DNA of 64,000 nt from Oscillospiraceae bacterium (lineage in GTDB: Bacteria > Bacillota > Clostridia > Oscillospirales > Ruminococcaceae), in assembly GCA_028689635.1 (NCBI GenBank), contig JAQVCU010000005.1, positions 4,791 through 68,790 on the forward strand, read 5' to 3'. The notes beneath the pieces are model-generated. The model did no database searches. It saw only the letters and a list, made by a program, of their open reading frames with translations, and was not told the DNA's origin. Shown piece by piece: positions 1-64,000 of this stretch (the first letter of the stretch is position 1; each line of letters starts with the position of its first letter). Position numbers and translations under genes: made by a program.

Positions 1-941
1 AGACGGCACCACAGGGCGGCCCAGCCGCCGGAGACTTCCCGGCGCTGGATGGAGAGGCCGGCGCTTTCGATGGCTGCGGCCACTTCGTCGGCGCGCTCAT
101 CGATGATGCCGGAGGCGAGGAATACCCCGTCCGGCTTTAAAAACTGAGGGATATCGGGGGCCAGGCGCTTGATCACATCGGCCACGATGTTGGCGCAGAT
201 CAGGTCGTAGACCCCGGAGACCTTTTCGGTCAGATCCCCGCAATGAAAGACCGCCTGCCCCTGTACCCCATTGAGGGCGGCGTTTTCCCCGGCGATCTTT
301 ACCGCCAGCTCGTCGATATCCACCCCTACGGCGGAGGAGGCGCCAAGCAGCAGGGAGGCCACCGCCAAAATGCCGCTGCCGCAGCCCACATCCAGCACGG
401 TGCAGCCGGGGCGCACAGCCTGCTCCAGCATGGCAAGGCACAGGCGGGTGGTGTCGTGGGTCCCGGTGCCGAAAGCCATGCCGGGGTCCAGGGTGAGGAT
501 CACATCGCCGGGCAGGGGGGCATATTCCTCCCAGGAGGGCACCACCACCAGGCGTTCCCCCACGCGGATGGGTTTATAATATTGTTTCCAATTGTTCTCC
601 CAGTCCTCTTCCCGCAGGTTGCCGCAGAGAATTGCCAGACGGCCGAACCGGCCCTCGACATCCTCGGCCTGAAGCCGCGCCACCGAGGAGCGGATAAAAG
701 CCAGCATCTCGGCGCCCTGGGCGTTTTCCGGCAGATAGCCCTTGACGCAGGTCTCACAGTCCTTCAGGCGCATGAGGGAATCCTCCACATAATCCCAGTG
801 GACGGTGGTGTGCTCTAAAAATTCGTTAAAGTCGTTGGAGTCCTCCACCACATATCCGCCAAGCCCGGCGGTGAGAAGGATCCCGGCCACCGGGTCGATG
901 CCTTCGGTGGTGGTGTAGACGGAAAGTTCTGTCCAGTTCAT
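1..941 (-). CDS. prmA: ribosomal protein L11 methyltransferase PrmA, C-terminal end cut by window edge
   Basis: The minus-strand frame is open from ATG (939..941) to position 1. It is missing from the ORF track only because no stop lies inside the window. My translation: MNWTELSVYTTTEGIDPVAG...RLVVVPSWEEY...LDPGMAFGTGTHDTT...VLDVGCGSGILAVASLLLGA...DIDELAV. This shows a PrmA-type N-domain plus a SAM-binding GxGxG motif. The gene lies directly downstream of dnaJ, as in the Bacillus dnaK cluster. Confidence 0.85.
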   Translation of the reverse strand, partial: MNWTELSVYTTTEGIDPVAGILLTAGLGGYVVEDSNDFNEFLEHTTVHWDYVEDSLMRLKDCETCVKGYLPENAQGAEMLAFIRSSVARLQAEDVEGRFGRLAILCGNLREEDWENNWKQYYKPIRVGERLVVVPSWEEYAPLPGDVILTLDPGMAFGTGTHDTTRLCLAMLEQAVRPGCTVLDVGCGSGILAVASLLLGASSAVGVDIDELAVKIAGENAALNGVQGQAVFHCGDLTEKVSGVYDLICANIVADVIKRLAPDIPQFLKPDGVFLASGIIDERADEVAAAIESAGLSIQRREVSGGWAALWCR

Positions 942-1021
942 AAATTTCCTCCCGGCGGGCCCGCTTTGCTCTGGGGCCCGGCTCTTGTCTTTTATTATAA
1001 ACGGAAAATAAAACAAAACAA

Positions 1022-1050
1022 CCCCTGTCCGGCTCTGCGCCGGGCAGGGG
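1022..1050 (-). terminator. rho-independent terminator after dnaJ
   Basis: The minus strand reads CCCCTGCCCGGC-loop-GCCGGACAGGGG followed by TTGTTTTGTTTTATTTT. Confidence 0.6.
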
Positions 1051-1104
1051 CTGCTTCAGAGGGGGAAAGGGGAAGGCCCATAGGGCGGAGAAGGGGCTGC
1101 GGCG

Positions 1105-2259
1105 TTACTTTTCTTCGCCGTTGATGGCGTCCTTCAGTTTATCAAAAAAACTTTTCCGCTTTTCGTAGTTTTTGTCGCTGGTGGCGGCCTCAAAGTCCCG
1201 CAGGGCCTGCTTCTGCTTGCGGTCGAGGTTTTTGGGAACCTCCAGGGTGACGACGACATACTGGTCGCCGCGGCCCCTGCCGTTCACATAGGGGATGCCC
1301 TTGTTGCGCAGGCGGAAGACGGTGCCGGGCTGGGTCCCTTCCGGCACGGTGTATTTGACTTTGCCGTCGATGGTGGGAACCACCACCTCGTCGCCCAGGG
1401 TGGCCTGAACGAAGGTGAGGGGGACTTCGCAGCGAACGTTGAAGCCCTCGCGCTCAAAGAGCGGGTCCGGACGGACCGAGACCGTGACGTTGAGATCTCC
1501 GGCGGGGCCGGAATTGGCGCCGTGATCCCCTTCGCCGTGGAGGACAAAGGTCTGGCGGTCATCGATGCCGACGGGGATATCCACCGTCTTTTTGCGGGTA
1601 TAGCGCAGGCGCCCCATGCCGTTGCAGGAGGGGCAGGGGGTCTTGATGACCTTTCCCTTGCCGCCGCAGCGCTGGCAGGTGCGGGAAGTCTGGATCACGC
1701 CAAAGGGCGTGCGCTGCTGCACCCGCGTTTGGCCGGTGCCGTGGCAGTCCGGGCAGGTCTCCGGAGAGGTGCCTGCCGCCGCGCCGCTGCCGTGACAGGC
1801 GTCGCAGCGTTCCAGGCGCTGGAAGGTGATCTCCTTCTGGCAGCCCTTGGCGGCTTCCATAAAGGAGATGGTCAGGTTGATGTCCACGTCGCCTCCGCGC
1901 ATGGGGCCGCTGGGGTTCCGGGCACGGGTGCTGCCGCCAAAGCAGCAGCCGAAGAAGGAATCGAAGATAAACCCCATGTCGAAGCCGTAGCCTGCGCTGC
2001 CGGGGCCCGTTGCGCCGGCCTCATAGGAGGGGTCTACCCCCGCGTGGCCAAACTGATCGTACCGGGCGCGTTTGGCGCTGTCGGAGAGCACCTCATAGGC
2101 CTCGTTTACTTCCTTAAACTTGGCTTCGGCCGCTTTATCACCAGGGTTTAGATCCGGGTGATATTGCTTTGCCAGCTTGCGGTATGCTTTTTTCAGTTCG
2201 TCGTCCGAGCAGCCCTTTTGGACGCCCAGCACTTCATAATAATCTTTTTTCTCAGGCAA
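1105..2259 (-). CDS. dnaJ: molecular chaperone DnaJ
   Basis: 384-aa ORF. It has a J-domain with HPD (KQYHPDLNP), a G/F-rich linker and four CxxCxGxG zinc-finger repeats ([32 protein letters not shown]). Confidence 0.97.
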
Positions 2260-2384
2260 AATGTATCACCCTTATGTTGTATTTTCGAAGCGGACGGGAG
2301 ACGCGCCGCAAAAGAAAAGCCGCGGCCGCGCAGCCCGCAAGGCGGGAGGCGGAATTCCGCCTCCCGCCAGGGAGCGCGAGGGGT

Positions 2385-4265
<1,881 letters not shown>

Positions 4266-4321
4266 TCATGAACAGTGTTTGATTTATGATGAAATTCCAT
4301 GCGCCCTTCGGCGCGGAAAGG

Positions 4322-4864
4322 TCAATTGGCTACTTTTACCATGGCGTGGCGGATCACCCGGTCGCCCAGGCGGTAGCCCTTCTGAAGTACCTCGGCCACG
4401 ACGTTTTCCCCCAGGGCCTCGTCTTCGATGTGCATCACGGCGTTGTGCAGGTTGGGGTCGAAGGCCTCCCCTGTACTGGGGATCTCTTCCACGCCCGCCG
4501 CAGCCAGCGCCCCGGAAAGGGATTGGAAGATCATTTCCACGCCGCGTTTGAACTCCGCGTCCTGACAGGGGGCGGAGAGGGCCCGCTCGAAGTTATCCAG
4601 CACCGGCAGGATCTTTACCGCCACGTCGCATTTGGCTTCCGGATAAATGGATTCTTTTTCCTTTACCGAACGCTTGCGGTAATTATCGTATTCCGCCAGG
4701 GTGCGCAGAAGCTTGTCGTTGGCGCTGTCCAACTGTTTTTGCAGCGCCTCCAGCTGCCGTTCAATGTCCTCGGCCGCGGCTTCTTCCGCGGCTCCCCCCT
4801 CTGCGGGGGAGGTGTTTTCAGCGGCGTCCGGCGCTGGGTTCGGCTTTTTCTTTTTCTCTGACAA
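4322..4864 (-). CDS. grpE: nucleotide exchange factor GrpE
   Basis: 180-aa ORF between hrcA and dnaK. It has an acidic coiled-coil N-terminus and a GrpE-like C-terminus (FDPNLHNAVMHIEDE...GYRLGDRVIRHAMVKV). Confidence 0.9.
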   Translation of the reverse strand: MSEKKKKPNPAPDAAENTSPAEGGAAEEAAAEDIERQLEALQKQLDSANDKLLRTLAEYDNYRKRSVKEKESIYPEAKCDVAVKILPVLDNFERALSAPCQDAEFKRGVEMIFQSLSGALAAAGVEEIPSTGEAFDPNLHNAVMHIEDEALGENVVAEVLQKGYRLGDRVIRHAMVKVAN

Positions 4865-4934
4865 TTGAGATAACCCCTTTCAGGCGAAGGGCCAAAGCCC
4901 TCTTTTTGTTGTGTCTGTGCCGGGGCGCGCCCGG

Positions 4935-5972
4935 CTAATGTTCCTCGTCCTGCTCCATGGTGTCGGTCAGCAGGCTGCCCAGGGTCTGGGCAAAATATTC
5001 CAGGTGGGGGATCAGGCGGGAATAGTCCAGCCGGACGGGCCCGATGACGCCGATGGCGCCGCAAAGATCCGGCCCCACATTGTACCGGGCCACTACCACG
5101 GCGGTGTTGGAAAGCTCGGAAAGGGAGTTCTCCTTGCCGATGGTGACGGTGACCGACGGGGCGGAGGCGGTGGAAATATCCCCGAAGGTTTCCCTTTTTT
5201 CCAAAAGGGTAAGCAGCTCATGGGCCACGCCGGAAAATTCTTTATAGGCCAGCAGATTGGTGTTGCCGCCCACAAAATACTGCCCGTCGAAGATCTGTTT
5301 GCAAAGGTCGAAGATACAGGCCAAAAGCGGCGTAAACACCCGGGAATACTCCCCCAAGGCCACGGCGACGGAATTGACATAGCCCAGAGAGATCTCATGG
5401 AGGGAGCGCCCGGCGAACCGGTCGTTGGAGAATTTGGCGAAGAACTCCAGGATCTCCGGCGTCAGGGTAACGTCCACCCGGCAGACCTTGTTTTTGATGA
5501 CGCCGTTGGTGGCGATGACCAGGATCATCACTGCTCGGGGCGCCACGGGGATCACGTCGATGCGCCGCACGGCAATGTGTTCCGGGGTGGAGGTGGCCGA
5601 GACGGTGGCGCAGCCGGTAAAATTGGCCAGGGCCTGGGCGGCGTCCGAGAGCAGGCGGTCCGGATCGGGGTTACGCACATTAAAAAGGGCGTCGATCCCG
5701 TCTTTTTCCTCTTCGGTCAGCGCCCGGCAGTGCAGTAGCTGGTCAAGGTAGACCCGAAAGCCCAGGTGGGAGGGGATGCGTCCCGCCGATGTGTGGGGCT
5801 GCTCCAGCAGGCCCAGGTCGAAGAGAACTGCCATCTCGTTGCGGATGGTGGCCGAGGAGATCTGCAGATCCAGCAGCTGGGCCACCCGTTTGGAACCCAC
5901 CGGTTCCCCGGTGCGGATATATTCGTTGACGATGGCTGATAAGATCTGAAGTTTTCGCGCCCCGATATCCAC
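4935..5972 (-). CDS. hrcA: heat-inducible transcription repressor HrcA
   Basis: 345-aa ORF with a GTG start preceded by GAGGTGA. The N-terminal winged helix reads RKLQILSAIVNEYIRTGEPVGSKRVA. It is the first gene of the dnaK operon and lies immediately downstream of a CIRCE element. Confidence 0.93.
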   Translation of the reverse strand: MDIGARKLQILSAIVNEYIRTGEPVGSKRVAQLLDLQISSATIRNEMAVLFDLGLLEQPHTSAGRIPSHLGFRVYLDQLLHCRALTEEEKDGIDALFNVRNPDPDRLLSDAAQALANFTGCATVSATSTPEHIAVRRIDVIPVAPRAVMILVIATNGVIKNKVCRVDVTLTPEILEFFAKFSNDRFAGRSLHEISLGYVNSVAVALGEYSRVFTPLLACIFDLCKQIFDGQYFVGGNTNLLAYKEFSGVAHELLTLLEKRETFGDISTASAPSVTVTIGKENSLSELSNTAVVVARYNVGPDLCGAIGVIGPVRLDYSRLIPHLEYFAQTLGSLLTDTMEQDEEH

Positions 5973-5996
5973 AGCCAGTCACCTCGTTTTCATGAT

Positions 5997-6023
5997 TTAG
6001 CACTCAAACTTCCTGAGTGCTAA
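5997..6023. promoter_or_regulatory. CIRCE operator (HrcA binding site)
   Basis: Perfect consensus TTAGCACTC-N9-GAGTGCTAA (TTAGCACTCAAACTTCCTGAGTGCTAA), 25 nt upstream of the hrcA start. Confidence 0.95.
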
Positions 6024-6027
6024 GCAC

Positions 6028-6056
6028 AATTTATCACGAATCCATCGGGCTGTCAA
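6028..6056 (-). promoter_or_regulatory. sigma-A type promoter of the hrcA-grpE-dnaK-dnaJ operon
   Basis: The minus strand reads TTGACA (6056..6051), a 17-nt spacer, then TAAATT (6033..6028). It ends 4 nt before CIRCE. Confidence 0.7.
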
Positions 6057-6292
6057 GAGGCTTCATAATTTATTTACAAAATTTTGCCGGGCCGCGGCTT
6101 TGGGGGCGGGAAAAGGGGGCGGGCAGAGGGAAAAGGGCGGAGCGGGGGATGAAAACATTGTGTTTCCCGGTTTACAAGCGGCGCGGGTTATGTTACGATG
6201 ATGCTGTAAAAAACGGCCCCTGCCCGTCCGTCTGACAGAAGCGGGAAAGGGCCGGAAAACGCTATTCTTTAGAATAAATGAGGTGGACGATC

Positions 6293-7177
6293 ATGGTTAA
6301 AATTTTAGGCATCGGAGACAACATGGTGGATAAAAACCTGACGACGGGTATGATGTACCCTGGCGGCCAGGCCATGAACATCGCGGTGAATACAAAGATG
6401 CTGGGCGCTCAGACCGGCTTTATCGGCCCCATGGGGGACGATTATGTCGCCGACCACATCAAAAACACCCTGGACGAGATCGGGGTGGACCGTTCCCGCA
6501 GCCGCACCTACCACTGCCCCCACGCGTTTGCCCGCTACAAGGTCATCAACGAGGACCGCGTATTCCAGAGCGAGAAGAAGCGCAATCCTCTGCAGTGGGC
6601 CATCCGCAATATGCTGGGGTATGAAGGCCTCAGCGGGGAGGACCTGGAGTACATCAAAACCTTTGACTTGGTCCATTCCAGCGACGGCGCGGGTATGGAT
6701 TTTATCCAGACTGAGCTGCCGAAGATCAAGGCCACCGGGGTTCCTCTCTCCTTCGATTTTTCCGTTTACCACGATGAGCCCGGCTTTATGGAGGCGGTTT
6801 GCCCCAACGCCTATTTTGTGTTGCTCTCCTGCAGCCATATGACGGTGGAGGAGATGAGAGACCGCCTGAAGAAGGCCTACGACCTGGGTTCCCATATCTG
6901 TATTGCCACCCGGGGCTCCGAGGGGGCCACTCTGTACGATGGGAAGGATTTCTATACCCAGGCGCCCCACATGGTAAAGGCAAAGGACACCATGGGCGCG
7001 GGCGACGCGTTTATCTCCGCCTTCCTGTATACCTTCCTCAAAGAGGGCGGCATGAAGACCGAAGACCGCGGCCAGATCATCCGGGACGCCCTGCTGGCGG
7101 CGGCGGAATACTCCGCCAAGGCCTGCATGGTGGACGGTTCCTTCGGCCACGGCGCTCCTTATAAATCTGAATTCTGA
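6293..7177 (+). CDS. PfkB-family carbohydrate kinase (FrlD/fructoselysine-kinase-like)
   Basis: The ORF in the track is 6278..7177. The likely start is the ATG at 6293 (MVKILGIGDNMVD), after GAGGTGGA. The GAGDAFISAFL motif and overall layout resemble E. coli FrlD as I recall it. The substrate is not inferable. Confidence 0.75.
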   Translation: MVKILGIGDNMVDKNLTTGMMYPGGQAMNIAVNTKMLGAQTGFIGPMGDDYVADHIKNTLDEIGVDRSRSRTYHCPHAFARYKVINEDRVFQSEKKRNPLQWAIRNMLGYEGLSGEDLEYIKTFDLVHSSDGAGMDFIQTELPKIKATGVPLSFDFSVYHDEPGFMEAVCPNAYFVLLSCSHMTVEEMRDRLKKAYDLGSHICIATRGSEGATLYDGKDFYTQAPHMVKAKDTMGAGDAFISAFLYTFLKEGGMKTEDRGQIIRDALLAAAEYSAKACMVDGSFGHGAPYKSEF

Positions 7178-7190
7178 TCCACCACGCGGC

Positions 7191-7227
7191 AGCGCCGCTC
7201 CGGCTTCGGCCGGGGCGGCGCTTTTTT
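7191..7227 (+). terminator. rho-independent terminator after the kinase gene
   Basis: AGCGCCGC..CCGGC-TTCG-GCCGG..GCGGCGCT hairpin followed by TTTTTT. Confidence 0.7.
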
Positions 7228-7302
7228 GCGCCGAAAACCGCGCCGGAAGCGAGGGTTACAAAAAAACCGAGAAAACCTTATAAATTGTTCACAAAACCTT
7301 CC

Positions 7303-7331
7303 TTGACAAAGGTGATAGAACAGAATAATAT
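7303..7331 (+). promoter_or_regulatory. sigma-A type promoter of the marR-RND operon
   Basis: TTGACA (7303..7308), a 17-nt spacer, then TAATAT (7326..7331), about 100 nt upstream of marR. Confidence 0.55.
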
Positions 7332-7429
7332 TTAACCCCGGAAACAATTTTTCAGGGAAAGTGAAATCAACAGGGGGCTTTCCTCGTTCTTATGGAGGAA
7401 GCGGAGTCCCTGAAAGGAGGAGAGCGATC

Positions 7430-7891
7430 ATGGATCCGGCAGCCAGAGAGCTGATGTTGTCGCTGCGGAATCTGCACAAGCAGACCAGCAGGATAAATTT
7501 TTTGGCCCAGCTTAGCCCCATGGAATTCGTCGCCATGACGATCATCCACCAGAGCCGGGAGGGGGCGGAAAAAGGCCGCCTTACGGTATCGCAGGTGGGG
7601 GAGACGCTGAAGGTGTCCATGCCTATGGCGTCCAAGATCCTCAGCGTGCTGGAAAAGCAGGGCTATATCAGCCGCGCGGAGGACGGGGCGGACCGGCGGG
7701 TGGTCTGGATCAGCCTGACGCCCACAGGCGAGACGGTTCTGCAAAAGGCCATGGGGGAATATGGAAACTTTACAGATTGGGTGTTTGAAAAGATGGGGGA
7801 AGAAGACATCCGGACCCTTACCCGGCTGATCAACCGTTTCAGCGACATTCTGGAGGGAGCGGACGGGCAATGGGAAACAAAAGGAAAGTAA
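7430..7891 (+). CDS. MarR-family transcriptional regulator
   Basis: The ORF in the track is 7361..7891. The likely start is the ATG at 7430 (MDPAARELML), after AGGAGGAG. The winged-HTH region reads LTVSQVGETLKVSMPMASKILSVLEKQGYISR...DRRVVWISLT. It is the first gene of the efflux operon. Confidence 0.8.
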   Translation: MDPAARELMLSLRNLHKQTSRINFLAQLSPMEFVAMTIIHQSREGAEKGRLTVSQVGETLKVSMPMASKILSVLEKQGYISRAEDGADRRVVWISLTPTGETVLQKAMGEYGNFTDWVFEKMGEEDIRTLTRLINRFSDILEGADGQWETKGK

Positions 7892-7922
7892 CCGGCCCGT
7901 GGGGCGGCTTACATAAACAAAT

Positions 7923-9374
7923 ATGAATGGGATAAAAAGAACCAATTGGGAGGGAATTTCTTTGAGAGACGAAAGAAAACTGTGGAAAAAACCGGCGGCG
8001 GTGGGACTATCCCTACTGCTCGCCCTGGGGGCGTCCGGCTGCGCCGGCACCGCCGTGCCGGAGGATGCCGATCAGCCCATCGCCGTGATGGCGACGCAGG
8101 TACAGCGCGGGGATCTTGCCTCCAGCGCCAGTTTCACCGGCACCATCGCGCCGGATCAGTCCGTAAGCGTATACCCCAAAGCCAGCGGCACGGTGCAGGC
8201 CGTCCATTTCGCCGTGGGGGACGAAGTGAAAAAGGGGGATCTGATCTTTGAGATCGATCCCGTCGACATCCAGCTGCAGGTAGACAGCGCAAAAGCGGTC
8301 TATGACGCGGCGGTAGCGGGGGCGGGAGCCACCGCCGGCAGCCAGGATCTGGGGACGATCCAAAACGACATGAGCGTTTGGAGCGCCCAGCAGACCTACG
8401 ACAAAGCGAAGGCCGCCCTGGAAGCCTACGAGGACGCAAACCCGTCCAAATCCAGCCTGCGGGCCGCAGTTACCGCTGCCCAGGCGGATTACGACGCCGC
8501 AAAACAGGCCTATGACGCCCTGGGGGACGAAGACCCCGGCAAAGAGGACGCCAAGGATGAGATGGATGACGCCAAGGCGAAGCTGACCAAGGCGAAAACC
8601 GCGCTGTCCACCTATAATTCCACCATCGACCAGCTGGAGAACACGGTGGATACGACCCGGGATTCCCTCAATTTTGCCCGGGACAGCAAGGAAGTCAACG
8701 AAGGGGAGCTGCGCGATTACAACAATCAGGCCAGAGACGCCCAGCTGAGACAGGCGGAGCTCGCCTATGAAAGCGCCCAGCGCCAGCTGGCGAACACCAA
8801 GGTCTACGCCCCGGTGGACGGCGTGCTGGAGGCGGTCAACGTCAGCGTCAACAACCCGGCCAGCAGCCAGGGCGCGGCCTGCGTGATCGCCGGGAACTCC
8901 GCCATGACGGTGGCGTTCAGCCTGCCTGCCGGCGTGGTGCAGAACCTGGCCCTGGGGGACGGCCTGACGGCGGAATGCGGCGGCAAAACCTATGAGGCCG
9001 AGATCACCGAGATCGGCGCCGCGGCCAACGCCGTGGGCCTCTATCCGGTCAAGGCGGCCCTTGCGGACAGCGAAGGCCTGCTCAGCGGCATGATGGCCAA
9101 GGTGACCTTGGATACCGACCGGGCGGAGAACGCCATGCTCCTGCCCATTTCCTGCCTGTATTACGACAGCAACCGCCCTTATACCTATGTGATCCAGGAC
9201 GGCGTGGCGGTCAAAACCTATCTGGAAACCGGGATCGCAAACAGTGAAAGCATTGTGATCCTCTCCGGCATCAGCGAAGGGGATCAGATCGTCGCCACCT
9301 GGAACCCGGGGCTCATGGATGGCGCCGCAGTGAAGGTGATGGACGCCCAGGCCGAAACGGAGATAGGAGAATAA
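7923..9374 (+). CDS. efflux RND transporter periplasmic adaptor subunit (HlyD/MFP family), lipoprotein
   Basis: 483-aa ORF with lipobox LLALGASGC. It has a long A/D/K-rich coiled-coil hairpin and a beta-barrel C-terminus. An alternative TTG start at 7962 follows GGGAGGG. It ends 4 nt before the RND permease. Confidence 0.8.
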   Translation: MNGIKRTNWEGISLRDERKLWKKPAAVGLSLLLALGASGCAGTAVPEDADQPIAVMATQVQRGDLASSASFTGTIAPDQSVSVYPKASGTVQAVHFAVGDEVKKGDLIFEIDPVDIQLQVDSAKAVYDAAVAGAGATAGSQDLGTIQNDMSVWSAQQTYDKAKAALEAYEDANPSKSSLRAAVTAAQADYDAAKQAYDALGDEDPGKEDAKDEMDDAKAKLTKAKTALSTYNSTIDQLENTVDTTRDSLNFARDSKEVNEGELRDYNNQARDAQLRQAELAYESAQRQLANTKVYAPVDGVLEAVNVSVNNPASSQGAACVIAGNSAMTVAFSLPAGVVQNLALGDGLTAECGGKTYEAEITEIGAAANAVGLYPVKAALADSEGLLSGMMAKVTLDTDRAENAMLLPISCLYYDSNRPYTYVIQDGVAVKTYLETGIANSESIVILSGISEGDQIVATWNPGLMDGAAVKVMDAQAETEIGE

Positions 9375-9378
9375 GCCC

Positions 9379-12300
9379 ATGAATTTGACAAAAATTGTGA
9401 TGAAGCGCCCTGTTGCGGTGATCATCTGCATCATGGCGCTGCTCATCTTCGGTTTGTCGTCGGTTTTTAGTATGCCCATGGAACTGACGCCGGACATGGA
9501 AATGCCCGTTTCCCTCGTTATGACCACCTATCCGGGCGCAGGCCCGGAGGAGGTCGACGAACAGGTCACAAAGGTGATCGAAGACGCGGTCTCTACCATC
9601 AGCGGATTGGAGATCGTGCAGTCCCAGTCCTCTGAAAACGTGTCCACAGTTATGATGCAGTTTGAGTACGGCACCAACATGGATCTGATCCACAGCGACC
9701 TGAAGGAAAAGATCGACATGTACAAATCCTCCCTTCCCGAGGATGCGTCCGATCCCATCGTCATGGAGATCAGCATGGATATGATGCCGGCCATCACCTT
9801 CTCGGCGGAAGCCGTCGGGGACGTGGACCTGCTCAACTATGTCAACGACAACATCGTCCCGGAGTTTGAACGCCTGACCGGCGTAGCTTCTGTTTCGGTC
9901 TCCGGCGGCGAACAGGACTATATCCGGGTCAAACTGGATCCGGAAAAAATGACCCAGCACAAGCTCTCCATGAGCTCCCTGAGCCAGCTCATCGCCTCGG
10001 CGGATTTCTCCTACCCCGCGGGCAATGTGGACCGCGGCGACCAGGAGCTGATCCTGCGCGGCGGTGTAAAATACGATACGGTCGAAGCGCTGCGCAATCT
10101 GCCCATTACCCTGGGCGGCGGCAGCATCATCCACCTTTCCGATGTGGCGACGGTGGAGAATACCGTTATGGAAAGCGGCTCCATCAGCCGGTACAACGGC
10201 ATGGATAACGTGACGCTTTCGGTTTCCAAACGCCAGAGCGCCGGTACCCTCAACGTGACCAACGACGTGATCAAAACCATCGACCGCCTCAACGGCCAGA
10301 ACCTCGGGGTGCAGATGGACGTGATCTACAACAGCGGCGACGAGATCACCAGCGCCATCAACAGCGTTGTGATGGCCATGGTCTCCGGCGCGGTGCTGGC
10401 CATGCTGATCCTGTTTATCTTCCTCGGCGACTGGAAGGCGTCGGTCATTATCGGCACCTCCATCCCGGTCTCCATCCTGCTGACCCTGGTGGCCATGTCC
10501 TTTGCGGGGCTCACCATCAACCTGATGTCCCTGGGCGGCCTGTTGGTAGGCGTGGGCATGATGGTGGATAACTCCATCGTCGTCATCGAAAGCTGCTTTA
10601 AACTGCGGGATACCCAGAGGAGTTTCTGGGAATCCGCTTTGGAGGGGGCCAAGGTGGTCACTTCCTCCATCATCGCCTCCACCCTCACTTCTGTGGTGGT
10701 CTATCTGCCGGTGAGCCTGCTCAACGGCATGTCCGGGCAGATGTTCCGCCAGGTGGGCTTCACCATCATCTTCGCCCTGGTGGCGTCCCTGATCTCCGCC
10801 CTTACCCTGGTGCCGCTGCTGTTTATCAAGCTGCACCCGGTGGAGAAAAAGGAGACCCCGGTTTCCCGGGGCATGCGCGCCCTGGAGCGGGTTGCCGGGC
10901 GGGGGATGGCCAAAGCGTTCCGCCACAAGGCCCTGGTGGTCATGGTCTCCATTCTGCTGCTGATCGGCTCCGTCATGGTGCTGCCGGTGGTCGGCTTCGA
11001 ACTGATCCCGGCAATGGATCAGGGCGCTTTCAGCGTTTCGCTGGAGACAAAGCCCGGCCTGCAGCTCAAACAGGTGGATGAGATCCTCGTCAAACTGGAG
11101 GACATCATCACCAGCTACGACGATGTGGAGCGCTACTCCCTCAGCGGCTCCAGCGGCTCCGGCAGCATCTCGGTCTACCTGAAGGGAGACCGGAAAATGT
11201 CTACGGCACAGATCGTGGACGAGGTGCGGGAGCAGACCAAGGATTTTGTCAACTGCAAAGTGGAGGTGAGCTCCTCCAGCATGATGAACTCCCTCACAGG
11301 TGGCAGCGGCATCCAGGTGAACCTGCAGGGTTCCGATCTCGACGTCCTGCGCGGCGCGGTCTCCGATGTGGAGGCCCTGATGTGGCAGAACCCCAACGTG
11401 ATCACCGTCTCCTCCGGCCTTTCCGACGGAAGCCCCCAGGCGGAGGTGATCGTCGACCCGGTAAAGGCTGCGGGCTACAGCCTGACGCCGATCCAGGTCA
11501 TGGGCACCCTCTCTTCGGCGGTGCAGGGCTCCAAAGCCACCAGCCTGCGGATGGACGGCAAGAGCTACGACGTGCGCCTGGAATACCCCGAGGGGACTTA
11601 TGACAGCATTGCGGATCTGGAGGGGATGATGATCACCACCCCCACCGGGGCGCAGGTGGCCCTCAATGAGATCTCTCACATCGAATATTCCAACAGCCCC
11701 CAGACCCTGACCCGTCTGGACGGCCAGTATCTGGTGACGGTCACGGCCCAGGCAAAATCCGCGACCTCCGCCAAAACCTCCAACGAGATCATGCAGGCAG
11801 TCGGTCGGTTGCAGCTGCCGGAGGGCGTTACCCAAAGCATGGGCGGCAGCCTGGACAGCATGATGAAAGAGCTTACGGCCCTGCTGGGGGCGCTGCTTAC
11901 GGCGGTGCTGCTGGTGTTCATGGTCATGGCCGTCCAGTTTGAGTCCATGCGCTTCTCCCTGGTGGTCATGTTCTCGGTGCCCTTTGCCTTCATCGGCTCG
12001 GCCTTTATGCTGTTGGTTTCGGGCTCCGCTGTCAGCATGGTCTCCATGATGGGTATCATCATGCTGGTGGGCATCGTGGTCAACAACGGCATCCTCTTGA
12101 TCGATACGGCGGGACGGATGCAGGCGGAAGAGGGCCTGAGCCCGGAGGATTCCCTGGTGGCGGCGGGCAGATCCCGTCTGCGCCCCATCCTCATGACCAC
12201 GTTGACCACCGTCCTGGGCATGGTGCCCATGGCCCTGGGGATCGGCAGCGGCACCGAGATGATGCAGTCCATGGCCCTGATCATCATCGGCGGCCTGATC

Positions 12301-12456
12301 ACCTCGACCATCCTGACCATTTTCCTGCTGCCTACCATCTACCTGCTGTTCCGCAAAAAGAACAAGGGGGAGAAGGAGCGCAAAAAACAGGAAAAACAGG
12401 AGAAAAAAGCAAAAAAGCACAGCAAAGCTCAGCCGGAGACCCCGGCAAAGGCCTGA
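9379..12456 (+). CDS. efflux RND transporter permease (AcrB/AcrD/AcrF family)
   Basis: 1025-aa ORF starting MNLTKIVMKRPVAVIICIMALLIFG. It shows the twofold TM1-large loop-TM2-6 organisation typical of HAE-type RND pumps and a K/E-rich C-terminal tail. Confidence 0.9.
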   Translation: MNLTKIVMKRPVAVIICIMALLIFGLSSVFSMPMELTPDMEMPVSLVMTTYPGAGPEEVDEQVTKVIEDAVSTISGLEIVQSQSSENVSTVMMQFEYGTNMDLIHSDLKEKIDMYKSSLPEDASDPIVMEISMDMMPAITFSAEAVGDVDLLNYVNDNIVPEFERLTGVASVSVSGGEQDYIRVKLDPEKMTQHKLSMSSLSQLIASADFSYPAGNVDRGDQELILRGGVKYDTVEALRNLPITLGGGSIIHLSDVATVENTVMESGSISRYNGMDNVTLSVSKRQSAGTLNVTNDVIKTIDRLNGQNLGVQMDVIYNSGDEITSAINSVVMAMVSGAVLAMLILFIFLGDWKASVIIGTSIPVSILLTLVAMSFAGLTINLMSLGGLLVGVGMMVDNSIVVIESCFKLRDTQRSFWESALEGAKVVTSSIIASTLTSVVVYLPVSLLNGMSGQMFRQVGFTIIFALVASLISALTLVPLLFIKLHPVEKKETPVSRGMRALERVAGRGMAKAFRHKALVVMVSILLLIGSVMVLPVVGFELIPAMDQGAFSVSLETKPGLQLKQVDEILVKLEDIITSYDDVERYSLSGSSGSGSISVYLKGDRKMSTAQIVDEVREQTKDFVNCKVEVSSSSMMNSLTGGSGIQVNLQGSDLDVLRGAVSDVEALMWQNPNVITVSSGLSDGSPQAEVIVDPVKAAGYSLTPIQVMGTLSSAVQGSKATSLRMDGKSYDVRLEYPEGTYDSIADLEGMMITTPTGAQVALNEISHIEYSNSPQTLTRLDGQYLVTVTAQAKSATSAKTSNEIMQAVGRLQLPEGVTQSMGGSLDSMMKELTALLGALLTAVLLVFMVMAVQFESMRFSLVVMFSVPFAFIGSAFMLLVSGSAVSMVSMMGIIMLVGIVVNNGILLIDTAGRMQAEEGLSPEDSLVAAGRSRLRPILMTTLTTVLGMVPMALGIGSGTEMMQSMALIIIGGLITSTILTIFLLPTIYLLFRKKNKGEKERKKQEKQEKKAKKHSKAQPETPAKA

Positions 12457-12491
12457 CCGATAACCCCTGCGGGCAATAGCGCCCGTCTGAA

Positions 12492-12527
12492 AGAAGCCGA
12501 AGGGATCTCCCTTCGGCTTCTTTTTTT
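12492..12527 (+). terminator. rho-independent terminator after the RND operon
   Basis: AGAAGCCGAAGGGA-TC-TCCCTTCGGCTTCT followed by TTTTTTT. Confidence 0.8.
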
Positions 12528-12643
12528 GTCCGGCGCCCGCCCCTTTGAGCCGCGGGGCGGGGCGCGTTTGCTTCTGATCCACAAAAAAGGACGGGCGCCC
12601 GAAGGCGTCCGTCCTTTTGGAAAAGATAAGGCGGGGAGAGAGC

Positions 12644-13795
12644 TTAGAAAGCGGCTTTGTAAACCTCCAGAACCAGTTCGTGGGTGCAGGGGCGGGGGTT
12701 GCCGCCGGTGCAGACGTCGGCCATGGCGGCGTCCGCCAAAGCGGGAAGATCCGCTTCTTTTACGCCGATCTCCCGGAGGGTCTGGGGGATGTTCACGGCC
12801 TTGGAAAGCTCCCGCACAGCTTTTACAGCGGCGTCGCGGTATTCCTCCTGGGACATCTGATCCACGCCCGAAACGCCCATGGCGCGGGCGATTTCACGGA
12901 ACTTCTCGCCGGTATAATCTTTGTTGAACTCCATCACATAGGGCAGCAGCACCGCATTGGCCACGCCGTGGGGCGTATCGTAAAAGGCGCTGAGGGGATG
13001 GGCCATGCCGTGGACCACGCCCAGGCCGACGTTGGAGAAAGCCATGCCGGTGACGTACTGGCCCAGAGCCATATCGGAGCGGGCGGCGGGATCGTTCTCC
13101 ACAGCTTTGGCCAGGGAGCGGGCGATGAGCTCGATGGCTTTGAGGTTGAGGGTATCGGCCAGCTCCCAGGCGGCCAGAGTGGTATAGCCCTCGATGGCGT
13201 GGGTCAAAGCGTCCATGCCGGTGGCGGCGGTGAGGCCTTTGGGCATGCTGCTCATCATATCGGGGTCTACCACGGCGACCACGGGGATGTCATGGGGATC
13301 CACGCAGACGAACTTGCGGCGTTTTTCCTCGTCGGTGATGACGTAGTTGATGGTGGTCTCAGCGGCAGTGCCGGCGGTGGTGGCCACGGCGATTACCGGT
13401 ACGCTGCGGTGTTTGGTGGGGGCCACGCCCTCCAAAGAGACCACATCGGAAAACTCGGGGTTGTTGATGATGATGCCGATACCTTTGGCGGTATCCTGCG
13501 GGGAGCCGCCGCCGATGGCGATCATGTAATCTGCCCCGGCCTTTTGAAAGGTCGCGACGCCGGCTTTGACCACGGCGACGGAGGGGTTTGCCTTGACGCT
13601 GTCGTAGATCTCATAGGGCAGGTGGGCGGCGTCCAGCAGGTCGGTCACCTTTTTGACCACCTGAAAACGGACCAGATCCGCGTCGGTGACGATCAGCGCT
13701 TTTTTCAGCCCGCGGGAGGTTACCTCGGGGACGATCTCCCGGATCGCGCCGGCGCCGTGATAGGAAGTTTCGTTGAGGATGAAACGGTTTGCCAT
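12644..13795 (-). CDS. fucO: lactaldehyde reductase / iron-containing alcohol dehydrogenase
   Basis: The ORF in the track is 12644..13861. The start is taken at the ATG at 13795 (MANRFILNETSYHGAGAIREI). The sequence looks collinear with E. coli FucO as I recall it (GGGSPQDT, TTAGTAAETTINYVITDEEKRRKFVCVDPHDIP, C-terminal CTGGNPR), giving 383 aa. Confidence 0.85.
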   Translation of the reverse strand: MANRFILNETSYHGAGAIREIVPEVTSRGLKKALIVTDADLVRFQVVKKVTDLLDAAHLPYEIYDSVKANPSVAVVKAGVATFQKAGADYMIAIGGGSPQDTAKGIGIIINNPEFSDVVSLEGVAPTKHRSVPVIAVATTAGTAAETTINYVITDEEKRRKFVCVDPHDIPVVAVVDPDMMSSMPKGLTAATGMDALTHAIEGYTTLAAWELADTLNLKAIELIARSLAKAVENDPAARSDMALGQYVTGMAFSNVGLGVVHGMAHPLSAFYDTPHGVANAVLLPYVMEFNKDYTGEKFREIARAMGVSGVDQMSQEEYRDAAVKAVRELSKAVNIPQTLREIGVKEADLPALADAAMADVCTGGNPRPCTHELVLEVYKAAF

Positions 13796-13946
13796 GATCT
13801 TTCCACTCCTTGTTTTTATAATCAGGCCGCCATGGCCTTGGCTATGATAATATTTTAACAACCAAGGCGCGCAAAAACAAGTGACACAATGGCGCGAATG
13901 TCACATCCTCCGTTATTTTACGCCGTTTTTTACCGTCTATTCATTT

Positions 13947-14492
13947 TTACAGGTCGGAAAGAAGGCCTTCCAGCCGTGGGGGAAGGGCCTGGATCAACAG
14001 ATCCACCACCTCGTCCACCGGCAGGGGCATGCCGCCGGTCACCCATTCCACCGTCATGTGGATGGAGCCGCGGCAGTACATCTCCAGCAGAAAGGCGATC
14101 TCCGGTTCCAAAGGCCCCCCGGTTTTCCGGGTGATGACGTCGGTATAAAATTTGAGGATGCATTCGTAATCGTAGGCCATGAGGGAGTTGTGATCCTGGG
14201 AGCGGAAGGCCTGGTTAAAAAAGCACCACTCTGCGCGGATAAACTGGAATTTTTTCTGTAGCCCCTCCCGCAAAGTGAGGCTGACCCCGATCTGGCGGAA
14301 GGATTTTTGCACCAGCTGCTCGAAATGCCAGTTGACCAGGTCGTATTTGTCGCGGAAATTGCGATAGAAAGTCTGGCGGGTCACGCCGCTGTCCCGCACC
14401 AGGTCGGTGACGGTGATCTTATCCAGGGGAGTGGTCTCCATCCGCTTTTGGATGGCCTGGGCCAGCCGGAGCTTGCTGTTGACAGGTTCCAT
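13947..14492 (-). CDS. TetR/AcrR-family regulator (DhaS-like)
   Basis: The ORF in the track is 13947..14600. The likely start is the ATG at 14492 (MEPVNSKLRLAQAI), after AAAGGAGG. The HTH reads ITVTDLVRDSGVTRQTFYRNFRDKYDLVNW. Confidence 0.8.
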   Translation of the reverse strand: MEPVNSKLRLAQAIQKRMETTPLDKITVTDLVRDSGVTRQTFYRNFRDKYDLVNWHFEQLVQKSFRQIGVSLTLREGLQKKFQFIRAEWCFFNQAFRSQDHNSLMAYDYECILKFYTDVITRKTGGPLEPEIAFLLEMYCRGSIHMTVEWVTGGMPLPVDEVVDLLIQALPPRLEGLLSDL

Positions 14493-14885
14493 AAAAGGGG
14501 GCCTCCTTTTGCCTGCGGGCGGCGTCTGAAAGGGCGCTTTGCAAGGCGCATGGCTTTGATAAAACCGCTTTTTTTCATCATAATGGATTTCGGTGGGCAA
14601 TGCAAGGCAACGCCGCCCGCGGCAGGGACGGGAGAAAAGCGTCTGCCGTTATTTTACAAGGCGCGCAAGTTATAAACATCCGTTATCACTTAATATAATT
14701 AATCAATAAAGAAATATAGTAAATAAAACAACCGGAACCGCCGAAAAAATTCCGGTTTAACAACAAAGCTGTTTAATAAAAAACGGTTGTGAACGGCCCG
14801 GCTTCCAAAGGGAAAACTGCTTTGCTATAATAACAAAAGAAAGCGCAGGCTTTATTTGATAAAGTCCGTTTGGAGGGGTGTATCG

Positions 14886-16466
14886 ATGCAGGACGTGGGG
14901 TTCTGGTCCCTGGTCCCGCCGCTGGTGGCCATTGTGCTGGCGGTGCTGACCAAGGAGGTCATTTTTTCGCTTTTGTGTGGGATCCTGTCGGGGACGGCCA
15001 TCTACGCGGTGGCCAACCATCTGGGGACCATGGGCTGCTTTTCCACCACGGTGGAGCTGATGACCACCAAGCTGGGCGGCAACGCCGCCATGATCCTCTT
15101 TTTGGCCATGCTGGGGGCGCTGGTGGCGGTCATCACCGAAGCGGGCGGATCCCGGGCTTATGCCGATTGGGCGGCGGGCCGGTTTAAAAACCGCCGGACG
15201 GCCACGGTGGCCACGGCGCTGTTCAGCGTATTCCTTTTTATCGACGATTATTTTAACTGCATCACCAGCGGCACGGTGATGCGTCCGGTCACCGACCGCT
15301 TCGGCGTTTCCCGGGAAAAACTCTCTTATATTGTGGATATGATGGCGGCATCGGCCGCTATTTTGGCGCCGATCTCTTCCTGGGCGGCGTCGGTCATGTC
15401 CTATATCCCCGTGCGGGACGGGATGACCGGGATGCAGGCTTTCCTGCAGGCGGCCCCCATGAACCTTTACGCCGTGGGCACGCTGTTCATGGTGTTTTGG
15501 ATCTGCATCCGCAAAAAAGGGGATTACGGCCCCATGGCGGCGGCGGAAGCCCGCGCCCAGCGTTTTGGCCCGGCGCAGGAGAACGCGGATGAGCTGGAAA
15601 AGCTGGAGGTGGGCCAGGAGGGCAAGGTGATCGACCTGGTGCTGCCCATCGGCGCCCTGATCGTTTTCTCTATCCTTGCCATGCTGTACGTGGGGGGCTA
15701 CTGGTCTGGCGAGGGCCTTAGCCTGGTGGAGGCCTTTGGCGCCACCGACGCGCCTACCGCCCTGGCCCTGGCGGGCTTCGGTTCCTTATTGGTGGCGTTT
15801 TTCCTGTTCACCCTGCGCAAAAAAATGACCTTTGGCGGGTTTTTCCTGGCCGTGGGCAACGGGGTCAAATCCATGGTGGCGCCCTGCATCATCCTCACCC
15901 TGGCCTGGAGCATCAGCGGCGTCTGCCGGGAGCTGTTGGGTACCGGGAGTTATGTGGCCCGCCTGGTGGCCGGCTCCGGCATGCCCGTCCAGATCCTGCC
16001 CGCCATCGTCATGATCGTGGCGGGGCTGCTGGCCTTCGCCACCGGTACCTCCTGGGGGACCTTTGGGATCCTGATCCCCATTGTGGTCACCATCTGCGAA
16101 CAGGTGGCCCCGGAGCTCACCATCACCGCCCTCTCCGCCGTGCTGGCCGGCTCGGTCTTTGGCGACCAGGTCTCTCCCATCTCCGATGTGGTCATCCTCT
16201 CCTCCGCTTCGGCGGGCTGCGAGATGATGCGCCATGTGGTGACCCAGCTGCCCTATGCCCTAACGGTGGCCCTGTGCGCCGCAGTGGGTTATCTGATGGC
16301 CGGGTTTACCGTGGGGCTGGGGTACGGGGTCAGCCTGATCCTCACCCTGGCGGTGTTCTTCACTCTGCTGGTGGCCTGCCTGCTGATCCTGCCCAGAGCG
16401 CTGCCCGGCGTCCAAAAAGAACCGGCGGCGGAGATCCTGGAGGGGGAAGAGGCCGTGGCGGAATAG
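14886..16466 (+). CDS. Na+/H+ antiporter NhaC-family membrane transporter
   Basis: The ORF in the track is 14856..16466. The likely start is the ATG at 14886 (MQDVGFWSLVPP), after GGAGGGG. It is polytopic and hydrophobic throughout. The family call comes from overall resemblance, not a diagnostic motif. Confidence 0.65.
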   Translation: MQDVGFWSLVPPLVAIVLAVLTKEVIFSLLCGILSGTAIYAVANHLGTMGCFSTTVELMTTKLGGNAAMILFLAMLGALVAVITEAGGSRAYADWAAGRFKNRRTATVATALFSVFLFIDDYFNCITSGTVMRPVTDRFGVSREKLSYIVDMMAASAAILAPISSWAASVMSYIPVRDGMTGMQAFLQAAPMNLYAVGTLFMVFWICIRKKGDYGPMAAAEARAQRFGPAQENADELEKLEVGQEGKVIDLVLPIGALIVFSILAMLYVGGYWSGEGLSLVEAFGATDAPTALALAGFGSLLVAFFLFTLRKKMTFGGFFLAVGNGVKSMVAPCIILTLAWSISGVCRELLGTGSYVARLVAGSGMPVQILPAIVMIVAGLLAFATGTSWGTFGILIPIVVTICEQVAPELTITALSAVLAGSVFGDQVSPISDVVILSSASAGCEMMRHVVTQLPYALTVALCAAVGYLMAGFTVGLGYGVSLILTLAVFFTLLVACLLILPRALPGVQKEPAAEILEGEEAVAE

Positions 16467-16493
16467 CCCGGGCGTTTTTCAAAAAAACATTTT

Positions 16494-16526
16494 GGCGCTT
16501 CGAAAATTTTTCGAAGCGCCTTTTTT
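16494..16526 (+). terminator. rho-independent terminator after the nhaC-like gene
   Basis: GGCGCTTCGAAAA-T-TTTTCGAAGCGCC followed by TTTTTT. Confidence 0.8.
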
Positions 16527-16567
16527 GCGGCTGTGGCCTCAAAAAATGAAAACGTTAACATTTTCTA

Positions 16568-16596
16568 TTGACAGAGATTTTTCCCGTGTTTATAAT
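16568..16596 (+). promoter_or_regulatory. consensus sigma-A promoter upstream of the M81 peptidase pair
   Basis: TTGACA (16568..16573), a 17-nt spacer, then TATAAT (16591..16596). Both hexamers match the consensus perfectly. About 165 nt of leader follows. Confidence 0.7.
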
Positions 16597-16760
16597 AGAA
16601 GAAAAGAATATGGCGCGGGGCGTAAACCGCTTCCTGTACAACGACGTACCTGAATGCATGAGATGGCGGCAGGTGCGTTTTATTTTTCGGGCCCCGTCTT
16701 CGTGCCTCGATTGGAAACGTTTTCCGGCCCGCCATCGGAAAAAGAGAAAGGAAGGCCAAG

Positions 16761-18227
16761 ATGAAAGTATTGATCGGCTCTGTCACCCATGAATCCAACA
16801 TGTTCACCCAGATCCTCACAGAGAAGGAGGATTTCCACTACTTCTTTGACGAGAAGATGATCGAGAAAAGCTACTGCGGGGATATTTTCGCCGCGGCAGG
16901 CGTAGAGGTGATCCCCACGGTGGCGGCCCACGGCGGCGCCCGTGGCTATGTCAAGCATGAAGCCTATGAGTATATCAGGGAACAAATTATCCCCAAAGCA
17001 AAAGAACACCGGGACGAACTGGACGGGATCTATCTCTTCCTCCACGGCGCCAGCCATATTGTGGATCTGCCCGGGGATTCCATGGAGCACGCCCTGCTGG
17101 AAGAGATCCGCGGGATCGTGGGGCCCTCCATGCCCATCGGCGTTTCCATGGATCCCCACGGCAACGTCTCCGCCCGTATGTGCGAGCTGGCCAACGTGGT
17201 GCGCTGCTTCCGGGAATCCCCCCATATCGACCAGAAGGAGACCATCCGCCATACGGCGGAGCTGTTCCTCAGGATCATGAAGGAAGGGAAAAAGGTGCAC
17301 CCGGCTTTTGCCCCTGTGCCGATCCTCATCGGCGGGGAGCGCTGCGTCTCCTTTGAGGAGCCCCTGTGCCTGATCAACGAGCGGCTCAACGAGGCGGAAA
17401 AGATCCCCGGCATCATGAGCGCCTCCTACCATGTGGGCTTTGCCTGGGCGGATAGCCCCCTGTGCACCGCCGCCGTGGTGGTGGTGCCGGAAAGCGAAGA
17501 GTACGCCGCCCTGGCGCAGAAGACCGCCGATGAGCTGGCGGATTACGCCTTCTCCAAACGGTTCGATTTCCACTTTACCGGAAATGCCCTCCCGGCAAAG
17601 GAGGCCTGGGAAAAGGCCTATGCCTTCCCCGGCTCCCCGGTGTTTGTCTCCGATTCCGGCGACAATGTCACTGCCGGGGCCCTGGGCTTTAACACCGTGG
17701 CCCTGCGCCAGATCCTGGCGGCGGACCGCCACGGGAAAAAGACCCTTATCGCCAGCATCTTCGATGAGCCTTGCTTTAGGTATCTCGCCCGGTTCCCGGT
17801 TGGGGCCGAGGTGGAATTCTCTGTAGGCACCGGCATCGACGCGGACGCCGCCCCCGTCCCGGTCAAAGGGAAGATCAAGGCCCGCGGCGATATCATGGGA
17901 TTCTTCAACATGGGCCGCTCCATCAAACAGGGCGAAGGCGTGGTGGTTTCCCTGGGGGATATCGACCTGATCATCGCCAACGACAACACCTCCTTTGCGG
18001 AGCTGGATCAGTTTGCCGCCATGCATGTCGATTATAAAGAATATGGCGTCATCATCATCAAACAGGGCTACCTGTTCCCGGAGCTGAAGGAAGTGGCGGC
18101 CTGGTCCACCATGGCCCTGACCCCCGGCGCCACCGACCAGCTGACCGAGAACTTTGATTACAAGACCATCCACCGCCCCATGTTCCCTGTGGATAAGGAC
18201 TTTACCAACCGCTTGGAAAACTATTAA
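16761..18227 (+). CDS. M81-family metallopeptidase (MlrC-like), paralog 1
   Basis: 488-aa ORF starting MKVLIGSVTHESNMFT, after AAGGAAGG. It has the MlrC-type N- and C-domain layout (LFLHGASHIVDLPGDS, GGERCVSFEEPL, KQGYLFPELK). Confidence 0.75.
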   Translation: MKVLIGSVTHESNMFTQILTEKEDFHYFFDEKMIEKSYCGDIFAAAGVEVIPTVAAHGGARGYVKHEAYEYIREQIIPKAKEHRDELDGIYLFLHGASHIVDLPGDSMEHALLEEIRGIVGPSMPIGVSMDPHGNVSARMCELANVVRCFRESPHIDQKETIRHTAELFLRIMKEGKKVHPAFAPVPILIGGERCVSFEEPLCLINERLNEAEKIPGIMSASYHVGFAWADSPLCTAAVVVVPESEEYAALAQKTADELADYAFSKRFDFHFTGNALPAKEAWEKAYAFPGSPVFVSDSGDNVTAGALGFNTVALRQILAADRHGKKTLIASIFDEPCFRYLARFPVGAEVEFSVGTGIDADAAPVPVKGKIKARGDIMGFFNMGRSIKQGEGVVVSLGDIDLIIANDNTSFAELDQFAAMHVDYKEYGVIIIKQGYLFPELKEVAAWSTMALTPGATDQLTENFDYKTIHRPMFPVDKDFTNRLENY

Positions 18228-18248
18228 AAGAAAGAGGCAGCCATAGCC

Positions 18249-19700
18249 ATGAAAGTATTGACTTGTAGTTTCACCCATGAATCCAACATGTTTACCCCGG
18301 AGCTCAGCGATCTGGACTCCTTTGACCTTTTTTACGTCGACGAAATGCTGGAAAAAAGTTTTGTCAAAGATATTTTTGAGGAGGAGGGCATCGAGCTCAT
18401 CCCCACCATCTACGCCTATGGCGGCGCCCGGGGCTATGTTAAGCGCGAGGCCTTCGATTACATCGCCAAATGCATCCTGGACGGCGTGCGGGAGCACAAG
18501 GACGAGCTGGACGGCATGTTCCTGTTTCTCCACGGAGCCAGCCATATCGTAGATCTTCCCGGGGATTCCGGCGAGCCTTATATCCTGGAAGAGATCCGCA
18601 AGATCGTGGGCTGGGAAATGCCCATCGCCGTTGCCATGGATCCCCACGGTAACGTGAACCCCCGCTATACAGAGCTGGCCAACATCGTGCGCTGCTACCG
18701 GGAGAGCCCCCACACCGACAGCACCGAGACCAAACGCCACGTGGCGCGGCTGCTGATCCGAATGATCAAAAACAAAGGGAAGACCCATCCGGTCTACGCC
18801 CGGGTGCCCATTTTGGTGGGCGGGGAGCGCTGCGTCTCCTTTGAGGAGCCCCTGAACCTGATCAACAAAAAGCTGGACGAGGCGGAGAAGATCCCCGGCA
18901 TCATGAGCACCTCCTACCACGTGGGCTTTGCCTGGGCGGACAGCCCTATGTGCTGCGCCGGGGTCATGGTGGTGCCCGAGGAGGAATCCGGACGGGAGAT
19001 GGCCCAGAAGGTGGCTGACGACCTGGCGGATTTCGCCTTTTCCAAGCGCTTCGATTTTCACTTTACCGGCAACGCCATGGAGATGGAGCGGGCCATGGAC
19101 GAGGCCATCGCCTACCCCAAAGGGCCGGTGTTCCTTTCCGACGCCGGAGATAACACCACCGCCGGGGCCATCGGGGTCAACACCGTGGTGCTGCGCCAGC
19201 TGCTTTCCCGGGATCTGAAGGGGAAACGGGCCCTCATCGCCACCATCTACGACCGGAAGGCCTGCGCCGCGCTGGCACAGGGCCAGGTGGGCGAGACGGC
19301 GGAGCTGGACGTGGGCGCCGGCATCGATCAAAACAGCGCGCCGGTCCATCTGAAGGGGGTCATCCAGGCCAAAGGAAGGGTACACAGCTACATGGCCGGG
19401 GTGGAAAACCTGGGCGATGTGGTCACCTTGCGGGTAGGCGGCGTGGATGTGGCTGTAGCCGATAACTGCAAATCCTTTGCCATCCGGCACCAATTTGAGG
19501 GTGCGGGATTGGAGATGGAGGACTACGATATCATCGTGGTCAAACAGGGCTATCTGTTCCCCGAGCTGAAAAAGGCGGCGGCCTGGTCCGTTATGTCCCT
19601 GACCCCCGGCCCCACCGACCAGCTGACGGAAAACTTTGACTACAAGACCATTCACCGGCCCATGTTCCCCGTGGATCGGGATTTTACTTCCCGGGTGTGA
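18249..19700 (+). CDS. M81-family metallopeptidase (MlrC-like), paralog 2
   Basis: 483-aa ORF starting MKVLTCSFTHESNMFT. It is collinear with paralog 1 and shares many identical blocks. It starts 21 nt after paralog 1. Confidence 0.75.
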   Translation: MKVLTCSFTHESNMFTPELSDLDSFDLFYVDEMLEKSFVKDIFEEEGIELIPTIYAYGGARGYVKREAFDYIAKCILDGVREHKDELDGMFLFLHGASHIVDLPGDSGEPYILEEIRKIVGWEMPIAVAMDPHGNVNPRYTELANIVRCYRESPHTDSTETKRHVARLLIRMIKNKGKTHPVYARVPILVGGERCVSFEEPLNLINKKLDEAEKIPGIMSTSYHVGFAWADSPMCCAGVMVVPEEESGREMAQKVADDLADFAFSKRFDFHFTGNAMEMERAMDEAIAYPKGPVFLSDAGDNTTAGAIGVNTVVLRQLLSRDLKGKRALIATIYDRKACAALAQGQVGETAELDVGAGIDQNSAPVHLKGVIQAKGRVHSYMAGVENLGDVVTLRVGGVDVAVADNCKSFAIRHQFEGAGLEMEDYDIIVVKQGYLFPELKKAAAWSVMSLTPGPTDQLTENFDYKTIHRPMFPVDRDFTSRV

Positions 19701-19715
19701 CCAAAAGCGAAAATA

Positions 19716-19757
19716 AAACCGGCCGGAGCCAAAAGGCTCCGGCCGGTTTTGTTTTTG
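19716..19757 (+). terminator. rho-independent terminator after the M81 pair
   Basis: AAACCGGCCGGAGCC-AAAA-GGCTCCGGCCGGTTT followed by TGTTTTT. Confidence 0.85.
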
Positions 19758-19827
19758 GAAAAGCGGGGCGGCAAGGGGGCAAAAAAGCCGCCGGGATCCG
19801 GCGGCTTTAACGGTCAAACAGGGAAGG

Positions 19828-21183
19828 TCACGTCCGGGGCTGGTTTTCTTCCGCAGGGGGCTCCGGGAGCTTTTTTTCCGCCCGCACACGGGCGATGCGG
19901 CGGTCCTCCACCTGCATCACGGTAAATTCCACGCCGTCTACGGTGACCGAAGGATGTTCGTCCTCCCCGGGAATGCGGCCCAGGATATCGGTGATCAGGC
20001 CGCCCAGGGTGTCGCAGTCGGTGTCCTCGGGGATCTCGATCTCCAGCAGGCGGGAGACCTCTTCCAGGTCGATGGAGCCGTCGATGGTAAAGACGCCATC
20101 GGAGATGCGGGAGACTTCCTCTTCCTCATCGTCGTATTCATCCTGGATATTGCCGACGATGGATTCCAGCAGATCTTCCATGGTGACGATACCGGAAGTG
20201 CCGCCGTATTCGTCCACCACCACCGCCATCTGCACCTTTTTCTCCTGAAACTCCCGAAACAGATCCTTGCAGCGGTTGGATTCCGGGACATAAAGGGCGG
20301 GCCGCATCAGATCCCGGATCTTCAGCTCCTCGGTGCCCGACTTGCCCCAATAGGGCAGCAGATCCTTGGCGTACAGCACCCCCACGATATCGTCCAGGGT
20401 GTCCTCGTAAACGGGGATGCGGGAAAAGCCCTCTTCCACGGCAATTTTCAGCACGTCATCCAGGGTGTCCTCGTCGGCCTCCACCCCGAGGATCTCGGTG
20501 CGGTGGGTCATAACGTCCTCGGCGGTGCGGTCGTCAAATTCGAAGATGTTGTTGATCATCTCCCGGTCGCTTTCCTCAATGACGCCCCGTTCGTTGCCCA
20601 CATCCACCATCATGCGGATCTCCTCCTCGGTGACCTCTTCCGGGTCGTCGTGGGGGTTGATGCCGAAAAGGCGCACGATGCCGTCGGTAGTTTTAGAAAG
20701 CAAAAGCACAAAGGGCTTCTCCACGGCGGCCAAAAAGGCCAGGGAACCGCAGACGGCGTAGGCTACCTTTTCCGGATACTTCATGGCGATGCGTTTGGGC
20801 ACCAGCTCCCCGAACACCAGGGTGAAGAAGGAGAGCAGTATGGTGATCACCACCAGGGAAGCCGTGCGGAGCCAGGCGTAGGAGAGGCCCGTAAAGGCCA
20901 GGGCAGTAGCCATGGGCCCGGCGAAGGTATCCGCCGCTACGGCGGAAGCCAGCAGCCCGGAAAGGGTGACCCCCACCTGGATGGTGGAAAGGAAACGGGA
21001 GGGGATCTCCAGCAGGCGCAGCAGCCGGCGGGATTTTTTGTCCCCGTCCTCCGCCTGTTTCTTCAGGCGGGCGTCGTTGAGGCCGATGATGGCGATCTCG
21101 CTCATGGCAAAATAGGCGTTCACCGCGATGAGCAGCACCAAAAGCGCCAGGTAAACCAATATATTACTGTCAGGGTCAGGCAT
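19828..21183 (-). CDS. hemolysin-family protein (DUF21 - CBS pair - CorC/HlyC domain; TlyC/CorC-like)
   Basis: The ORF in the track is 19828..21288. The likely start is the ATG at 21183 (MPDPDSNILVYLALLVLLI). It has an N-terminal 4-TM DUF21 region, CBS-pair motifs and a C-terminal transporter-associated domain. Confidence 0.8.
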   Translation of the reverse strand: MPDPDSNILVYLALLVLLIAVNAYFAMSEIAIIGLNDARLKKQAEDGDKKSRRLLRLLEIPSRFLSTIQVGVTLSGLLASAVAADTFAGPMATALAFTGLSYAWLRTASLVVITILLSFFTLVFGELVPKRIAMKYPEKVAYAVCGSLAFLAAVEKPFVLLLSKTTDGIVRLFGINPHDDPEEVTEEEIRMMVDVGNERGVIEESDREMINNIFEFDDRTAEDVMTHRTEILGVEADEDTLDDVLKIAVEEGFSRIPVYEDTLDDIVGVLYAKDLLPYWGKSGTEELKIRDLMRPALYVPESNRCKDLFREFQEKKVQMAVVVDEYGGTSGIVTMEDLLESIVGNIQDEYDDEEEEVSRISDGVFTIDGSIDLEEVSRLLEIEIPEDTDCDTLGGLITDILGRIPGEDEHPSVTVDGVEFTVMQVEDRRIARVRAEKKLPEPPAEENQPRT

Positions 21184-21504
21184 TTCTTTACTCCTTTTTT
21201 GGGCGCCGGGCGGCATAGCCGCTCCGGTCTGTTTTTTTATATGGGCGCCGCCATCGCGGATCTTCCCCGCGGGGACAGCCACCCTCACTATATCTGTAAT
21301 GATACTATATCCGCGGCTTCGCTGTCAATTTCCGGGAAATCGCCTGAGGGCTCGTGCGGGTACCTGAGGGGCCACGGCGGCCCGGCAAAGGCGCGGAAAA
21401 GCACAGATTTCCATCTTTTTAAAGGGAAAAGCCCCAATAAAAAGAATTTTGGCCGCGAGAATGAAAACAATTCGTAAAATGGCGTCGAATTTGCTGTTTT
21501 CTTA

Positions 21505-21533
21505 TTTACAGTCGGGGGGAAAAGTGTTAAACT
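21505..21533 (+). promoter_or_regulatory. candidate promoter of nifJ
   Basis: TTTACA, a 17-nt spacer, then TGtTAAACT (extended -10). About 105 nt upstream of the start codon. Confidence 0.35.
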
Positions 21534-21640
21534 TTACCCGGTGAAGTCTTTTCCTGCGCCATTTTCCGGGGAACGGCGGGCGCTGAGAAAAGATAACTCC
21601 TGCATTTGATGCAGAAACAAATAGGGAGGAATAAAGAACT

Positions 21641-24600
21641 ATGGCAAGAAAAATGAAAACCATGGATGGCAACAACGCCGCGGCCTATGTGTCCTACGCG
21701 TTTACCGAAGTGGCGGGAATTTATCCCATCACCCCTTCCAGCCCCATGGCCGATTACGTTGATCAGTGGTCCGCTCAGGGCCAGAAAAACATCTTTGGCT
21801 CCACGGTCAAAGTTGTTGAGATGCAGTCCGAGGCCGGCGCCGCCGGTACGGTGCACGGCTCCCTGAACGCCGGCGCCCTGACCACCACCTACACCGCTTC
21901 CCAGGGCCTGCTGCTGATGATCCCCAACATGTACAAGATCGCGGGCGAATTGCTGCCCTGCGTGTTCCATGTGTCCGCCAGATGCGTGGCTTCCCACGCT
22001 CTGAACATCTTCGGCGACCACTCCGACGTGTACGCCTGCCGCCAGACCGGCTTTGCCATGCTGGCTGAGACCAACACCCAGGAGGTTATGGATCTGGGCG
22101 CTGTCGCCCACCTGGCTTCCATCGAGGGCCGCGTTCCCTTCATCAATTTCTTTGACGGCTTCCGTACCTCCCACGAGATCCAGAAAGTCGCCATTTGGGA
22201 TTATGAAGACCTGAAAGAAATGTGCGATATGGACGCCGTTGCGGAGTTCCGCCGCCGCGCCCTGAACCCCGAGCATCCCACCATGCGCGGTTCTCACGAG
22301 AACGGCGATATCTTCTTCCAGCATCGTGAAGCCAGCAACTCCTACTACGAAGCCGTTCCCGGCATCGTGGAGAAATACATGGGCAAAGTCAACGCCAAAC
22401 TTGGCACCGACTATAAGCTCTTCAACTACTATGGCGCCCCCGATGCGGATCGCGTCATCATCGCCATGGGCTCCATCTGCGACGTGGCTGAGGAAGTCAT
22501 CGACTACCTGGCTGCCAAGGGCGAAAAGGTCGGTCTGGTAAAGGTTCGCCTGTACCGCCCCTTCTCTGCCAAACATCTGCTGGACGCCATTCCCGCCAGC
22601 GCCAAGAAGATCGCCGTTCTGGATAGAACCAAAGAGCCCGGCGCCCTGGGCGAGCCCCTGTATCTGGATGTCATGACCGCTCTGGCCGAGGCCGGACGCT
22701 GCGCCACCGTCGTCGGCGGCCGCTATGGTCTGGGCTCCAAAGATACGCCTCCCTCCAGTGTGTTCGCCGTTTACAGCGAGCTGGCCAAGGCCGAGCCCAA
22801 GAAACGCTTCACCCTGGGCATCAACGACGATGTGACCCATCTGTCCCTGCCGGAGGAAGTTTCCCCCAACACCTCCGCGGAAGGCACCATCGAGTGCAAA
22901 TTCTGGGGCCTGGGCGGCGACGGCACCGTCGGCGCCAACAAAAACTCCATCAAGATCATCGGCGACCACACCGATAAATTCGTACAGGCCTACTTCCAGT
23001 ACGACTCTAAGAAGACCGGTGGTATCACCATTTCCCACCTGCGCTTCGGCGATAAGCCCATCAAGAGCCCGTACTACATCAACAAGGCCGACTTCGTGGC
23101 CTGCCACAACCCCTCTTACGTCACCAAGGGCTACAAGATGGTCCGCGACGTAAAACCCGGCGGCGTGTTCCTCATCAACTGCCAGTGGACCCCCGAGGAA
23201 CTGGATCATCATATGCCTGCTGACGCCAAGCGTTACATCGCGAAGAACAACATCCAGCTGTACACCATCAACGCCATTGATAAGGCCATCGAAATTGGTC
23301 TGGGCAAACGCACCAACACCATTCTCCAGTCCGCTTTCTTCGCTCTGGCCGGCGTACTGCCCAAAGAGGACGCCATCCAGTACATGAAGGATGCCGCCAC
23401 CAAGAGCTTCTCCAAGAAGGGCGAGGCCATCGTTAAGATGAACCACGACGCCATCGACGCCGGTTTCGACTTCTATCAGAAGATCGAGATCCCCGCTGCT
23501 TGGGCCGACGCCAAGGACGAATGTGCCTGCGGCGCTGAAGACGGCAACGGCAAGCTCATCAAGATGGTCGATTCCATCATGAAACCCGTTTCCAAAATGG
23601 ACGGTGACAGCCTGCCTGTATCCGCTTTTGTGGATCACGCCGACGGTACCTTTGAGCAGGGCGCTTCCGCCTTTGAAAAACGCGGCGTCGCCGTGATGGT
23701 TCCCGAGTGGGATCCCGAGAAGTGCATCCAGTGCAATCGCTGCGCCTATGTCTGCCCCCACGCCACCATCCGTCCCTACGCCATGAGCGAGGACGAGGTC
23801 AAGGCGGCTCCCGCGAACCTCAAGGGCGCCAAGATGACCGGCAAAGGCATGGAGAAATACACCTTCGTCATGGCCGTTTCCCCCATGGACTGCATGGGCT
23901 GCGGCGTCTGCGTCGGCGTATGCCCCGCCAAAGAAAAAGCCCTGGTCATGACCACCAGAGAGTCTCAGGAAGACAAACAGGCCATTTTCGATTACGCTGT
24001 GGCCAAGGTCTCCAAGAAAGACGATATGCCCGCTGTCGAGACCGTCAAGGGCAGCCAGTTCGAGCAGCCGCTGCTTGAATTCTCCGGCTCCTGCGCCGGC
24101 TGTGCCGAGACCTCTTACGCCCGCCTGATCACCCAGCTGTTCGGCGACAGGATGTATGTTTCCAACGCCACCGGCTGTTCTTCCATCTGGGGCGGCCCCG
24201 CCGCTACCTCCCCCTATACCGTTGATAAGAACGGACACGGTCCCGCTTGGGCCAACTCCCTGTTCGAGGACAACGCAGAGCACGGCTTCGGTATGTATCT
24301 GGGCCAGAAATCCCTGCGCAACGGCCTGATCGAGAAAGTCAAGGAGCTCGCCGGCGTTACCACCGTAGAGTCCAAGAAAGCCGCCTGCGAAGAGTATCTG
24401 GCGACGGTAGACGACGGCAAGAAGAACAAAGCCGCCACTGCCAAGCTGATTGCCGAGCTGGAGAAATCCCCCGAGTGCCCCTACAGCATCGAGCTGCTGG
24501 GCAAAAAAGAATACCTGGCGAAAAAATCCGTCTGGATCTTCGGCGGCGACGGCTGGGCCTATGATATCGGCTTCGGCGGCGTAGACCACGTGCTGGCTTC

Positions 24601-25183
24601 CGGTGAGGACGTCAATATTATGGTCTTTGATACCGAAGTATATTCCAACACCGGCGGTCAGGCTTCCAAAGCCTCCCAGATCGGCCAGGTCGCTCAGTTT
24701 GCTGCGGCTGGTAAAGCCATTGCCAAGAAGAGCCTGGCGGAGATCGCCATGAGCTACGGTTACATCTACGTAGCCCAGATCGCCATGGGCGCCGACATGA
24801 ACCAGACCATCAAAGCTCTGGCCGAGGCGGAGGCTTATCCGGGCCCGTCCCTGGTCATCGGCTACGCCCCCTGCGAGATGCACTCCATCAAGGGCGGTAT
24901 GGTCAACTGCCAGAGTGAGATGAAGAAGGCTGTGGATTGCGGCTACTGGAATATGTTCCGCTACAACCCCGCTGCCAAGGCCGAGGGCAAAAACCCCTTC
25001 ACCCTGGACAGCAAGGCTCCTACCACCAGCTACAAGGACTTCATCCTGGGCGAGGCTCGTTATTCCTCCCTCACCCGTTCCTTCCCCGAGAGAGCGGATA
25101 TGCTGTTCGACAAGGCCGAAAAGACCTCTGTGGAGCGCTACAACCATCTGCTCCGTCTGGCGAAGCTCTACGAAGCGGAATAA
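21641..25183 (+). CDS. nifJ: pyruvate:ferredoxin (flavodoxin) oxidoreductase
   Basis: 1180-aa single-chain PFOR starting MARKMKTMDGNNAAAYVSYAF. It has two ferredoxin CxxCxxCxxxCP motifs (CIQCNRCAYVCP, CMGCGVCVGVCP) and the TPP-binding GGDGWAYDIG block. Confidence 0.97.
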   Translation: MARKMKTMDGNNAAAYVSYAFTEVAGIYPITPSSPMADYVDQWSAQGQKNIFGSTVKVVEMQSEAGAAGTVHGSLNAGALTTTYTASQGLLLMIPNMYKIAGELLPCVFHVSARCVASHALNIFGDHSDVYACRQTGFAMLAETNTQEVMDLGAVAHLASIEGRVPFINFFDGFRTSHEIQKVAIWDYEDLKEMCDMDAVAEFRRRALNPEHPTMRGSHENGDIFFQHREASNSYYEAVPGIVEKYMGKVNAKLGTDYKLFNYYGAPDADRVIIAMGSICDVAEEVIDYLAAKGEKVGLVKVRLYRPFSAKHLLDAIPASAKKIAVLDRTKEPGALGEPLYLDVMTALAEAGRCATVVGGRYGLGSKDTPPSSVFAVYSELAKAEPKKRFTLGINDDVTHLSLPEEVSPNTSAEGTIECKFWGLGGDGTVGANKNSIKIIGDHTDKFVQAYFQYDSKKTGGITISHLRFGDKPIKSPYYINKADFVACHNPSYVTKGYKMVRDVKPGGVFLINCQWTPEELDHHMPADAKRYIAKNNIQLYTINAIDKAIEIGLGKRTNTILQSAFFALAGVLPKEDAIQYMKDAATKSFSKKGEAIVKMNHDAIDAGFDFYQKIEIPAAWADAKDECACGAEDGNGKLIKMVDSIMKPVSKMDGDSLPVSAFVDHADGTFEQGASAFEKRGVAVMVPEWDPEKCIQCNRCAYVCPHATIRPYAMSEDEVKAAPANLKGAKMTGKGMEKYTFVMAVSPMDCMGCGVCVGVCPAKEKALVMTTRESQEDKQAIFDYAVAKVSKKDDMPAVETVKGSQFEQPLLEFSGSCAGCAETSYARLITQLFGDRMYVSNATGCSSIWGGPAATSPYTVDKNGHGPAWANSLFEDNAEHGFGMYLGQKSLRNGLIEKVKELAGVTTVESKKAACEEYLATVDDGKKNKAATAKLIAELEKSPECPYSIELLGKKEYLAKKSVWIFGGDGWAYDIGFGGVDHVLASGEDVNIMVFDTEVYSNTGGQASKASQIGQVAQFAAAGKAIAKKSLAEIAMSYGYIYVAQIAMGADMNQTIKALAEAEAYPGPSLVIGYAPCEMHSIKGGMVNCQSEMKKAVDCGYWNMFRYNPAAKAEGKNPFTLDSKAPTTSYKDFILGEARYSSLTRSFPERADMLFDKAEKTSVERYNHLLRLAKLYEAE

Positions 25184-25206
25184 TCCCATCCCCAAAACAG
25201 ATAAAA

Positions 25207-25237
25207 ATACCGGCCCCTTTGGGGGCCGGTATTTTTT
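25207..25237 (+). terminator. rho-independent terminator after nifJ
   Basis: ATACCGGCCCC-TTTG-GGGGCCGGTAT followed by TTTTTT. Confidence 0.85.
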
Positions 25238-25389
25238 GCGCCCAAAATTGCCGGAGGGCGCGCTGGTCATAAGAGCCCAGATGTTGGAAACGGATTCCTG
25301 CGGTGCGTCCCGAAAGGCACGGCCCTTTGCCGCGGAGACAAAAAAACAAGGGGCTTTGGGCCCCTCGTTTTTTATCGCTTTTTGGCGCG

Positions 25390-26505
25390 TTATCCTTCCA
25401 AGATCCGCGCCAAAATACTGTTGGAGACTAGAAAGCCCCGGGGCGAAAAAAAGAGGCGATCCCCCTCCCGCCGCAGGTAACCGGCCTTTTGATAGGGCTC
25501 CGACCGGTCAAAGACCTTTTGAGCGGCGCCCCCAGGAAAGCGGGCCGCGGCGTCGGGGAGGACAAGGCCTTCGGTCAGGCGCAGGCGGAGCATGGCATAT
25601 TCCTCAAATTCCCCGCCGGGCCCCTCCGGCTCCCAGGCCATCTCCGGGCCGGAGAGCGCCAGAAAACCGGAAAGATCCCGGGGATAAAACCACCGGTTGC
25701 CCTCGATAAAAGAGTGGGCCCCAGGCCCCAGGCCCAGATATTCCCGGCAGTCCCAGTAGATAAGGTTGTGGCGGCTTTCCAGGCCGGGACGGGAAAAGTT
25801 GGAGATCTCATATTGCCGCCAACCGCGTTTTTCCAGCTCCTCTACGGCAAAAAGATACAATTCCGCCTGGCCGTCCTCATCGGGGCACAAAGCCTCCAGA
25901 TGCCGCAGGGCAAAGGGGGTGCCGGGCTCGATCTTAAGCAGATAGGCGGAAAGATGGGGAACGCCCAGGCCGGCGCAGTATTCAATGGAGCGCAGCAGGG
26001 AAGCCTTCGTCTGCCGGGGCAGCCCCAGCATCAGGTCGAGAGAGATGTTTTCGATCCCCGCGGCGCGGCACCAGGAGACGGCGTTTTCCACGTCTCGCAA
26101 CGTGTGCTGCCGCCCCAAAAAGGCCAGCTCCTCCGCGGCGGCGGACTGCAGCCCCAAAGAGACCCGGTTCACTCCGGCCCGGGCCAGGGCGCGCAGCTCC
26201 CCGGCGGTCACCGCCCCGGGGTTTGCCTCCAGAGTGATCTCCGCCCCGTCCAAAGGGAAAACCTCCCGGACGCAGGCAATGATTTTACAAAGCCGCGCGG
26301 CCCCCAGCAGGCTGGGGGTACCGCCGCCAAAATACAGGGTGGCGGCCCGGCGGGGATACAGAGCCGCCGCGGCCCGGATGCGGGCGCAAAGGGCGTCCGT
26401 GTACCGGTCCATGACGTCGTCCGCGCCGGGAAGGGAATAAAAATCGCAATAAGGGCATTTGGCCCGGCAAAACGGGATGTGCAGATAGACGCCGATGGGA
26501 TCCAA
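25390..26505 (-). CDS. hemW: radical SAM heme chaperone HemW (HemN-like, oxygen-independent coproporphyrinogen oxidase family)
   Basis: The ORF in the track (25390..26706) overlaps lepA. The more likely start is the TTG at 26505, 4 nt after GGAAGGAGGGGG, giving (M)DPIGVYLHIPFCRAKCPYCDFYS with the CxxxCxxC radical-SAM motif. It lies immediately downstream of lepA, as in Bacillus. Confidence 0.85.
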   Translation of the reverse strand: MDPIGVYLHIPFCRAKCPYCDFYSLPGADDVMDRYTDALCARIRAAAALYPRRAATLYFGGGTPSLLGAARLCKIIACVREVFPLDGAEITLEANPGAVTAGELRALARAGVNRVSLGLQSAAAEELAFLGRQHTLRDVENAVSWCRAAGIENISLDLMLGLPRQTKASLLRSIEYCAGLGVPHLSAYLLKIEPGTPFALRHLEALCPDEDGQAELYLFAVEELEKRGWRQYEISNFSRPGLESRHNLIYWDCREYLGLGPGAHSFIEGNRWFYPRDLSGFLALSGPEMAWEPEGPGGEFEEYAMLRLRLTEGLVLPDAAARFPGGAAQKVFDRSEPYQKAGYLRREGDRLFFSPRGFLVSNSILARILEG

Positions 26506-26570
26506 ACGGCCCCCTCCTTCCTTTATGGCAAAGGCGGCCGCCCGGGGGTTCCGGACGGCCGCGGATGATC

Positions 26571-28382
26571 TTATTCGTCCAGCTTGAGCACCGCCATAAA
26601 GGCCTCCTGAGGGACCTCCACCGAGCCCAGCTGACGCATGCGTTTTTTGCCTTCCTTCTGCTTTTCCAGCAGCTTTTTCTTTCGGGTGATATCGCCGCCG
26701 TAACACTTGGCCAGCACGTCCTTGCGCATGGCTTTTACCGTCTCCCGGGCGATGACTTTGCCGCCGATGGCCGCCTGGATGGGAACCTCAAAAAGCTGGC
26801 GCGGGATATGTTCCTTCAGCTTTTCCGCCATTTTTCTGGCGCGGGGATAGGCGCTGTCCGCGTGGACGATGAAGGAAAGGGCGTCTACCATCTCGCCGTT
26901 GAGCAGAATATCCAGCTTCACCAGTTTTGCGGGCTGATAACCCGTCAGCTCGTAGTCGTAGGAGGCGTAGCCCTTGGTGCGGGATTTGAGGGCGTCAAAA
27001 AAGTCGTAGACGATCTCGTTTAGGGGCAGGTCGTAGTGTACCTCCGCGCGGTCGCCGTCCAAATAGCGGGTGTCCTTATAGACGCCGCGGCGGTTTTGGC
27101 ATAGCTCCATAATGCTGCCGATGTACTGGGTGGGGGTAAAGATGCTCACCTTCACATGGGGCTCTTCCGCCGATTCGATCAGCCCCGGATCCGGGTAGTT
27201 GGTGGGGTTGTCGATGGTGAGATCCTGCCCGTCGGTGAGATGGATCTTGTATTCTACGCTGGGGGCCGTGGTGACCAGATCCAGGTTGTATTCTCGCTCC
27301 AGCCGCTCCTGGATGATCTCCAAATGCAGCAGGCCCAAAAAGCCGCAGCGAAAACCAAAGCCCAGGGCCACGGAGGTCTCCGGCTCAAAGGAGAGGGAGG
27401 CGTCGTTGAGCTGCAGCTTTTCCAGGGCGTCCCGCAGATCCGGATATTTTGCGCCGTCGGCGGGGTAAATGCCGCAGAACACCATGGGGACGGCTTTGCG
27501 GTAGCCGGGCAGAGGCTCGGCGGCGGGGTTCGCCGCCAGGGTAACGGTGTCGCCCACGGCGGTATCCCGCACGTTCTTGATGCTGGCGGTAAGGTAGCCC
27601 ACCTCGCCCGCCTGCAGCTCTCCGGTGGGTACCAGGCTTACCGCGCCCATGCAGCCCACCTCCACCAAGGTAAATTCGGCGCCGCTGGACATCATGCGGA
27701 TGGTATCCCCGGCTTTTACCGTCCCCTCCATCACGCGGATGTAGACGATGACGCCGCGGTAGCTGTCGTAGTAAGAATCGAAAATCAGGGCCTGCAAAGG
27801 CCTGTCCGGGTCGCCTTTGGGGGCGGAGATGTCGGTGACGATGCGCTCCAAAACCTCCTCCACGTTCTGCCCCGTTTTGGCGGAGATGCGAGGGGCGTCC
27901 AGGGCGGGGATGCCGATGTCGTCCTCGATCTCGGCGGCGACCCGCTCCGGGTCGGCGGCGGGCAGATCGATCTTGTTGATCACGGGGAGGATATCCAGGT
28001 CGTGCTCTAGGGCGAGGTAGGTGTTGGCCAGAGTCTGGGCTTCAATGCCCTGGGAGGCGTCCACCACCAGTACGGCGCCCTCGCAGGCCGCCAAAGAGCG
28101 GGAGACCTCATAGTTAAAGTCCACGTGTCCGGGGGTATCGATGAGGTTGAGTTCGTATTGGTTGCCGTCCTTGGCGCGGTAGAGAAGCTTTACCGCCCGG
28201 GCTTTGATGGTGATACCGCGCTCCCGCTCGATATCCATATTGTCTAACAGCTGCTCGGACATATCCCGCAGGGCAACGGTACTGGTCAGCTCCAGCATCC
28301 GGTCTGCCAGGGTGGATTTTCCGTGGTCGATATGGGCGATGATGGAAAAGTTGCGAATAAACTGCCGGGAGTTCTGGGACAT
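26571..28382 (-). CDS. lepA: translation elongation factor 4 (LepA)
   Basis: The ORF in the track is 26571..28436. The start is taken at the ATG at 28382 ([28 protein letters not shown]). GTPase motifs [14 protein letters not shown] and NKID are present, giving 603 aa. Confidence 0.97.
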
Positions 28383-28440
28383 GGAATCACCTCTATCAAA
28401 AATGGTTGAAGGCAAAAGAAAAGGATGAGGAACCAATAGA

Positions 28441-28635
28441 AAAGGCCCATAGCCGTCATGGAGCTGTCATCGCGGGCCGAAAAAGAGGGCCGCTGCCGCC
28501 CATAAAAACTGGGGATAATAACCGCACTGCGGTTTATGATAGCATGGGCGCGAAGCGCAAATGGTATCATTGGCCATGCCCATAGGGCGGCCATAAAAAT
28601 TGGGGATAATAACCGCACTGCGGTTATTATAGCAT
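28441..28635. repeat. composite palindromic intergenic repeat, copy 1 (two hairpin units)
   Basis: There are two units of CATA(A/G)..GGGGATAATAACCGCACTGCGGTTATTATAGCAT, with hairpins at 28515..28540 and 28606..28630. The linker is GCGCGAAGCGCAAATGGTATCATTGGCCATGCCCATAGGGCGGCCAT. It is near-identical in architecture to 44409..44573. Confidence 0.85.
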
Positions 28636-28670
28636 ACCCCAAAAGGCCTTTGCAACGGGCAGGAGGCCCG

Positions 28671-29384
28671 TCACACCACGCTGAACATGTTGTACAGCCG
28701 CAGCAGGCGGATATCCTCTTTGGATATTTTCAGGCGGCCGATGAGCTCGGCGTCCTCGGGCAGGCGGCCCCGGGCAAAAAGCATCTTGTTGGCCACGGGC
28801 ATCATGGGGCGGGAAGAGATGCCGCAAAAGAGGCCCCATTTGGTGTTTGCATCCAAGAAAGAGGCCAGAATGCTCATTTTGATCTGCTCCATGGGGGTGT
28901 CCTGGTTGGTCATGACGATGTTGGTGAGGGCGTCGTAGTGCTCGATATAGCCCCAATAGGTGTTTTCGCAGTCCTGATAATCATCAAAATCCTGAAAATT
29001 CATGTACATCATGGCTTTGTAGCGCCCCGGCTCCTCTTCGGAGAGCACATCAAAAACGCAGCGCATCAGCTGGTTGTTGCGCCCGTCAAACATGTAGGAA
29101 TAAAACTGGGAAAGGCCGCTGAAAAAGGCCGGGCTCTCCCCTGTGGAGGAGATGACCGCCCGACTTTGCCGGGTGCAGAGCAGCTGCTCCACATGGACAT
29201 GGCAGGCGTCGGCGATCTCATAAAGGGTGGCGACATCCACCGAAATCTCGCCGGTCTCGTATTTGGAGACCGTGGCCTTGCTTTTTGAAATTGCCTGGGC
29301 AAGCTGCACCAGGGTCATGTTCCGCTTTTTGCGGCAGCAGCGGATGTGCCTTCCGATTTCACGGCTGAGCTCCTGTCCGGACAT
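28671..29384 (-). CDS. XRE-family HTH transcriptional regulator with uncharacterised C-terminal domain
   Basis: The ORF in the track is 28671..29510. The likely start is the ATG at 29384 (MSGQELSREIGRHIRCCRKKRNMTLVQLAQAISKSKATVSKYETGE), after CAGGAGGTGG. Confidence 0.75.
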   Translation of the reverse strand: MSGQELSREIGRHIRCCRKKRNMTLVQLAQAISKSKATVSKYETGEISVDVATLYEIADACHVHVEQLLCTRQSRAVISSTGESPAFFSGLSQFYSYMFDGRNNQLMRCVFDVLSEEEPGRYKAMMYMNFQDFDDYQDCENTYWGYIEHYDALTNIVMTNQDTPMEQIKMSILASFLDANTKWGLFCGISSRPMMPVANKMLFARGRLPEDAELIGRLKISKEDIRLLRLYNMFSVV

Positions 29385-29479
29385 GGCCGCCACCTCCTGA
29401 AGTTTCCTAAAAATTGACAAACCCCTGAAAAAAAGGCCCTTCCGGGGCGGTCTGCTCTCAGCATAGCACAAACGGGGAG

Positions 29480-29504
29480 AAAATTCTACTGTAAATAGAA
29501 TTTT
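29480..29504. promoter_or_regulatory. candidate operator palindrome between the XRE regulator and the patB-like gene
   Basis: AAAATTCTA-CTGTAAA-TAGAATTTT is a perfect 9-bp inverted repeat. The half-site motif TTCTACTGTAA recurs at 29515..29525. Confidence 0.4.
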
Positions 29505-29620
29505 ATTCATCCGGTTCTACTGTAAGGAAACCAGGCCGGTTTGCGGGGACAGGCCGCCCCGGGGTACAATAAGACACAGAGAAGCCGCAGGACAGCGGAA
29601 AACAAGGAGGACCACAAAAA

Positions 29621-30856
29621 ATGACCTATCATTTTGACGAGACCATCGACCGCCGGAACACCGGCGCCATGAACACCGACGGTTTTCGGGGATATATTTT
29701 TCATGCGGGCCCGGAGATGCAGTTCCCCTACGCCGACGAGGATTTTGTCCGCATGTGGGTGGCGGATATGGAATTTGCCACGGCGCCGGAGATCCGCCAG
29801 GCGATCAAAGACCGCGTGGAGAGACAGATATTCGGCTATACCATGGTGTTTGGAGACGAATACCACCGGGCGTTTTCCTCCTGGTGCCGCAGCCGTTATG
29901 GTTGGGAGTTCCCCCAGGAAGAGTTGACCTTCTCCCCCGGCATCATCCCCGCGCTGTACGAGCTGGTGGGCGATTTGACCGCGCCGGATGAAAAGGTGCT
30001 GGTCAATACGCCGGCTTACGGGTTCTTCCAGCACGCGGCGGAGTTTAACCATCGGGAACTGGTCTGTTCCCCGCTGAAAAAAGTAGGCGGCGTTTTTGAA
30101 GTGGATTATGAGGATATGGAGCGCAAGGCGTCGGATCCCAAGGTAAAGCTGATGATCTGGTGCAACCCCCACAACCCCACCGGGCGCATGTGGACGGCGG
30201 AGGAGACCCGCCGGGTGGGCGATATCGCCCGCCGCCACGGCCTTTGGATCCTTTCGGACGAGATCCACTGCGACCTGATCCGCCAGGGAAAAAGGCATAT
30301 CCCCACGGCAAAGGTCCTGCCGGATTATCAGAAGCTTGTCACCTGCATGTCCGCCAGCAAGGCCTTTAATATGGCCGGGCTCATGTTTTCCAATGTCATC
30401 GTGCGGGATCCGGCCCTGCGCGAGACCATCAAAGAGCACGACAAGCTGCTGGGCTTTGTGAACCCCCTCTCCCTGGCCGCCATGCAGGCTGCCTATGAGC
30501 GGGGCGGGGAATGGCTGGATCAGCTGAAAACCTATCTGGACGGAAACTTCCAGTTTGTAAAGGATTTTTTGCGCAGGGAAATGCCCCAGGCGGCGTTCCA
30601 GATCCCCGAAGCCACCTATTTGGCCTGGGTGGATCTGAGCCGCTGTCTGCCTGGGCTGGCGGATCTTCCCGCCTTTTTCGCCAATGAGGCCGGCGTGTTG
30701 CTGGAGGGCGGGGACGGCCTTTTTGTCGGGAACGCAGAGGGTTTTGTCCGCCTGAACCTCGCCATGCCCCGCGCGGTTATCCAAAAGGGGCTGGAGCGCA
30801 TGGCTGCGGCGGTCAGCCGGTATCAAAGCGCCAACTGCCTGGCCCAGGTGGGCTGA
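29621..30856 (+). CDS. MalY/PatB-family PLP-dependent C-S lyase (cystathionine beta-lyase-like aminotransferase class I/II)
   Basis: 411-aa ORF starting MTYHFDETIDRRNTGAMNTDGF, a typical PatB/MalY N-terminus. It also shows CNPHNPTGRMW and the SASKAFNMAG PLP-lysine motif. Confidence 0.85.
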   Translation: MTYHFDETIDRRNTGAMNTDGFRGYIFHAGPEMQFPYADEDFVRMWVADMEFATAPEIRQAIKDRVERQIFGYTMVFGDEYHRAFSSWCRSRYGWEFPQEELTFSPGIIPALYELVGDLTAPDEKVLVNTPAYGFFQHAAEFNHRELVCSPLKKVGGVFEVDYEDMERKASDPKVKLMIWCNPHNPTGRMWTAEETRRVGDIARRHGLWILSDEIHCDLIRQGKRHIPTAKVLPDYQKLVTCMSASKAFNMAGLMFSNVIVRDPALRETIKEHDKLLGFVNPLSLAAMQAAYERGGEWLDQLKTYLDGNFQFVKDFLRREMPQAAFQIPEATYLAWVDLSRCLPGLADLPAFFANEAGVLLEGGDGLFVGNAEGFVRLNLAMPRAVIQKGLERMAAAVSRYQSANCLAQVG

Positions 30857-30872
30857 AAAACAGGATAAAAAG

Positions 30873-30908
30873 AGATCCGCTTCCCCAAAGGGGAGCGGAT
30901 CTTTTTTT
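30873..30908. terminator. bidirectional rho-independent terminator
   Basis: AAAAAGAGATCCGCTTCCCC-AAA-GGGGAGCGGATCTTTTTTT lies between the convergent patB-like and lipoprotein genes. Confidence 0.8.
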
Positions 30909-30910
30909 GT

Positions 30911-32005
30911 TTATCCTTTTGCGGGGAACACCCGGTACTCGGCGCCGCCCCCGCCGGAAAGGGAATAGAGAACATCGCCGTCGTCTGACACCGCCAGGGG
31001 GCGGACATCGGGGCCGCAGCCGGAGAGCAGAGGCACCACCGCCAGAGTGGAAAAATCCAAACGGCAAAGGCGGTCTCCATCGTTGTAGGCCATGGCAAAC
31101 TCGCCGACCAACGGATCAAAGCCGCCGTTTTCGGAGAGATAATCGAGATCCAGCTCCTTTTTGGCGTCGATGGTATAATCCATCAGCCAGACCGCCGTGG
31201 TGGGGGTCACGCCGTCCGCCTCCGGCAGGAACCAAAAAATCCCATAGCGGGAATTTTCTGAAACGTGGGTGGAATGCCAGGCATAGGTCTCCAGGCTTTT
31301 TAAGGTGTTGCCGCTGCCCAGATTGTTAAGACGGTCTACCAGCAGCACACGGTTGCGCACAGTTTCGGATTCCTGGGTCAGGCGCAGCTTGTTGCCGTTG
31401 TCGCAAAAGGCCACCGAGGTGAAGACGCCGTCGTTTTCCGGGTCTGTGACAAAGGGTTGGGAGAGGATCAAGGTGGGGGCGCTGCCCGTTGAGGGGGTCA
31501 AATAGACGCCGTCGCCGGAGATGTAGGCGACCTCGGAAAAATCCTCCGAAAGGGCGGTTTGGCCCAAAGGGGCGTCGATGCACCAGGGCATGTCCATTTC
31601 CCCGGTTAAGGCAAGCTTAGGATCCAGGGTGAGGATACGGTTTTCGTTCCAAAGGGCGACGCCGCCGGAACCGGCGCGCATCCGGCAGGGGCCGTCCAGC
31701 TCAAAGCTTTCCCGCTGGGTGCATTTGCCGGTTTTCATATCCACCGCTTCCACCGTGACGCCGCTTTCCCCGCCATAGCGGGCAAAATAGCAGCGGTTAC
31801 CCAATGAAACGCCCCAAATGCCCTCCTCCTCCGCGCCGTCAAAGACCGGCGTAAAGGCAAGGGAAAAGGACGGATCCTCCTGTTGGGTAAGGGCCTGGTC
31901 CGGCTCCTCCTCGGGGACGGAGGAGGAAGGGCCCTCCTTTTGGCAGCCGGAAAGCAGCAGGCACAGGCAGACGAGTAAAATCGGAATGCGATGTTTCAAA
32001 ACCAA
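30911..32005 (-). CDS. hypothetical lipoprotein (beta-propeller-like repeats)
   Basis: 364-aa ORF with a TTG start and signal peptide plus lipobox (ILLVCLCLLLSGCQ). I recognise no family. Confidence 0.55.
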   Translation of the reverse strand: MVLKHRIPILLVCLCLLLSGCQKEGPSSSVPEEEPDQALTQQEDPSFSLAFTPVFDGAEEEGIWGVSLGNRCYFARYGGESGVTVEAVDMKTGKCTQRESFELDGPCRMRAGSGGVALWNENRILTLDPKLALTGEMDMPWCIDAPLGQTALSEDFSEVAYISGDGVYLTPSTGSAPTLILSQPFVTDPENDGVFTSVAFCDNGNKLRLTQESETVRNRVLLVDRLNNLGSGNTLKSLETYAWHSTHVSENSRYGIFWFLPEADGVTPTTAVWLMDYTIDAKKELDLDYLSENGGFDPLVGEFAMAYNDGDRLCRLDFSTLAVVPLLSGCGPDVRPLAVSDDGDVLYSLSGGGGAEYRVFPAKG

Positions 32006-32178
32006 AACCCCTTTTCCTCAGGCCTCTTGTGCAAACAAAAGCGGCCCGTAAGCCATCCCGCCGGTAAAATGATCCTTGCCCAGGGCGAGGGACAGCATGA
32101 AAATAATGATATCACAACGATAATATAGGTATTATACCATTATTTGAGAGGAAGAAAAAGGAATTTTGAAGGAAAAGA

Positions 32179-32487
32179 TCAAAAGAGAAAAGGCCCGCGG
32201 GAGGAGGCCTCGGGGGTCTTTTCCTCCGTCAAAGGCCGCAGCAGCCAGACAGCCCCCTGCAGGGCCAGGCGCCAGGGGGCGGGCAAGGCCCAACCCCAGC
32301 GGGAGAAGGCCGCCTCCCCGGCGTTTTGCAAAACCCTGGGGGCAAGACGGGGCGCGCCAGGGCCGTAAACGGCGGCGGCACCGGTGCGGCAGTTTACGAC
32401 GGTCAGCCCCAGGGCCAAAGTGAGGACGAGCAGGGCGCAAAGGAAGGAAAGGCCAAAGGCCCGCAGCTGTCGTTTCATGGTCATCAT
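32179..32487 (-). CDS. small membrane protein, YqxA-like by position
   Basis: 102-aa ORF with an N-terminal TM (FGLSFLCALLVLTLALGLTVV). It starts 7 nt after the spoIIP stop. B. subtilis has the about 110-aa yqxA in the same slot (gpr-spoIIP-yqxA-lepA). The call rests on synteny and size only. Confidence 0.45.
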   Translation of the reverse strand: MMTMKRQLRAFGLSFLCALLVLTLALGLTVVNCRTGAAAVYGPGAPRLAPRVLQNAGEAAFSRWGWALPAPWRLALQGAVWLLRPLTEEKTPEASSRGPFLF

Positions 32488-32493
32488 CTCCTT

Positions 32494-33636
32494 TTATTCC
32501 CCGGCCAGGGCCGCGGCCAGGGCCTGGCCCAGCAGCCCGGCGGAATAGGAAGCTTCGTCGAGGGTGTTGCCGTGGGCGCCTACCTCGATGAGCAGGGCGC
32601 CGGGGGAAAGATCCATATTGTATTTGCGGTAGCAGAAAAAGAGGGGCCGCATCAGGCCCGGATACATCCCCTCCGCCGTGCTCTGCAGCGCCGCGGCAAA
32701 ACGCAGGTTGTCGCCCCAGCCCGGCATATCCATGGTGCCGTCGTCGCAGCCGGATATGATCATGACCTGGGCCGCCTTGCGCCCCCCGATCCAGGCCGTG
32801 GGCTTGATGAGGTTTCCCGCCGGGGATTCGATGGCGTCCCGGTGAAGATCCAGCACCACCTTAAGGGAGGGGTAGCGGGATAGATAATCGGAAACGGTGG
32901 CGGCGCTGCGCTGGTAGGAGCCGTTGTAGGAAGGGTAATCGTGCTGGGTGACGTCATGGATCACACGGATCCCCGCCTTTTCCAGCTCCGCTGCCAAAAA
33001 ATCGCCTACGGCCGCCATGTTACAGCGGTTATCCGTGGAGCGCCAGGTGTAGGAGGTATCGCAAAAATCCCGGTCATAGGGCTCGTAGCTTTCCGTGGCG
33101 TGAGTGTGGAAGATCAACACCTGGGGCTGGCGGGTGTCCTCCCAACAAAGGGCCAGAGGCTGTTCCAACTCGGCGCGGACAGCCTGCGGGGAGAGCTCGG
33201 TAAAGTTTTTGAGGAATCCGTTTTCCAGGGGGAGATACAACGCCCCCTCTCCGCCGGTAAATTGCTGTTCTGTAATGGTCCCTCGGTTTTCCGGGGCAAT
33301 GGTCTCGATGGGCGGGCCGGAATCCGTCTTTTCGCCTGTGGCCCCCGCAAAGGGCAGGGGGCTTTCGCCCGTCCCCACGGGGGGCAGAGGGGTCACGGAG
33401 GGGCCGGCGCTTTCCCCGGGATCCTCTGCGTCCTCCGGGAGGGCCTGCGGCAAAAAGCGTTTTTGCAGCAGGGAGAAAGTCCCCTCCGGCATGGAAAAAG
33501 CCAGAGAGGCCACGCCTGCCCGGCGCAGGCTGTTGGGGAGGGCGGGCAGAAGGCCGGCGGCTGCGCCGAGGATCGCCGCCGCTGCAAGGCAGAGGGAAAA
33601 CCGGCGCAGGCGCAGGCTCCGGCGTTTGACGGACAT
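32494..33636 (-). CDS. spoIIP: stage II sporulation protein P
   Basis: The ORF in the track is 32494..33657. The likely start is the ATG at 33636 (MSVKRRSLRL), after AAGGAGGG. It has an N-terminal TM and the SpoIIP amidase-like core (VLIFHTHATESY..., LDLHRDA). It lies downstream of gpr. Confidence 0.88.
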   Translation of the reverse strand: MSVKRRSLRLRRFSLCLAAAAILGAAAGLLPALPNSLRRAGVASLAFSMPEGTFSLLQKRFLPQALPEDAEDPGESAGPSVTPLPPVGTGESPLPFAGATGEKTDSGPPIETIAPENRGTITEQQFTGGEGALYLPLENGFLKNFTELSPQAVRAELEQPLALCWEDTRQPQVLIFHTHATESYEPYDRDFCDTSYTWRSTDNRCNMAAVGDFLAAELEKAGIRVIHDVTQHDYPSYNGSYQRSAATVSDYLSRYPSLKVVLDLHRDAIESPAGNLIKPTAWIGGRKAAQVMIISGCDDGTMDMPGWGDNLRFAAALQSTAEGMYPGLMRPLFFCYRKYNMDLSPGALLIEVGAHGNTLDEASYSAGLLGQALAAALAGE

Positions 33637-33754
33637 GGCTTCCCTCCTTTTTCCCAAAAATGCAAAGGCCGCCCAAAGGGCTGTCCGCCCAAAAGGGAAC
33701 GGCGGCCGCTCTTTTTTATCTTATTCGCGGGAAAAGGGGAATATGCAAAAAGGG

Positions 33755-34642
33755 TCAGCTGATCAGGAAGTGGATGTCTTCGGGGGAAAGCTCCGGCTGA
33801 AGGGCGCGGTTGACGCCCATGGCGACGACCCCGGCAGCCCGGGCCACCAGCTGGTCGATGTCCCGAGGGGTGACCATCATCTCCCGGCCCTGGGGGGAGA
33901 CGGACTGCAGGCATTGGGGAGGCGGATCCTGCCCCTCCAACAGATCGAGGCACAGGGTGAGGCCGTCCACCACGGTGGGGACGCCAATGGAGAGCACCGG
34001 GACGCCCAGGGTCTGGCGGCTGAGCTCCCGGCGGCGGTTCTGCACGCCGGAACCCGGAGAAATGCCGGAATCGGAGAGCTGAATGGTGTTTCCCAGGCGG
34101 AAAAGGCTGCGGGCGGCCAGAGCGTCAATAATAATTGCGCCGGAGGGCTTTATTTTTTGGCATAAAGATGCTATAATTTCACTTGTCTCAATTCCGGTTT
34201 GCCCCAATACCCCGGGCGCGATGGCCGCCACCGGCCGCAGAGAGGAAAGCCCCGCCGCTTCGGCGGCCTTCCCCGTCATGTGGCGCGTGGCCAGGATCTG
34301 TCCGGCGGCAAGGGGGCCCAATGCGTCGGGTGTAATATCGGCGTTGCCAAGCCCGGCCACCAGGATCAACCCATCCCGGTGGCCCAGCAGCGACGCGATC
34401 TCCCCGGCTAAAATTTCAGCTTCCTCGTCCGCCGGGGTGACGGAGGAGGAAAACGGAGCAGCCTCTATGGTGATGTAAGCTCCCTGCGGTTTCCCCATGG
34501 CGCGCGCCGCCGCTTCGCTGGTGATGCGGGTCCGCTCGATGCGGATATCCCCGTCCCGCTGTACGGTGGTCTCTATGCCGTTTGGCAGCTCGCTTTTGTG
34601 GATCTCCGCCAGCTCCACCGCCAGATCCGTTCTGAAATTCAT
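33755..34642 (-). CDS. gpr: GPR endopeptidase (germination protease)
   Basis: 295-aa ORF starting MNFRTDLAVELAE, the typical Gpr N-terminus. It is divergent from rpsT, as in Bacillus. Confidence 0.88.
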   Translation of the reverse strand: MNFRTDLAVELAEIHKSELPNGIETTVQRDGDIRIERTRITSEAAARAMGKPQGAYITIEAAPFSSSVTPADEEAEILAGEIASLLGHRDGLILVAGLGNADITPDALGPLAAGQILATRHMTGKAAEAAGLSSLRPVAAIAPGVLGQTGIETSEIIASLCQKIKPSGAIIIDALAARSLFRLGNTIQLSDSGISPGSGVQNRRRELSRQTLGVPVLSIGVPTVVDGLTLCLDLLEGQDPPPQCLQSVSPQGREMMVTPRDIDQLVARAAGVVAMGVNRALQPELSPEDIHFLIS

Positions 34643-34761
34643 TGTTTCACCTCAAAAATCAGGAAAATTTATTTTTGGCAAGTTTTTTATGCATAAACAG
34701 TTGCTTTTTCGGCAATTAAATGCTATTATAACTTGTAATGTCGAGACGAGGGGGTGTCAAA

Positions 34762-35022
34762 ATGGCAAACATCAAATCCGCAAAGAAGAGAGTTAAGGTC
34801 ATCGCGGCCAAAACTGCTCAGAATAAGACTGTAAAAACCAACCTGAAGACCGTGATCAAACAGGCTGATTCCGCTATCGAAGCGAAAGCGGCTGATCGCA
34901 ACGAGACGGTCAAGGCGGCGATCAAGAAGATCGACCAGGCCTGCGCCAAGGGTCTTCTGAAAAAGAACACCGCTTCCAGAAAGAAATCCCGTCTGGCTCG
35001 CAGCCTCAACAAGGCTGTCTGA
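34762..35022 (+). CDS. rpsT: 30S ribosomal protein S20
   Basis: The ORF in the track is 34738..35022. The start is taken at the ATG at 34762 (MANIKSAKKRVKVIAAKTAQNK). Confidence 0.95.
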   Translation: MANIKSAKKRVKVIAAKTAQNKTVKTNLKTVIKQADSAIEAKAADRNETVKAAIKKIDQACAKGLLKKNTASRKKSRLARSLNKAV

Positions 35023-35048
35023 CCATTTTGTGGTTTTGCTTTCCACTG

Positions 35049-35085
35049 GCAGGCCGGCGCTGTGGCGCGGGCCTGCTGTTTTTTT
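35049..35085 (+). terminator. rho-independent terminator after rpsT
   Basis: GCAGGCCGGCGC-TGTG-GCGCGGGCCTGC followed by TGTTTTTTT. Confidence 0.8.
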
Positions 35086-35247
35086 GCGCAAAAGGTTATA
35101 AAAACAGCGGAACTACCATTTTTTCGAAACTTTTCCCCCGGCGGCTTGACGAAACCCACAAAAACCGCTATGATAAAAAAGAGGGATCCCGCGCCGAAGG
35201 CAAAAGAGGGACAAAGCGGCGGCTGGGCCCGCAGGGAGGATAATAAT

Positions 35248-35397
35248 ATGGACGGCAAAAAAACGAAGGGCATTCTGGCAGTAGTGGTTCCTGTGCTGGT
35301 ATTGGCGATTTCCGCGGCTTACCTTGTCTACCGGCTGCTCAATGAAAAAGCCTATCAGGAAAAATGGAAAGATTACCACGATTGTGGATTGGCCTAA
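35248..35397 (+). CDS. small single-pass membrane protein (49 aa), function unknown
   Basis: The ATG at 35248 follows GGGAGGA. The product is MDGKKTKGILAVVVPVLVLAISAAYLVYRLLNEKAYQEKWKDYHDCGLA. A strong terminator follows at 35408..35434. Confidence 0.5.
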   Translation: MDGKKTKGILAVVVPVLVLAISAAYLVYRLLNEKAYQEKWKDYHDCGLA

Positions 35398-35407
35398 AAA
35401 ACCTTGA

Positions 35408-35434
35408 AAGGCCGCCTGCGGGCGGCCTTTTTTT
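35408..35434 (+). terminator. rho-independent terminator
   Basis: AAGGCCGCC-TGCG-GGCGGCCTT followed by TTTTT. Confidence 0.8.
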
Positions 35435-35499
35435 GCGCGCTTTTTTATGAGAAGGCGCCGGATAAAAGGGAAATCCCTTCCCGGGACGGCCCCGGAAAA

Positions 35500-35874
35500 T
35501 CAGCTTTTGCCGCCGGGTTTAAAAAAGATCGCCACCAAAAGGGCGGAGAGGATAGCGGCGGAGACCCCGGCGGCGCAGGCGGTGAAACCGCCGCTTAATA
35601 CCCCCAGGATGCCGTCTGTCATCACAGCCTCCCGCACGCCTTTGGCCAGCAGATGCCCAAAGCCGGAGAGGGGGACGGTGGCTCCGGCCCCGGCAAAATC
35701 CACCAGGGGCTGATAAAGGCCCACGGCGGAGAGCAGGACCCCCGCCACCACATATCCGGTGAGGATGCGGGCCGGGGTGAGCTTCGTTTTGTCGATGAGG
35801 ATCTGTCCGGCGGCGCAGATCACGCCGCCCACCAAAAAGGCCTTGCAGAGGGACCAAAACAATTCCAAGATCAA
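35500..35874 (-). CDS. spoVAE: stage V sporulation protein AE (SpoVAEB-type)
   Basis: This is the C-terminal part of track ORF 35500..36057. The likely TTG start at 35874 overlaps the spoVAD stop (ATTGA) after AAGGAGG. The sequence is ...KAFLVGGVICAAGQILIDKTKLTPARILTGYVVAGVLLSAVGLYQPLVDFAGAGATVPLSGFGH. Confidence 0.8.
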   Translation of the reverse strand: MILELFWSLCKAFLVGGVICAAGQILIDKTKLTPARILTGYVVAGVLLSAVGLYQPLVDFAGAGATVPLSGFGHLLAKGVREAVMTDGILGVLSGGFTACAAGVSAAILSALLVAIFFKPGGKS

Positions 35875-36899
35875 TCGCCTCCTTTCCGGCCGGAGGAGAG
35901 ATGGACAAGATGGGCGATGGAGGGGATGCTCTCCCCTTGCAGGTTGGAAGTCGGGCTCATAAGGGCGCCAGTGGAGAGGAACAAAACTTCGTTTAGCCGC
36001 CCGTCCCGCAGGCGGGGCAGGATATGGGCGCACAGCACGCTGGCGCTGCAGCCGCACCCGGATCCCCCCGCGTGGACGTCCTGCTTTTCCCGGTCGTAGA
36101 TCAGCAGGCCGCAGTCCTGGTGGCGGAAGGCGATGTCGATGCCCTCCCGGCCCAAAAGCTCAAGAAGCAGCTCGGAGCCGATCTGTCCCAGATCCCCGGT
36201 GAAAATGGCGTCGTACCCCTCCGGCCCGGTGCCGGTATCTTCAAAAAAGCGGTGCAGGGTATCCGCCGCGGCAGGGGCCATGGCGGCCCCCATGTTGTTG
36301 ATGTCTTTGATGCCGTAATCCAAAATGACCCCGGGGCAGACCTGCGCGACGCAGGGCTGGGGCGGGCAGAGGGAGGAGACCACCGCCGCCCCGGCTCCGG
36401 TAACAGTCCACTGGGCGCTGGGCGGGCGCTGGCCGCCGTAATCCAGCGGAAAGCGGAACTGCCGCTCTGCGGAGCAAAAGTGGGAGGAGGTGGCGGCCAG
36501 GCATTGCCGCGCCGCGCCGGAATCCACAAAAAAGGCGGCCAGCAGCAAAGATTCCGCCATGGTGGAACAGGCGCCGTAAAGCCCGATATAAGGGACAGCC
36601 ATGCCCCGCATGCCATAGGCGGAGCCGATGCACTGGTTCAGCAGATCCCCGGCGAAGATCAGATCCAGCTCCTGGGGGGAAAGGCCGCCTTTGGCCAGGG
36701 CCAGATCGACGCATTCCCGCTGCAAATAGCTTTCCGCCTGCTCCCAGGTGGGCTGCCCAAAGGCGGCGTCCGGGCACAGCTGGTCGAACTCCTGGGCCAG
36801 CGGGCCCTCCGATTCCTTTTTGGACCCCACGGCGGCGAAGGACAGGATGCCGGGCCGGCTGTCCAGGCGCAGGGTGCGGCTGCCGATTTTTGTGGCCAA
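35871..36899 (-). CDS. spoVAD: stage V sporulation protein AD
   Basis: 342-aa ORF with a TTG start 7 nt after AAGGAGG. It has a thiolase-like fold typical of SpoVAD (…FAAVGSKKESEGPLAQEFD…GLYGACSTMAESL…). Confidence 0.88.
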   Translation of the reverse strand: MATKIGSRTLRLDSRPGILSFAAVGSKKESEGPLAQEFDQLCPDAAFGQPTWEQAESYLQRECVDLALAKGGLSPQELDLIFAGDLLNQCIGSAYGMRGMAVPYIGLYGACSTMAESLLLAAFFVDSGAARQCLAATSSHFCSAERQFRFPLDYGGQRPPSAQWTVTGAGAAVVSSLCPPQPCVAQVCPGVILDYGIKDINNMGAAMAPAAADTLHRFFEDTGTGPEGYDAIFTGDLGQIGSELLLELLGREGIDIAFRHQDCGLLIYDREKQDVHAGGSGCGCSASVLCAHILPRLRDGRLNEVLFLSTGALMSPTSNLQGESIPSIAHLVHLSSGRKGGD

Positions 36900-37128
36900 T
36901 CAAAAGCCTCCTTTTAAGAAGCGGCGGATGATCCGCCGTTTCCGGTCGATTCGGCCTTATTGTTTGAAAAACGGTGCGGTTTATGCATGGAGAGCGCTTT
37001 GAAACAACAAAGCGGCGCATTTTTGCAAGGCCCTTGCCTTGGCAAGGCCCCTGATGTATAATAAACCGCAACAAAGCGCGCTGTGGCGCCTGCCGAACCG
37101 GCGCGCTGAGGGGAAAGAGGAAATTTTC

Positions 37129-38106
37129 ATGAAAATTTTAGATCGATTCAACCGTTTTGCGGGAAAGTGGATGCCGCTGCTGACCCCCGCCTGCCTGCTT
37201 TTGGGGGTGCTGTTTCCGAATTTTACCGGCATGGGGATCCCGCTGGTGCCCTATGTGTTCGCGGTGATGACCTTTATCGGCGCCCTCAGTTCCATCTTCC
37301 GGGACGTCAAAAACGTGTTCCGCCATCCCGGGGCTCTGCTGCTGACTATGGCGGTGCTCCATGTGGCGTTGCCTCTGATGAGCCTGGGGATGGGAAAGCT
37401 GTTTTTTTCCTCCAACCCCAACCTGATCACCGGCATGGTGCTGGAATTTGTGGTGCCCTCGGCGGTAGTGGCCGTGATGTGGACGACCATGGGCGAAGGC
37501 AATGTCCCCCTGGCCCTTTCGGTGCTGGTGGTGGATACCTTTGTCACGCCTTTTCTCCTGCCCCTGACTCTAAACCTTTTGCTCGGCTCCGGCGGGCAGA
37601 TGGACGCCGGGGCTATGATCCGCCAGCTGATCTTTATGGTGGCCCTTCCGGCGCTGGCCGCCATGACGCTGAACTTTGCGACCCACAACAGGACAAAAGA
37701 GACCTTGCCCAAAAAACTGGCCCCCTTTTCCAAACTGGCCGTCATGTTTGTCGTGGCCAGCAATTCTTCCAAAGTGGCGCCTTATGTACGCAATTTTACC
37801 TGGCAGCTGTTGGCGGTAACGGCGGCGATTTTTGTCCTTGCGGCGGCGGGCTATGCCCTGGGCTGGCTGGCAGGGCGCGTTTCCCGGCAGAATAGCGGGA
37901 CCATCGCGGCCATGACCTTCGGCGCGGGGATGCGCAACATCAGCGCCGGGGCGGTGTTGGCCGCCGCCTATTTCCCGGCGGAGGTCATGTTCCCCGTAAT
38001 GATCGGGACCCTGTTCCAGCAGATTTTGGCGGCGTGCTACAGCGCGCTGCTTAAAAAGTTCCAGCCGCGGGAGACGGCCGCCCAAGAGGGCGCGCAAAGC
38101 GCTTAG
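37129..38106 (+). CDS. bile acid:sodium symporter (BASS/SBF) family transporter
   Basis: The ORF in the track is 37039..38106. The likely start is the ATG at 37129 (MKILDRFNRFAGKWMPLLTP). It is a polytopic protein of about 325 aa with the SBF-like core. Confidence 0.7.
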   Translation: MKILDRFNRFAGKWMPLLTPACLLLGVLFPNFTGMGIPLVPYVFAVMTFIGALSSIFRDVKNVFRHPGALLLTMAVLHVALPLMSLGMGKLFFSSNPNLITGMVLEFVVPSAVVAVMWTTMGEGNVPLALSVLVVDTFVTPFLLPLTLNLLLGSGGQMDAGAMIRQLIFMVALPALAAMTLNFATHNRTKETLPKKLAPFSKLAVMFVVASNSSKVAPYVRNFTWQLLAVTAAIFVLAAAGYALGWLAGRVSRQNSGTIAAMTFGAGMRNISAGAVLAAAYFPAEVMFPVMIGTLFQQILAACYSALLKKFQPRETAAQEGAQSA

Positions 38107-38135
38107 ATCCCTGCGGATGGGGCAGAAAACAAAAA

Positions 38136-38180
38136 ACGGAGCGGGCCGCGCATTTTTTGCGCGGCCCGCTCCGTTTTTTT
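38136..38180. terminator. bidirectional rho-independent terminator
   Basis: AAAAAACGGAGCGGGCCGCGCA-TTTTT-TGCGCGGCCCGCTCCGTTTTTTT lies between convergent genes. Confidence 0.85.
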
Positions 38181-38198
38181 GCGATGGGATAAAATCCA

Positions 38199-39425
38199 TC
38201 AGATCACCTGGAAAAGGAAAAACTTCAGATAATCGGTTTCCGGCACATTCCAGAGGATGGGATGATCCGGGGCCTGCTGCCGGGCTTCGATCTGCCGCAG
38301 CTCCCTCCCGGCGTCCCGGGCGGCGGCGGAGAGCATGTTGACGAACAATTCCGGCGTCATAAAGTGAGAGCAGGAGCAGGTGGCCAGATATCCGCCCCGG
38401 GGCAGAAGCTTCATGGCGCGGTAGTTGATCTCTTTATAGCCGCGGGTGGCGCTGTCCACCGTCTTGCGGGATTTGGTAAAGGCGGGGGGATCCAGAATGA
38501 TAAAATCGTAAGGGGAAGAACCCTCCCGCTCCAGGCGCGGAAGCAGGTCGAAAACATTTTCCGCCAAAAAATCCATGGAGCCCTCCAGGCCGTTGCGGCG
38601 GGCGTTTTGCCGGGCCAGCTCCACGGCGCTTTCCGAGATATCCACCGCCGTTACCCGCTCGGCGCCGCCTTTCGCGGCATTGAGGGCGAAGGAACCGGTA
38701 TGGGTAAAACAGTCCAGCACCCGCCGGCCCCGGGCCAGGCGGGAGACGGCCAGACGGTTGTATTTCTGATCGAGGAAAAAGCCGGTCTTTTGCCCGTTTT
38801 CAAAATCCACCAGGTAGTCGATGCCGTTTTCGGCGATGACCGTCTCGGTGGAGCCGGGCGTCTCCTGGCCGGGAAGCGGGAACCAGCCTTTGTTTTGGGC
38901 AAGGCCCTCCAGCTCTCGGATGGCCACGTCGTTGCGCTCGTAAATGCCGCGGATGGGCTGGCCGTCCTCCGAGATCACCTTTGCCAGCAGGGGAAAGAGG
39001 ACGGGTTTGACGGTTTCCATGCCCAGGGAAAGGGTCTGGGTGACCAGGATATCGCCAAAACGATCCACCGTGAGGCCGGGGAACTGATCCGCCTCGCCGA
39101 AGATCACCCGGCAGGCGTGAAGATCTCCGCCCATGACGGCCTTGCGGTAATCCCAGGCGTAGCGGACGCGCCGCTCCCAAAAGGCTTCGTCAAAGCGGTC
39201 GTTGGCGCTGCGGGAGATCAGGCGGACGCGGATCTTAGAGCGCTGGCTTAAAAAGCCGGTGCCCAGATATTTCCCTTTGACGGTCACCACATCCAGCAGG
39301 CCGCCGTTTTCCGGTTCGCCGGAGAGGGCTTTGATCTCTGTATCGTAGACCCAGGGGTGGCCGGACTCGATGGAACGTTCCCCTTTGGGGGAGACGACGG
39401 CCTGGGGGTATTGACGCTGTTTCAT
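38199..39425 (-). CDS. rlmI: class I SAM-dependent rRNA (cytosine-C5) methyltransferase, RlmI-like (PUA + MTase)
   Basis: The ORF in the track is 38199..39461. The likely start is the ATG at 39425 (MKQRQYPQAVVSPKGERSIESGHPWVY). SAM-binding motifs VLDCFTHTGSFALNAA and ILDPPAF are present. Confidence 0.8.
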   Translation of the reverse strand: MKQRQYPQAVVSPKGERSIESGHPWVYDTEIKALSGEPENGGLLDVVTVKGKYLGTGFLSQRSKIRVRLISRSANDRFDEAFWERRVRYAWDYRKAVMGGDLHACRVIFGEADQFPGLTVDRFGDILVTQTLSLGMETVKPVLFPLLAKVISEDGQPIRGIYERNDVAIRELEGLAQNKGWFPLPGQETPGSTETVIAENGIDYLVDFENGQKTGFFLDQKYNRLAVSRLARGRRVLDCFTHTGSFALNAAKGGAERVTAVDISESAVELARQNARRNGLEGSMDFLAENVFDLLPRLEREGSSPYDFIILDPPAFTKSRKTVDSATRGYKEINYRAMKLLPRGGYLATCSCSHFMTPELFVNMLSAAARDAGRELRQIEARQQAPDHPILWNVPETDYLKFFLFQVI

Positions 39426-39473
39426 AGAAGGCTCCTTTTCCCCGGCGCAGGGCCGGGCCAATGTTTGTGGGGC

Positions 39474-40271
39474 TCAGGGCCTGTCCGCCGCGCCGGGGCC
39501 GGGCAGGCGGTCCAACAGGGGGATGCCCAGGCTGCGGAGAAACCCTTCGCCCTCCAGACGGAAACGGTCATCCTCCAGCCAGCGGTTGTCGTGGGCGTCC
39601 ACGCCGATGATGGCGGTGCAGCCCTCCTCGGCGGCGATTTCCCAAAACCGGTGGTGAGGGTATCCCTCCCGGCCGCTGCGCAGGTTTACCATGGCGCCGG
39701 CCAGGTTGTATTCCAGAGGAAAGGAGCGGCGGCGAGCCTCCCGGCACAGCTCCCGGCTGACTTCGGTGCAGTAGCCGTCGTACTCCCGGTAGCCGCGCAT
39801 AAACAGATCCGGATGGGCGAAATAGGCATATAGGCCGGTCTCCATGGCGGCGAGGGAGCTTTCCAGATACTCCGAGAGCCAGCGGTGGTCGTTGGAAGCG
39901 CCAAACCACCGGCCGTCCTCTTCATTGAGATAAAAATGATTGCCAAAAAGCAGATACTCGATGCCGTTTTCCGCCTTCAGCTGCCGCAGCCAGTCGATAT
40001 AGCGGGGAAAGTATTCACATTCCAGCCCCAGGCGGATATGGATGCGCCCGCGGTATTTTTCCTGCAGGGCGCGCACGCTTTTCAAGTATCCGGGCAGCTG
40101 CGCCAGGGACATGCGCATGTCCGATTCAAAGCGTTTTCCGTAGGGCCAGGGGCAGTGGTCGGAAAACCCCAGCTCGCCGTACCCTCCGGCGATGGCGCTT
40201 TTTACATAATCCTCGTCGCTGCCAAAAGCGTGCTGGCAGCGGGCGGTGTGGGTGTGATAATTGGCTTTCAT
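39474..40271 (-). CDS. histidinol-phosphatase HisJ-family / PHP-domain phosphoesterase
   Basis: The ORF in the track is 39474..40406. The likely start is the ATG at 40271 (MKANYHTHTARCQHA), the classical PHP N-terminal HxH motif. Confidence 0.8.
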   Translation of the reverse strand: MKANYHTHTARCQHAFGSDEDYVKSAIAGGYGELGFSDHCPWPYGKRFESDMRMSLAQLPGYLKSVRALQEKYRGRIHIRLGLECEYFPRYIDWLRQLKAENGIEYLLFGNHFYLNEEDGRWFGASNDHRWLSEYLESSLAAMETGLYAYFAHPDLFMRGYREYDGYCTEVSRELCREARRRSFPLEYNLAGAMVNLRSGREGYPHHRFWEIAAEEGCTAIIGVDAHDNRWLEDDRFRLEGEGFLRSLGIPLLDRLPGPGAADRP

Positions 40272-40275
40272 CGGG

Positions 40276-41733
40276 TCACCTCGGGCCAGCGCCGTCTTTC
40301 CAGTCGATATCCAGAACGGCAATGGCTTCTTTTCTGTCGATGTTGCGGATATGGTGGACGCGGCGGTTTTCCGCCGAAGAATATATTTTGACGTCGCAGC
40401 GGTCATCCAGCTTTTGGATGGGGCTTTGGCGCAGATAGACGAAGGTGACGTGTTCCCGGGGGAGCATGACGGTGTGCAGGCTGTAGCCGCTGGAATAGCG
40501 CAGGGTGTAACAGTCCCCCGTCCGGCCGAGGCCGGAGGAGGAGAAGTCGATCAGGCGCACAGTGAGAAACCAGTAGGCGGGGACCGAGGCCATGAGCCCG
40601 GCAAAAAGGGTGAAATCCGCCCAGTCGGGAAAACGGGAGATCAAAAACCAGGTGGCGGCGGGCAACAGCAGGCAGGGCCATAAAGCGTCCATGACAAACC
40701 GCATCCAGGCCCCGAAATTGGGCTTTGCCTGCCGGGGGGAAAGGCAAAATTCCGGCAGGACAAGCTGCAGCTGCCGCATCATCTGAGGCCAGCGGCAGGC
40801 GGGGATCACCGCGGTGACGTCGTCCTTTGCCTTGCCGTAACCCACGGCGTGGATAAAAGCGGAATGAAGGCCAAGAATGCGGGAGAGCACCGTCTGCCGG
40901 ATATCCACAAAATTAATATCCCGTACTTGCACGGAATAGGAGCGGTTGGTAAGACAGCCGCCCTCAATGGAGAGTAGATCCCGGTCCCGGCAGATCCGGA
41001 AGGGGATATGGCGGATCAGGTTCCGCACGAAGGTAAACAGCCAGCCGAACAGCAGCAGATAAGCCAGGGCGGCGGTGGCGGGGGGCAGGCCCCAGGCCAT
41101 GGCCTTGGTAAAACGCTCAAAGGTACCGTAGATGCGGTCGGAAAACTCCTCCCCCAAAAGGGAACCGGTTTGGGAGATAAAGGTGGAAAAAAACACGACG
41201 CCGGCCAGAGAACTGGAAAGGGCCGCCGAGAGAAAGGCGATGGAGAGCTTTCCGGGGCGCAGCTCCCGTTTGGCCCAGCCCTCCCGGGCCAGGAAAAGCT
41301 GCCGGTCCTCAAAGATCTCCCGGGCACGGCGGCGGCTAAGGGTAAGGGAAAGGTCGGTTTGCTCCACGCCCCCGGCCAGAGTATCCGCCCGCAGCAAAAC
41401 GGCGCCAAAGGGCTTTAGGTAGAAGGGGCGCACCACGGAAAGGGTGGTGACGCGCTGGCGGGGGATGCAAAAGCACCGGCGGAAAAGCACGCCGCTTTCC
41501 ACCGAGAGGCCCTGGGGCAGCAGCTGATAGGTGAGACACCACCACTGCAAGAAGGCCAGGACAAAAATAGAAAGCAGGCTTAGCACGTCCATCCAGGCGC
41601 CGCCGAGCCAGTCCAGCAGGCTGCCGCCGGTGGCGGCGGCCCAGGCGCCGCGCAGCACGGGCAGGATGAGCAGAAAAAGAAACCGCCAAACAAACTGGGC
41701 CAGCATAATGGGGTGGGAACGCCGCTTTTTCAT
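40276..41733 (-). CDS. membrane protein with repeated bacterial PH (bPH_2) domains, YdbT-like
   Basis: 485-aa ORF with alternating TM hairpins and PH-like segments. It overlaps the upstream YdbS-like gene by 4 nt, the usual ydbS-ydbT arrangement. Confidence 0.65.
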   Translation of the reverse strand: MKKRRSHPIMLAQFVWRFLFLLILPVLRGAWAAATGGSLLDWLGGAWMDVLSLLSIFVLAFLQWWCLTYQLLPQGLSVESGVLFRRCFCIPRQRVTTLSVVRPFYLKPFGAVLLRADTLAGGVEQTDLSLTLSRRRAREIFEDRQLFLAREGWAKRELRPGKLSIAFLSAALSSSLAGVVFFSTFISQTGSLLGEEFSDRIYGTFERFTKAMAWGLPPATAALAYLLLFGWLFTFVRNLIRHIPFRICRDRDLLSIEGGCLTNRSYSVQVRDINFVDIRQTVLSRILGLHSAFIHAVGYGKAKDDVTAVIPACRWPQMMRQLQLVLPEFCLSPRQAKPNFGAWMRFVMDALWPCLLLPAATWFLISRFPDWADFTLFAGLMASVPAYWFLTVRLIDFSSSGLGRTGDCYTLRYSSGYSLHTVMLPREHVTFVYLRQSPIQKLDDRCDVKIYSSAENRRVHHIRNIDRKEAIAVLDIDWKDGAGPR

Positions 41734-42197
41734 GAAAAAGCCTCCCCCGGATCCGGCGTTAGCGCTGAGGAGAGAAGGGCGCAGGTCTGTTTTTCCAGGG
41801 CGGGCAGATACAAGGTGCCCCCCGCCGCATGGATCAGCAGGCCGCTTACCCCCAAAAGGCGGCAGAGCGGCGTCTCAAAGGAGGAAAGGTACTGGATGTT
41901 GGCAAGGCTGATGGAACGGCGGGTGCGGTAAAAAACGCCGCCGTGTACCACCAGGATCCCACGGCCCACCGCGTAGGTAAGCTTTTTGTATTTCACGGGG
42001 AAATAAAAGCTGTAAAAAAACAGAAAGGCAAGGATCAGGATTCCGGCGAAGATCGACCACAAAAGGGAAAACGGCTCCAGCAGAAGAGAGAGCAGAAAGG
42101 AGAGGGGCAGGGCGGCGGCGCACAGGCGCACCCGCCACAGAAGCAGCGCCCGCCGGGAAATATGTTTGGCTTCCATAAGGCTCCTCCTTCGCTGCAA
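41730..42197 (-). CDS. PH-domain membrane protein, YdbS-like
   Basis: 155-aa ORF with two TM helices followed by a bPH_2-like domain. It is translationally coupled to the YdbT-like gene. Confidence 0.6.
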   Translation of the reverse strand: MQRRRSLMEAKHISRRALLLWRVRLCAAALPLSFLLSLLLEPFSLLWSIFAGILILAFLFFYSFYFPVKYKKLTYAVGRGILVVHGGVFYRTRRSISLANIQYLSSFETPLCRLLGVSGLLIHAAGGTLYLPALEKQTCALLSSALTPDPGEAFS

Positions 42198-42210
42198 AAT
42201 CGGGCGGCTG

Positions 42211-44370
42211 TCAGCAGACGGCCGGCGACTTCGGCGGTTTCATGGTAAGGGAAATGCGTTTTTTCTTCTCGTCCACGCCCAGCACCCAGACCTTGACGAT
42301 ATCCCCCACCTTCAGCATTTCGGAGGGATGGCGGATAAAGCGGTCGCAGATCTGGGAGATGTGCACCAGGCCGTCCTCGTGGACGCCGATGTCCACAAAC
42401 GCGCCAAAATCGATGACGTTGCGCACGGTGCCCGTGAGCTCCATTCCCTCCCGAAGATCCGAAAGGGACATGACGTCGGTGCGCAGAAGGGGCTTTGGCA
42501 GCTCGTCGCGGGGGTCTCGTCCGGGCTTTTGCAGCTCGGCGATGATATCCCGCAGGGTGGGGACGCCCACGCCGGTTTGGGCCGAGAGAGAGGAAAGGCC
42601 CAGGACGTCAGCTTTTTCCTTCAGGTCGCGCAGGCCGCCGCTGGCATCCCGCAGGGAATAGCCGCAGGCGGCCAGCAGGGCCTTGGCCGCCTCGTAGCTT
42701 TCCGGATGCACGGCGGTGTTGTCTAGGGGGTCGGCGCTTTCCGGCACCCGGATAAAACCGGCGCATTGCTCAAAGGCTTTTTTTCCGAGTTTTGGCACCT
42801 TAAGAAGCTCCTTGCGGCTGTGAAAACTGCCGTTTTCCTCCCGGTAGGCCACGATATTTTTGGCCACCGTCCCATTGACCCCGGCCACCCGGCCCAAAAG
42901 GGAATAGGAAGCGGTGTTGAGATCTACCCCCACCGAGTTGACGCAGGATTCTACCACGCCGCCCAGGGTCTCGTCCATGCGGGCCCGGGGCATATCGTGC
43001 TGATACTGCCCCACGCCGATGGCCTTGGGATCGATCTTGACCAACTCCGCCAAAGGGTCTTGCAGGCGGCGCGCAATGGAGACGGCGCTGCGCAGGGAGA
43101 CGTCGTAATCCGGAAACTCCTCCGCCGCCAGTTTGGAGGCGGAATACACCGAAGCGCCCGCCTCGCTGACCACCATATAAGAGACTTTTTGCGGAAGGGA
43201 GTGGATCAGCTCCGCCACAAACTCCTCCGATTCGTGGGAGGCGGTGCCGTTGCCGATGGAGATCACCGAGACCCCATATTTCTCGATCAGCCGGGTGAGG
43301 GTGCGGGCCGCTTCCTCCTTCTTTTTCTGGGGAGGGGTGGGATAAACCACCGTGGTTTCCAACACCTTGCCGTTTTGGTCTACCACGGCGATCTTGCAGC
43401 CGGTACGGTAGGCGGGGTCAAGCCCCAGGGTGACGGCGTTTTTCACCGGCGGCTGCATCAAAAGCTGGCGCAGGTTGACGCCGAAGACCCGAATAGCGGC
43501 CTCGGCGGCGGCGTCGGTCAGGGCGCCGCGCAGTTCCCGTTCCAGGGAGGGGAAGATCAGGCGGGTAAAGGCGTCGGCCCCTGCGGCCCGCACAAAATTG
43601 CCGCAAGGGGACATATTGCGCACAAACGCTTTGACGATGACAGGCTGGCAGCGGGCTTCGTCCGCCTCCACCGATACTTTTAAAAAGCCCTCCCGCTCTC
43701 CCCGGTCGATGGCCAGGACCCGGTGGCCGGGGATCTTGGAGACGGGCTCGGAATATTCATAATACATGCGATAGACTGAATCCTCGTCCCCGGCGGCAAC
43801 GGTTTTGATCTGGGCCGTTTTCCACAAAAGCTCCCGCAGCTCCCGGCGCACCTCTGCCGAATCGGAGATCGTCTCGGCGATGATATCGGAAGCGCCCTGC
43901 AGGGCGTCCTCCGCCGTGGGGACTTCTTTTTCCGCGTCCACATAAGGGGCGGCCATGGCCGCCGGATCCCCGTGGACAGGCTGCTCCAAAATGGCCTGGG
44001 CCAGGCCCTCCAGCCCCCGCTCCTTTGCCACAGAAGCGCGGGTGCGCCGCCGCGGCTTATACGGACGGTAGAGATCCTCCAGCTCCGCCAGGGTCTTGGC
44101 GGCGGAAAGGGCCTGGGCCAGTTCCGGCGTCATTTTTTCCTGGCTTTCAATAGAGGCGGAGACCTCCTCCCGGCGTTTTTCCAGACCGCGCAGGTATTCC
44201 AGCCGCTCAGAGAGCTCCCGCAGCACCTGGTCGTCCAGGGATCCGGTCATCTCTTTGCGGTAGCGGGCGATAAAGGGCACAGTGTTGCCATCGTCCAAAA
44301 GGCTGACGGCGCTTTCCACCTGGGTGGGTTTTAGCTTGAGTTCGTCGGCGAGTTGTCTGATCAGATCCAA
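42211..44370 (-). CDS. tex: Tex-family RNA-binding transcription accessory protein
   Basis: 719-aa ORF starting MDLIRQLADELKLKPTQVESAVSLLDDGNTVPFIARYRKEMTG, the Tex N-terminus. A YqgF-like and HhH region is present, with a C-terminal S1 domain (GTVRNVIDFGAFVDIGVHEDGLVHISQ). Confidence 0.93.
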   Translation of the reverse strand: MDLIRQLADELKLKPTQVESAVSLLDDGNTVPFIARYRKEMTGSLDDQVLRELSERLEYLRGLEKRREEVSASIESQEKMTPELAQALSAAKTLAELEDLYRPYKPRRRTRASVAKERGLEGLAQAILEQPVHGDPAAMAAPYVDAEKEVPTAEDALQGASDIIAETISDSAEVRRELRELLWKTAQIKTVAAGDEDSVYRMYYEYSEPVSKIPGHRVLAIDRGEREGFLKVSVEADEARCQPVIVKAFVRNMSPCGNFVRAAGADAFTRLIFPSLERELRGALTDAAAEAAIRVFGVNLRQLLMQPPVKNAVTLGLDPAYRTGCKIAVVDQNGKVLETTVVYPTPPQKKKEEAARTLTRLIEKYGVSVISIGNGTASHESEEFVAELIHSLPQKVSYMVVSEAGASVYSASKLAAEEFPDYDVSLRSAVSIARRLQDPLAELVKIDPKAIGVGQYQHDMPRARMDETLGGVVESCVNSVGVDLNTASYSLLGRVAGVNGTVAKNIVAYREENGSFHSRKELLKVPKLGKKAFEQCAGFIRVPESADPLDNTAVHPESYEAAKALLAACGYSLRDASGGLRDLKEKADVLGLSSLSAQTGVGVPTLRDIIAELQKPGRDPRDELPKPLLRTDVMSLSDLREGMELTGTVRNVIDFGAFVDIGVHEDGLVHISQICDRFIRHPSEMLKVGDIVKVWVLGVDEKKKRISLTMKPPKSPAVC

Positions 44371-44408
44371 AACGTTACTTCCTTATCGTTAAATTTCATG
44401 GGGCGGGG

Positions 44409-44573
44409 AAAAGGCCATTGGCCGTGGCCATAGGGCGGCCATAGCGATTGGGCATAATAACCGCTTTGCGGTTATTATATCATAAGCGCGAAGCGCAAAT
44501 GGGATAATTGGCCATGCCCATAGGGCGGCCATAAAAATCAAATATAATAATTGCTTTGCGGTTATTATATCAT
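44409..44573. repeat. composite palindromic intergenic repeat, copy 2 (two hairpin units)
   Basis: Hairpins ATAATAACCGCTTTGCGGTTATTAT (44454..44478) and ATAATAATTGCTTTGCGGTTATTAT (44544..44568). They are joined by the same GCGCGAAGCGCAAATGGGATAATTGGCCATGCCCATAGGGCGGCCAT linker as at 28441..28635. Confidence 0.85.
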
Positions 44574-44605
44574 ATTTCCCAAGGAATTGGAAAAAAACCG
44601 CTGCG

Positions 44606-45919
44606 TTAAAAATCTCCGGCGGGAAAGGAAAGATACTCCGCCCGGATATCCGACGGAACCAAAGAGCCGCCGGTGGCCCAAACAATGTGGGCGCAGCCCT
44701 CCAGGAAACCGGAAAGGCCGCTTTGCGCCAACCAGTCCCCGCCTTTTTGGGCCAGGGCGGCGGGGCCGGCAAAAGCCGCGGCGGCCGAGGGCTCGATAAA
44801 GACGCCCTCGGTGCGATAAAGGGCCTGCAGATAGCGGTAGAGCCACTCGTCCCGCAGGGTAACGCAGCTGCGGACCCGGGTCTCCATCAGCGGGCAGACA
44901 AGCCCGGAGGGGCGGCCCACCGCAAGCCCGTCAGCCAGGGTTTTTCCGGAAAGCCCCAGATCCTGTACAGAGATCCCCTCCCCCAGGCCGGAGACAAGGC
45001 CGGCGGTGACGCAGGGGGCCTGGACGGGCTCGGCAAAGAAGCAATGGACAAAGGGGCCAAAGGCCTGGCGCAGGCCATAGGTAATGCCGCCCGGGGCGCC
45101 GCCAACGCCGCAGGGGATGGTGACAAACAGGGGATGCCGCGCGTCCACGGGGACATTAAGCTCCTCCAGCTGCCGGCGCAGGCGGCGGGCCGCCACGGCA
45201 TAGCCCAAAAACAAATTGAGGGAATGCTCGTCATCTACAAAATAGCTGGCGGAGTCCTGCCGGGAGGCAAGGCGTCCCGCTGCCACCGCCGCGCCGTAAT
45301 CGCCGGAATATTCCACCACAAAGACGCCGTTTTGGCGAAGAAGATCCTTTTTCCATTGCCGGGCGTCGCTGGACATATGTACCACAGTGCGAAAGCCCAG
45401 CTTTGCGCTCATGATGCCGATGGAGAGCCCCAGGTTTCCCGTGGAGCCCACCTGGACCGAATAGCGGGAGAAAAAATCGCGGGCCCCGGAGAGCTTTTGA
45501 TAGTTGTCGCCAGGGCGCAGCACGCCATGCCGCAGGGCCAGCTCCTCCGCATGGCACAGCACCTCATAGATCCCGCCCCGGGCCTTGACCGAGCCCGCCG
45601 CCGCCAGATCCCCATCCATTTTGAGCAGCAGACGTCCGGCGGGCATCCTCCCCGCCTGGCGCAGCAGGGCCTCCATGGTCGGAATAGCCCGCAAGGGGGA
45701 TTCGATGATCCCGCCGCAGGTGGCGGTTTCCGGGAAGGCCGTGGCGAGGTAGGGCGCAAAGCGATCCAGCCGCGCGGCGGCTTCGTCCACGTCGGCGGGG
45801 GAGACGTTTTCGCCGGCGGGGGGATCTTCTCCGCAATGGGGATTGAGCCAAAAAACCTCCTCCCCGCGGGAAATCTGCCGCAGCACCGGGTTTTGTTCTA
45901 TCTCTTTTTTCCAATCCAT
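44606..45919 (-). CDS. dsdA: D-serine ammonia-lyase
   Basis: 437-aa ORF that looks collinear with E. coli DsdA as I recall it (RFAPYLATAFPETATCGGIIES, GSVKARGGIYEV, VGSTGNLGLSIGIMSA, LVWATGG). Confidence 0.88.
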   Translation of the reverse strand: MDWKKEIEQNPVLRQISRGEEVFWLNPHCGEDPPAGENVSPADVDEAAARLDRFAPYLATAFPETATCGGIIESPLRAIPTMEALLRQAGRMPAGRLLLKMDGDLAAAGSVKARGGIYEVLCHAEELALRHGVLRPGDNYQKLSGARDFFSRYSVQVGSTGNLGLSIGIMSAKLGFRTVVHMSSDARQWKKDLLRQNGVFVVEYSGDYGAAVAAGRLASRQDSASYFVDDEHSLNLFLGYAVAARRLRRQLEELNVPVDARHPLFVTIPCGVGGAPGGITYGLRQAFGPFVHCFFAEPVQAPCVTAGLVSGLGEGISVQDLGLSGKTLADGLAVGRPSGLVCPLMETRVRSCVTLRDEWLYRYLQALYRTEGVFIEPSAAAAFAGPAALAQKGGDWLAQSGLSGFLEGCAHIVWATGGSLVPSDIRAEYLSFPAGDF

Positions 45920-46068
45920 CGAGCGTATGACCTCCTGTATATGCGCAAAGCGCCGAAATTTCCCATTGCCGCCGCCAAATTTCGTGGATTTCTGGCGGCG
46001 CAGGCGCTTTTGTGCTATGATAATCCAGAAAACAAAAATGAACGCCCCACCAAGGGCGGAACGGGCAG

Positions 46069-46521
46069 ATGAATAGAATGATCAACATTAGAACCATGAC
46101 GGCGGAGGACTACGACGCGGCGTACAGCCTTTGGCTGAACACGCCTGGCATGGGCCTTAACGACCTGGACGATTCCCGGGAGGGGATCGGCCGGTATCTG
46201 GAAAGGAACCCGCGCACCTGTTTTGTGGCGGAGGAGGGCGGCGTCCTTGTCGGGGTGATCCTCAGCGGGCACGACGGGCGGCGCGGGGTGATCTATCACA
46301 CGGCGGTGGCCGGGGAGCGGCAGCGCTGCGGCATAGGCGGCGCCCTGGTGGATCACGCCATGGAGGCGCTGCGCTGGGAAGGGATCCACAAGGTGCTGCT
46401 TGTGGTGTTTGAAAGGAACGAAAAGGGCAACGCCTTTTGGGAAAAACAGGGCTTTACCCGCCGCACCGACCTTGTCTACCGCAACCGGGCCATAGACGAG
46501 ATGATCCGCATTGACACCTGA
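46069..46521 (+). CDS. GNAT-family N-acetyltransferase
   Basis: 150-aa ORF with an acetyl-CoA binding R/QxxGxG/A motif (RQRCGIGGALVDHA). Confidence 0.8.
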   Translation: MNRMINIRTMTAEDYDAAYSLWLNTPGMGLNDLDDSREGIGRYLERNPRTCFVAEEGGVLVGVILSGHDGRRGVIYHTAVAGERQRCGIGGALVDHAMEALRWEGIHKVLLVVFERNEKGNAFWEKQGFTRRTDLVYRNRAIDEMIRIDT

Positions 46522-46568
46522 CGGCCCGGTTTCACGCGCGATGCATAGGTAAATATTAACTGGATTTT

Positions 46569-46590
46569 GGCCAAGCGCTTGGCCATTTTT
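46569..46590 (+). terminator. rho-independent terminator after the GNAT gene
   Basis: Perfect 16-bp palindrome GGCCAAGCGCTTGGCC followed by ATTTTT. Confidence 0.65.
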
Positions 46591-46702
46591 ACCCGCCGGT
46601 TTCATGCGCGATGCACATGGGAATATTGTACCACAACCGCCGGGCGCAGGACAGGCCCCGCCGCGGGAAAACCGCAGATTTTTCCAGAGAGGATGTTACC
46701 AT

Positions 46703-47653
46703 TTGAAAAATTCCAAGATCGGATATGTCTATATCCTGGTGGTGGCGTTTTTGTTCAGCACCATGGAGATCGTCCTGAAGACGATGTCCGGCAGCTTCAA
46801 CCCGGTGCAGCTGACCTTTTCCCGCTTCTTTATCGGCGGACTGGTGTTGCTGCCCTTTGCTTTGCGCAAGATCCGCCGGGGCGGGCTCCGCTTTGCGCGA
46901 AAGGATTGGGCGATCTTTGCTTTTTTGGGCTTTTTGGGCATGACGGTCAGCATGACCCTATACCAGATCGGCGTGGCGCATATCAAGGCCTCTACAGCGG
47001 CCATTTTGTTCAGCAGCAACCCGGTGTTTGTGGCCTTGCTGGCCCTGCTGATCCTTCGGGAGCCCATTGGAAAGCCGCAGCTGCTGGCCCTGGCGTTCGA
47101 TGTGATCGGCGTGCTGATCATCGTCAATCCCTTTGGGGAACCGATGGGTTTCTACGGTGTGGGCATGGTGCTGGCCGGGACGGCCATCTTCGCGCTGTAC
47201 AGCGTGTTGGGCAAGCGCAGCTGCGGGCGGTATGGCGGCCTGGTGGTCACCTGTATGGGGTTCCTTTTCGGAAGCCTGGAGATGATAGCCTTTTCCGCCC
47301 TCACTCACATTCCGGCGGTGGCGCAGGCGTTTTCTGCCGCCGGGATGGAGACCTTCGCCCGCATCCCGTTTTTCCAGGGGCATACCCTGGCGCTGCTTCC
47401 CGGCTTTTTGTATGTCTGCATCGGCGTCACCGGCCTGGGATTTTTCTGCTATTTTAAGGCGATGGAAGAGACTTCCGCCGTGACGGCGTCATTGGTTTTC
47501 TTCCTCAAACCCGTGCTGTCCCCCATTTTGGCCCTGCTCCTGATCGGGGAAAAGATCTCTCTGCAGACGGTTATCGGCGTGGCGCTGATCTTTATCGGCT
47601 CCATGGCGTCCATGATCCCGGGCCTGCTTGCGGGAAGAAAGAAGGCCGCCTGA
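46703..47653 (+). CDS. DMT-superfamily (EamA-like) transporter
   Basis: The ORF in the track is 46604..47653. The likely TTG start at 46703 follows GAGAGGA, giving (M)KNSKIGYVYILVVAFLFSTMEIVLK. It has ten predicted TM segments in two EamA repeats. Confidence 0.75.
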   Translation: MKNSKIGYVYILVVAFLFSTMEIVLKTMSGSFNPVQLTFSRFFIGGLVLLPFALRKIRRGGLRFARKDWAIFAFLGFLGMTVSMTLYQIGVAHIKASTAAILFSSNPVFVALLALLILREPIGKPQLLALAFDVIGVLIIVNPFGEPMGFYGVGMVLAGTAIFALYSVLGKRSCGRYGGLVVTCMGFLFGSLEMIAFSALTHIPAVAQAFSAAGMETFARIPFFQGHTLALLPGFLYVCIGVTGLGFFCYFKAMEETSAVTASLVFFLKPVLSPILALLLIGEKISLQTVIGVALIFIGSMASMIPGLLAGRKKAA

Positions 47654-47679
47654 CCCCCGGGCGCGTTAAACCGCAAAAA

Positions 47680-47714
47680 ACGCTTCGGCAACACTTGCCG
47701 AAGCGTTTTTTTTT
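47680..47714 (+). terminator. rho-independent terminator after the EamA-like gene
   Basis: ACGCTTCGGCAA-CAC-TTGCCGAAGCGT followed by TTTTTTTT. Confidence 0.85.
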
Positions 47715-47791
47715 GCCCGCGGGCGAAAGAGCAGCCCTGGGCAGGATCAGGTGCCCCTGTGCCGCGCGGGTTTCCCCGCCAGAGGGCGCGG

Positions 47792-48571
47792 TCAGTCCTC
47801 CACGATCCGGAGTAGGCCCATGGCTTCCAGGGAATCCACCGGGACGCCGTTTTGCAAAAACTCAAAATGCAGGTGAGGCTCCAGGGCGGCTTCGGCTAAA
47901 TTGGTATCCCCCACCAGGCCGACGGTATCCCCCGCCAGGACGATATCGCCCTCGATGACGGAGGTCTCCGCCGCCAGCCCGCAGCAGCGGCTGAGGGAGC
48001 CGTCCTCATGGGTGATCTCCACCACGCGGCCCCACATGGCGTCGTCCCCCACATGGGTCACGGTGCCGTCGGCCACAGCCCGCACAGGGGTGCCCAGGGC
48101 GGCCCGAATGTCCATCCCCTTGTGGGTGTGCCATTTGTCCAGGGTCTCATCCTTCACCAGCTCGCTGCCGCTGTAGGGGTTAAAAACGGTGTCCGCCACC
48201 GGCATAATATAAGACGGCGTCGGCGATTCTGGCAGAAGCGCCGGCTGTTCGAAGGGCTCGGGCGGTGGAGAAGAAGCCTCTTGCGAGGAGGGCGAGACGA
48301 AGGCCGCAGAAGGCGAGCTGGGCGAGACGGCGATGCCGGGCGTTTTTTGCTCCGCCGCCCGGGAGGAGGGAAGCCCGCCGGGCTCTTCCGAGCTTTGGCG
48401 GGAGGGCGTAGGGTTTTCCTCCGCACCGGTAATCGAGTGGATGGTTTTATCTGCGATGACCCAGGCCGCCGCCCCGGCGCCCACCAGGCAGGCCGCCAAG
48501 ACGCCGTAAAAGCCTTTTCCGGCCAGGAATTTTCCAAACCGGCTTTTATCAAAACCAGAATATCTGCTCAT
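47792..48571 (-). CDS. M23-family (LytM) metallopeptidase with N-terminal membrane anchor; possibly SpoIIQ-like
   Basis: 259-aa ORF with an N-terminal TM, a Pro/Ser-rich linker and LytM motifs HKGMD (HxxxD) and HLHFE (HxH). The SpoIIQ suggestion is only contextual. Confidence 0.75.
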   Translation of the reverse strand: MSRYSGFDKSRFGKFLAGKGFYGVLAACLVGAGAAAWVIADKTIHSITGAEENPTPSRQSSEEPGGLPSSRAAEQKTPGIAVSPSSPSAAFVSPSSQEASSPPPEPFEQPALLPESPTPSYIMPVADTVFNPYSGSELVKDETLDKWHTHKGMDIRAALGTPVRAVADGTVTHVGDDAMWGRVVEITHEDGSLSRCCGLAAETSVIEGDIVLAGDTVGLVGDTNLAEAALEPHLHFEFLQNGVPVDSLEAMGLLRIVED

Positions 48572-48807
48572 GTTTATAAACCTCCGTTTTCCGTTTGTTA
48601 CGGGCTCTGTTTGTCGTTATTTTTCACCGGGCGCAAAAGAATATACAGGGAAAGGGGCGAGGCCGAAAAAAATCATAAGCGTGCCCTCCCAAAAAAGCTG
48701 TGGTTGGCGGTATATTTCCTCCCGTTTGGCGAACGCTAATCCAAAGCGCGGGATACCGCGCAAAAAAACCGGCTGCAGCCGGGAAGGGAAGTGATGGCGC
48801 CGTGTCC

Positions 48808-49245
48808 ATGACGCCGGAAGAATACAAAAAAATGAGCGAAAAGGCCTCTCCGCCTTCGCCGATGGGGAAAAACCTGCTGCTGGCCTTTTTGGTGGGCGGG
48901 CTGATCTGCGCCGTGGGCCAGGGGATCCAGTGGGCGCTGCTGGAAAACGGCCTCTCCCGGGACGGAGCGGGCGCCGCGACTTCGGCGGTGCTGGTGTTTT
49001 TCAGTGCCCTGCTCACAGGGCTGCATCTATACGAAAAGCTGGCAAAGCACGCCGGGGCAGGAACCCTGGTGCCCATCACCGGCTTTGCCAACGCCATGGT
49101 CTCCCCGGCGCTGGAGTTTAAACGGGAGGGTTTTATCCTCGGCGTCGGCGTTAAAATGTTCTCCATCGCCGGGCCGGTGATCGTATATGGCGTTGCGGCC
49201 AGCGCGGTATATGGGCTGATTTTGGCGATATGGGGGGCGAAGTAG
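48808..49245 (+). CDS. spoVAC: stage V sporulation protein AC
   Basis: This is the C-terminal part of track ORF 48700..49245. The start is taken at the ATG at 48808, giving MTPEEYKKMSEKASPPSPMGKNLLLAFLVGGLICAVGQ...TLVPITGFANAMVSPALEFKREGFILGVG, which matches the SpoVAC pattern. Confidence 0.85.
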   Translation: MTPEEYKKMSEKASPPSPMGKNLLLAFLVGGLICAVGQGIQWALLENGLSRDGAGAATSAVLVFFSALLTGLHLYEKLAKHAGAGTLVPITGFANAMVSPALEFKREGFILGVGVKMFSIAGPVIVYGVAASAVYGLILAIWGAK

Positions 49246-49263
49246 GGCGTAAGGCTCTATAAA

Positions 49264-49300
49264 GCGGACGGCATTCGGCAAACTGCGGGCCGTCCGTTTT
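49264..49300 (+). terminator. candidate terminator after spoVAC
   Basis: GCGGACGGC-16-nt loop-GCCGTCCGT followed by TTTT. The loop is large, so confidence is moderate. Confidence 0.45.
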
Positions 49301-49380
49301 GTAGATGGCGGCCCTCGGCGGCCATCCCGATCCGGATCTAAATGGCTGCGCGCCGATGGATCCGGGAAAAGATACAGATA

Positions 49381-49474
49381 CAGAAACAGGGGCAGCGGAA
49401 ATGAAATTCCGCTGCCCCTGTTTCTGTCAAACAAATTTTCTATACCATATTTCAATCCACGCCCCACGGATTCG
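49381..49474 (-). ncRNA. putative CRISPR-repeat-like small RNA gene (degenerate repeat + pseudo-spacer + terminator hairpin; CreA/CreR-like)
   Basis: Minus strand 49474..49449 reads CGAATCCGTGGGGCGTGGATTGAAAT. Its last 17 nt equal the 3' end of array repeat variant B, and its last 14 nt equal variant A. This includes the whole 11-nt type I-C 5' handle. It is followed by ATGGTATAGAAAATTTGTTTGA (49448..49427). A perfect 20-bp-stem hairpin then follows (49426..49381) with a T-rich tail. Confidence 0.45.
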
Positions 49475-49500
49475 TTTTGTCACCGCACGACGACAGATAC

Positions 49501-49528
49501 AACATAACACATTCAAGAAAAAAAGCAA
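49501..49528 (-). promoter_or_regulatory. candidate promoter for the repeat-like RNA
   Basis: The minus strand reads TTGCTT (49528..49523), a 16-nt spacer, then TGtTATGTT (-10 at 49506..49501). It lies about 25-50 nt upstream of the degenerate repeat. Confidence 0.3.
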
Positions 49529-49543
49529 GATAAAATTTGTCGG

Positions 49544-49572
49544 TTGACAAAAGCCGCCTGCTTGTATATACT
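49544..49572 (+). promoter_or_regulatory. near-consensus sigma-A promoter pointing toward cas5c
   Basis: TTGACA (49544..49549), a 17-nt spacer, then TATACT (49567..49572). It lies 287 nt upstream of the cas5c ATG. Confidence 0.55.
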
Positions 49573-49583
49573 GTAGGCGAAAA

Positions 49584-49611
49584 CCAAATGATAAATATTC
49601 TATACCATGAA
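49584..49611 (-). promoter_or_regulatory. TTC-PAM-flanked partial protospacer matching the pseudo-spacer (candidate Cascade repression site)
   Basis: The minus strand reads TTC (49611..49609) then ATGGTATAGAATATTTAT.... It is identical to the pseudo-spacer at positions 1-11, 13-16 and 18. It lies roughly +5 to +30 relative to the inferred start of the 49544 promoter. Confidence 0.45.
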
Positions 49612-49858
49612 GAAAAACGAAAGCGTTTCACGTATTCGACAAATCCTGATCCGACCCGGAGCCGGTGTGATACGCTTGGAGGGCCGATGATTTTTGCGGA
49701 GCAGATAAAAAGATCCCTTTGTGGCGATAGGAGGTGTGAGAAAAACGCTGTTTGAGCCGCAAATTCCAAAGAGCAGTCCGGTTTATAGGACTGGGAGTGT
49801 GTTATTCTAAAAACACAGCAGAGAACCGAAAATCCTAGAAAGATCAAGGAGGGAAGCA

Positions 49859-50527
49859 ATGAGAAGCAAATCGTATCCAATTATGATGGAGGTTGCAGGG
49901 GACACGGCGTTGTGGACAAGGCCGGACAGCGGAGATTCCCCCTGCAGCTATCCGGCGCCAACTTACTCCGCCGTTCGCGGGCTGTTTGAGAGCGTACTAT
50001 GGGGGCCTGCTGTTCTTGTGGTCCCCAAAAAAGTTGAGCTATGCAGCATACCGCAGTACCATTCCTATGCGACAAACTATGGCGGGCCGCTGCGAAGCGC
50101 TACGGCGGTCAAGGACGGGAATAATTACCAGCTGTTTGCCACGGTGCTGACAGATGCTTGTTATCGCCTCTATGCCGAGGCGATCCCAAACCCGGATAAA
50201 ACTGCGCTGCCGGAAAGCGCAGCATTATGGGACCGGCGGACAACATCGCCGGGACACGCCTACCAGGCTATGTTTAACCGGCGGCTAAAGCGCGGGCAAT
50301 CCTATTCGACCCTGTCCTTGGGCTGGGGCGAATTCACGGCGTCTTATTTCGGCCCGTTTCGGGAAACGACACAGGTGTGCACAGAACTCCCAGATATTGT
50401 CATCCCGTCGATGCTGCGCGGCGTCTTTCAAAACGGTTATCAATCTGAATATCACGCAGTTTACGACAGGGATATCCTCATTCACGGGGGCGTTCTTGAG
50501 TATCCGGAAAGAGGCGATTGCCGATGA
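49859..50527 (+). CDS. cas5c: type I-C CRISPR-associated protein Cas5c (Cas5d, pre-crRNA endonuclease)
   Basis: 222-aa ORF after AAGGAGGG. VAGDTALWTRPDSG...SYPAPTYSAVRGLFESVLWGP parallels the Cas5d N-terminus (FGDYALFTDP...SYxVPTYxALKGIxESIYWKP). Confidence 0.88.
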   Translation: MRSKSYPIMMEVAGDTALWTRPDSGDSPCSYPAPTYSAVRGLFESVLWGPAVLVVPKKVELCSIPQYHSYATNYGGPLRSATAVKDGNNYQLFATVLTDACYRLYAEAIPNPDKTALPESAALWDRRTTSPGHAYQAMFNRRLKRGQSYSTLSLGWGEFTASYFGPFRETTQVCTELPDIVIPSMLRGVFQNGYQSEYHAVYDRDILIHGGVLEYPERGDCR

Positions 50528-52581
50528 TCAATGAATTGAGTAAACTTGCGGAAGCGATGGAAGCGTCAGGCATACAGGCGCAGATCTGGCACAGAAAATA
50601 CAAACCCATTCCAAACATCAGGGCGAAAGCGCCGTGTATTCGCATTTTGATCGCTGACGGCAAAGTGCTGGGGCTCTCGTCCGTAAAGGAAGAAATGGGG
50701 TCAGGCCTGCGGAAATACGGCACAAATCAGGGTTCTTATCCATGCATGAATTTGGCGCCGCTTTATCGAGTGACGGATGGTGAAGTGAAGAAAAAGATAT
50801 CGTCCCTTCGCCCTGAAGATTTGGACGAGGAGAAGATCGACGAGATAAGAAGCTGGTGCACAGAAAATAACTGGGGCCGCAAATTTCAGGGGAAATACAA
50901 GATCTCCATGGAAAATACGACTGCGGAACTGGCTTCGCTTGTCCCGGATTTTCAGCCCATACAGATGTTGATACGCGAGAGCGATTTTTTCATGGATCCC
51001 GACGCCCTTTATCAGCAGCTGGAGGATAGAGCGGTCGAGATACTGCAAAGCAAAGAAAATGTTTCCTTGGCGCTCAACATCCTGTTTTTTTATGGAAATC
51101 CAGAGAAAAAGGCGGTGGATGATTACGGTTCTCTTTCCGTTGCCTTTGATACGCCGGAACTGATCGATCAGGGTATGCCGGCGCTTGGCAACAAATTCAC
51201 TTTGGAATTTAACAAAGCGCTGCTGTCGGCGGATCCGATGGAGACAGAGGGATCCGATACAGGCGACGTGGACGCCTTTGGCGTTGCCTTTGAGCCGCTG
51301 GAGGAACCCATGCCGGAAGTAAAGCTCGCAGGCGGGTTTGATGTGAAGCTTCGCACGATGTTTAAAGAGCAGCGTTGCCAAACGAGATACCGCAGGATCG
51401 AAAACGCAAGCTACCCGATCTCTCCCCAAATGCGCAAAAAACTTCAGGCGGCACTTGGCTGGCTCAGCAGCGCAGAGCGTAAAAACGTCACATGGATCAA
51501 TACGGATAAAAACGAAGTTCTGTTTGCATACCCTGCAGCCCTGCCGGAAGCCTCGATCTCGTACACGAGAATGTTTAAGCGCCCGGAAAAGAAGGATGTT
51601 GCCTTTGGGGAACAGGCGAAGCGGTTTCTCACCGAAATCCGGCAGAGCAAAAAAGCAGATACGGATTCACGGGCCGAGCAAATCCAGCTCTTTATTTTGA
51701 GGAAGATCGATAAAGGGCGGACAAAAGTCGTCTACACCAGACAGACCGACCCCTATGAACTTGAAAAGCAAAGCGAAGCTTGGCAGGAGGGCTGCTTCAA
51801 TCGTCCGCTTTTTGCTTTCGGTCAACCCAACGTCCCCTTTCCCTTGGACGCGGCGGATATTTTAAACCGTTTCTGGAACCAGAAGGGCGAATCCATAACG
51901 GACAAGTTTAGGCCGATACCAAAGTATCACGGGATGGAGCTGCTCATGGACAGCCAATATCCAACAGCTGCCGACCTTCATTGTTTGGCTGAAAAGGGAA
52001 TGGCCATCGGCGCGTTTCTCGGCAAGGCGCTTGCCGAAGGGGACCGGTATCATCCCATATGGGATGAAGTCAAAGATATGCTGGCATTGACAGGGCTGAT
52101 GCTCTATCGTAACGGCATAGGAAAGGATGCGTATATGGAAAGTTTACCCTATCTCTACGGACAGCTGCTCAAGGTATCGGACGAGCTTCACGCACTATAT
52201 TGTAAGGCGGTGCGGACGGATGGCGCGCTGCCGGCGCAACTGGCCGGAGGAACCCTGTATCAGGCTGCGGTTGAAGCGCCGATTCGGACGCTGAGCCTGT
52301 TGGGACAACGAATGAATCCGTATATCACATGGGCAAAAACATACCGCACAAAAACCGTATCGGAAAAAGGAAAAGAGAGCTGGAAAGCGGGATGGCTTGT
52401 TTCGCTGTACGAGAAAACAGCCGATGAACTCGTTGCCGCATGGGATCTTCAGACCCGGTTCAATGATGAAGAAAAGGCACTGCTGTTTCTCGGATATCTT
52501 GCAAGCTTTCCCAAAAAAGAACAGGCCGTCGACGGAACAGAAGATATAAACAATACAGAGGAGGCAAACGACCATGAGTGA
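50524..52581 (+). CDS. cas8c: type I-C CRISPR-associated protein Cas8c (Csd1, large subunit)
   Basis: About 685-aa ORF. The ATG at 50524 overlaps the cas5c stop (ATGA). It lies between cas5c and cas7c at the size expected for Csd1. The call rests on position, size and general resemblance. Confidence 0.8.
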   Translation: MINELSKLAEAMEASGIQAQIWHRKYKPIPNIRAKAPCIRILIADGKVLGLSSVKEEMGSGLRKYGTNQGSYPCMNLAPLYRVTDGEVKKKISSLRPEDLDEEKIDEIRSWCTENNWGRKFQGKYKISMENTTAELASLVPDFQPIQMLIRESDFFMDPDALYQQLEDRAVEILQSKENVSLALNILFFYGNPEKKAVDDYGSLSVAFDTPELIDQGMPALGNKFTLEFNKALLSADPMETEGSDTGDVDAFGVAFEPLEEPMPEVKLAGGFDVKLRTMFKEQRCQTRYRRIENASYPISPQMRKKLQAALGWLSSAERKNVTWINTDKNEVLFAYPAALPEASISYTRMFKRPEKKDVAFGEQAKRFLTEIRQSKKADTDSRAEQIQLFILRKIDKGRTKVVYTRQTDPYELEKQSEAWQEGCFNRPLFAFGQPNVPFPLDAADILNRFWNQKGESITDKFRPIPKYHGMELLMDSQYPTAADLHCLAEKGMAIGAFLGKALAEGDRYHPIWDEVKDMLALTGLMLYRNGIGKDAYMESLPYLYGQLLKVSDELHALYCKAVRTDGALPAQLAGGTLYQAAVEAPIRTLSLLGQRMNPYITWAKTYRTKTVSEKGKESWKAGWLVSLYEKTADELVAAWDLQTRFNDEEKALLFLGYLASFPKKEQAVDGTEDINNTEEANDHE

Positions 52582-53443
52582 TATGATCAAACGCGCAACA
52601 GGCCTTTTGGTGATCGAAGTTGTCAATTCCAATCCCAACGGCGACCCCGACCGTGAAAGCGATCCGCGTCAGCGGCCGAACGGCCGCGGAGAGATCTCGC
52701 CGGTCTCGTTTAAACGCAAACTCCGCGATCTGTTGGACGACCACGACGCTCCGTTTTTTAAAGGGCTGCCCGATCGATTCTCCCTCGATCCAGAGCATTA
52801 CGCTATTTTGGAGCATCGCGGACGTGAAAGAAAAACGATTCTAGCGGAGATGGGAAAAGACCCTTCAAAATTTTTGGAAAGCGAATTTGTGCGGAAGTAC
52901 TGGGACGCCCGCGTCTTTGGCAACACCTTTTTGGAAGACGGCGGCGACAAGGGATTTATCAAAACAGGCGTCGTACAGTTTGGCATGGGCGTTTCCGTTG
53001 CTCCGATTTCGATTATCCGCCAGACCAATACGAACAAAGCCGGCGTTCAGGACGGAAAAAATGCCGGGATGGCCCCCCTTGCGTATAGGATCGTTGAACA
53101 CGGCGTATATTGCATGCCCTTTTTTGTGAACCCCAATTACGCCCACAAAAGCGGCTGCACCGCTGATGACATCGAGCTTTTGAAGCTGCTGATCCCCTAT
53201 GCCTATGAGATGAACCGCTCCGCCATTCGCCCGGACGTCCGCCTGCGTCACGCCTGGTATATCGAACATAAAAACATGCTGGGAAGCTGCCCGGAGTATC
53301 TGCTCTTTGAAGCGCTGGCCCCGGAAAAGCTGGGCGAAAAAACGAACCCTTCCGCCGCATGGAGCGAATATCAGGATAAAACCGGGCTGCCGGAGGATCT
53401 GCTTTCCCGCGTGGACAGCTGCGTCGACCTGGTGATGCGGTAA
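52574..53443 (+). CDS. cas7c: type I-C CRISPR-associated protein Cas7c (Csd2)
   Basis: 289-aa ORF with LLVIEVVNSNPNGDPDRESDPRQ...ISPVSFKRKLRD, the Csd2/Cas7 N-terminal signature. It overlaps the end of cas8c. Confidence 0.9.
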   Translation: MSDMIKRATGLLVIEVVNSNPNGDPDRESDPRQRPNGRGEISPVSFKRKLRDLLDDHDAPFFKGLPDRFSLDPEHYAILEHRGRERKTILAEMGKDPSKFLESEFVRKYWDARVFGNTFLEDGGDKGFIKTGVVQFGMGVSVAPISIIRQTNTNKAGVQDGKNAGMAPLAYRIVEHGVYCMPFFVNPNYAHKSGCTADDIELLKLLIPYAYEMNRSAIRPDVRLRHAWYIEHKNMLGSCPEYLLFEALAPEKLGEKTNPSAAWSEYQDKTGLPEDLLSRVDSCVDLVMR

Positions 53444-55632
53444 TGGAGTATCTTGCACACAGCGCCAAGGGAGAGAACCCTCCACAGACCTATGCTGCCC
53501 ATGTGGAGGGTGTCTACCACGAGGCAGGGCGGTATGCCGATGAAGCGGAACACCACTCTCGCGTCTGCGCGGGGCAGTTAAAAGGCATTGTGCGGCGCAG
53601 CGCGCTCTGGCACGATTTGGGCAAGCTGGATGATGAAAATCAAGCCTTTTTGCACGATCCCGGGCAGAAACATGGTTCTCTCCCCTGGAATCACACTGAC
53701 GCCGGCAGCGCCGCGCTGAAGGAAGGCGACAGCCCGTACTCCGCCCTTGTCGTTTTCTCCCATCACAAAGGGCTTCCCGACATGGAGTCGGAATATGCAA
53801 AACACGAGGAGATTTTCCGCGATAGCAGGCCAAGCGTCAGAAGCCATTTCGATAATGAAATGGCGCTGCTGATCAAACGGCACATGGAGATCCTTTCAGC
53901 AGACGGCCGTGGCCCGGAAGAACCGTTTGAGGGGGATCAGCCGGTCTTTTTCCGGATGGCCCTTTCCTGCCTTGCGGACGCTGACCACACGAATACCGCA
54001 GCCGCTTACGGACAGGCGCCAGAAAACGAGGAAATGCCGCAGCTTCGGTCCGGTGAGCGCTTGGAGGCGCTGGATCGTTATGTATCAGGGCTGGGGGGCG
54101 GCGATGAACGCAGCCGCCTCCGCAGCGAAATGTATGCCGCCTGCCGCGACGCAAAGGTGACCGGCGCGTTTACCGCCTGCGACAGCCCTGTGGGCTCGGG
54201 GAAAACGACGGCGGTGATGGCGCATCTGCTCCGGCAGGCAATGGAGCGAAACGCAAGACGGGTCTTTGTCGTCCTGCCCTATACCAACATCATCAAACAA
54301 TCGGTGGATGTTTACCGAAAGTCGTTGGTGCTGCCGGGGGAGGATCCGGAAAAAGTTGTGGCGGAGCTGCACAGCCGTGCGGATTTTCAGGACGAAGATA
54401 CGCGGTATTTGACGTCGCTTTGGCGTGCGCCGGTCGTTGTTACGACCGCAGTAGCCTTTTTTGAAACATTGGCCTCCAACAGGCCGTCTGCCCTAAGAAG
54501 GCTCCACGAGCTGCCGGGAAGCGTTGTTTTTGTCGATGAGGCGCACAATTCCCTGCCGCTAAAACTCTTGCCGCTGGCGTGGCGCTGGATGAATACGCTG
54601 GCGGAGGAGTGGAACTGTTACTGGGTTTTGGCGTCGGGTTCCCTTGTGAGGTATTGGCAGCTCGACAGCTTGGGTTCAGTAGAAATGCCTCGGCCTGCGG
54701 TTGCGGATCTGGTCGATGAAAACCTGCGAGAACAGCTGATGCAGTATGAGCAGCGCAGAGTCCTTTTTGAGTGGAAACGCGAGGCGATAAGCCGTGAAGA
54801 ACTGGTGGACTGGGTGCGAAGCACGCCCGGACCGCGGCTGCTGATTTTGAACACCGTGCAAAGCGCCGCGGTGATCGCGGAGGATTTTTGCAAAGCGTGC
54901 GGCAGAAACTGCGTCGAGCATCTGTCTACGGCGTTAACGGCAGAGGACAGGAACAACACGATCGAGCGGGTGAAAGCGCGGCTGAAAGATAAAAGTGATA
55001 CGGATTGGACACTTGTCGCGACGTCATGCGTTGAGGCCGGCGTGGACTTTTCTTTTCGGAGCGGCTTTCGCGAGCTGTCGTCCCTGCTCTCCCTTCTGCA
55101 GGCCGCCGGCAGGGTAAACCGCAACGGGATTTATCCAGACGCCGCCATGTGGAGCTTTGCCATGCAGGATGATTCCATGCTGAAAAAGAACCCCGGCTTT
55201 GATACTTCGCGCGAGGTGCTGAAAAGCTATCTCAACAAAGGAGTAGAAATTGTGCCGGAGCTCAGCACGAGGTCAATGAACGATGAGATCATCCTTGACG
55301 ACAGTTGCCTTAAAACGATCAACTGTCTGAACAATGAGGAAGACGCCTCGTGTTTTGACACTGTCTGCAGTAAGTTTGTGGTGATCGAATCCAATACGGT
55401 GACCGTTGTCGTAGAGGGCGAGCTTGCGAAGTCGATCGAGCACGGCCAAGGCGATTGGCAGCGGCTGCAAAAGAAATCCGTATCCATCCGGCGCGAGAGA
55501 ATAAAGTCCTGGGCCCTAAAAGAAATTGCAAAGGGCGTGTTTCAGTGGACGCTGCGTTATGACCCTTTTCTGGGATATATGTGCGGCGTGCTGGACCTTG
55601 AGAAAAGCAAAGATGGGATGCTGGAGGTCTAA
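53443..55632 (+). CDS. cas3: CRISPR-associated helicase/nuclease Cas3 (HD + DEAH helicase)
   Basis: 729-aa ORF. HD motifs are present (LWHDLGKLD, LADADHTN). It also has Walker A (SPVGSGKTTA), a DEAH box (VFVDEAHN) and a C-terminal helicase lobe. The start overlaps the cas7c stop (TAATG). Confidence 0.9.
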   Translation: MEYLAHSAKGENPPQTYAAHVEGVYHEAGRYADEAEHHSRVCAGQLKGIVRRSALWHDLGKLDDENQAFLHDPGQKHGSLPWNHTDAGSAALKEGDSPYSALVVFSHHKGLPDMESEYAKHEEIFRDSRPSVRSHFDNEMALLIKRHMEILSADGRGPEEPFEGDQPVFFRMALSCLADADHTNTAAAYGQAPENEEMPQLRSGERLEALDRYVSGLGGGDERSRLRSEMYAACRDAKVTGAFTACDSPVGSGKTTAVMAHLLRQAMERNARRVFVVLPYTNIIKQSVDVYRKSLVLPGEDPEKVVAELHSRADFQDEDTRYLTSLWRAPVVVTTAVAFFETLASNRPSALRRLHELPGSVVFVDEAHNSLPLKLLPLAWRWMNTLAEEWNCYWVLASGSLVRYWQLDSLGSVEMPRPAVADLVDENLREQLMQYEQRRVLFEWKREAISREELVDWVRSTPGPRLLILNTVQSAAVIAEDFCKACGRNCVEHLSTALTAEDRNNTIERVKARLKDKSDTDWTLVATSCVEAGVDFSFRSGFRELSSLLSLLQAAGRVNRNGIYPDAAMWSFAMQDDSMLKKNPGFDTSREVLKSYLNKGVEIVPELSTRSMNDEIILDDSCLKTINCLNNEEDASCFDTVCSKFVVIESNTVTVVVEGELAKSIEHGQGDWQRLQKKSVSIRRERIKSWALKEIAKGVFQWTLRYDPFLGYMCGVLDLEKSKDGMLEV

Positions 55633-55704
55633 ATACGTCTGAGCAAGTCCATACCGGCCTTGCGTGTTTTGTGAAAAAGCAATGTTTGGAGGTGACGGCA
55701 TGGG

Positions 55705-56370
55705 GTGATGGAATACAGCCCGGATGACTATCTCCAGCTTTCGGGCCTGCAGCACTTTTTATTCTGCCGCCGGCAGTGGGCGCTGATACACATAGAAGAT
55801 CAATGGGAGGAAAATTTTCGTACTGCGGATGGAAGGCTGATGCATGACAGGGCGCACAACGAGGCGCTGACCGAAAAGCGCGGCGATGTGATAACGGCGC
55901 GAGGGGTCGAAATTTATTCGCGGAGCCTGGGGGTGTCCGGCAAATGCGACGTTTTGGAATTTCACCGCGACACGTTTGGCGTGCCGCTTTCGCGTTGGGA
56001 AGGCTGCTGGAAGCCTTCCCCCGTGGAATATAAGCGCGGCGCGCCAAAGCCCGGGAATTGCGATGCGGCGCAGCTCTGCGGCCAGGCGATGTGCCTTGAG
56101 GAAATGCTGTGCGTGGATATTCCGCGTGGGGCGTTGTTCTACGGAGAAACCAGAAGGCGCGTCGAGGTCGCGTTTACCGCGGAACTGAGAGGCACGGTCA
56201 AAAACGCTTTGGAGGAGATGCACGAAATGTACCGCCGTGGCCATACCCCGCGCGCAAAACCTTCAAAGTCCTGCAATGCCTGTTCGCTCAAAGAACGGTG
56301 CCTGCCTAAGCTTGCGCGTACAGGAAGCGTTTCGGATTATATCGCGCATCGGATGGAGGAGGGCGTATGA
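55705..56370 (+). CDS. cas4: CRISPR-associated exonuclease Cas4 (RecB-like, 4-Cys)
   Basis: 221-aa ORF. LSGLQHFLFCRRQWALIHIE carries the first Cys, followed by the RecB motifs and the C-terminal CNACSLKERC cluster. Confidence 0.9.
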   Translation: MMEYSPDDYLQLSGLQHFLFCRRQWALIHIEDQWEENFRTADGRLMHDRAHNEALTEKRGDVITARGVEIYSRSLGVSGKCDVLEFHRDTFGVPLSRWEGCWKPSPVEYKRGAPKPGNCDAAQLCGQAMCLEEMLCVDIPRGALFYGETRRRVEVAFTAELRGTVKNALEEMHEMYRRGHTPRAKPSKSCNACSLKERCLPKLARTGSVSDYIAHRMEEGV

Positions 56371-57398
56371 AAAAATTGCTCAACACCCTGTTTGTTCTCT
56401 CAGAGGACGCCTATCTGATCCTTGACGGTGAAAATGTTAAAGTGCTGCGCGGCGAGACCGAAACAGGCCGGTTCCCCCTGCACACCCTGGAGGGTATTTT
56501 CACCTTCGCGTACCCGGGCGCGAGCCCGGCTTTGATGGGGGCGTGCGCAAAGCGGGGAGTCAACCTCTGCTTTCACACGCCGAACGGCCGGTTCCTGGCG
56601 AGGACTGTAGGCGCGTCCAACGGGAATGTTCTGCTTCGGCGCGCGCAGTACCGCGTGGCGGATGATCCCCTTGCATATTGCAAAATTGCGAGGGCGATGG
56701 TGTTCGGCAAAGTGTATAACGCGCGCTGGAGCGTAGACCGCACGCTTCGGGACCATGCTATGCGGGTAGACGCGGAAAAGCTTCGCGAGACCTGTAGGAA
56801 ACTGAGCTCCGCATTTGAACCGATCGTCTCCGAAACGGACATGGAAAGCCTGCGGGGATTGGAGGGCGCTGCGGCGGCGGAGTATTTTGGCGTTTTTGAC
56901 GAGATGATACTGGGCGACAAGAAGACCTTCTTCTTCCAAGGCAGAAACCGTCGCCCGCCGCTGGACAATGTTAACGCAATGCTGTCGTTTGTATATTCAA
57001 TTTTGTCAAACGACTGCGCGTCAGCCCTGGAAGCGGTGGGGCTCGATTCCTTTGTCGGTTTTATGCACAGAGACAGGCCGGGGCGCGCGTCCCTTGCCCT
57101 GGACCTGATGGAGGAATTAAGGCCCTGCCTTGCCGATCGCTTTGTACTGACAGCGATCAACAACCGCATGATGGATACCGGTGATTTTATTCAATACGAA
57201 GGCGGAGCCGTTACGATGACGGACGATGGCCGCAGAAAGCTGCTGAAGGCGTGGCAGGAGCGAAAGCGCGAGGTGATCACGCATCCATATCTTGGCGAGA
57301 AGCTGGCATGGGGGATCATCCCCTATGTCCAGGCGCTGCTTTTAGCGCGTTGCCTTCGCGGCGATCTAGACCAATATCCGCCGTTTTTATGGAAGTAG
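56367..57398 (+). CDS. cas1: type I-C CRISPR-associated endonuclease Cas1
   Basis: 343-aa ORF overlapping the cas4 stop (ATGA). It shows Cas1c-like features (NTLFVLSEDAYL..., FQGRNRRPPLDNVNAMLSFVYSIL, GFMHRDRPGRASLALDLMEE). Confidence 0.93.
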   Translation: MKKLLNTLFVLSEDAYLILDGENVKVLRGETETGRFPLHTLEGIFTFAYPGASPALMGACAKRGVNLCFHTPNGRFLARTVGASNGNVLLRRAQYRVADDPLAYCKIARAMVFGKVYNARWSVDRTLRDHAMRVDAEKLRETCRKLSSAFEPIVSETDMESLRGLEGAAAAEYFGVFDEMILGDKKTFFFQGRNRRPPLDNVNAMLSFVYSILSNDCASALEAVGLDSFVGFMHRDRPGRASLALDLMEELRPCLADRFVLTAINNRMMDTGDFIQYEGGAVTMTDDGRRKLLKAWQERKREVITHPYLGEKLAWGIIPYVQALLLARCLRGDLDQYPPFLWK

Positions 57399-57408
57399 GT
57401 GACCGCAG

Positions 57409-57699
57409 ATGCTTGTTCTGATCACATATGATGTAAACACCGAGAACGCTGCCGGACGCCGGCGTCTGCGATTGATTGCAAAGCAATGCGTAAACTATGG
57501 GCAACGGGTGCAAAACAGCGTTTTTGAATGTTTGCTGGATGCGGCTCAGTATCGTATCCTGCAAAGCAAACTATGTGGTATCATGGATGCAGAACGGGAC
57601 AGCCTGCGCTTTTACAACCTGGGCAATCATTACAGCAGCCGGATCGAACACTTCGGAATAAAGGAAAGCTATGATCCGGAGGGGGTGCTGATGCTCTGA
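57409..57699 (+). CDS. cas2: CRISPR-associated endoribonuclease Cas2
   Basis: 96-aa ORF starting MLVLITYDVNTENAAGRRRLRLIAKQCVNYGQRVQNSVFEC, the canonical Cas2 N-terminus. Confidence 0.93.
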   Translation: MLVLITYDVNTENAAGRRRLRLIAKQCVNYGQRVQNSVFECLLDAAQYRILQSKLCGIMDAERDSLRFYNLGNHYSSRIEHFGIKESYDPEGVLML

Positions 57700-57858
57700 T
57701 GCGAAGGACAAGCTGTCATGGTAGTTTCGTTGGGTTCGCACCGGGATCCATCTTGTTTTTGTAGGGCGGCAACACGACAGAGAGGCCGCCCCGTTGAAAA
57801 AATCGGCAAAATGATGCAAGGGTGACCAGCAAAACAGGAAAAGCTGTACACTTTTGCC
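57700..57858 (+). other. CRISPR leader
   Basis: 159-bp non-coding stretch between cas2 and repeat 1. The degenerate terminal repeat is at the far end of the array, so this side is leader-proximal. Confidence 0.7.
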
Positions 57859-59172
57859 GTCGCTCCCCACACGGGGAGCGTGGATTGAAATTTGAAAAAT
57901 CGCCGACAAGTAGGATGCGACGGCGAGTCGCTCCCCACACGGGGAGCGTGGATTGAAATTTGAAAAATCGCCGACAAGTAGGATGCGACGGCGAGTCGCT
58001 CCCCACACGGGGAGCGTGGATTGAAATCGTTGCCATGCAGATGTGGGCTAACCCTCCGTGGTCGCTCCCCACACGGGGAGCGTGGATTGAAATAGAGAAT
58101 GGTATCTCTCGTTCTTACGAGAACGGGTCGCTCCCCACACGGGGAGCGTGGATTGAAATGGAAATACTCTTGTAATCTCCCTTGTACCTGTTCGTCGCTC
58201 CCCACACGGGGAGCGTGGATTGAAATATAGGGATTACGCAAACAAATCTTGCCCCGGAAGTCGCTCCCCACACGGGGAGCGTGGATTGAAATTTAAATCT
58301 TCCATCTTTGAATCTTGTCATCACGAAGTCGCTCCCCACACGGGGAGCGTGGATTGAAATAGACTTGGGTTAAGGTAGCAGTCGAAGCGGCTGAGGTCGC
58401 TCCCCACACGGGGAGCGTGGATTGAAATAATAGTATAATAAATCTGCTACAATCCAATAATCGTCGCTCCCCACACGGGGAGCGTGGATTGAAATGTCTA
58501 ATATCTGGTCTTTGCTATATCCTTGATTGTGTCGCTCCCCACACGGGGAGCGTGGATTGAAATTGTTGTCTCCGGTGCTTCTCGCGCTGTTATGCGGTCG
58601 CTTCCCGTACGGGGGGCGTGGATTGAAATTCCTGGGGCGTCTCCTTTGGCGGATCCCACCGCTTGTCGCTTCCCGTACGGGGGGGCGTGGATTGAAATAA
58701 CCGGTGGAGTTTTAACACCAATGACAGCCCACAGGTCGCTTCCCGTACGGGGGGCGTGGATTGAAATTGTAGTATTTCATTTTTTTCTCCTTTGGAAAAA
58801 GTCGCTTCCCGTACGGGGGGCGTGGATTGAAATAATGAGCTGCTGAAAAGAGCCTTGGGCTTCCAACGTCGCTTCCCGTACGGGGGGGCGTGGATTGAAA
58901 TAAAGACATATTTGTCCATCGTCGGGATCGCCCGCTGTCGCTTCCCGTACGGGGGGCGTGGATTGAAATATTACACAGGTAATTGGTGGTTGTGGCGTAT
59001 ATCGTCGCTTCCCGTACGGGGGGCGTGGATTGAAATCAGCAAAGCCCGAACTTCCGAATCCGAACAGGCCAGGTCGCTTCCCGTACGGGGGGCGTGGATT
59101 GAAATACTCTCATTCCCGAAGGAACTCATGTGTTCCATCGTCGTTCCCCGCACGGGGAGCGTGGACTAAAAA
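57859..59172 (+). CRISPR. type I-C CRISPR array, 20 repeats / 19 spacers
   Basis: Repeats 1-11 (57859..58563) read GTCGCTCCCCACACGGGGAGCGTGGATTGAAAT. Repeats 12-19 (58597..59105) read GTCGCTTCCCGTACGGGGGGCGTGGATTGAAAT, and two of them (58665, 58868) carry an extra G. The terminal repeat (59140..59172) is degenerate, GTCGTTCCCCGCACGGGGAGCGTGGACTAAAAA. Spacers are 33-36 nt. Confidence 0.98.
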
Positions 59173-59173
59173 A

Positions 59174-59207
59174 GGAGAAGCGCCTTCTCAGGCGCTTCTC
59201 CTTTTTT
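59174..59207. terminator. bidirectional rho-independent terminator at the array end
   Basis: AAAAAA-GGAGAAGCGCC-TTCTCA-GGCGCTTCTCC-TTTTTT, shared with the convergent aldo/keto reductase gene. Confidence 0.85.
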
Positions 59208-59226
59208 CTGTATAGCGGCTGCGGCT

Positions 59227-60375
59227 TTAGCCCAACAGCAGCTTTGCTTTTTCCATGCGCTGGATCACCGGGACGCCGAAAGGGCAGCGCTGTTCGCAGC
59301 CGCCGCAGGCGATGCAGTCGCCGGCGTTGGCCTTAAGCTGTCCATAATGGGCCCGCAGGGTGGCGGGTACCGTCTCTTGCATATCGGCCAGATCGCAGAG
59401 CTTGTTTACCATGGCAATGTCGATGCCGGCGGGACAGGGCGCGCAGTGGCCGCAATAGGTGCACTGGCCAAAGCCATAGGCGTGATGCGGCGCTGTGGCC
59501 AGCACGCTGGCGTAATCTTTCTCTTTTTCGTCCGCCGTTTCATAGGCAACGGCGGCCCGGACATGCTCCGGAGTGTCGTATCCCACCAAAACGCTGGCCA
59601 CGGCGGGGCGGGTGAGGGCGTAATGCAGACACTGCACCGGGGTCAGAGCCACGCCAAAGGGGGAGGTGGCAGCGTCGAAAAGACGCCCGCCGGCATAGCC
59701 TTTCATCACTGTAATGCCGACGCCCTTCTGTTCACAGATGCGGTAAAGCATCTCCCGTTCCAGCGCAATGCCGCCGAGAGATTCCTCATAAGCGGCGCCT
59801 TCCAGATATTTCAGCATGTCCTCGCAGGGAGGAAGCAGGTCGAAGGCCGGATTGGCGCTGAAAAGCAGCATCTCGATCTCGCCGCTAAGGGCGGCCATCT
59901 GCGCCACCTGGGGATTGTGGGTGCTCAGGCCGATATGGCGGATGACGCCGGATCTTTTCAGTTGGCGGACATACTCGATGTATTCCCCCTGCATAATGCG
60001 CTCATATTCCGCGCGTTCATCCACAAAATGGATCATGCCAAGGTCGATATAATCGGTCTGCAGGCGGGTGAGCAGATCTTCAAAAGCGGGCCTAACCTTC
60101 GATAGATCTCGGGTGCGCACATATTGGCCGTCTTGCCAGGTGGAACCGATATGGCCCTGGATGATCCAGCGTTCCCGCCGGCCCCGTAGGGCGGCGCCGA
60201 TGTTGCTGCGGACGTTGGGTTCCGACATCCAGCAGTCCAAAATATTGATGCCCTCCTGCTCGCAGGTATCGATTACGGCCCGAACTTCCCCGGCGTTATG
60301 GCGCTCCAGCCATTCTGCGCCAAGGCCGATCTCGCTGACGCGAAGGCCGGTTTTTCCAAGCGGTCGGTATTCCAT
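59227..60375 (-). CDS. aldo/keto reductase fused to a C-terminal 2x[4Fe-4S] ferredoxin-like domain
   Basis: 382-aa ORF starting MEYRPLGKTGLRVSEIGLGAEWL, an AKR N-terminus. C-terminal Cys clusters are CTYCGHCAPCP and CIACGGCEQRCP. Confidence 0.8.
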   Translation of the reverse strand: MEYRPLGKTGLRVSEIGLGAEWLERHNAGEVRAVIDTCEQEGINILDCWMSEPNVRSNIGAALRGRRERWIIQGHIGSTWQDGQYVRTRDLSKVRPAFEDLLTRLQTDYIDLGMIHFVDERAEYERIMQGEYIEYVRQLKRSGVIRHIGLSTHNPQVAQMAALSGEIEMLLFSANPAFDLLPPCEDMLKYLEGAAYEESLGGIALEREMLYRICEQKGVGITVMKGYAGGRLFDAATSPFGVALTPVQCLHYALTRPAVASVLVGYDTPEHVRAAVAYETADEKEKDYASVLATAPHHAYGFGQCTYCGHCAPCPAGIDIAMVNKLCDLADMQETVPATLRAHYGQLKANAGDCIACGGCEQRCPFGVPVIQRMEKAKLLLG

Positions 60376-60471
60376 GCAGCTCCTCCTTCGATCTGTCGAT
60401 TTTGGGCGTGCGCCCGAATGGATCTCTCGATTTCATCTTACTGCCTTTCGCGTCAAAAAGCAACCGTAGAC

Positions 60472-60503
60472 AAAGAAAAGCCCTCCGCCCGAAGGCGAAG
60501 GGC
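60472..60503 (-). terminator. rho-independent terminator after pduV
   Basis: The minus strand reads GCCCTTCGCC-TTCG-GGCGGAGGGC followed by TTTTCTTTG. Confidence 0.7.
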
Positions 60504-60514
60504 GCAAAGGCAGG

Positions 60515-60952
60515 TCAGGAAAGATATTCCAGCAGGGCCGAAAGCTCGTCTTCCTGGGGTGAGTCCAATCCCACCCGGAAGATCTTCTCCGCGCCCGCCA
60601 GGCGCAGAAGGTCTTCCGCATGAAGGATCTCTTCGGGGGAGGCGGCCAGGTCGGTTTTGGTCACTACGCCGATCAGGGGACGGCCAAACATAGAGCCCAT
60701 GCCGGGGGAAAAGCTGCACTGTGGGTCGGTGCAATCCTGTAGGATCAACACGGCGTCGGTCTCCACCGCCGAGACGATAAGGGCTTTGTAAAAGCTTTTT
60801 TGTTCCAAATACTCGCCGGGGGTATCCAAAATGGCTCCGCCTAACACCTCCACCGCCTGGGTCTTTTTGTAGGAGACCTCGCCGCCGGACAGCCGCTGGC
60901 TGAGGGTGGTTTTGCCGCAGCCGGATTTTCCCATCATCATGATCTTTTTCAT
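60515..60952 (-). CDS. pduV: EutP/PduV-family microcompartment-associated GTPase
   Basis: The ORF in the track is 60515..61063. The start is taken at the ATG at 60952, giving MKKIMMMGKSGCGKTTLSQRL...YKKTQAVE...IDTPGEY...IGVVTKTDLA, collinear with PduV/EutP as I recall them. Confidence 0.85.
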   Translation of the reverse strand: MKKIMMMGKSGCGKTTLSQRLSGGEVSYKKTQAVEVLGGAILDTPGEYLEQKSFYKALIVSAVETDAVLILQDCTDPQCSFSPGMGSMFGRPLIGVVTKTDLAASPEEILHAEDLLRLAGAEKIFRVGLDSPQEDELSALLEYLS

Positions 60953-60963
60953 TGGGGGCCTCC

Positions 60964-61320
60964 TCAGCTTTTGGTGATGTCGGTGGGGGTAAAGTGCAGC
61001 ACATGCTCCAGCACATTGAGCACGTCCCGCAGGGCGGCTTCCACGCTGGCTACATCGCCGCAAATGACCACGGAACCGCTGAAACGGTCCACAAAAATGA
61101 TCTCCACCTCCGCGGCCTTGGTGGCTACATCGGCGGCGATAATGGCGGCTTCGCTGGGGGTGATGGTGAGGATCCCGAGGGCGCCGCGGCGTTGGGTGAC
61201 GACCCCCAGTTTTTTGTAAAGATCCTCGTTGGGGTTGGCGATGAGATGGGCCAGAGTCACCTGTTTGCCGGGGACGAATTCCTGAATGATGCGCTGCTTT
61301 CCCTGGGCTTCATCGAACAT
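60964..61320 (-). CDS. pduU: BMC shell protein PduU/EutS (circularly permuted BMC domain)
   Basis: 118-aa [33 protein letters not shown]...[26 protein letters not shown] closely parallels Salmonella PduU. Confidence 0.88.
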
Positions 61321-61344
61321 GGCGGCGGCCTCCTTTCCTCAAAA

Positions 61345-61893
61345 TTATAGCAGGGCCTGAAAAATTTCCGGGCGCGGGTTGGGGATGACCACGCTGGTGA
61401 CCACCAGGCCTTTGTCGCTGCCGGTGGCCACGCCGCAGCGCACCGATTCCGCCACAGCGGCCACTTCCCCGGTAAGCACCACGAAAGATTTTCCGCCAAT
61501 GCCGGTACCCAGGCGCACGTCAATGAGGCTGACGTCGGCGGCTTTGACCGCCGCATCCGCCGCATAGACCGCCGCGGTGATGCTGAAGAATTCCATGACG
61601 CCCACGGCGTTGACGTCCCCCGGGGCAGAGGCCAGGTTGATGGCCTGGATCACTTGGGGATGAACGCGGGGGATGACCACGGAATCGATGGCAAAATGGC
61701 CGGCCACCGCCTCGCCCGCCTGCAGGGAGGCGGTGACCGCCGCCACTTCGCCGGTGAAGAGGACGGTGTATTTACCGGGGCAGGTAGCTTTGGCAAACAG
61801 CAGGTCGACCTCTGCGGCCTTTAAGATGGCGTCTGCCGCTTCTACGCCCTTGGCGATGCTGTTGAGCTCTAAAAATCCAATGGTTTCCATCAT
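61345..61893 (-). CDS. pduT: tandem-BMC-domain shell protein PduT (putative [4Fe-4S] pore)
   Basis: 182-aa ORF starting METIGFLELNSIAKGVEAADAILKAAEVDLLFAKATCPGKY. It contains two BMC domains and the conserved pore Cys in the CPGK motif. Confidence 0.85.
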   Translation of the reverse strand: MMETIGFLELNSIAKGVEAADAILKAAEVDLLFAKATCPGKYTVLFTGEVAAVTASLQAGEAVAGHFAIDSVVIPRVHPQVIQAINLASAPGDVNAVGVMEFFSITAAVYAADAAVKAADVSLIDVRLGTGIGGKSFVVLTGEVAAVAESVRCGVATGSDKGLVVTSVVIPNPRPEIFQALL

Positions 61894-63260
61894 TTGGCGT
61901 CGGCCTCCTGTCTTTCAATGATGATGGCGCTCTCGGTTACCACCGCCGTGCCGGAGATGCTGGCGTGCAGGTTGGCGCCCAGCTTCCCTTCGGGGCAGCG
62001 GGCGATCAGATCCCCCGCCTTTACCCGGTCTCCGCTGGTTACCACCGGCTCCGATGGGGCGCCGATGTGTTGCCGCAGGGCGAGAGATACCCGGGCTGGG
62101 GCGTCCTCCAGCAGGGAATCGATGCGGTAATCGTAGTATTTGAGCACGCCTGCCCGGGCTGCCGCCCGGCGGGTGGGAACGCGGCGATCCTCCCGGCCTT
62201 CCCGGGCGTGACAGGGTTCCGAAGGCTTTTGATAGCGCACGCCCGCTTTGCCCAAAAGGTCTTTGAGGATGGCGTTGACGCGGCGGGGCTGCAGGCCCAT
62301 GGGACAGGCGTACAGCTCGCAGACGCCGCATTGACAGCACAGGGCCGCCGCCTGGATATCCGGATCGGCAAGCATAGAGGCAAAATCGGTGCTCATGGCC
62401 ATTTTGCGCATGATGCGATGGGGCTCCAGGGGATGGCCCAGCAGATAACGGGGGCACAGCTGGGTGCAGTAGCTGCACTGGATACAGGAGGAACGGGCGC
62501 GGTTGGCCATATGCTCCAGGGAGATCTGGTTGTGCCGGGCAAGGTAGCTATCCTCCGGCAGGACGATGAGGCCGGAGGTGGTCTTTGTCACAAAGGAAGC
62601 GAGGGCCTGTTCCCGTTTCATGGGCGCGCCCATCATGGGCCCTCCGCTTAGAACCAGGTATTCCCCACTGCACAGCGCGCCGCCCGCCAGTTCCAGGCAG
62701 CGGGCGATGGGGGTGCCCACCGGAACCTTGAGGATCACCGGATGGGCCACCTCCCCGGTGACGGTGAGATATTTATCAAGAAAAGGCTTTCCCTCCATGG
62801 CGTCAAAGACGGCGCTGAGGGTGGCGATATTGCTGACCACACAGCCCACGTCCAGGGGGATACCGGCTGGGGGGACGACCCGGCCGGTGGCTTCATATAC
62901 CAGGGCCTGCTCGTCTCCGGCCGGGTAAAAACTGTCCATCAGGTGCAGCGTCACGGGGGAGGAGAGCTTTTGAATGGCGGCGCGCAGGGCCGCGGTCTCC
63001 TCGGCGTAGGCGCGTTTAAGGCCGATGACGCAGCGCCCGGCGCCGGTCTCCTTCATCAGGGCGCCGGCGGCGGTGATGATCTCCTCCGCCCGGTGGCGCA
63101 TCAGGTAGCGGTCGGTGCGCAGCAGGGGCTCGCACTCCGCGCCGTTGACGACAATGGCGTCGAAGCTGCCCTTGTATTTGGCGTGGGTGGGGAACCCGGC
63201 GCCGCCGCAGCCCACGATTCCCGCATCAAAAATCTGGTCAAGAAGGCTTGTTCGGTTCAC
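61890..63260 (-). CDS. pduS: PduS-like cobalamin reductase / RnfC-type flavo-Fe-S protein
   Basis: 456-aa ORF. GIVGCGGAGFPTHAKY...VVNGAECEPLLRTDRYLM is the RnfC/PduS NADH-binding signature. Two CxxCxxCxxxCP ferredoxin motifs are present (CIQCSYCTQLCP, CCQCGVCELYACP). Confidence 0.85.
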   Translation of the reverse strand: MNRTSLLDQIFDAGIVGCGGAGFPTHAKYKGSFDAIVVNGAECEPLLRTDRYLMRHRAEEIITAAGALMKETGAGRCVIGLKRAYAEETAALRAAIQKLSSPVTLHLMDSFYPAGDEQALVYEATGRVVPPAGIPLDVGCVVSNIATLSAVFDAMEGKPFLDKYLTVTGEVAHPVILKVPVGTPIARCLELAGGALCSGEYLVLSGGPMMGAPMKREQALASFVTKTTSGLIVLPEDSYLARHNQISLEHMANRARSSCIQCSYCTQLCPRYLLGHPLEPHRIMRKMAMSTDFASMLADPDIQAAALCCQCGVCELYACPMGLQPRRVNAILKDLLGKAGVRYQKPSEPCHAREGREDRRVPTRRAAARAGVLKYYDYRIDSLLEDAPARVSLALRQHIGAPSEPVVTSGDRVKAGDLIARCPEGKLGANLHASISGTAVVTESAIIIERQEADAK

Positions 63261-63264
63261 CTAA

Positions 63265-63558
63265 TCACCTGCTTTTCTTTTGCTGGGCGGCTTCTCGGTC
63301 CACCTCCAGCGAGTCGATGATGCCGACAATGGCGCAGTCCACCGGACGGTCGTCGGAGCCCACCGCCCGCCGGGCGGTGCTTCCCGTGACCACCAGCACC
63401 CGTTCCCCGATGCCGGCGCCCACAGAATCGGTGGCGACAAAGGTGCTGCCGTTTTTCTCGTTGGTCTCCACCTCCTGTACCACCATCAGTTTCAGGCCGT
63501 TGAGAGCCTCCTCTTTTTTGGTGGCCCACACGTGGCCGATCACTTTGCAAATCATCAT
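63265..63558 (-). CDS. pduN: BMC vertex (pentamer) protein EutN/PduN/CcmL family
   Basis: 97-aa ORF starting MMICKVIGHVWATKKEEALNGLKLMVVQEV, with ATDSVGAGIGERVLVVTGSTAR...CAIVGIIDS, the typical EutN/CcmL fold signature. Confidence 0.88.
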   Translation of the reverse strand: MMICKVIGHVWATKKEEALNGLKLMVVQEVETNEKNGSTFVATDSVGAGIGERVLVVTGSTARRAVGSDDRPVDCAIVGIIDSLEVDREAAQQKKSR

Positions 63559-63614
63559 GGCTGCGTCCTCCTTCCAGGGCGAAGCGCCCTGGAATCTATC
63601 CTATCAAAAAATGA

Positions 63615-64000
63615 TCATACGATTTGGATCTCTTTTCCGGCATGCAGGAACACGTCCCGGGCCGAGGGGGTGATGACGGTGCCGCGGCGCACCAGCAGGA
63701 TGGGCTCGGAACTGCCTTCGGCAAGGGTGTGGGCCAGGGCTTCGGTGATAACGCCCTCCGGCAGGTCGGCGCCGGGGGCCCGGCGGCTGCCGTCCTTATC
63801 CACCGCATTGGGGCCCTCCAAAGAGAGGACGCCGAAACGCTGGAGCGTGCGGACATAGCCCTCCAGCATCTGATAAAATCCGCTGGGCATCCGGGATTTT
63901 TTTTTGCGCCAGGCGAGGGCAAATTCTGCCAGGTAGACGGGTTTTCCCTCCATCAGGGCGTTGATGACGGCGCACTGCACCGGGCGGGTATCCCGGCCTA
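63615..64000 (-). CDS. microcompartment-associated protein, PduM-like (N-terminus outside window)
   Basis: The frame is open to the window edge. It sits immediately upstream of pduN, where pduM lies in pdu operons. The C-terminus ILLVRRGTVITPSARDVFLHAGKEIQIV loosely resembles the PduM C-terminus as I remember it. Confidence 0.35.
   Translation of the reverse strand, partial: GRDTRPVQCAVINALMEGKPVYLAEFALAWRKKKSRMPSGFYQMLEGYVRTLQRFGVLSLEGPNAVDKDGSRRAPGADLPEGVITEALAHTLAEGSSEPILLVRRGTVITPSARDVFLHAGKEIQIV

Follow-up and report, generated by a model that had tools for sequence, protein, structure and literature searches.

A solitary degenerate CRISPR repeat upstream of cas5c as a probable CreR-type autorepressor of a divergent type I-C system

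In the 64-kb stretch of DNA analysed here as a whole (64,000 nucleotides, hereinafter the window), the minus strand of the intergenic gap upstream of cas5c in all probability (about 0.8) carries the gene of a CreR-type crRNA-like RNA, which would repress the cas operon via Cascade without cleavage by Cas3. Evidence for this comes from the anatomy of the sequence, from the statistical significance of the match between guide and target, from the PAM flanking the latter and from family-wide co-variation of guide/target pairs. The original prediction offered two readings of the locus, a CreR-like autorepression loop and a CreTA-like addiction module; the first is supported by at least 15 independent I-C loci with co-varying pairs and by the distribution of mismatches over positions 6 and 12, while the search for the second yielded neither toxin gene nor leader homolog, structure or family match.

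Results

Type I-C system of the window

The operon proposed to be regulated, cas5c-cas8c-cas7c-cas3-cas4-cas1-cas2, occupies 49859..57699 of the plus strand and consists of cas5c (49859-50527), cas8c (50518-52581), cas7c (52574-53443), cas3 (53443-55632), cas4 (55705-56370), cas1 (56367-57398) and cas2 (57409-57699). The CRISPR array on the same strand (57859..59172), which is the source of competing crRNAs, contains 19 repeats, 11 of variant A and then 8 of variant B, with a degenerate terminal repeat at 59140..59172 (plus strand). Assignment to type I-C is based on the presence of Cas5c (Cas5d family), Cas8c and Cas7c and the absence of Cas6, with Pfam Cas_Cas5d and Cas_Cas7 scoring over the cut-offs and with a repeat of the form GTCGC...GGATTGAAAT and a TTC PAM as expected for this subtype. 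NCBIfam I-C models stay below their cut-offs, Cas8c is devoid of family match and cas3 is placed after cas7; the system represents a divergent lineage.

Small RNA gene on the minus strand

Minus strand 49474..49449 reads CGAATCCGTGGGGCGTGGATTGAAAT, and its 3′-most 17 nt reproduce exactly the 3′ end of array repeat variant B, while the 3′-most 14 nt coincide with that of variant A. Outside the array GTGGATTGAAAT is present in a single copy versus 19 copies inside it, the chance expectation being 0.22 even with one mismatch allowed; this solitary copy is inverted relative to the array, lies 8.4 kb away from it and falls within the 613-bp gap 49246..49858. The whole degenerate repeat (psi-R, 49449..49494, minus strand) can be written as GTCGTCGTGCGGTGACAAAACGAATCCGTGGGGCG followed by TGGATTGAAAT, and the 17 of 17 nt shared with variant B (49465..49449) include the entire 11-nt 5′ handle (49459..49449, minus strand). 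These features agree with the original prediction, which described a repeat remnant with intact handle, present as a single inverted copy in a gap of about 600 bp, with correct coordinates and identities to both variants. The same prediction regarded the 5′ half of the repeat as destroyed, and this holds for sequence identity, which is lost, but not entirely for the hairpin, which is rather weakened: a substitute interrupted stem of 9 bp with a 13-nt loop (CGUC.UGCGG / CCGUG.GGCG) can be drawn in psi-R, its base adjoins the handle and the segment starts with GUCG as in the true repeat. This stem is not distinguishable from that of shuffled sequence (z -1.0) and scores 0 in the contiguous-stem test; given its interrupted and non-significant character, processing of the window’s RNA by Cas5c may be inefficient.

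The handle is followed by a 22-nt pseudo-spacer (psi-S, 49427..49448, minus strand), ATGGTATAGAAAATTTGTTTGA, in which positions 1-16 (49448..49433) constitute the guide proper, and then by a hairpin at 49381..49426 (minus strand) of 20-21 bp with a 6-nt loop and the adjoining UAUCUGUAUCUUUUCC, in accordance with the pseudo-spacer and approximately 20-bp hairpin predicted beforehand. With a computed energy of -43.3 kcal/mol and a z-score of -9.6, this hairpin stands where a second repeat would be expected and probably terminates the small RNA and caps its 3′ end, the U-richness of the terminator tail being moderate. A candidate promoter of the small RNA is located at 49501..49528 (minus strand) and combines TTGCTT (49528..49523) with an extended -10 element TGtTATGTT (49509..49501) at 16 nt spacing. 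It was read by eye, is weak and stays under the threshold of both promoter scans; the predicted start lies near G49494.

Target site in the cas promoter region

Minus strand 49611..49593 reads TTC followed by ATGGTATAGAATATTT and agrees with the guide at positions 1-11, 13-16 and 18, that is, in 15 of 16 positions of the guide proper with position 12 as the sole mismatch and with no pairing past position 18. The similarity begins exactly at the handle/guide and PAM/protospacer boundaries, and the flanks are unrelated. The nominal 34-nt protospacer covers 49575..49608 (minus strand), where 49608..49593, except for mismatch 12, and position 18 are pairable, and the PAM 5′-TTC-3′ (49609..49611, minus strand) resides on the guide-identical strand. 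TTC is confirmed as the PAM of the window’s own system by a protospacer in a phage, which matches array spacer 58970..59003 in 33 of 34 positions and carries TTC at its 5′ side. The promoter facing the cas operon, TTGACA-17-TATACT (49544..49572, plus strand), coincides with consensus in 11 of 12 positions, and the promoter scan gave no other good candidate on the plus strand from spoVA to cas5c; both the promoter and its start at ~49579-49581 are consensus-based predictions. The protospacer starts 3 nt past the -10 box (which ends at 49572) and spans from about -4 to +30 of the predicted cas transcript, so placed that the strand paired by the guide is the non-template one. The proposals that a TTC-flanked site matches the pseudo-spacer at the listed positions and that it overlaps the early transcript of this promoter were thus correct, coordinates included.

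The guide/target match is far beyond chance. When the intergenic gap was shuffled 20,000 times with dinucleotides preserved, a TTY-flanked site with 15/16 identity was attained in 0 cases and 13/16 in only 3. In the unshuffled gap, none of some 620 decoy anchors gave more than 12/16. Across the 64-kb window the guide and target sites are the sole matches with 3 mismatches tolerated, so that no further targets of the guide were found there at this stringency.

Recurrence and co-variation in related cas5c loci

The comparison encompassed 157 related cas5c loci, one of which belongs to Hungatella hathewayi DSM 13479. Upstream of cas5c, 22 distinct solitary repeat ends occur on the strand opposite to it. 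For 15 of them (the window’s included) there is a site, flanked by TTC or TTT, that agrees with the guide in 13 or more of positions 1-16, with decoy P ≤ 0.005 for each of the 15 guide/target pairs. Counted over loci, 22 of the ~136 whose upstream sequence is long enough to judge combine a solitary repeat with a TTY-flanked site of 13/16 identity or better. Guides vary between loci and targets co-vary with them, only the 12-nt handle being alignable across the family, and matching falls to background level past approximately position 18. In a search unconstrained by PAM, all 10 minus-strand cases with a match of at least 13 nt carried TTC or TTT. Positions 6 and 12 are the guide bases left unpaired by Cascade, and precisely there are located 22 of the 25 mismatches registered within positions 1-12 across the family; since such a pattern is expected only for pairing by Cascade, it supports action through this complex.

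Family members share a common layout composed of stem, 11-nt handle, guide of ~20 nt and terminator hairpin. Stems ending 0-3 nt 5′ of the handle are enriched across the family (Fisher P 2e-5), a strong hairpin starts ~15-38 nt past the handle in all 17 loci examined that have a candidate target, and related loci have a TTTACA/TTGACA-17-TAnAAT promoter upstream of the solitary repeat at the same distance as the window’s candidate. Targets overlap or abut the predicted -10 element or start, or else immediately precede the -35 box, and are separated from the cas5c start by 17-120 nt in other members versus 251 nt in the window. Presence of cas4/cas1/cas2 and of an array is not predictive of the element, which is encountered in both kinds of loci. 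The single-repeat, terminator-capped form is a recurring one in this Cas5c lineage.

As to the nearest surroundings of the window’s own system, the Cas5c relatives obtained from genome and metagenome scans did not exceed 84% identity, and the closest relatives considered altogether (82-88% identity, the three best protein matches being at 85-88%) have no solitary repeat upstream. One contig (L168) encodes an identical Cas5c, and the 94 nt of upstream sequence that it contains are identical to the window. The search for a second strain carrying the window’s guide retrieved none, and no record was found for the SpoVAC protein encoded upstream of the gap. The proposed check of related loci was thereby successful with regard to co-variation, found in 15 pairs, and not with regard to a relative with the same guide: the conservation observed is that of the class of elements and not of the window’s particular guide.

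Leader of the cas transcript

The predicted leader of the cas transcript (49579..49858, plus strand, ~280 nt) is unusually long for the family of related loci, and no other member has the ~250-nt stretch that here separates the Cascade site from cas5c. The leader has no homolog among 167 fetched loci, its structure is not significant (z -0.85), Rfam gives no match in it and its small ORFs are without Pfam or NCBIfam match. An ORF of at least 30 aa with a family match, as the non-cas defence genes of a CRISIS (CRISPR-supervised immune system) would provide, is absent between 49611 and 49859. Downstream of the targeted promoter neither toxin candidate nor conserved sequence or significant structure was found. 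The only leader ORF with a Shine-Dalgarno sequence, which is weak and poorly spaced, has 22 codons (49687..49755) and includes ATA, AGA and tandem AGG-AGG, minor codons here (4-4.5 per 1000). In a genome of 59% G+C, non-coding DNA of any kind can be expected to contain rare A/T-rich codons, and this ORF was judged a chance occurrence rather than a toxin.

Discussion

Expression and processing of the small RNA, its binding and the resulting repression are what we infer from these observations, and the sequence of events could be as follows. Transcription would begin near 49494, and Cas5c would cleave at the base of what is left of the repeat stem, releasing the 11-nt handle UGGAUUGAAAU, the cut being proposed because the handle is intact and because I-C crlRNAs are known to be processed in this way. 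With the 3′ end at or within the 20-bp terminator hairpin, the RNA would be ~55-90 nt long. Cascade composed of Cas5c, Cas8c and Cas7c and provided with a 16-18 nt guide would then recognise the TTC-flanked site 49611..49591, and a short R-loop would keep it on the non-template strand, presumably blocking RNA polymerase and lowering transcription of the entire operon from cas5c to cas2. Since pairing stops after ~18 nt, a full R-loop could not form, so that Cas3 would not be recruited and the chromosome would remain uncut. Such a circuit implies negative feedback, in which more Cascade gives more repression, and it may be relieved by array crRNAs competing for Cas proteins or by anti-CRISPR proteins.

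Several other explanations may be weighed against autorepression. The element could be a decaying or inactive relic of a functional regulator, no longer made or processed, with the cas promoter out of its control, as the weakness of the small-RNA promoter, the interrupted and non-significant repeat stem, the just moderately U-rich terminator tail and the lack of the element in the nearest Cas5c relatives might suggest. It is the most constrained parts, however, that are intact, namely the 11 handle bases plus 6 adjacent ones, the TTC PAM and 15 of 16 guide positions, and the sole mismatch falls on unpaired position 12, whereas mismatches in the seed would be expected of a relic, which makes this reading unlikely. 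Still less probable is a CreTA- or CrePA-like addiction module, where the promoter at 49544 would mainly control a toxin in the 280-nt leader, either an RNA sequestering a rare tRNA or a small peptide, and loss of Cascade would entail cell death. The unusual length of the leader, with 251 nt between target and cas5c as compared to 17-120 nt elsewhere, speaks for it together with the 22-codon ORF, its weak Shine-Dalgarno sequence and its minor codons, but the leader lacks homologs, significant structure and matches in Rfam, Pfam or NCBIfam, the Shine-Dalgarno spacing is poor, such rare codons are expected of non-coding DNA in this G+C-rich genome, and most family members have no space for a toxin. 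Moreover, the transcript continues into cas5c, so repression of cas would result regardless. That the ~250-nt stretch specifically encodes a Cascade-repressed toxin, for instance the ORF 49687..49755 sequestering a rare tRNA as CreT does, is a very doubtful supposition; if true, it would turn the locus into a CreTA-type addiction module for type I-C in gut Clostridia rather than a plain autorepressor.

Complementarity of the small RNA to the cas mRNA at 49593..49608 also permits a Cascade-independent antisense mechanism, with pairing to approximately +14 to +30 of the leader altering stability or translation of the messenger. It leaves unexplained why the match starts exactly after an intact Cascade handle, why the TTC/TTT flank is constant and why the mismatches of the family gather at positions 6 and 12, and the site is ~250 nt away from the ribosome-binding site; we consider this mechanism extremely improbable. 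Finally, a stray repeat fragment beside a locally duplicated A/T-rich segment could be imagined in view of the A/T-richness of the region relative to the genome, yet none of the 20,000 shuffles attained the observed match, the similarity ends exactly at the handle and PAM boundaries and at least 15 loci show the same arrangement with sequences unrelated to one another. Chance or duplication is effectively refuted by the shuffles and by decoy anchors and family recurrence, and its remaining probability is negligible.

Autorepression through Cascade as the preferred reading makes the locus a statistically solid example of such control, presumably exerted by a crRNA-like RNA, in type I-C of a human-gut spore-forming Firmicute, and the bias of mismatches towards positions 6 and 12 over independent pairs provides comparative evidence of action through Cascade. 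Where endogenous I-C systems are expressed or repurposed in gut Clostridia, a self-limited cas operon should be expected, and Cas levels should rise once the small RNA is deleted or its target mutated. The element also flags loci in which phage anti-CRISPR proteins or RNA mimics would induce cas.

Autorepression by CreR has been validated for types I-B, I-E and V-A, and creA-like candidates for I-C were listed after manual search, with no experiment reported (bioRxiv 10.1101/2023.03.10.532045, Fig. S7). As in CreR, the degenerate repeat of the window keeps the bases of the 5′ handle, the pseudo-spacer agrees, by its PAM-proximal end only, with a PAM-flanked site at the effector cas promoter, and a toxin does not adjoin, the predicted autorepression being relievable by crRNA competition or anti-CRISPR proteins. 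In contrast to validated type I CreRs, which are mini-arrays with two repeat-like sequences, the window combines one repeat with a terminator hairpin and belongs to subtype I-C, namely to a divergent lineage with cas3 after cas7 in a gut spore-forming Firmicute. CreA of the CreTA module (Haloarcula hispanica, I-B) is likewise a degenerate mini-CRISPR guiding Cascade to a promoter by partial complementarity without cleavage, but it has two repeat-like sequences as compared to one here, and in the window no toxin gene, the defining part of CreTA, is detected under the promoter presumed to be repressed.

Subtype and RNA architecture are shared with the single-repeat crlRNAs of Neisseria I-C systems, which keep embedded defence systems (CRISIS: Nezha and others) repressed; in these RNAs Cas5c cuts 3′ of a hairpin to produce the 11-nt handle, the 3′ end is situated in a hairpin loop, and positions 6 and 12 were experimentally shown to be unpaired (bioRxiv 10.1101/2024.12.27.630466). 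Common to both are one repeat-like sequence, with a hairpin that is putative in the window, 11-nt handle, short guide and 3′ hairpin, as well as a TTC-type PAM, unpaired positions 6/12 and location in the gap upstream of cas5c. Neisseria crlRNAs are directed to the promoter of defence genes inserted between cas3 and cas5c, whereas the window’s RNA is aimed at the cas promoter itself, with no gene between target and cas5c; its gene is divergent from the cas operon and its repeat stem is weaker. I-C Cas3 binds the full R-loop state only, and the PAM is TTY (10.1101/2023.08.05.552134). The original prediction knew of no such element in a clostridial I-C system; I-C candidates and validated I-C crlRNAs had in fact already been published.

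Solitary repeats derived from CRISPR also give rise to viral RNAs, namely Racr (PMC10651486), and viral mimics of CreR are described as Cracr (10.1101/2024.10.29.618823). The window’s element is similar to them as a solitary repeat-derived small RNA expected to load into Cas effectors, and I-C examples of the viral kind exist, but those are phage- or plasmid-borne and act against the host system, while the present one is part of the chromosome, within the cas locus itself. An exact 26-mer search for a viral copy of the guide gave no match, and neither did comparison of the intergenic gap with a phage collection; the 8 matches of an 18-mer guide search, none preceded by GGA and several apparently in coding sequence, look like chance rather than viral mimics. 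In a broader survey repeat-like sequences were reported for 34% of I-C loci and mini-arrays for 7%, the spacers of regulatory mini-arrays having partial complementarity to cas promoters with valid PAM and seed (Shmakov et al., 2023, PMC10120712, Table 1). Type I solitary repeats were mostly treated there as possible decayed mini-arrays, and I-C targets were not analysed, whereas what is conserved in the present family is the form with one repeat, a terminator replacing the second. The element of the window thus adds a member to the known CreR/crlRNA kind rather than opening a new concept.

Type I-C Locus and Its PAM

The operon (cas5c-cas8c-cas7c-cas3-cas4-cas1-cas2) is accompanied by a plus-strand array (57859..59105) of 19 repeats typical of type I-C, 11 of variant A (GTCGCTCCCCACACGGGGAGCGTGGATTGAAAT) and 8 of variant B (GTCGCTTCCCGTACGGGGGGCGTGGATTGAAAT), followed by a degenerate terminal repeat at 59140..59172. 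The switch from A to B, two copies of which carry an extra G, takes place at about 58590, and the two leader-proximal spacers are identical (TTGAAAAATCGCCGACAAGTAGGATGCGACGGCGA twice, 57892..57994). By I-C standards the Cas proteins are divergent (effector genes 49859..55632), scoring under the NCBIfam cut-offs (54 bits against 85 for Cas5c; 114 against 182 for Cas7); neither Pfam nor NCBIfam gave a match for the 687-aa Cas8c, and cas3 is placed after cas7, not before cas5c; the system is an atypical, divergent I-C lineage. Spacer 58970..59003 has a protospacer on a human-faecal phage scaffold, identical at 33 of 34 positions and directly preceded by 5′-TTC, which defines TTC as the PAM of the window's own system, on the strand and side originally proposed.

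Solitary Repeat and Its Target Upstream of cas5c

On the minus strand of the 613-bp gap between a spoVA gene and cas5c, a degenerate repeat remnant (49474..49449) reads CGAATCCGTGGGGCGTGGATTGAAAT, coinciding over its last 17 nt with the 3′ end of variant B and over its last 14 nt with that of variant A. Motif search of the window found GTGGATTGAAAT outside the array only here, in a single copy inverted relative to the array. Directly 3′ of the remnant lies a 22-nt pseudo-spacer, ATGGTATAGAAAATTTGTTTGA, and then, instead of a second repeat, a 20–21 bp hairpin (−43.3 kcal/mol, z −9.6). The partial target (minus strand, 49611..49593) reads TTC followed by ATGGTATAGAATATTT and begins 3 nt past the −10 box of a predicted cas promoter, TTGACA-17-TATACT (49544..49572, plus strand, toward cas5c; 11/12 consensus match); the nominal protospacer 49608..49575 spans about −4 to +30 of the predicted transcript. 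Reading of both strands bore out what the original prediction stated of the sequence.

Its further claim, that the 5′ half of the repeat is destroyed while the handle is intact, stands for the handle; yet an interrupted 9-bp helix (CGUC.UGCGG / CCGUG.GGCG, 13-nt loop) abutting the handle can be drawn in a segment that begins with GUCG, as the true repeat does. This stem is no better than that of shuffled sequence and weaker than upstream stems in the family. A weak candidate promoter under scan thresholds, TTGCTT-16-TGtTATGTT (49528..49501, minus strand), would place the small-RNA start at ~49494, where that segment begins. The 20-bp hairpin (49381..49426) is symmetric, is turned on the plus strand toward the spoVA operon as well, and may serve as a bidirectional terminator; the spoVA operon has its own terminator-like hairpin right after the stop codon (49262..49300).

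Chance hardly produces such a match: with the element masked, a TTY-flanked site agreeing with the guide at 15 of its first 16 bases arose in none of 20,000 dinucleotide-preserving gap shuffles and three reached 13, while decoy anchors in the real gap attained at best 12/16. No further guide-matching site occurs in the 64-kb window with up to three mismatches allowed.

Recurrence and Co-variation in Related Loci

Cas5c scans yielded 80 genome and 74 metagenome loci (57–84% identity), to which three contigs encoding the best protein matches were added. By simple motif search, a solitary GATTGAAA[TC] was detected on the strand opposite cas5c, 140–430 nt upstream, in 33 loci; within 700 nt of the gene these supply 22 different guides. 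In a position-blind test, the best TTN-flanked site for the first 16 bases of each guide was set against decoys from every other position in its gap, and 15 of the 22 guides, including the window's, gave at least 13 matches (decoy P ≤ 0.005 each). Guides are unrelated in sequence across loci and each target tracks its own guide; such co-variation holds at family level, between loci with different guides. In the nearest Cas5c relatives the element is absent upstream of cas5c. When the PAM was left unconstrained, TTC or TTT flanked 10 of 10 minus-strand cases matching over at least 13 nt.

The distribution of mismatches bears on the origin of the match, which might also be sought in plain RNA–RNA antisense pairing or in duplication. 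Within positions 1–12 of the 15 pairs, 22 of 25 mismatches fall at position 6 or 12 (about 4 expected if evenly spread), and matching drops to background beyond positions 17–18 in every pair. Cascade flips out every sixth base, and this combination, not expected for antisense pairing or for duplication, is the signature of pairing inside Cascade; the limit of ~17–18 nt points to selection against full complementarity. Duplication is further argued against by the similarity starting exactly at the handle/guide and PAM/protospacer boundaries, with the flanks of guide and target unrelated to each other.

The architecture is shared as well. In 17 examined loci that have a candidate target, a strong hairpin starts roughly 15–38 nt after the handle, usually followed by a U-run, and no second repeat follows the guide; across the family, short stems that stop 0–3 nt short of the 11-nt handle are commoner than in shuffled sequence (Fisher P 2e-5). 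In its downstream half the window's element conforms perfectly to this layout, its upstream stem being weaker, and other loci have better predicted small-RNA promoters at the same relative place. Family targets overlap or abut the predicted −10 box and start site, or sit just upstream of the −35 box, and lie on the strand of the small RNA gene, so the guide would pair with the non-template strand.

Most of the closest Cas5c relatives (L001-L016, L019-L031 and others) are cas5-cas8-cas7-cas3 modules lacking both cas4/cas1/cas2 and an array within 7–10 kb. Eight module loci (L045, L057, L058, L062, L083, L087-L089) keep the solitary repeat and promoter target, the regulatory guide being the only one nearby. 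In metagenome loci L125-L128 and L146, same-strand I-C arrays of >100 repeats extend to a point 19 nt short of the cas5c start codon. Locus L002, which has no solitary repeat, shows a 17-nt motif, CCTCACTACCCACTGGA, three times in the 900 nt preceding cas5c, at intervals of about 60 and 180 nt; these copies could be operator sites for different, protein-based control. On a human-faecal "Bacteriophage sp." scaffold (L167, MT837669.1 5616..5654), one solitary I-C-like repeat, CGCTCCCCGTGCGGGGAGCGCGGATTGAAAT, precedes unrelated sequence with no resemblance to the window guide and could be a viral, Racr-like solitary repeat; another scaffold, MT838487.1, carries an I-C-like array.

Autorepression or Addiction

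Starting from the observed anatomy, significance, PAM and family co-variation, we infer RNA synthesis, processing, loading and repression along these lines. The small RNA would be transcribed and processed to the handle, the 22-nt pseudo-spacer (16–18 nt able to pair) and the hairpin; loaded into Cascade, it would hold the complex on the first transcribed stretch of the cas operon, repressing the operon without cleavage, and depletion of free Cascade by array crRNAs or anti-CRISPR proteins would relieve repression. In type I-C, where the PAM is TTY, Cas3 binds only to the full R-loop (10.1101/2023.08.05.552134).

The original prediction named two alternatives, a CreR-like autorepressor and a CreTA-like addiction module; in the latter, Cascade would repress a toxin. 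The CreTA reading might draw on the unusual target-to-cas5c distance, about 250 nt against 17–120 nt elsewhere in the family, and on a 22-codon ORF within it (49687..49755, plus strand; MIFAEQIKRSLCGDRRCEKNAV; weak Shine-Dalgarno, GGAGGG 3 nt before ATG) containing ATA, AGA and tandem AGG-AGG, all of them minor codons in the genome (59% G+C). However, such codons are expected in any A/T-rich non-coding stretch, and the leader searches found no toxin candidate: no homolog in any fetched locus, no significant fold, no Rfam match and no protein-family match for small ORFs. CreTA is therefore of low probability and a CreR-type autorepressor, which gains from the family co-variation, is favoured. 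The only other member with long spacing, L026 (Clostridia bacterium MGBC000058), has about 390 nt between its solitary repeat (−432) and own target (−38) upstream of cas5c.

Relation to Known Systems

CreR-guided autorepression was demonstrated for I-B, I-E and V-A, with I-C elements listed by manual search (10.1101/2023.03.10.532045); a survey reported repeat-like sequence in 34% of I-C loci (PMC10120712, Table 1), and I-C CreA/R elements were used to search for viral mimics (10.1101/2024.10.29.618823). In Neisseria the single-repeat architecture of type I-C was characterised by experiment: Cas5c cuts crRNA-like RNAs (crlRNAs) 3′ of a hairpin to give the 11-nt handle, the 3′ end lies in the loop of a 3′ hairpin, no pairing takes place at positions 6 and 12, and TTC or TTA serves as PAM (10.1101/2024.12.27.630466). 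Thus the suspicion that such an element was undescribed for I-C proved mistaken (10.1101/2023.03.10.532045, PMC10120712, 10.1101/2024.12.27.630466): the kind is already known and the window holds a new member. No experiment on autorepression of cas genes in type I-C turned up in the searchable library. What is added is a member from a divergent gut-Clostridia I-C lineage whose target is the cas promoter itself, with comparative support from related loci in recurrence, co-variation and position-6/12 mismatches; in its sequence it shares the single repeat, 11-nt handle and 3′ hairpin with the Neisseria crlRNAs.
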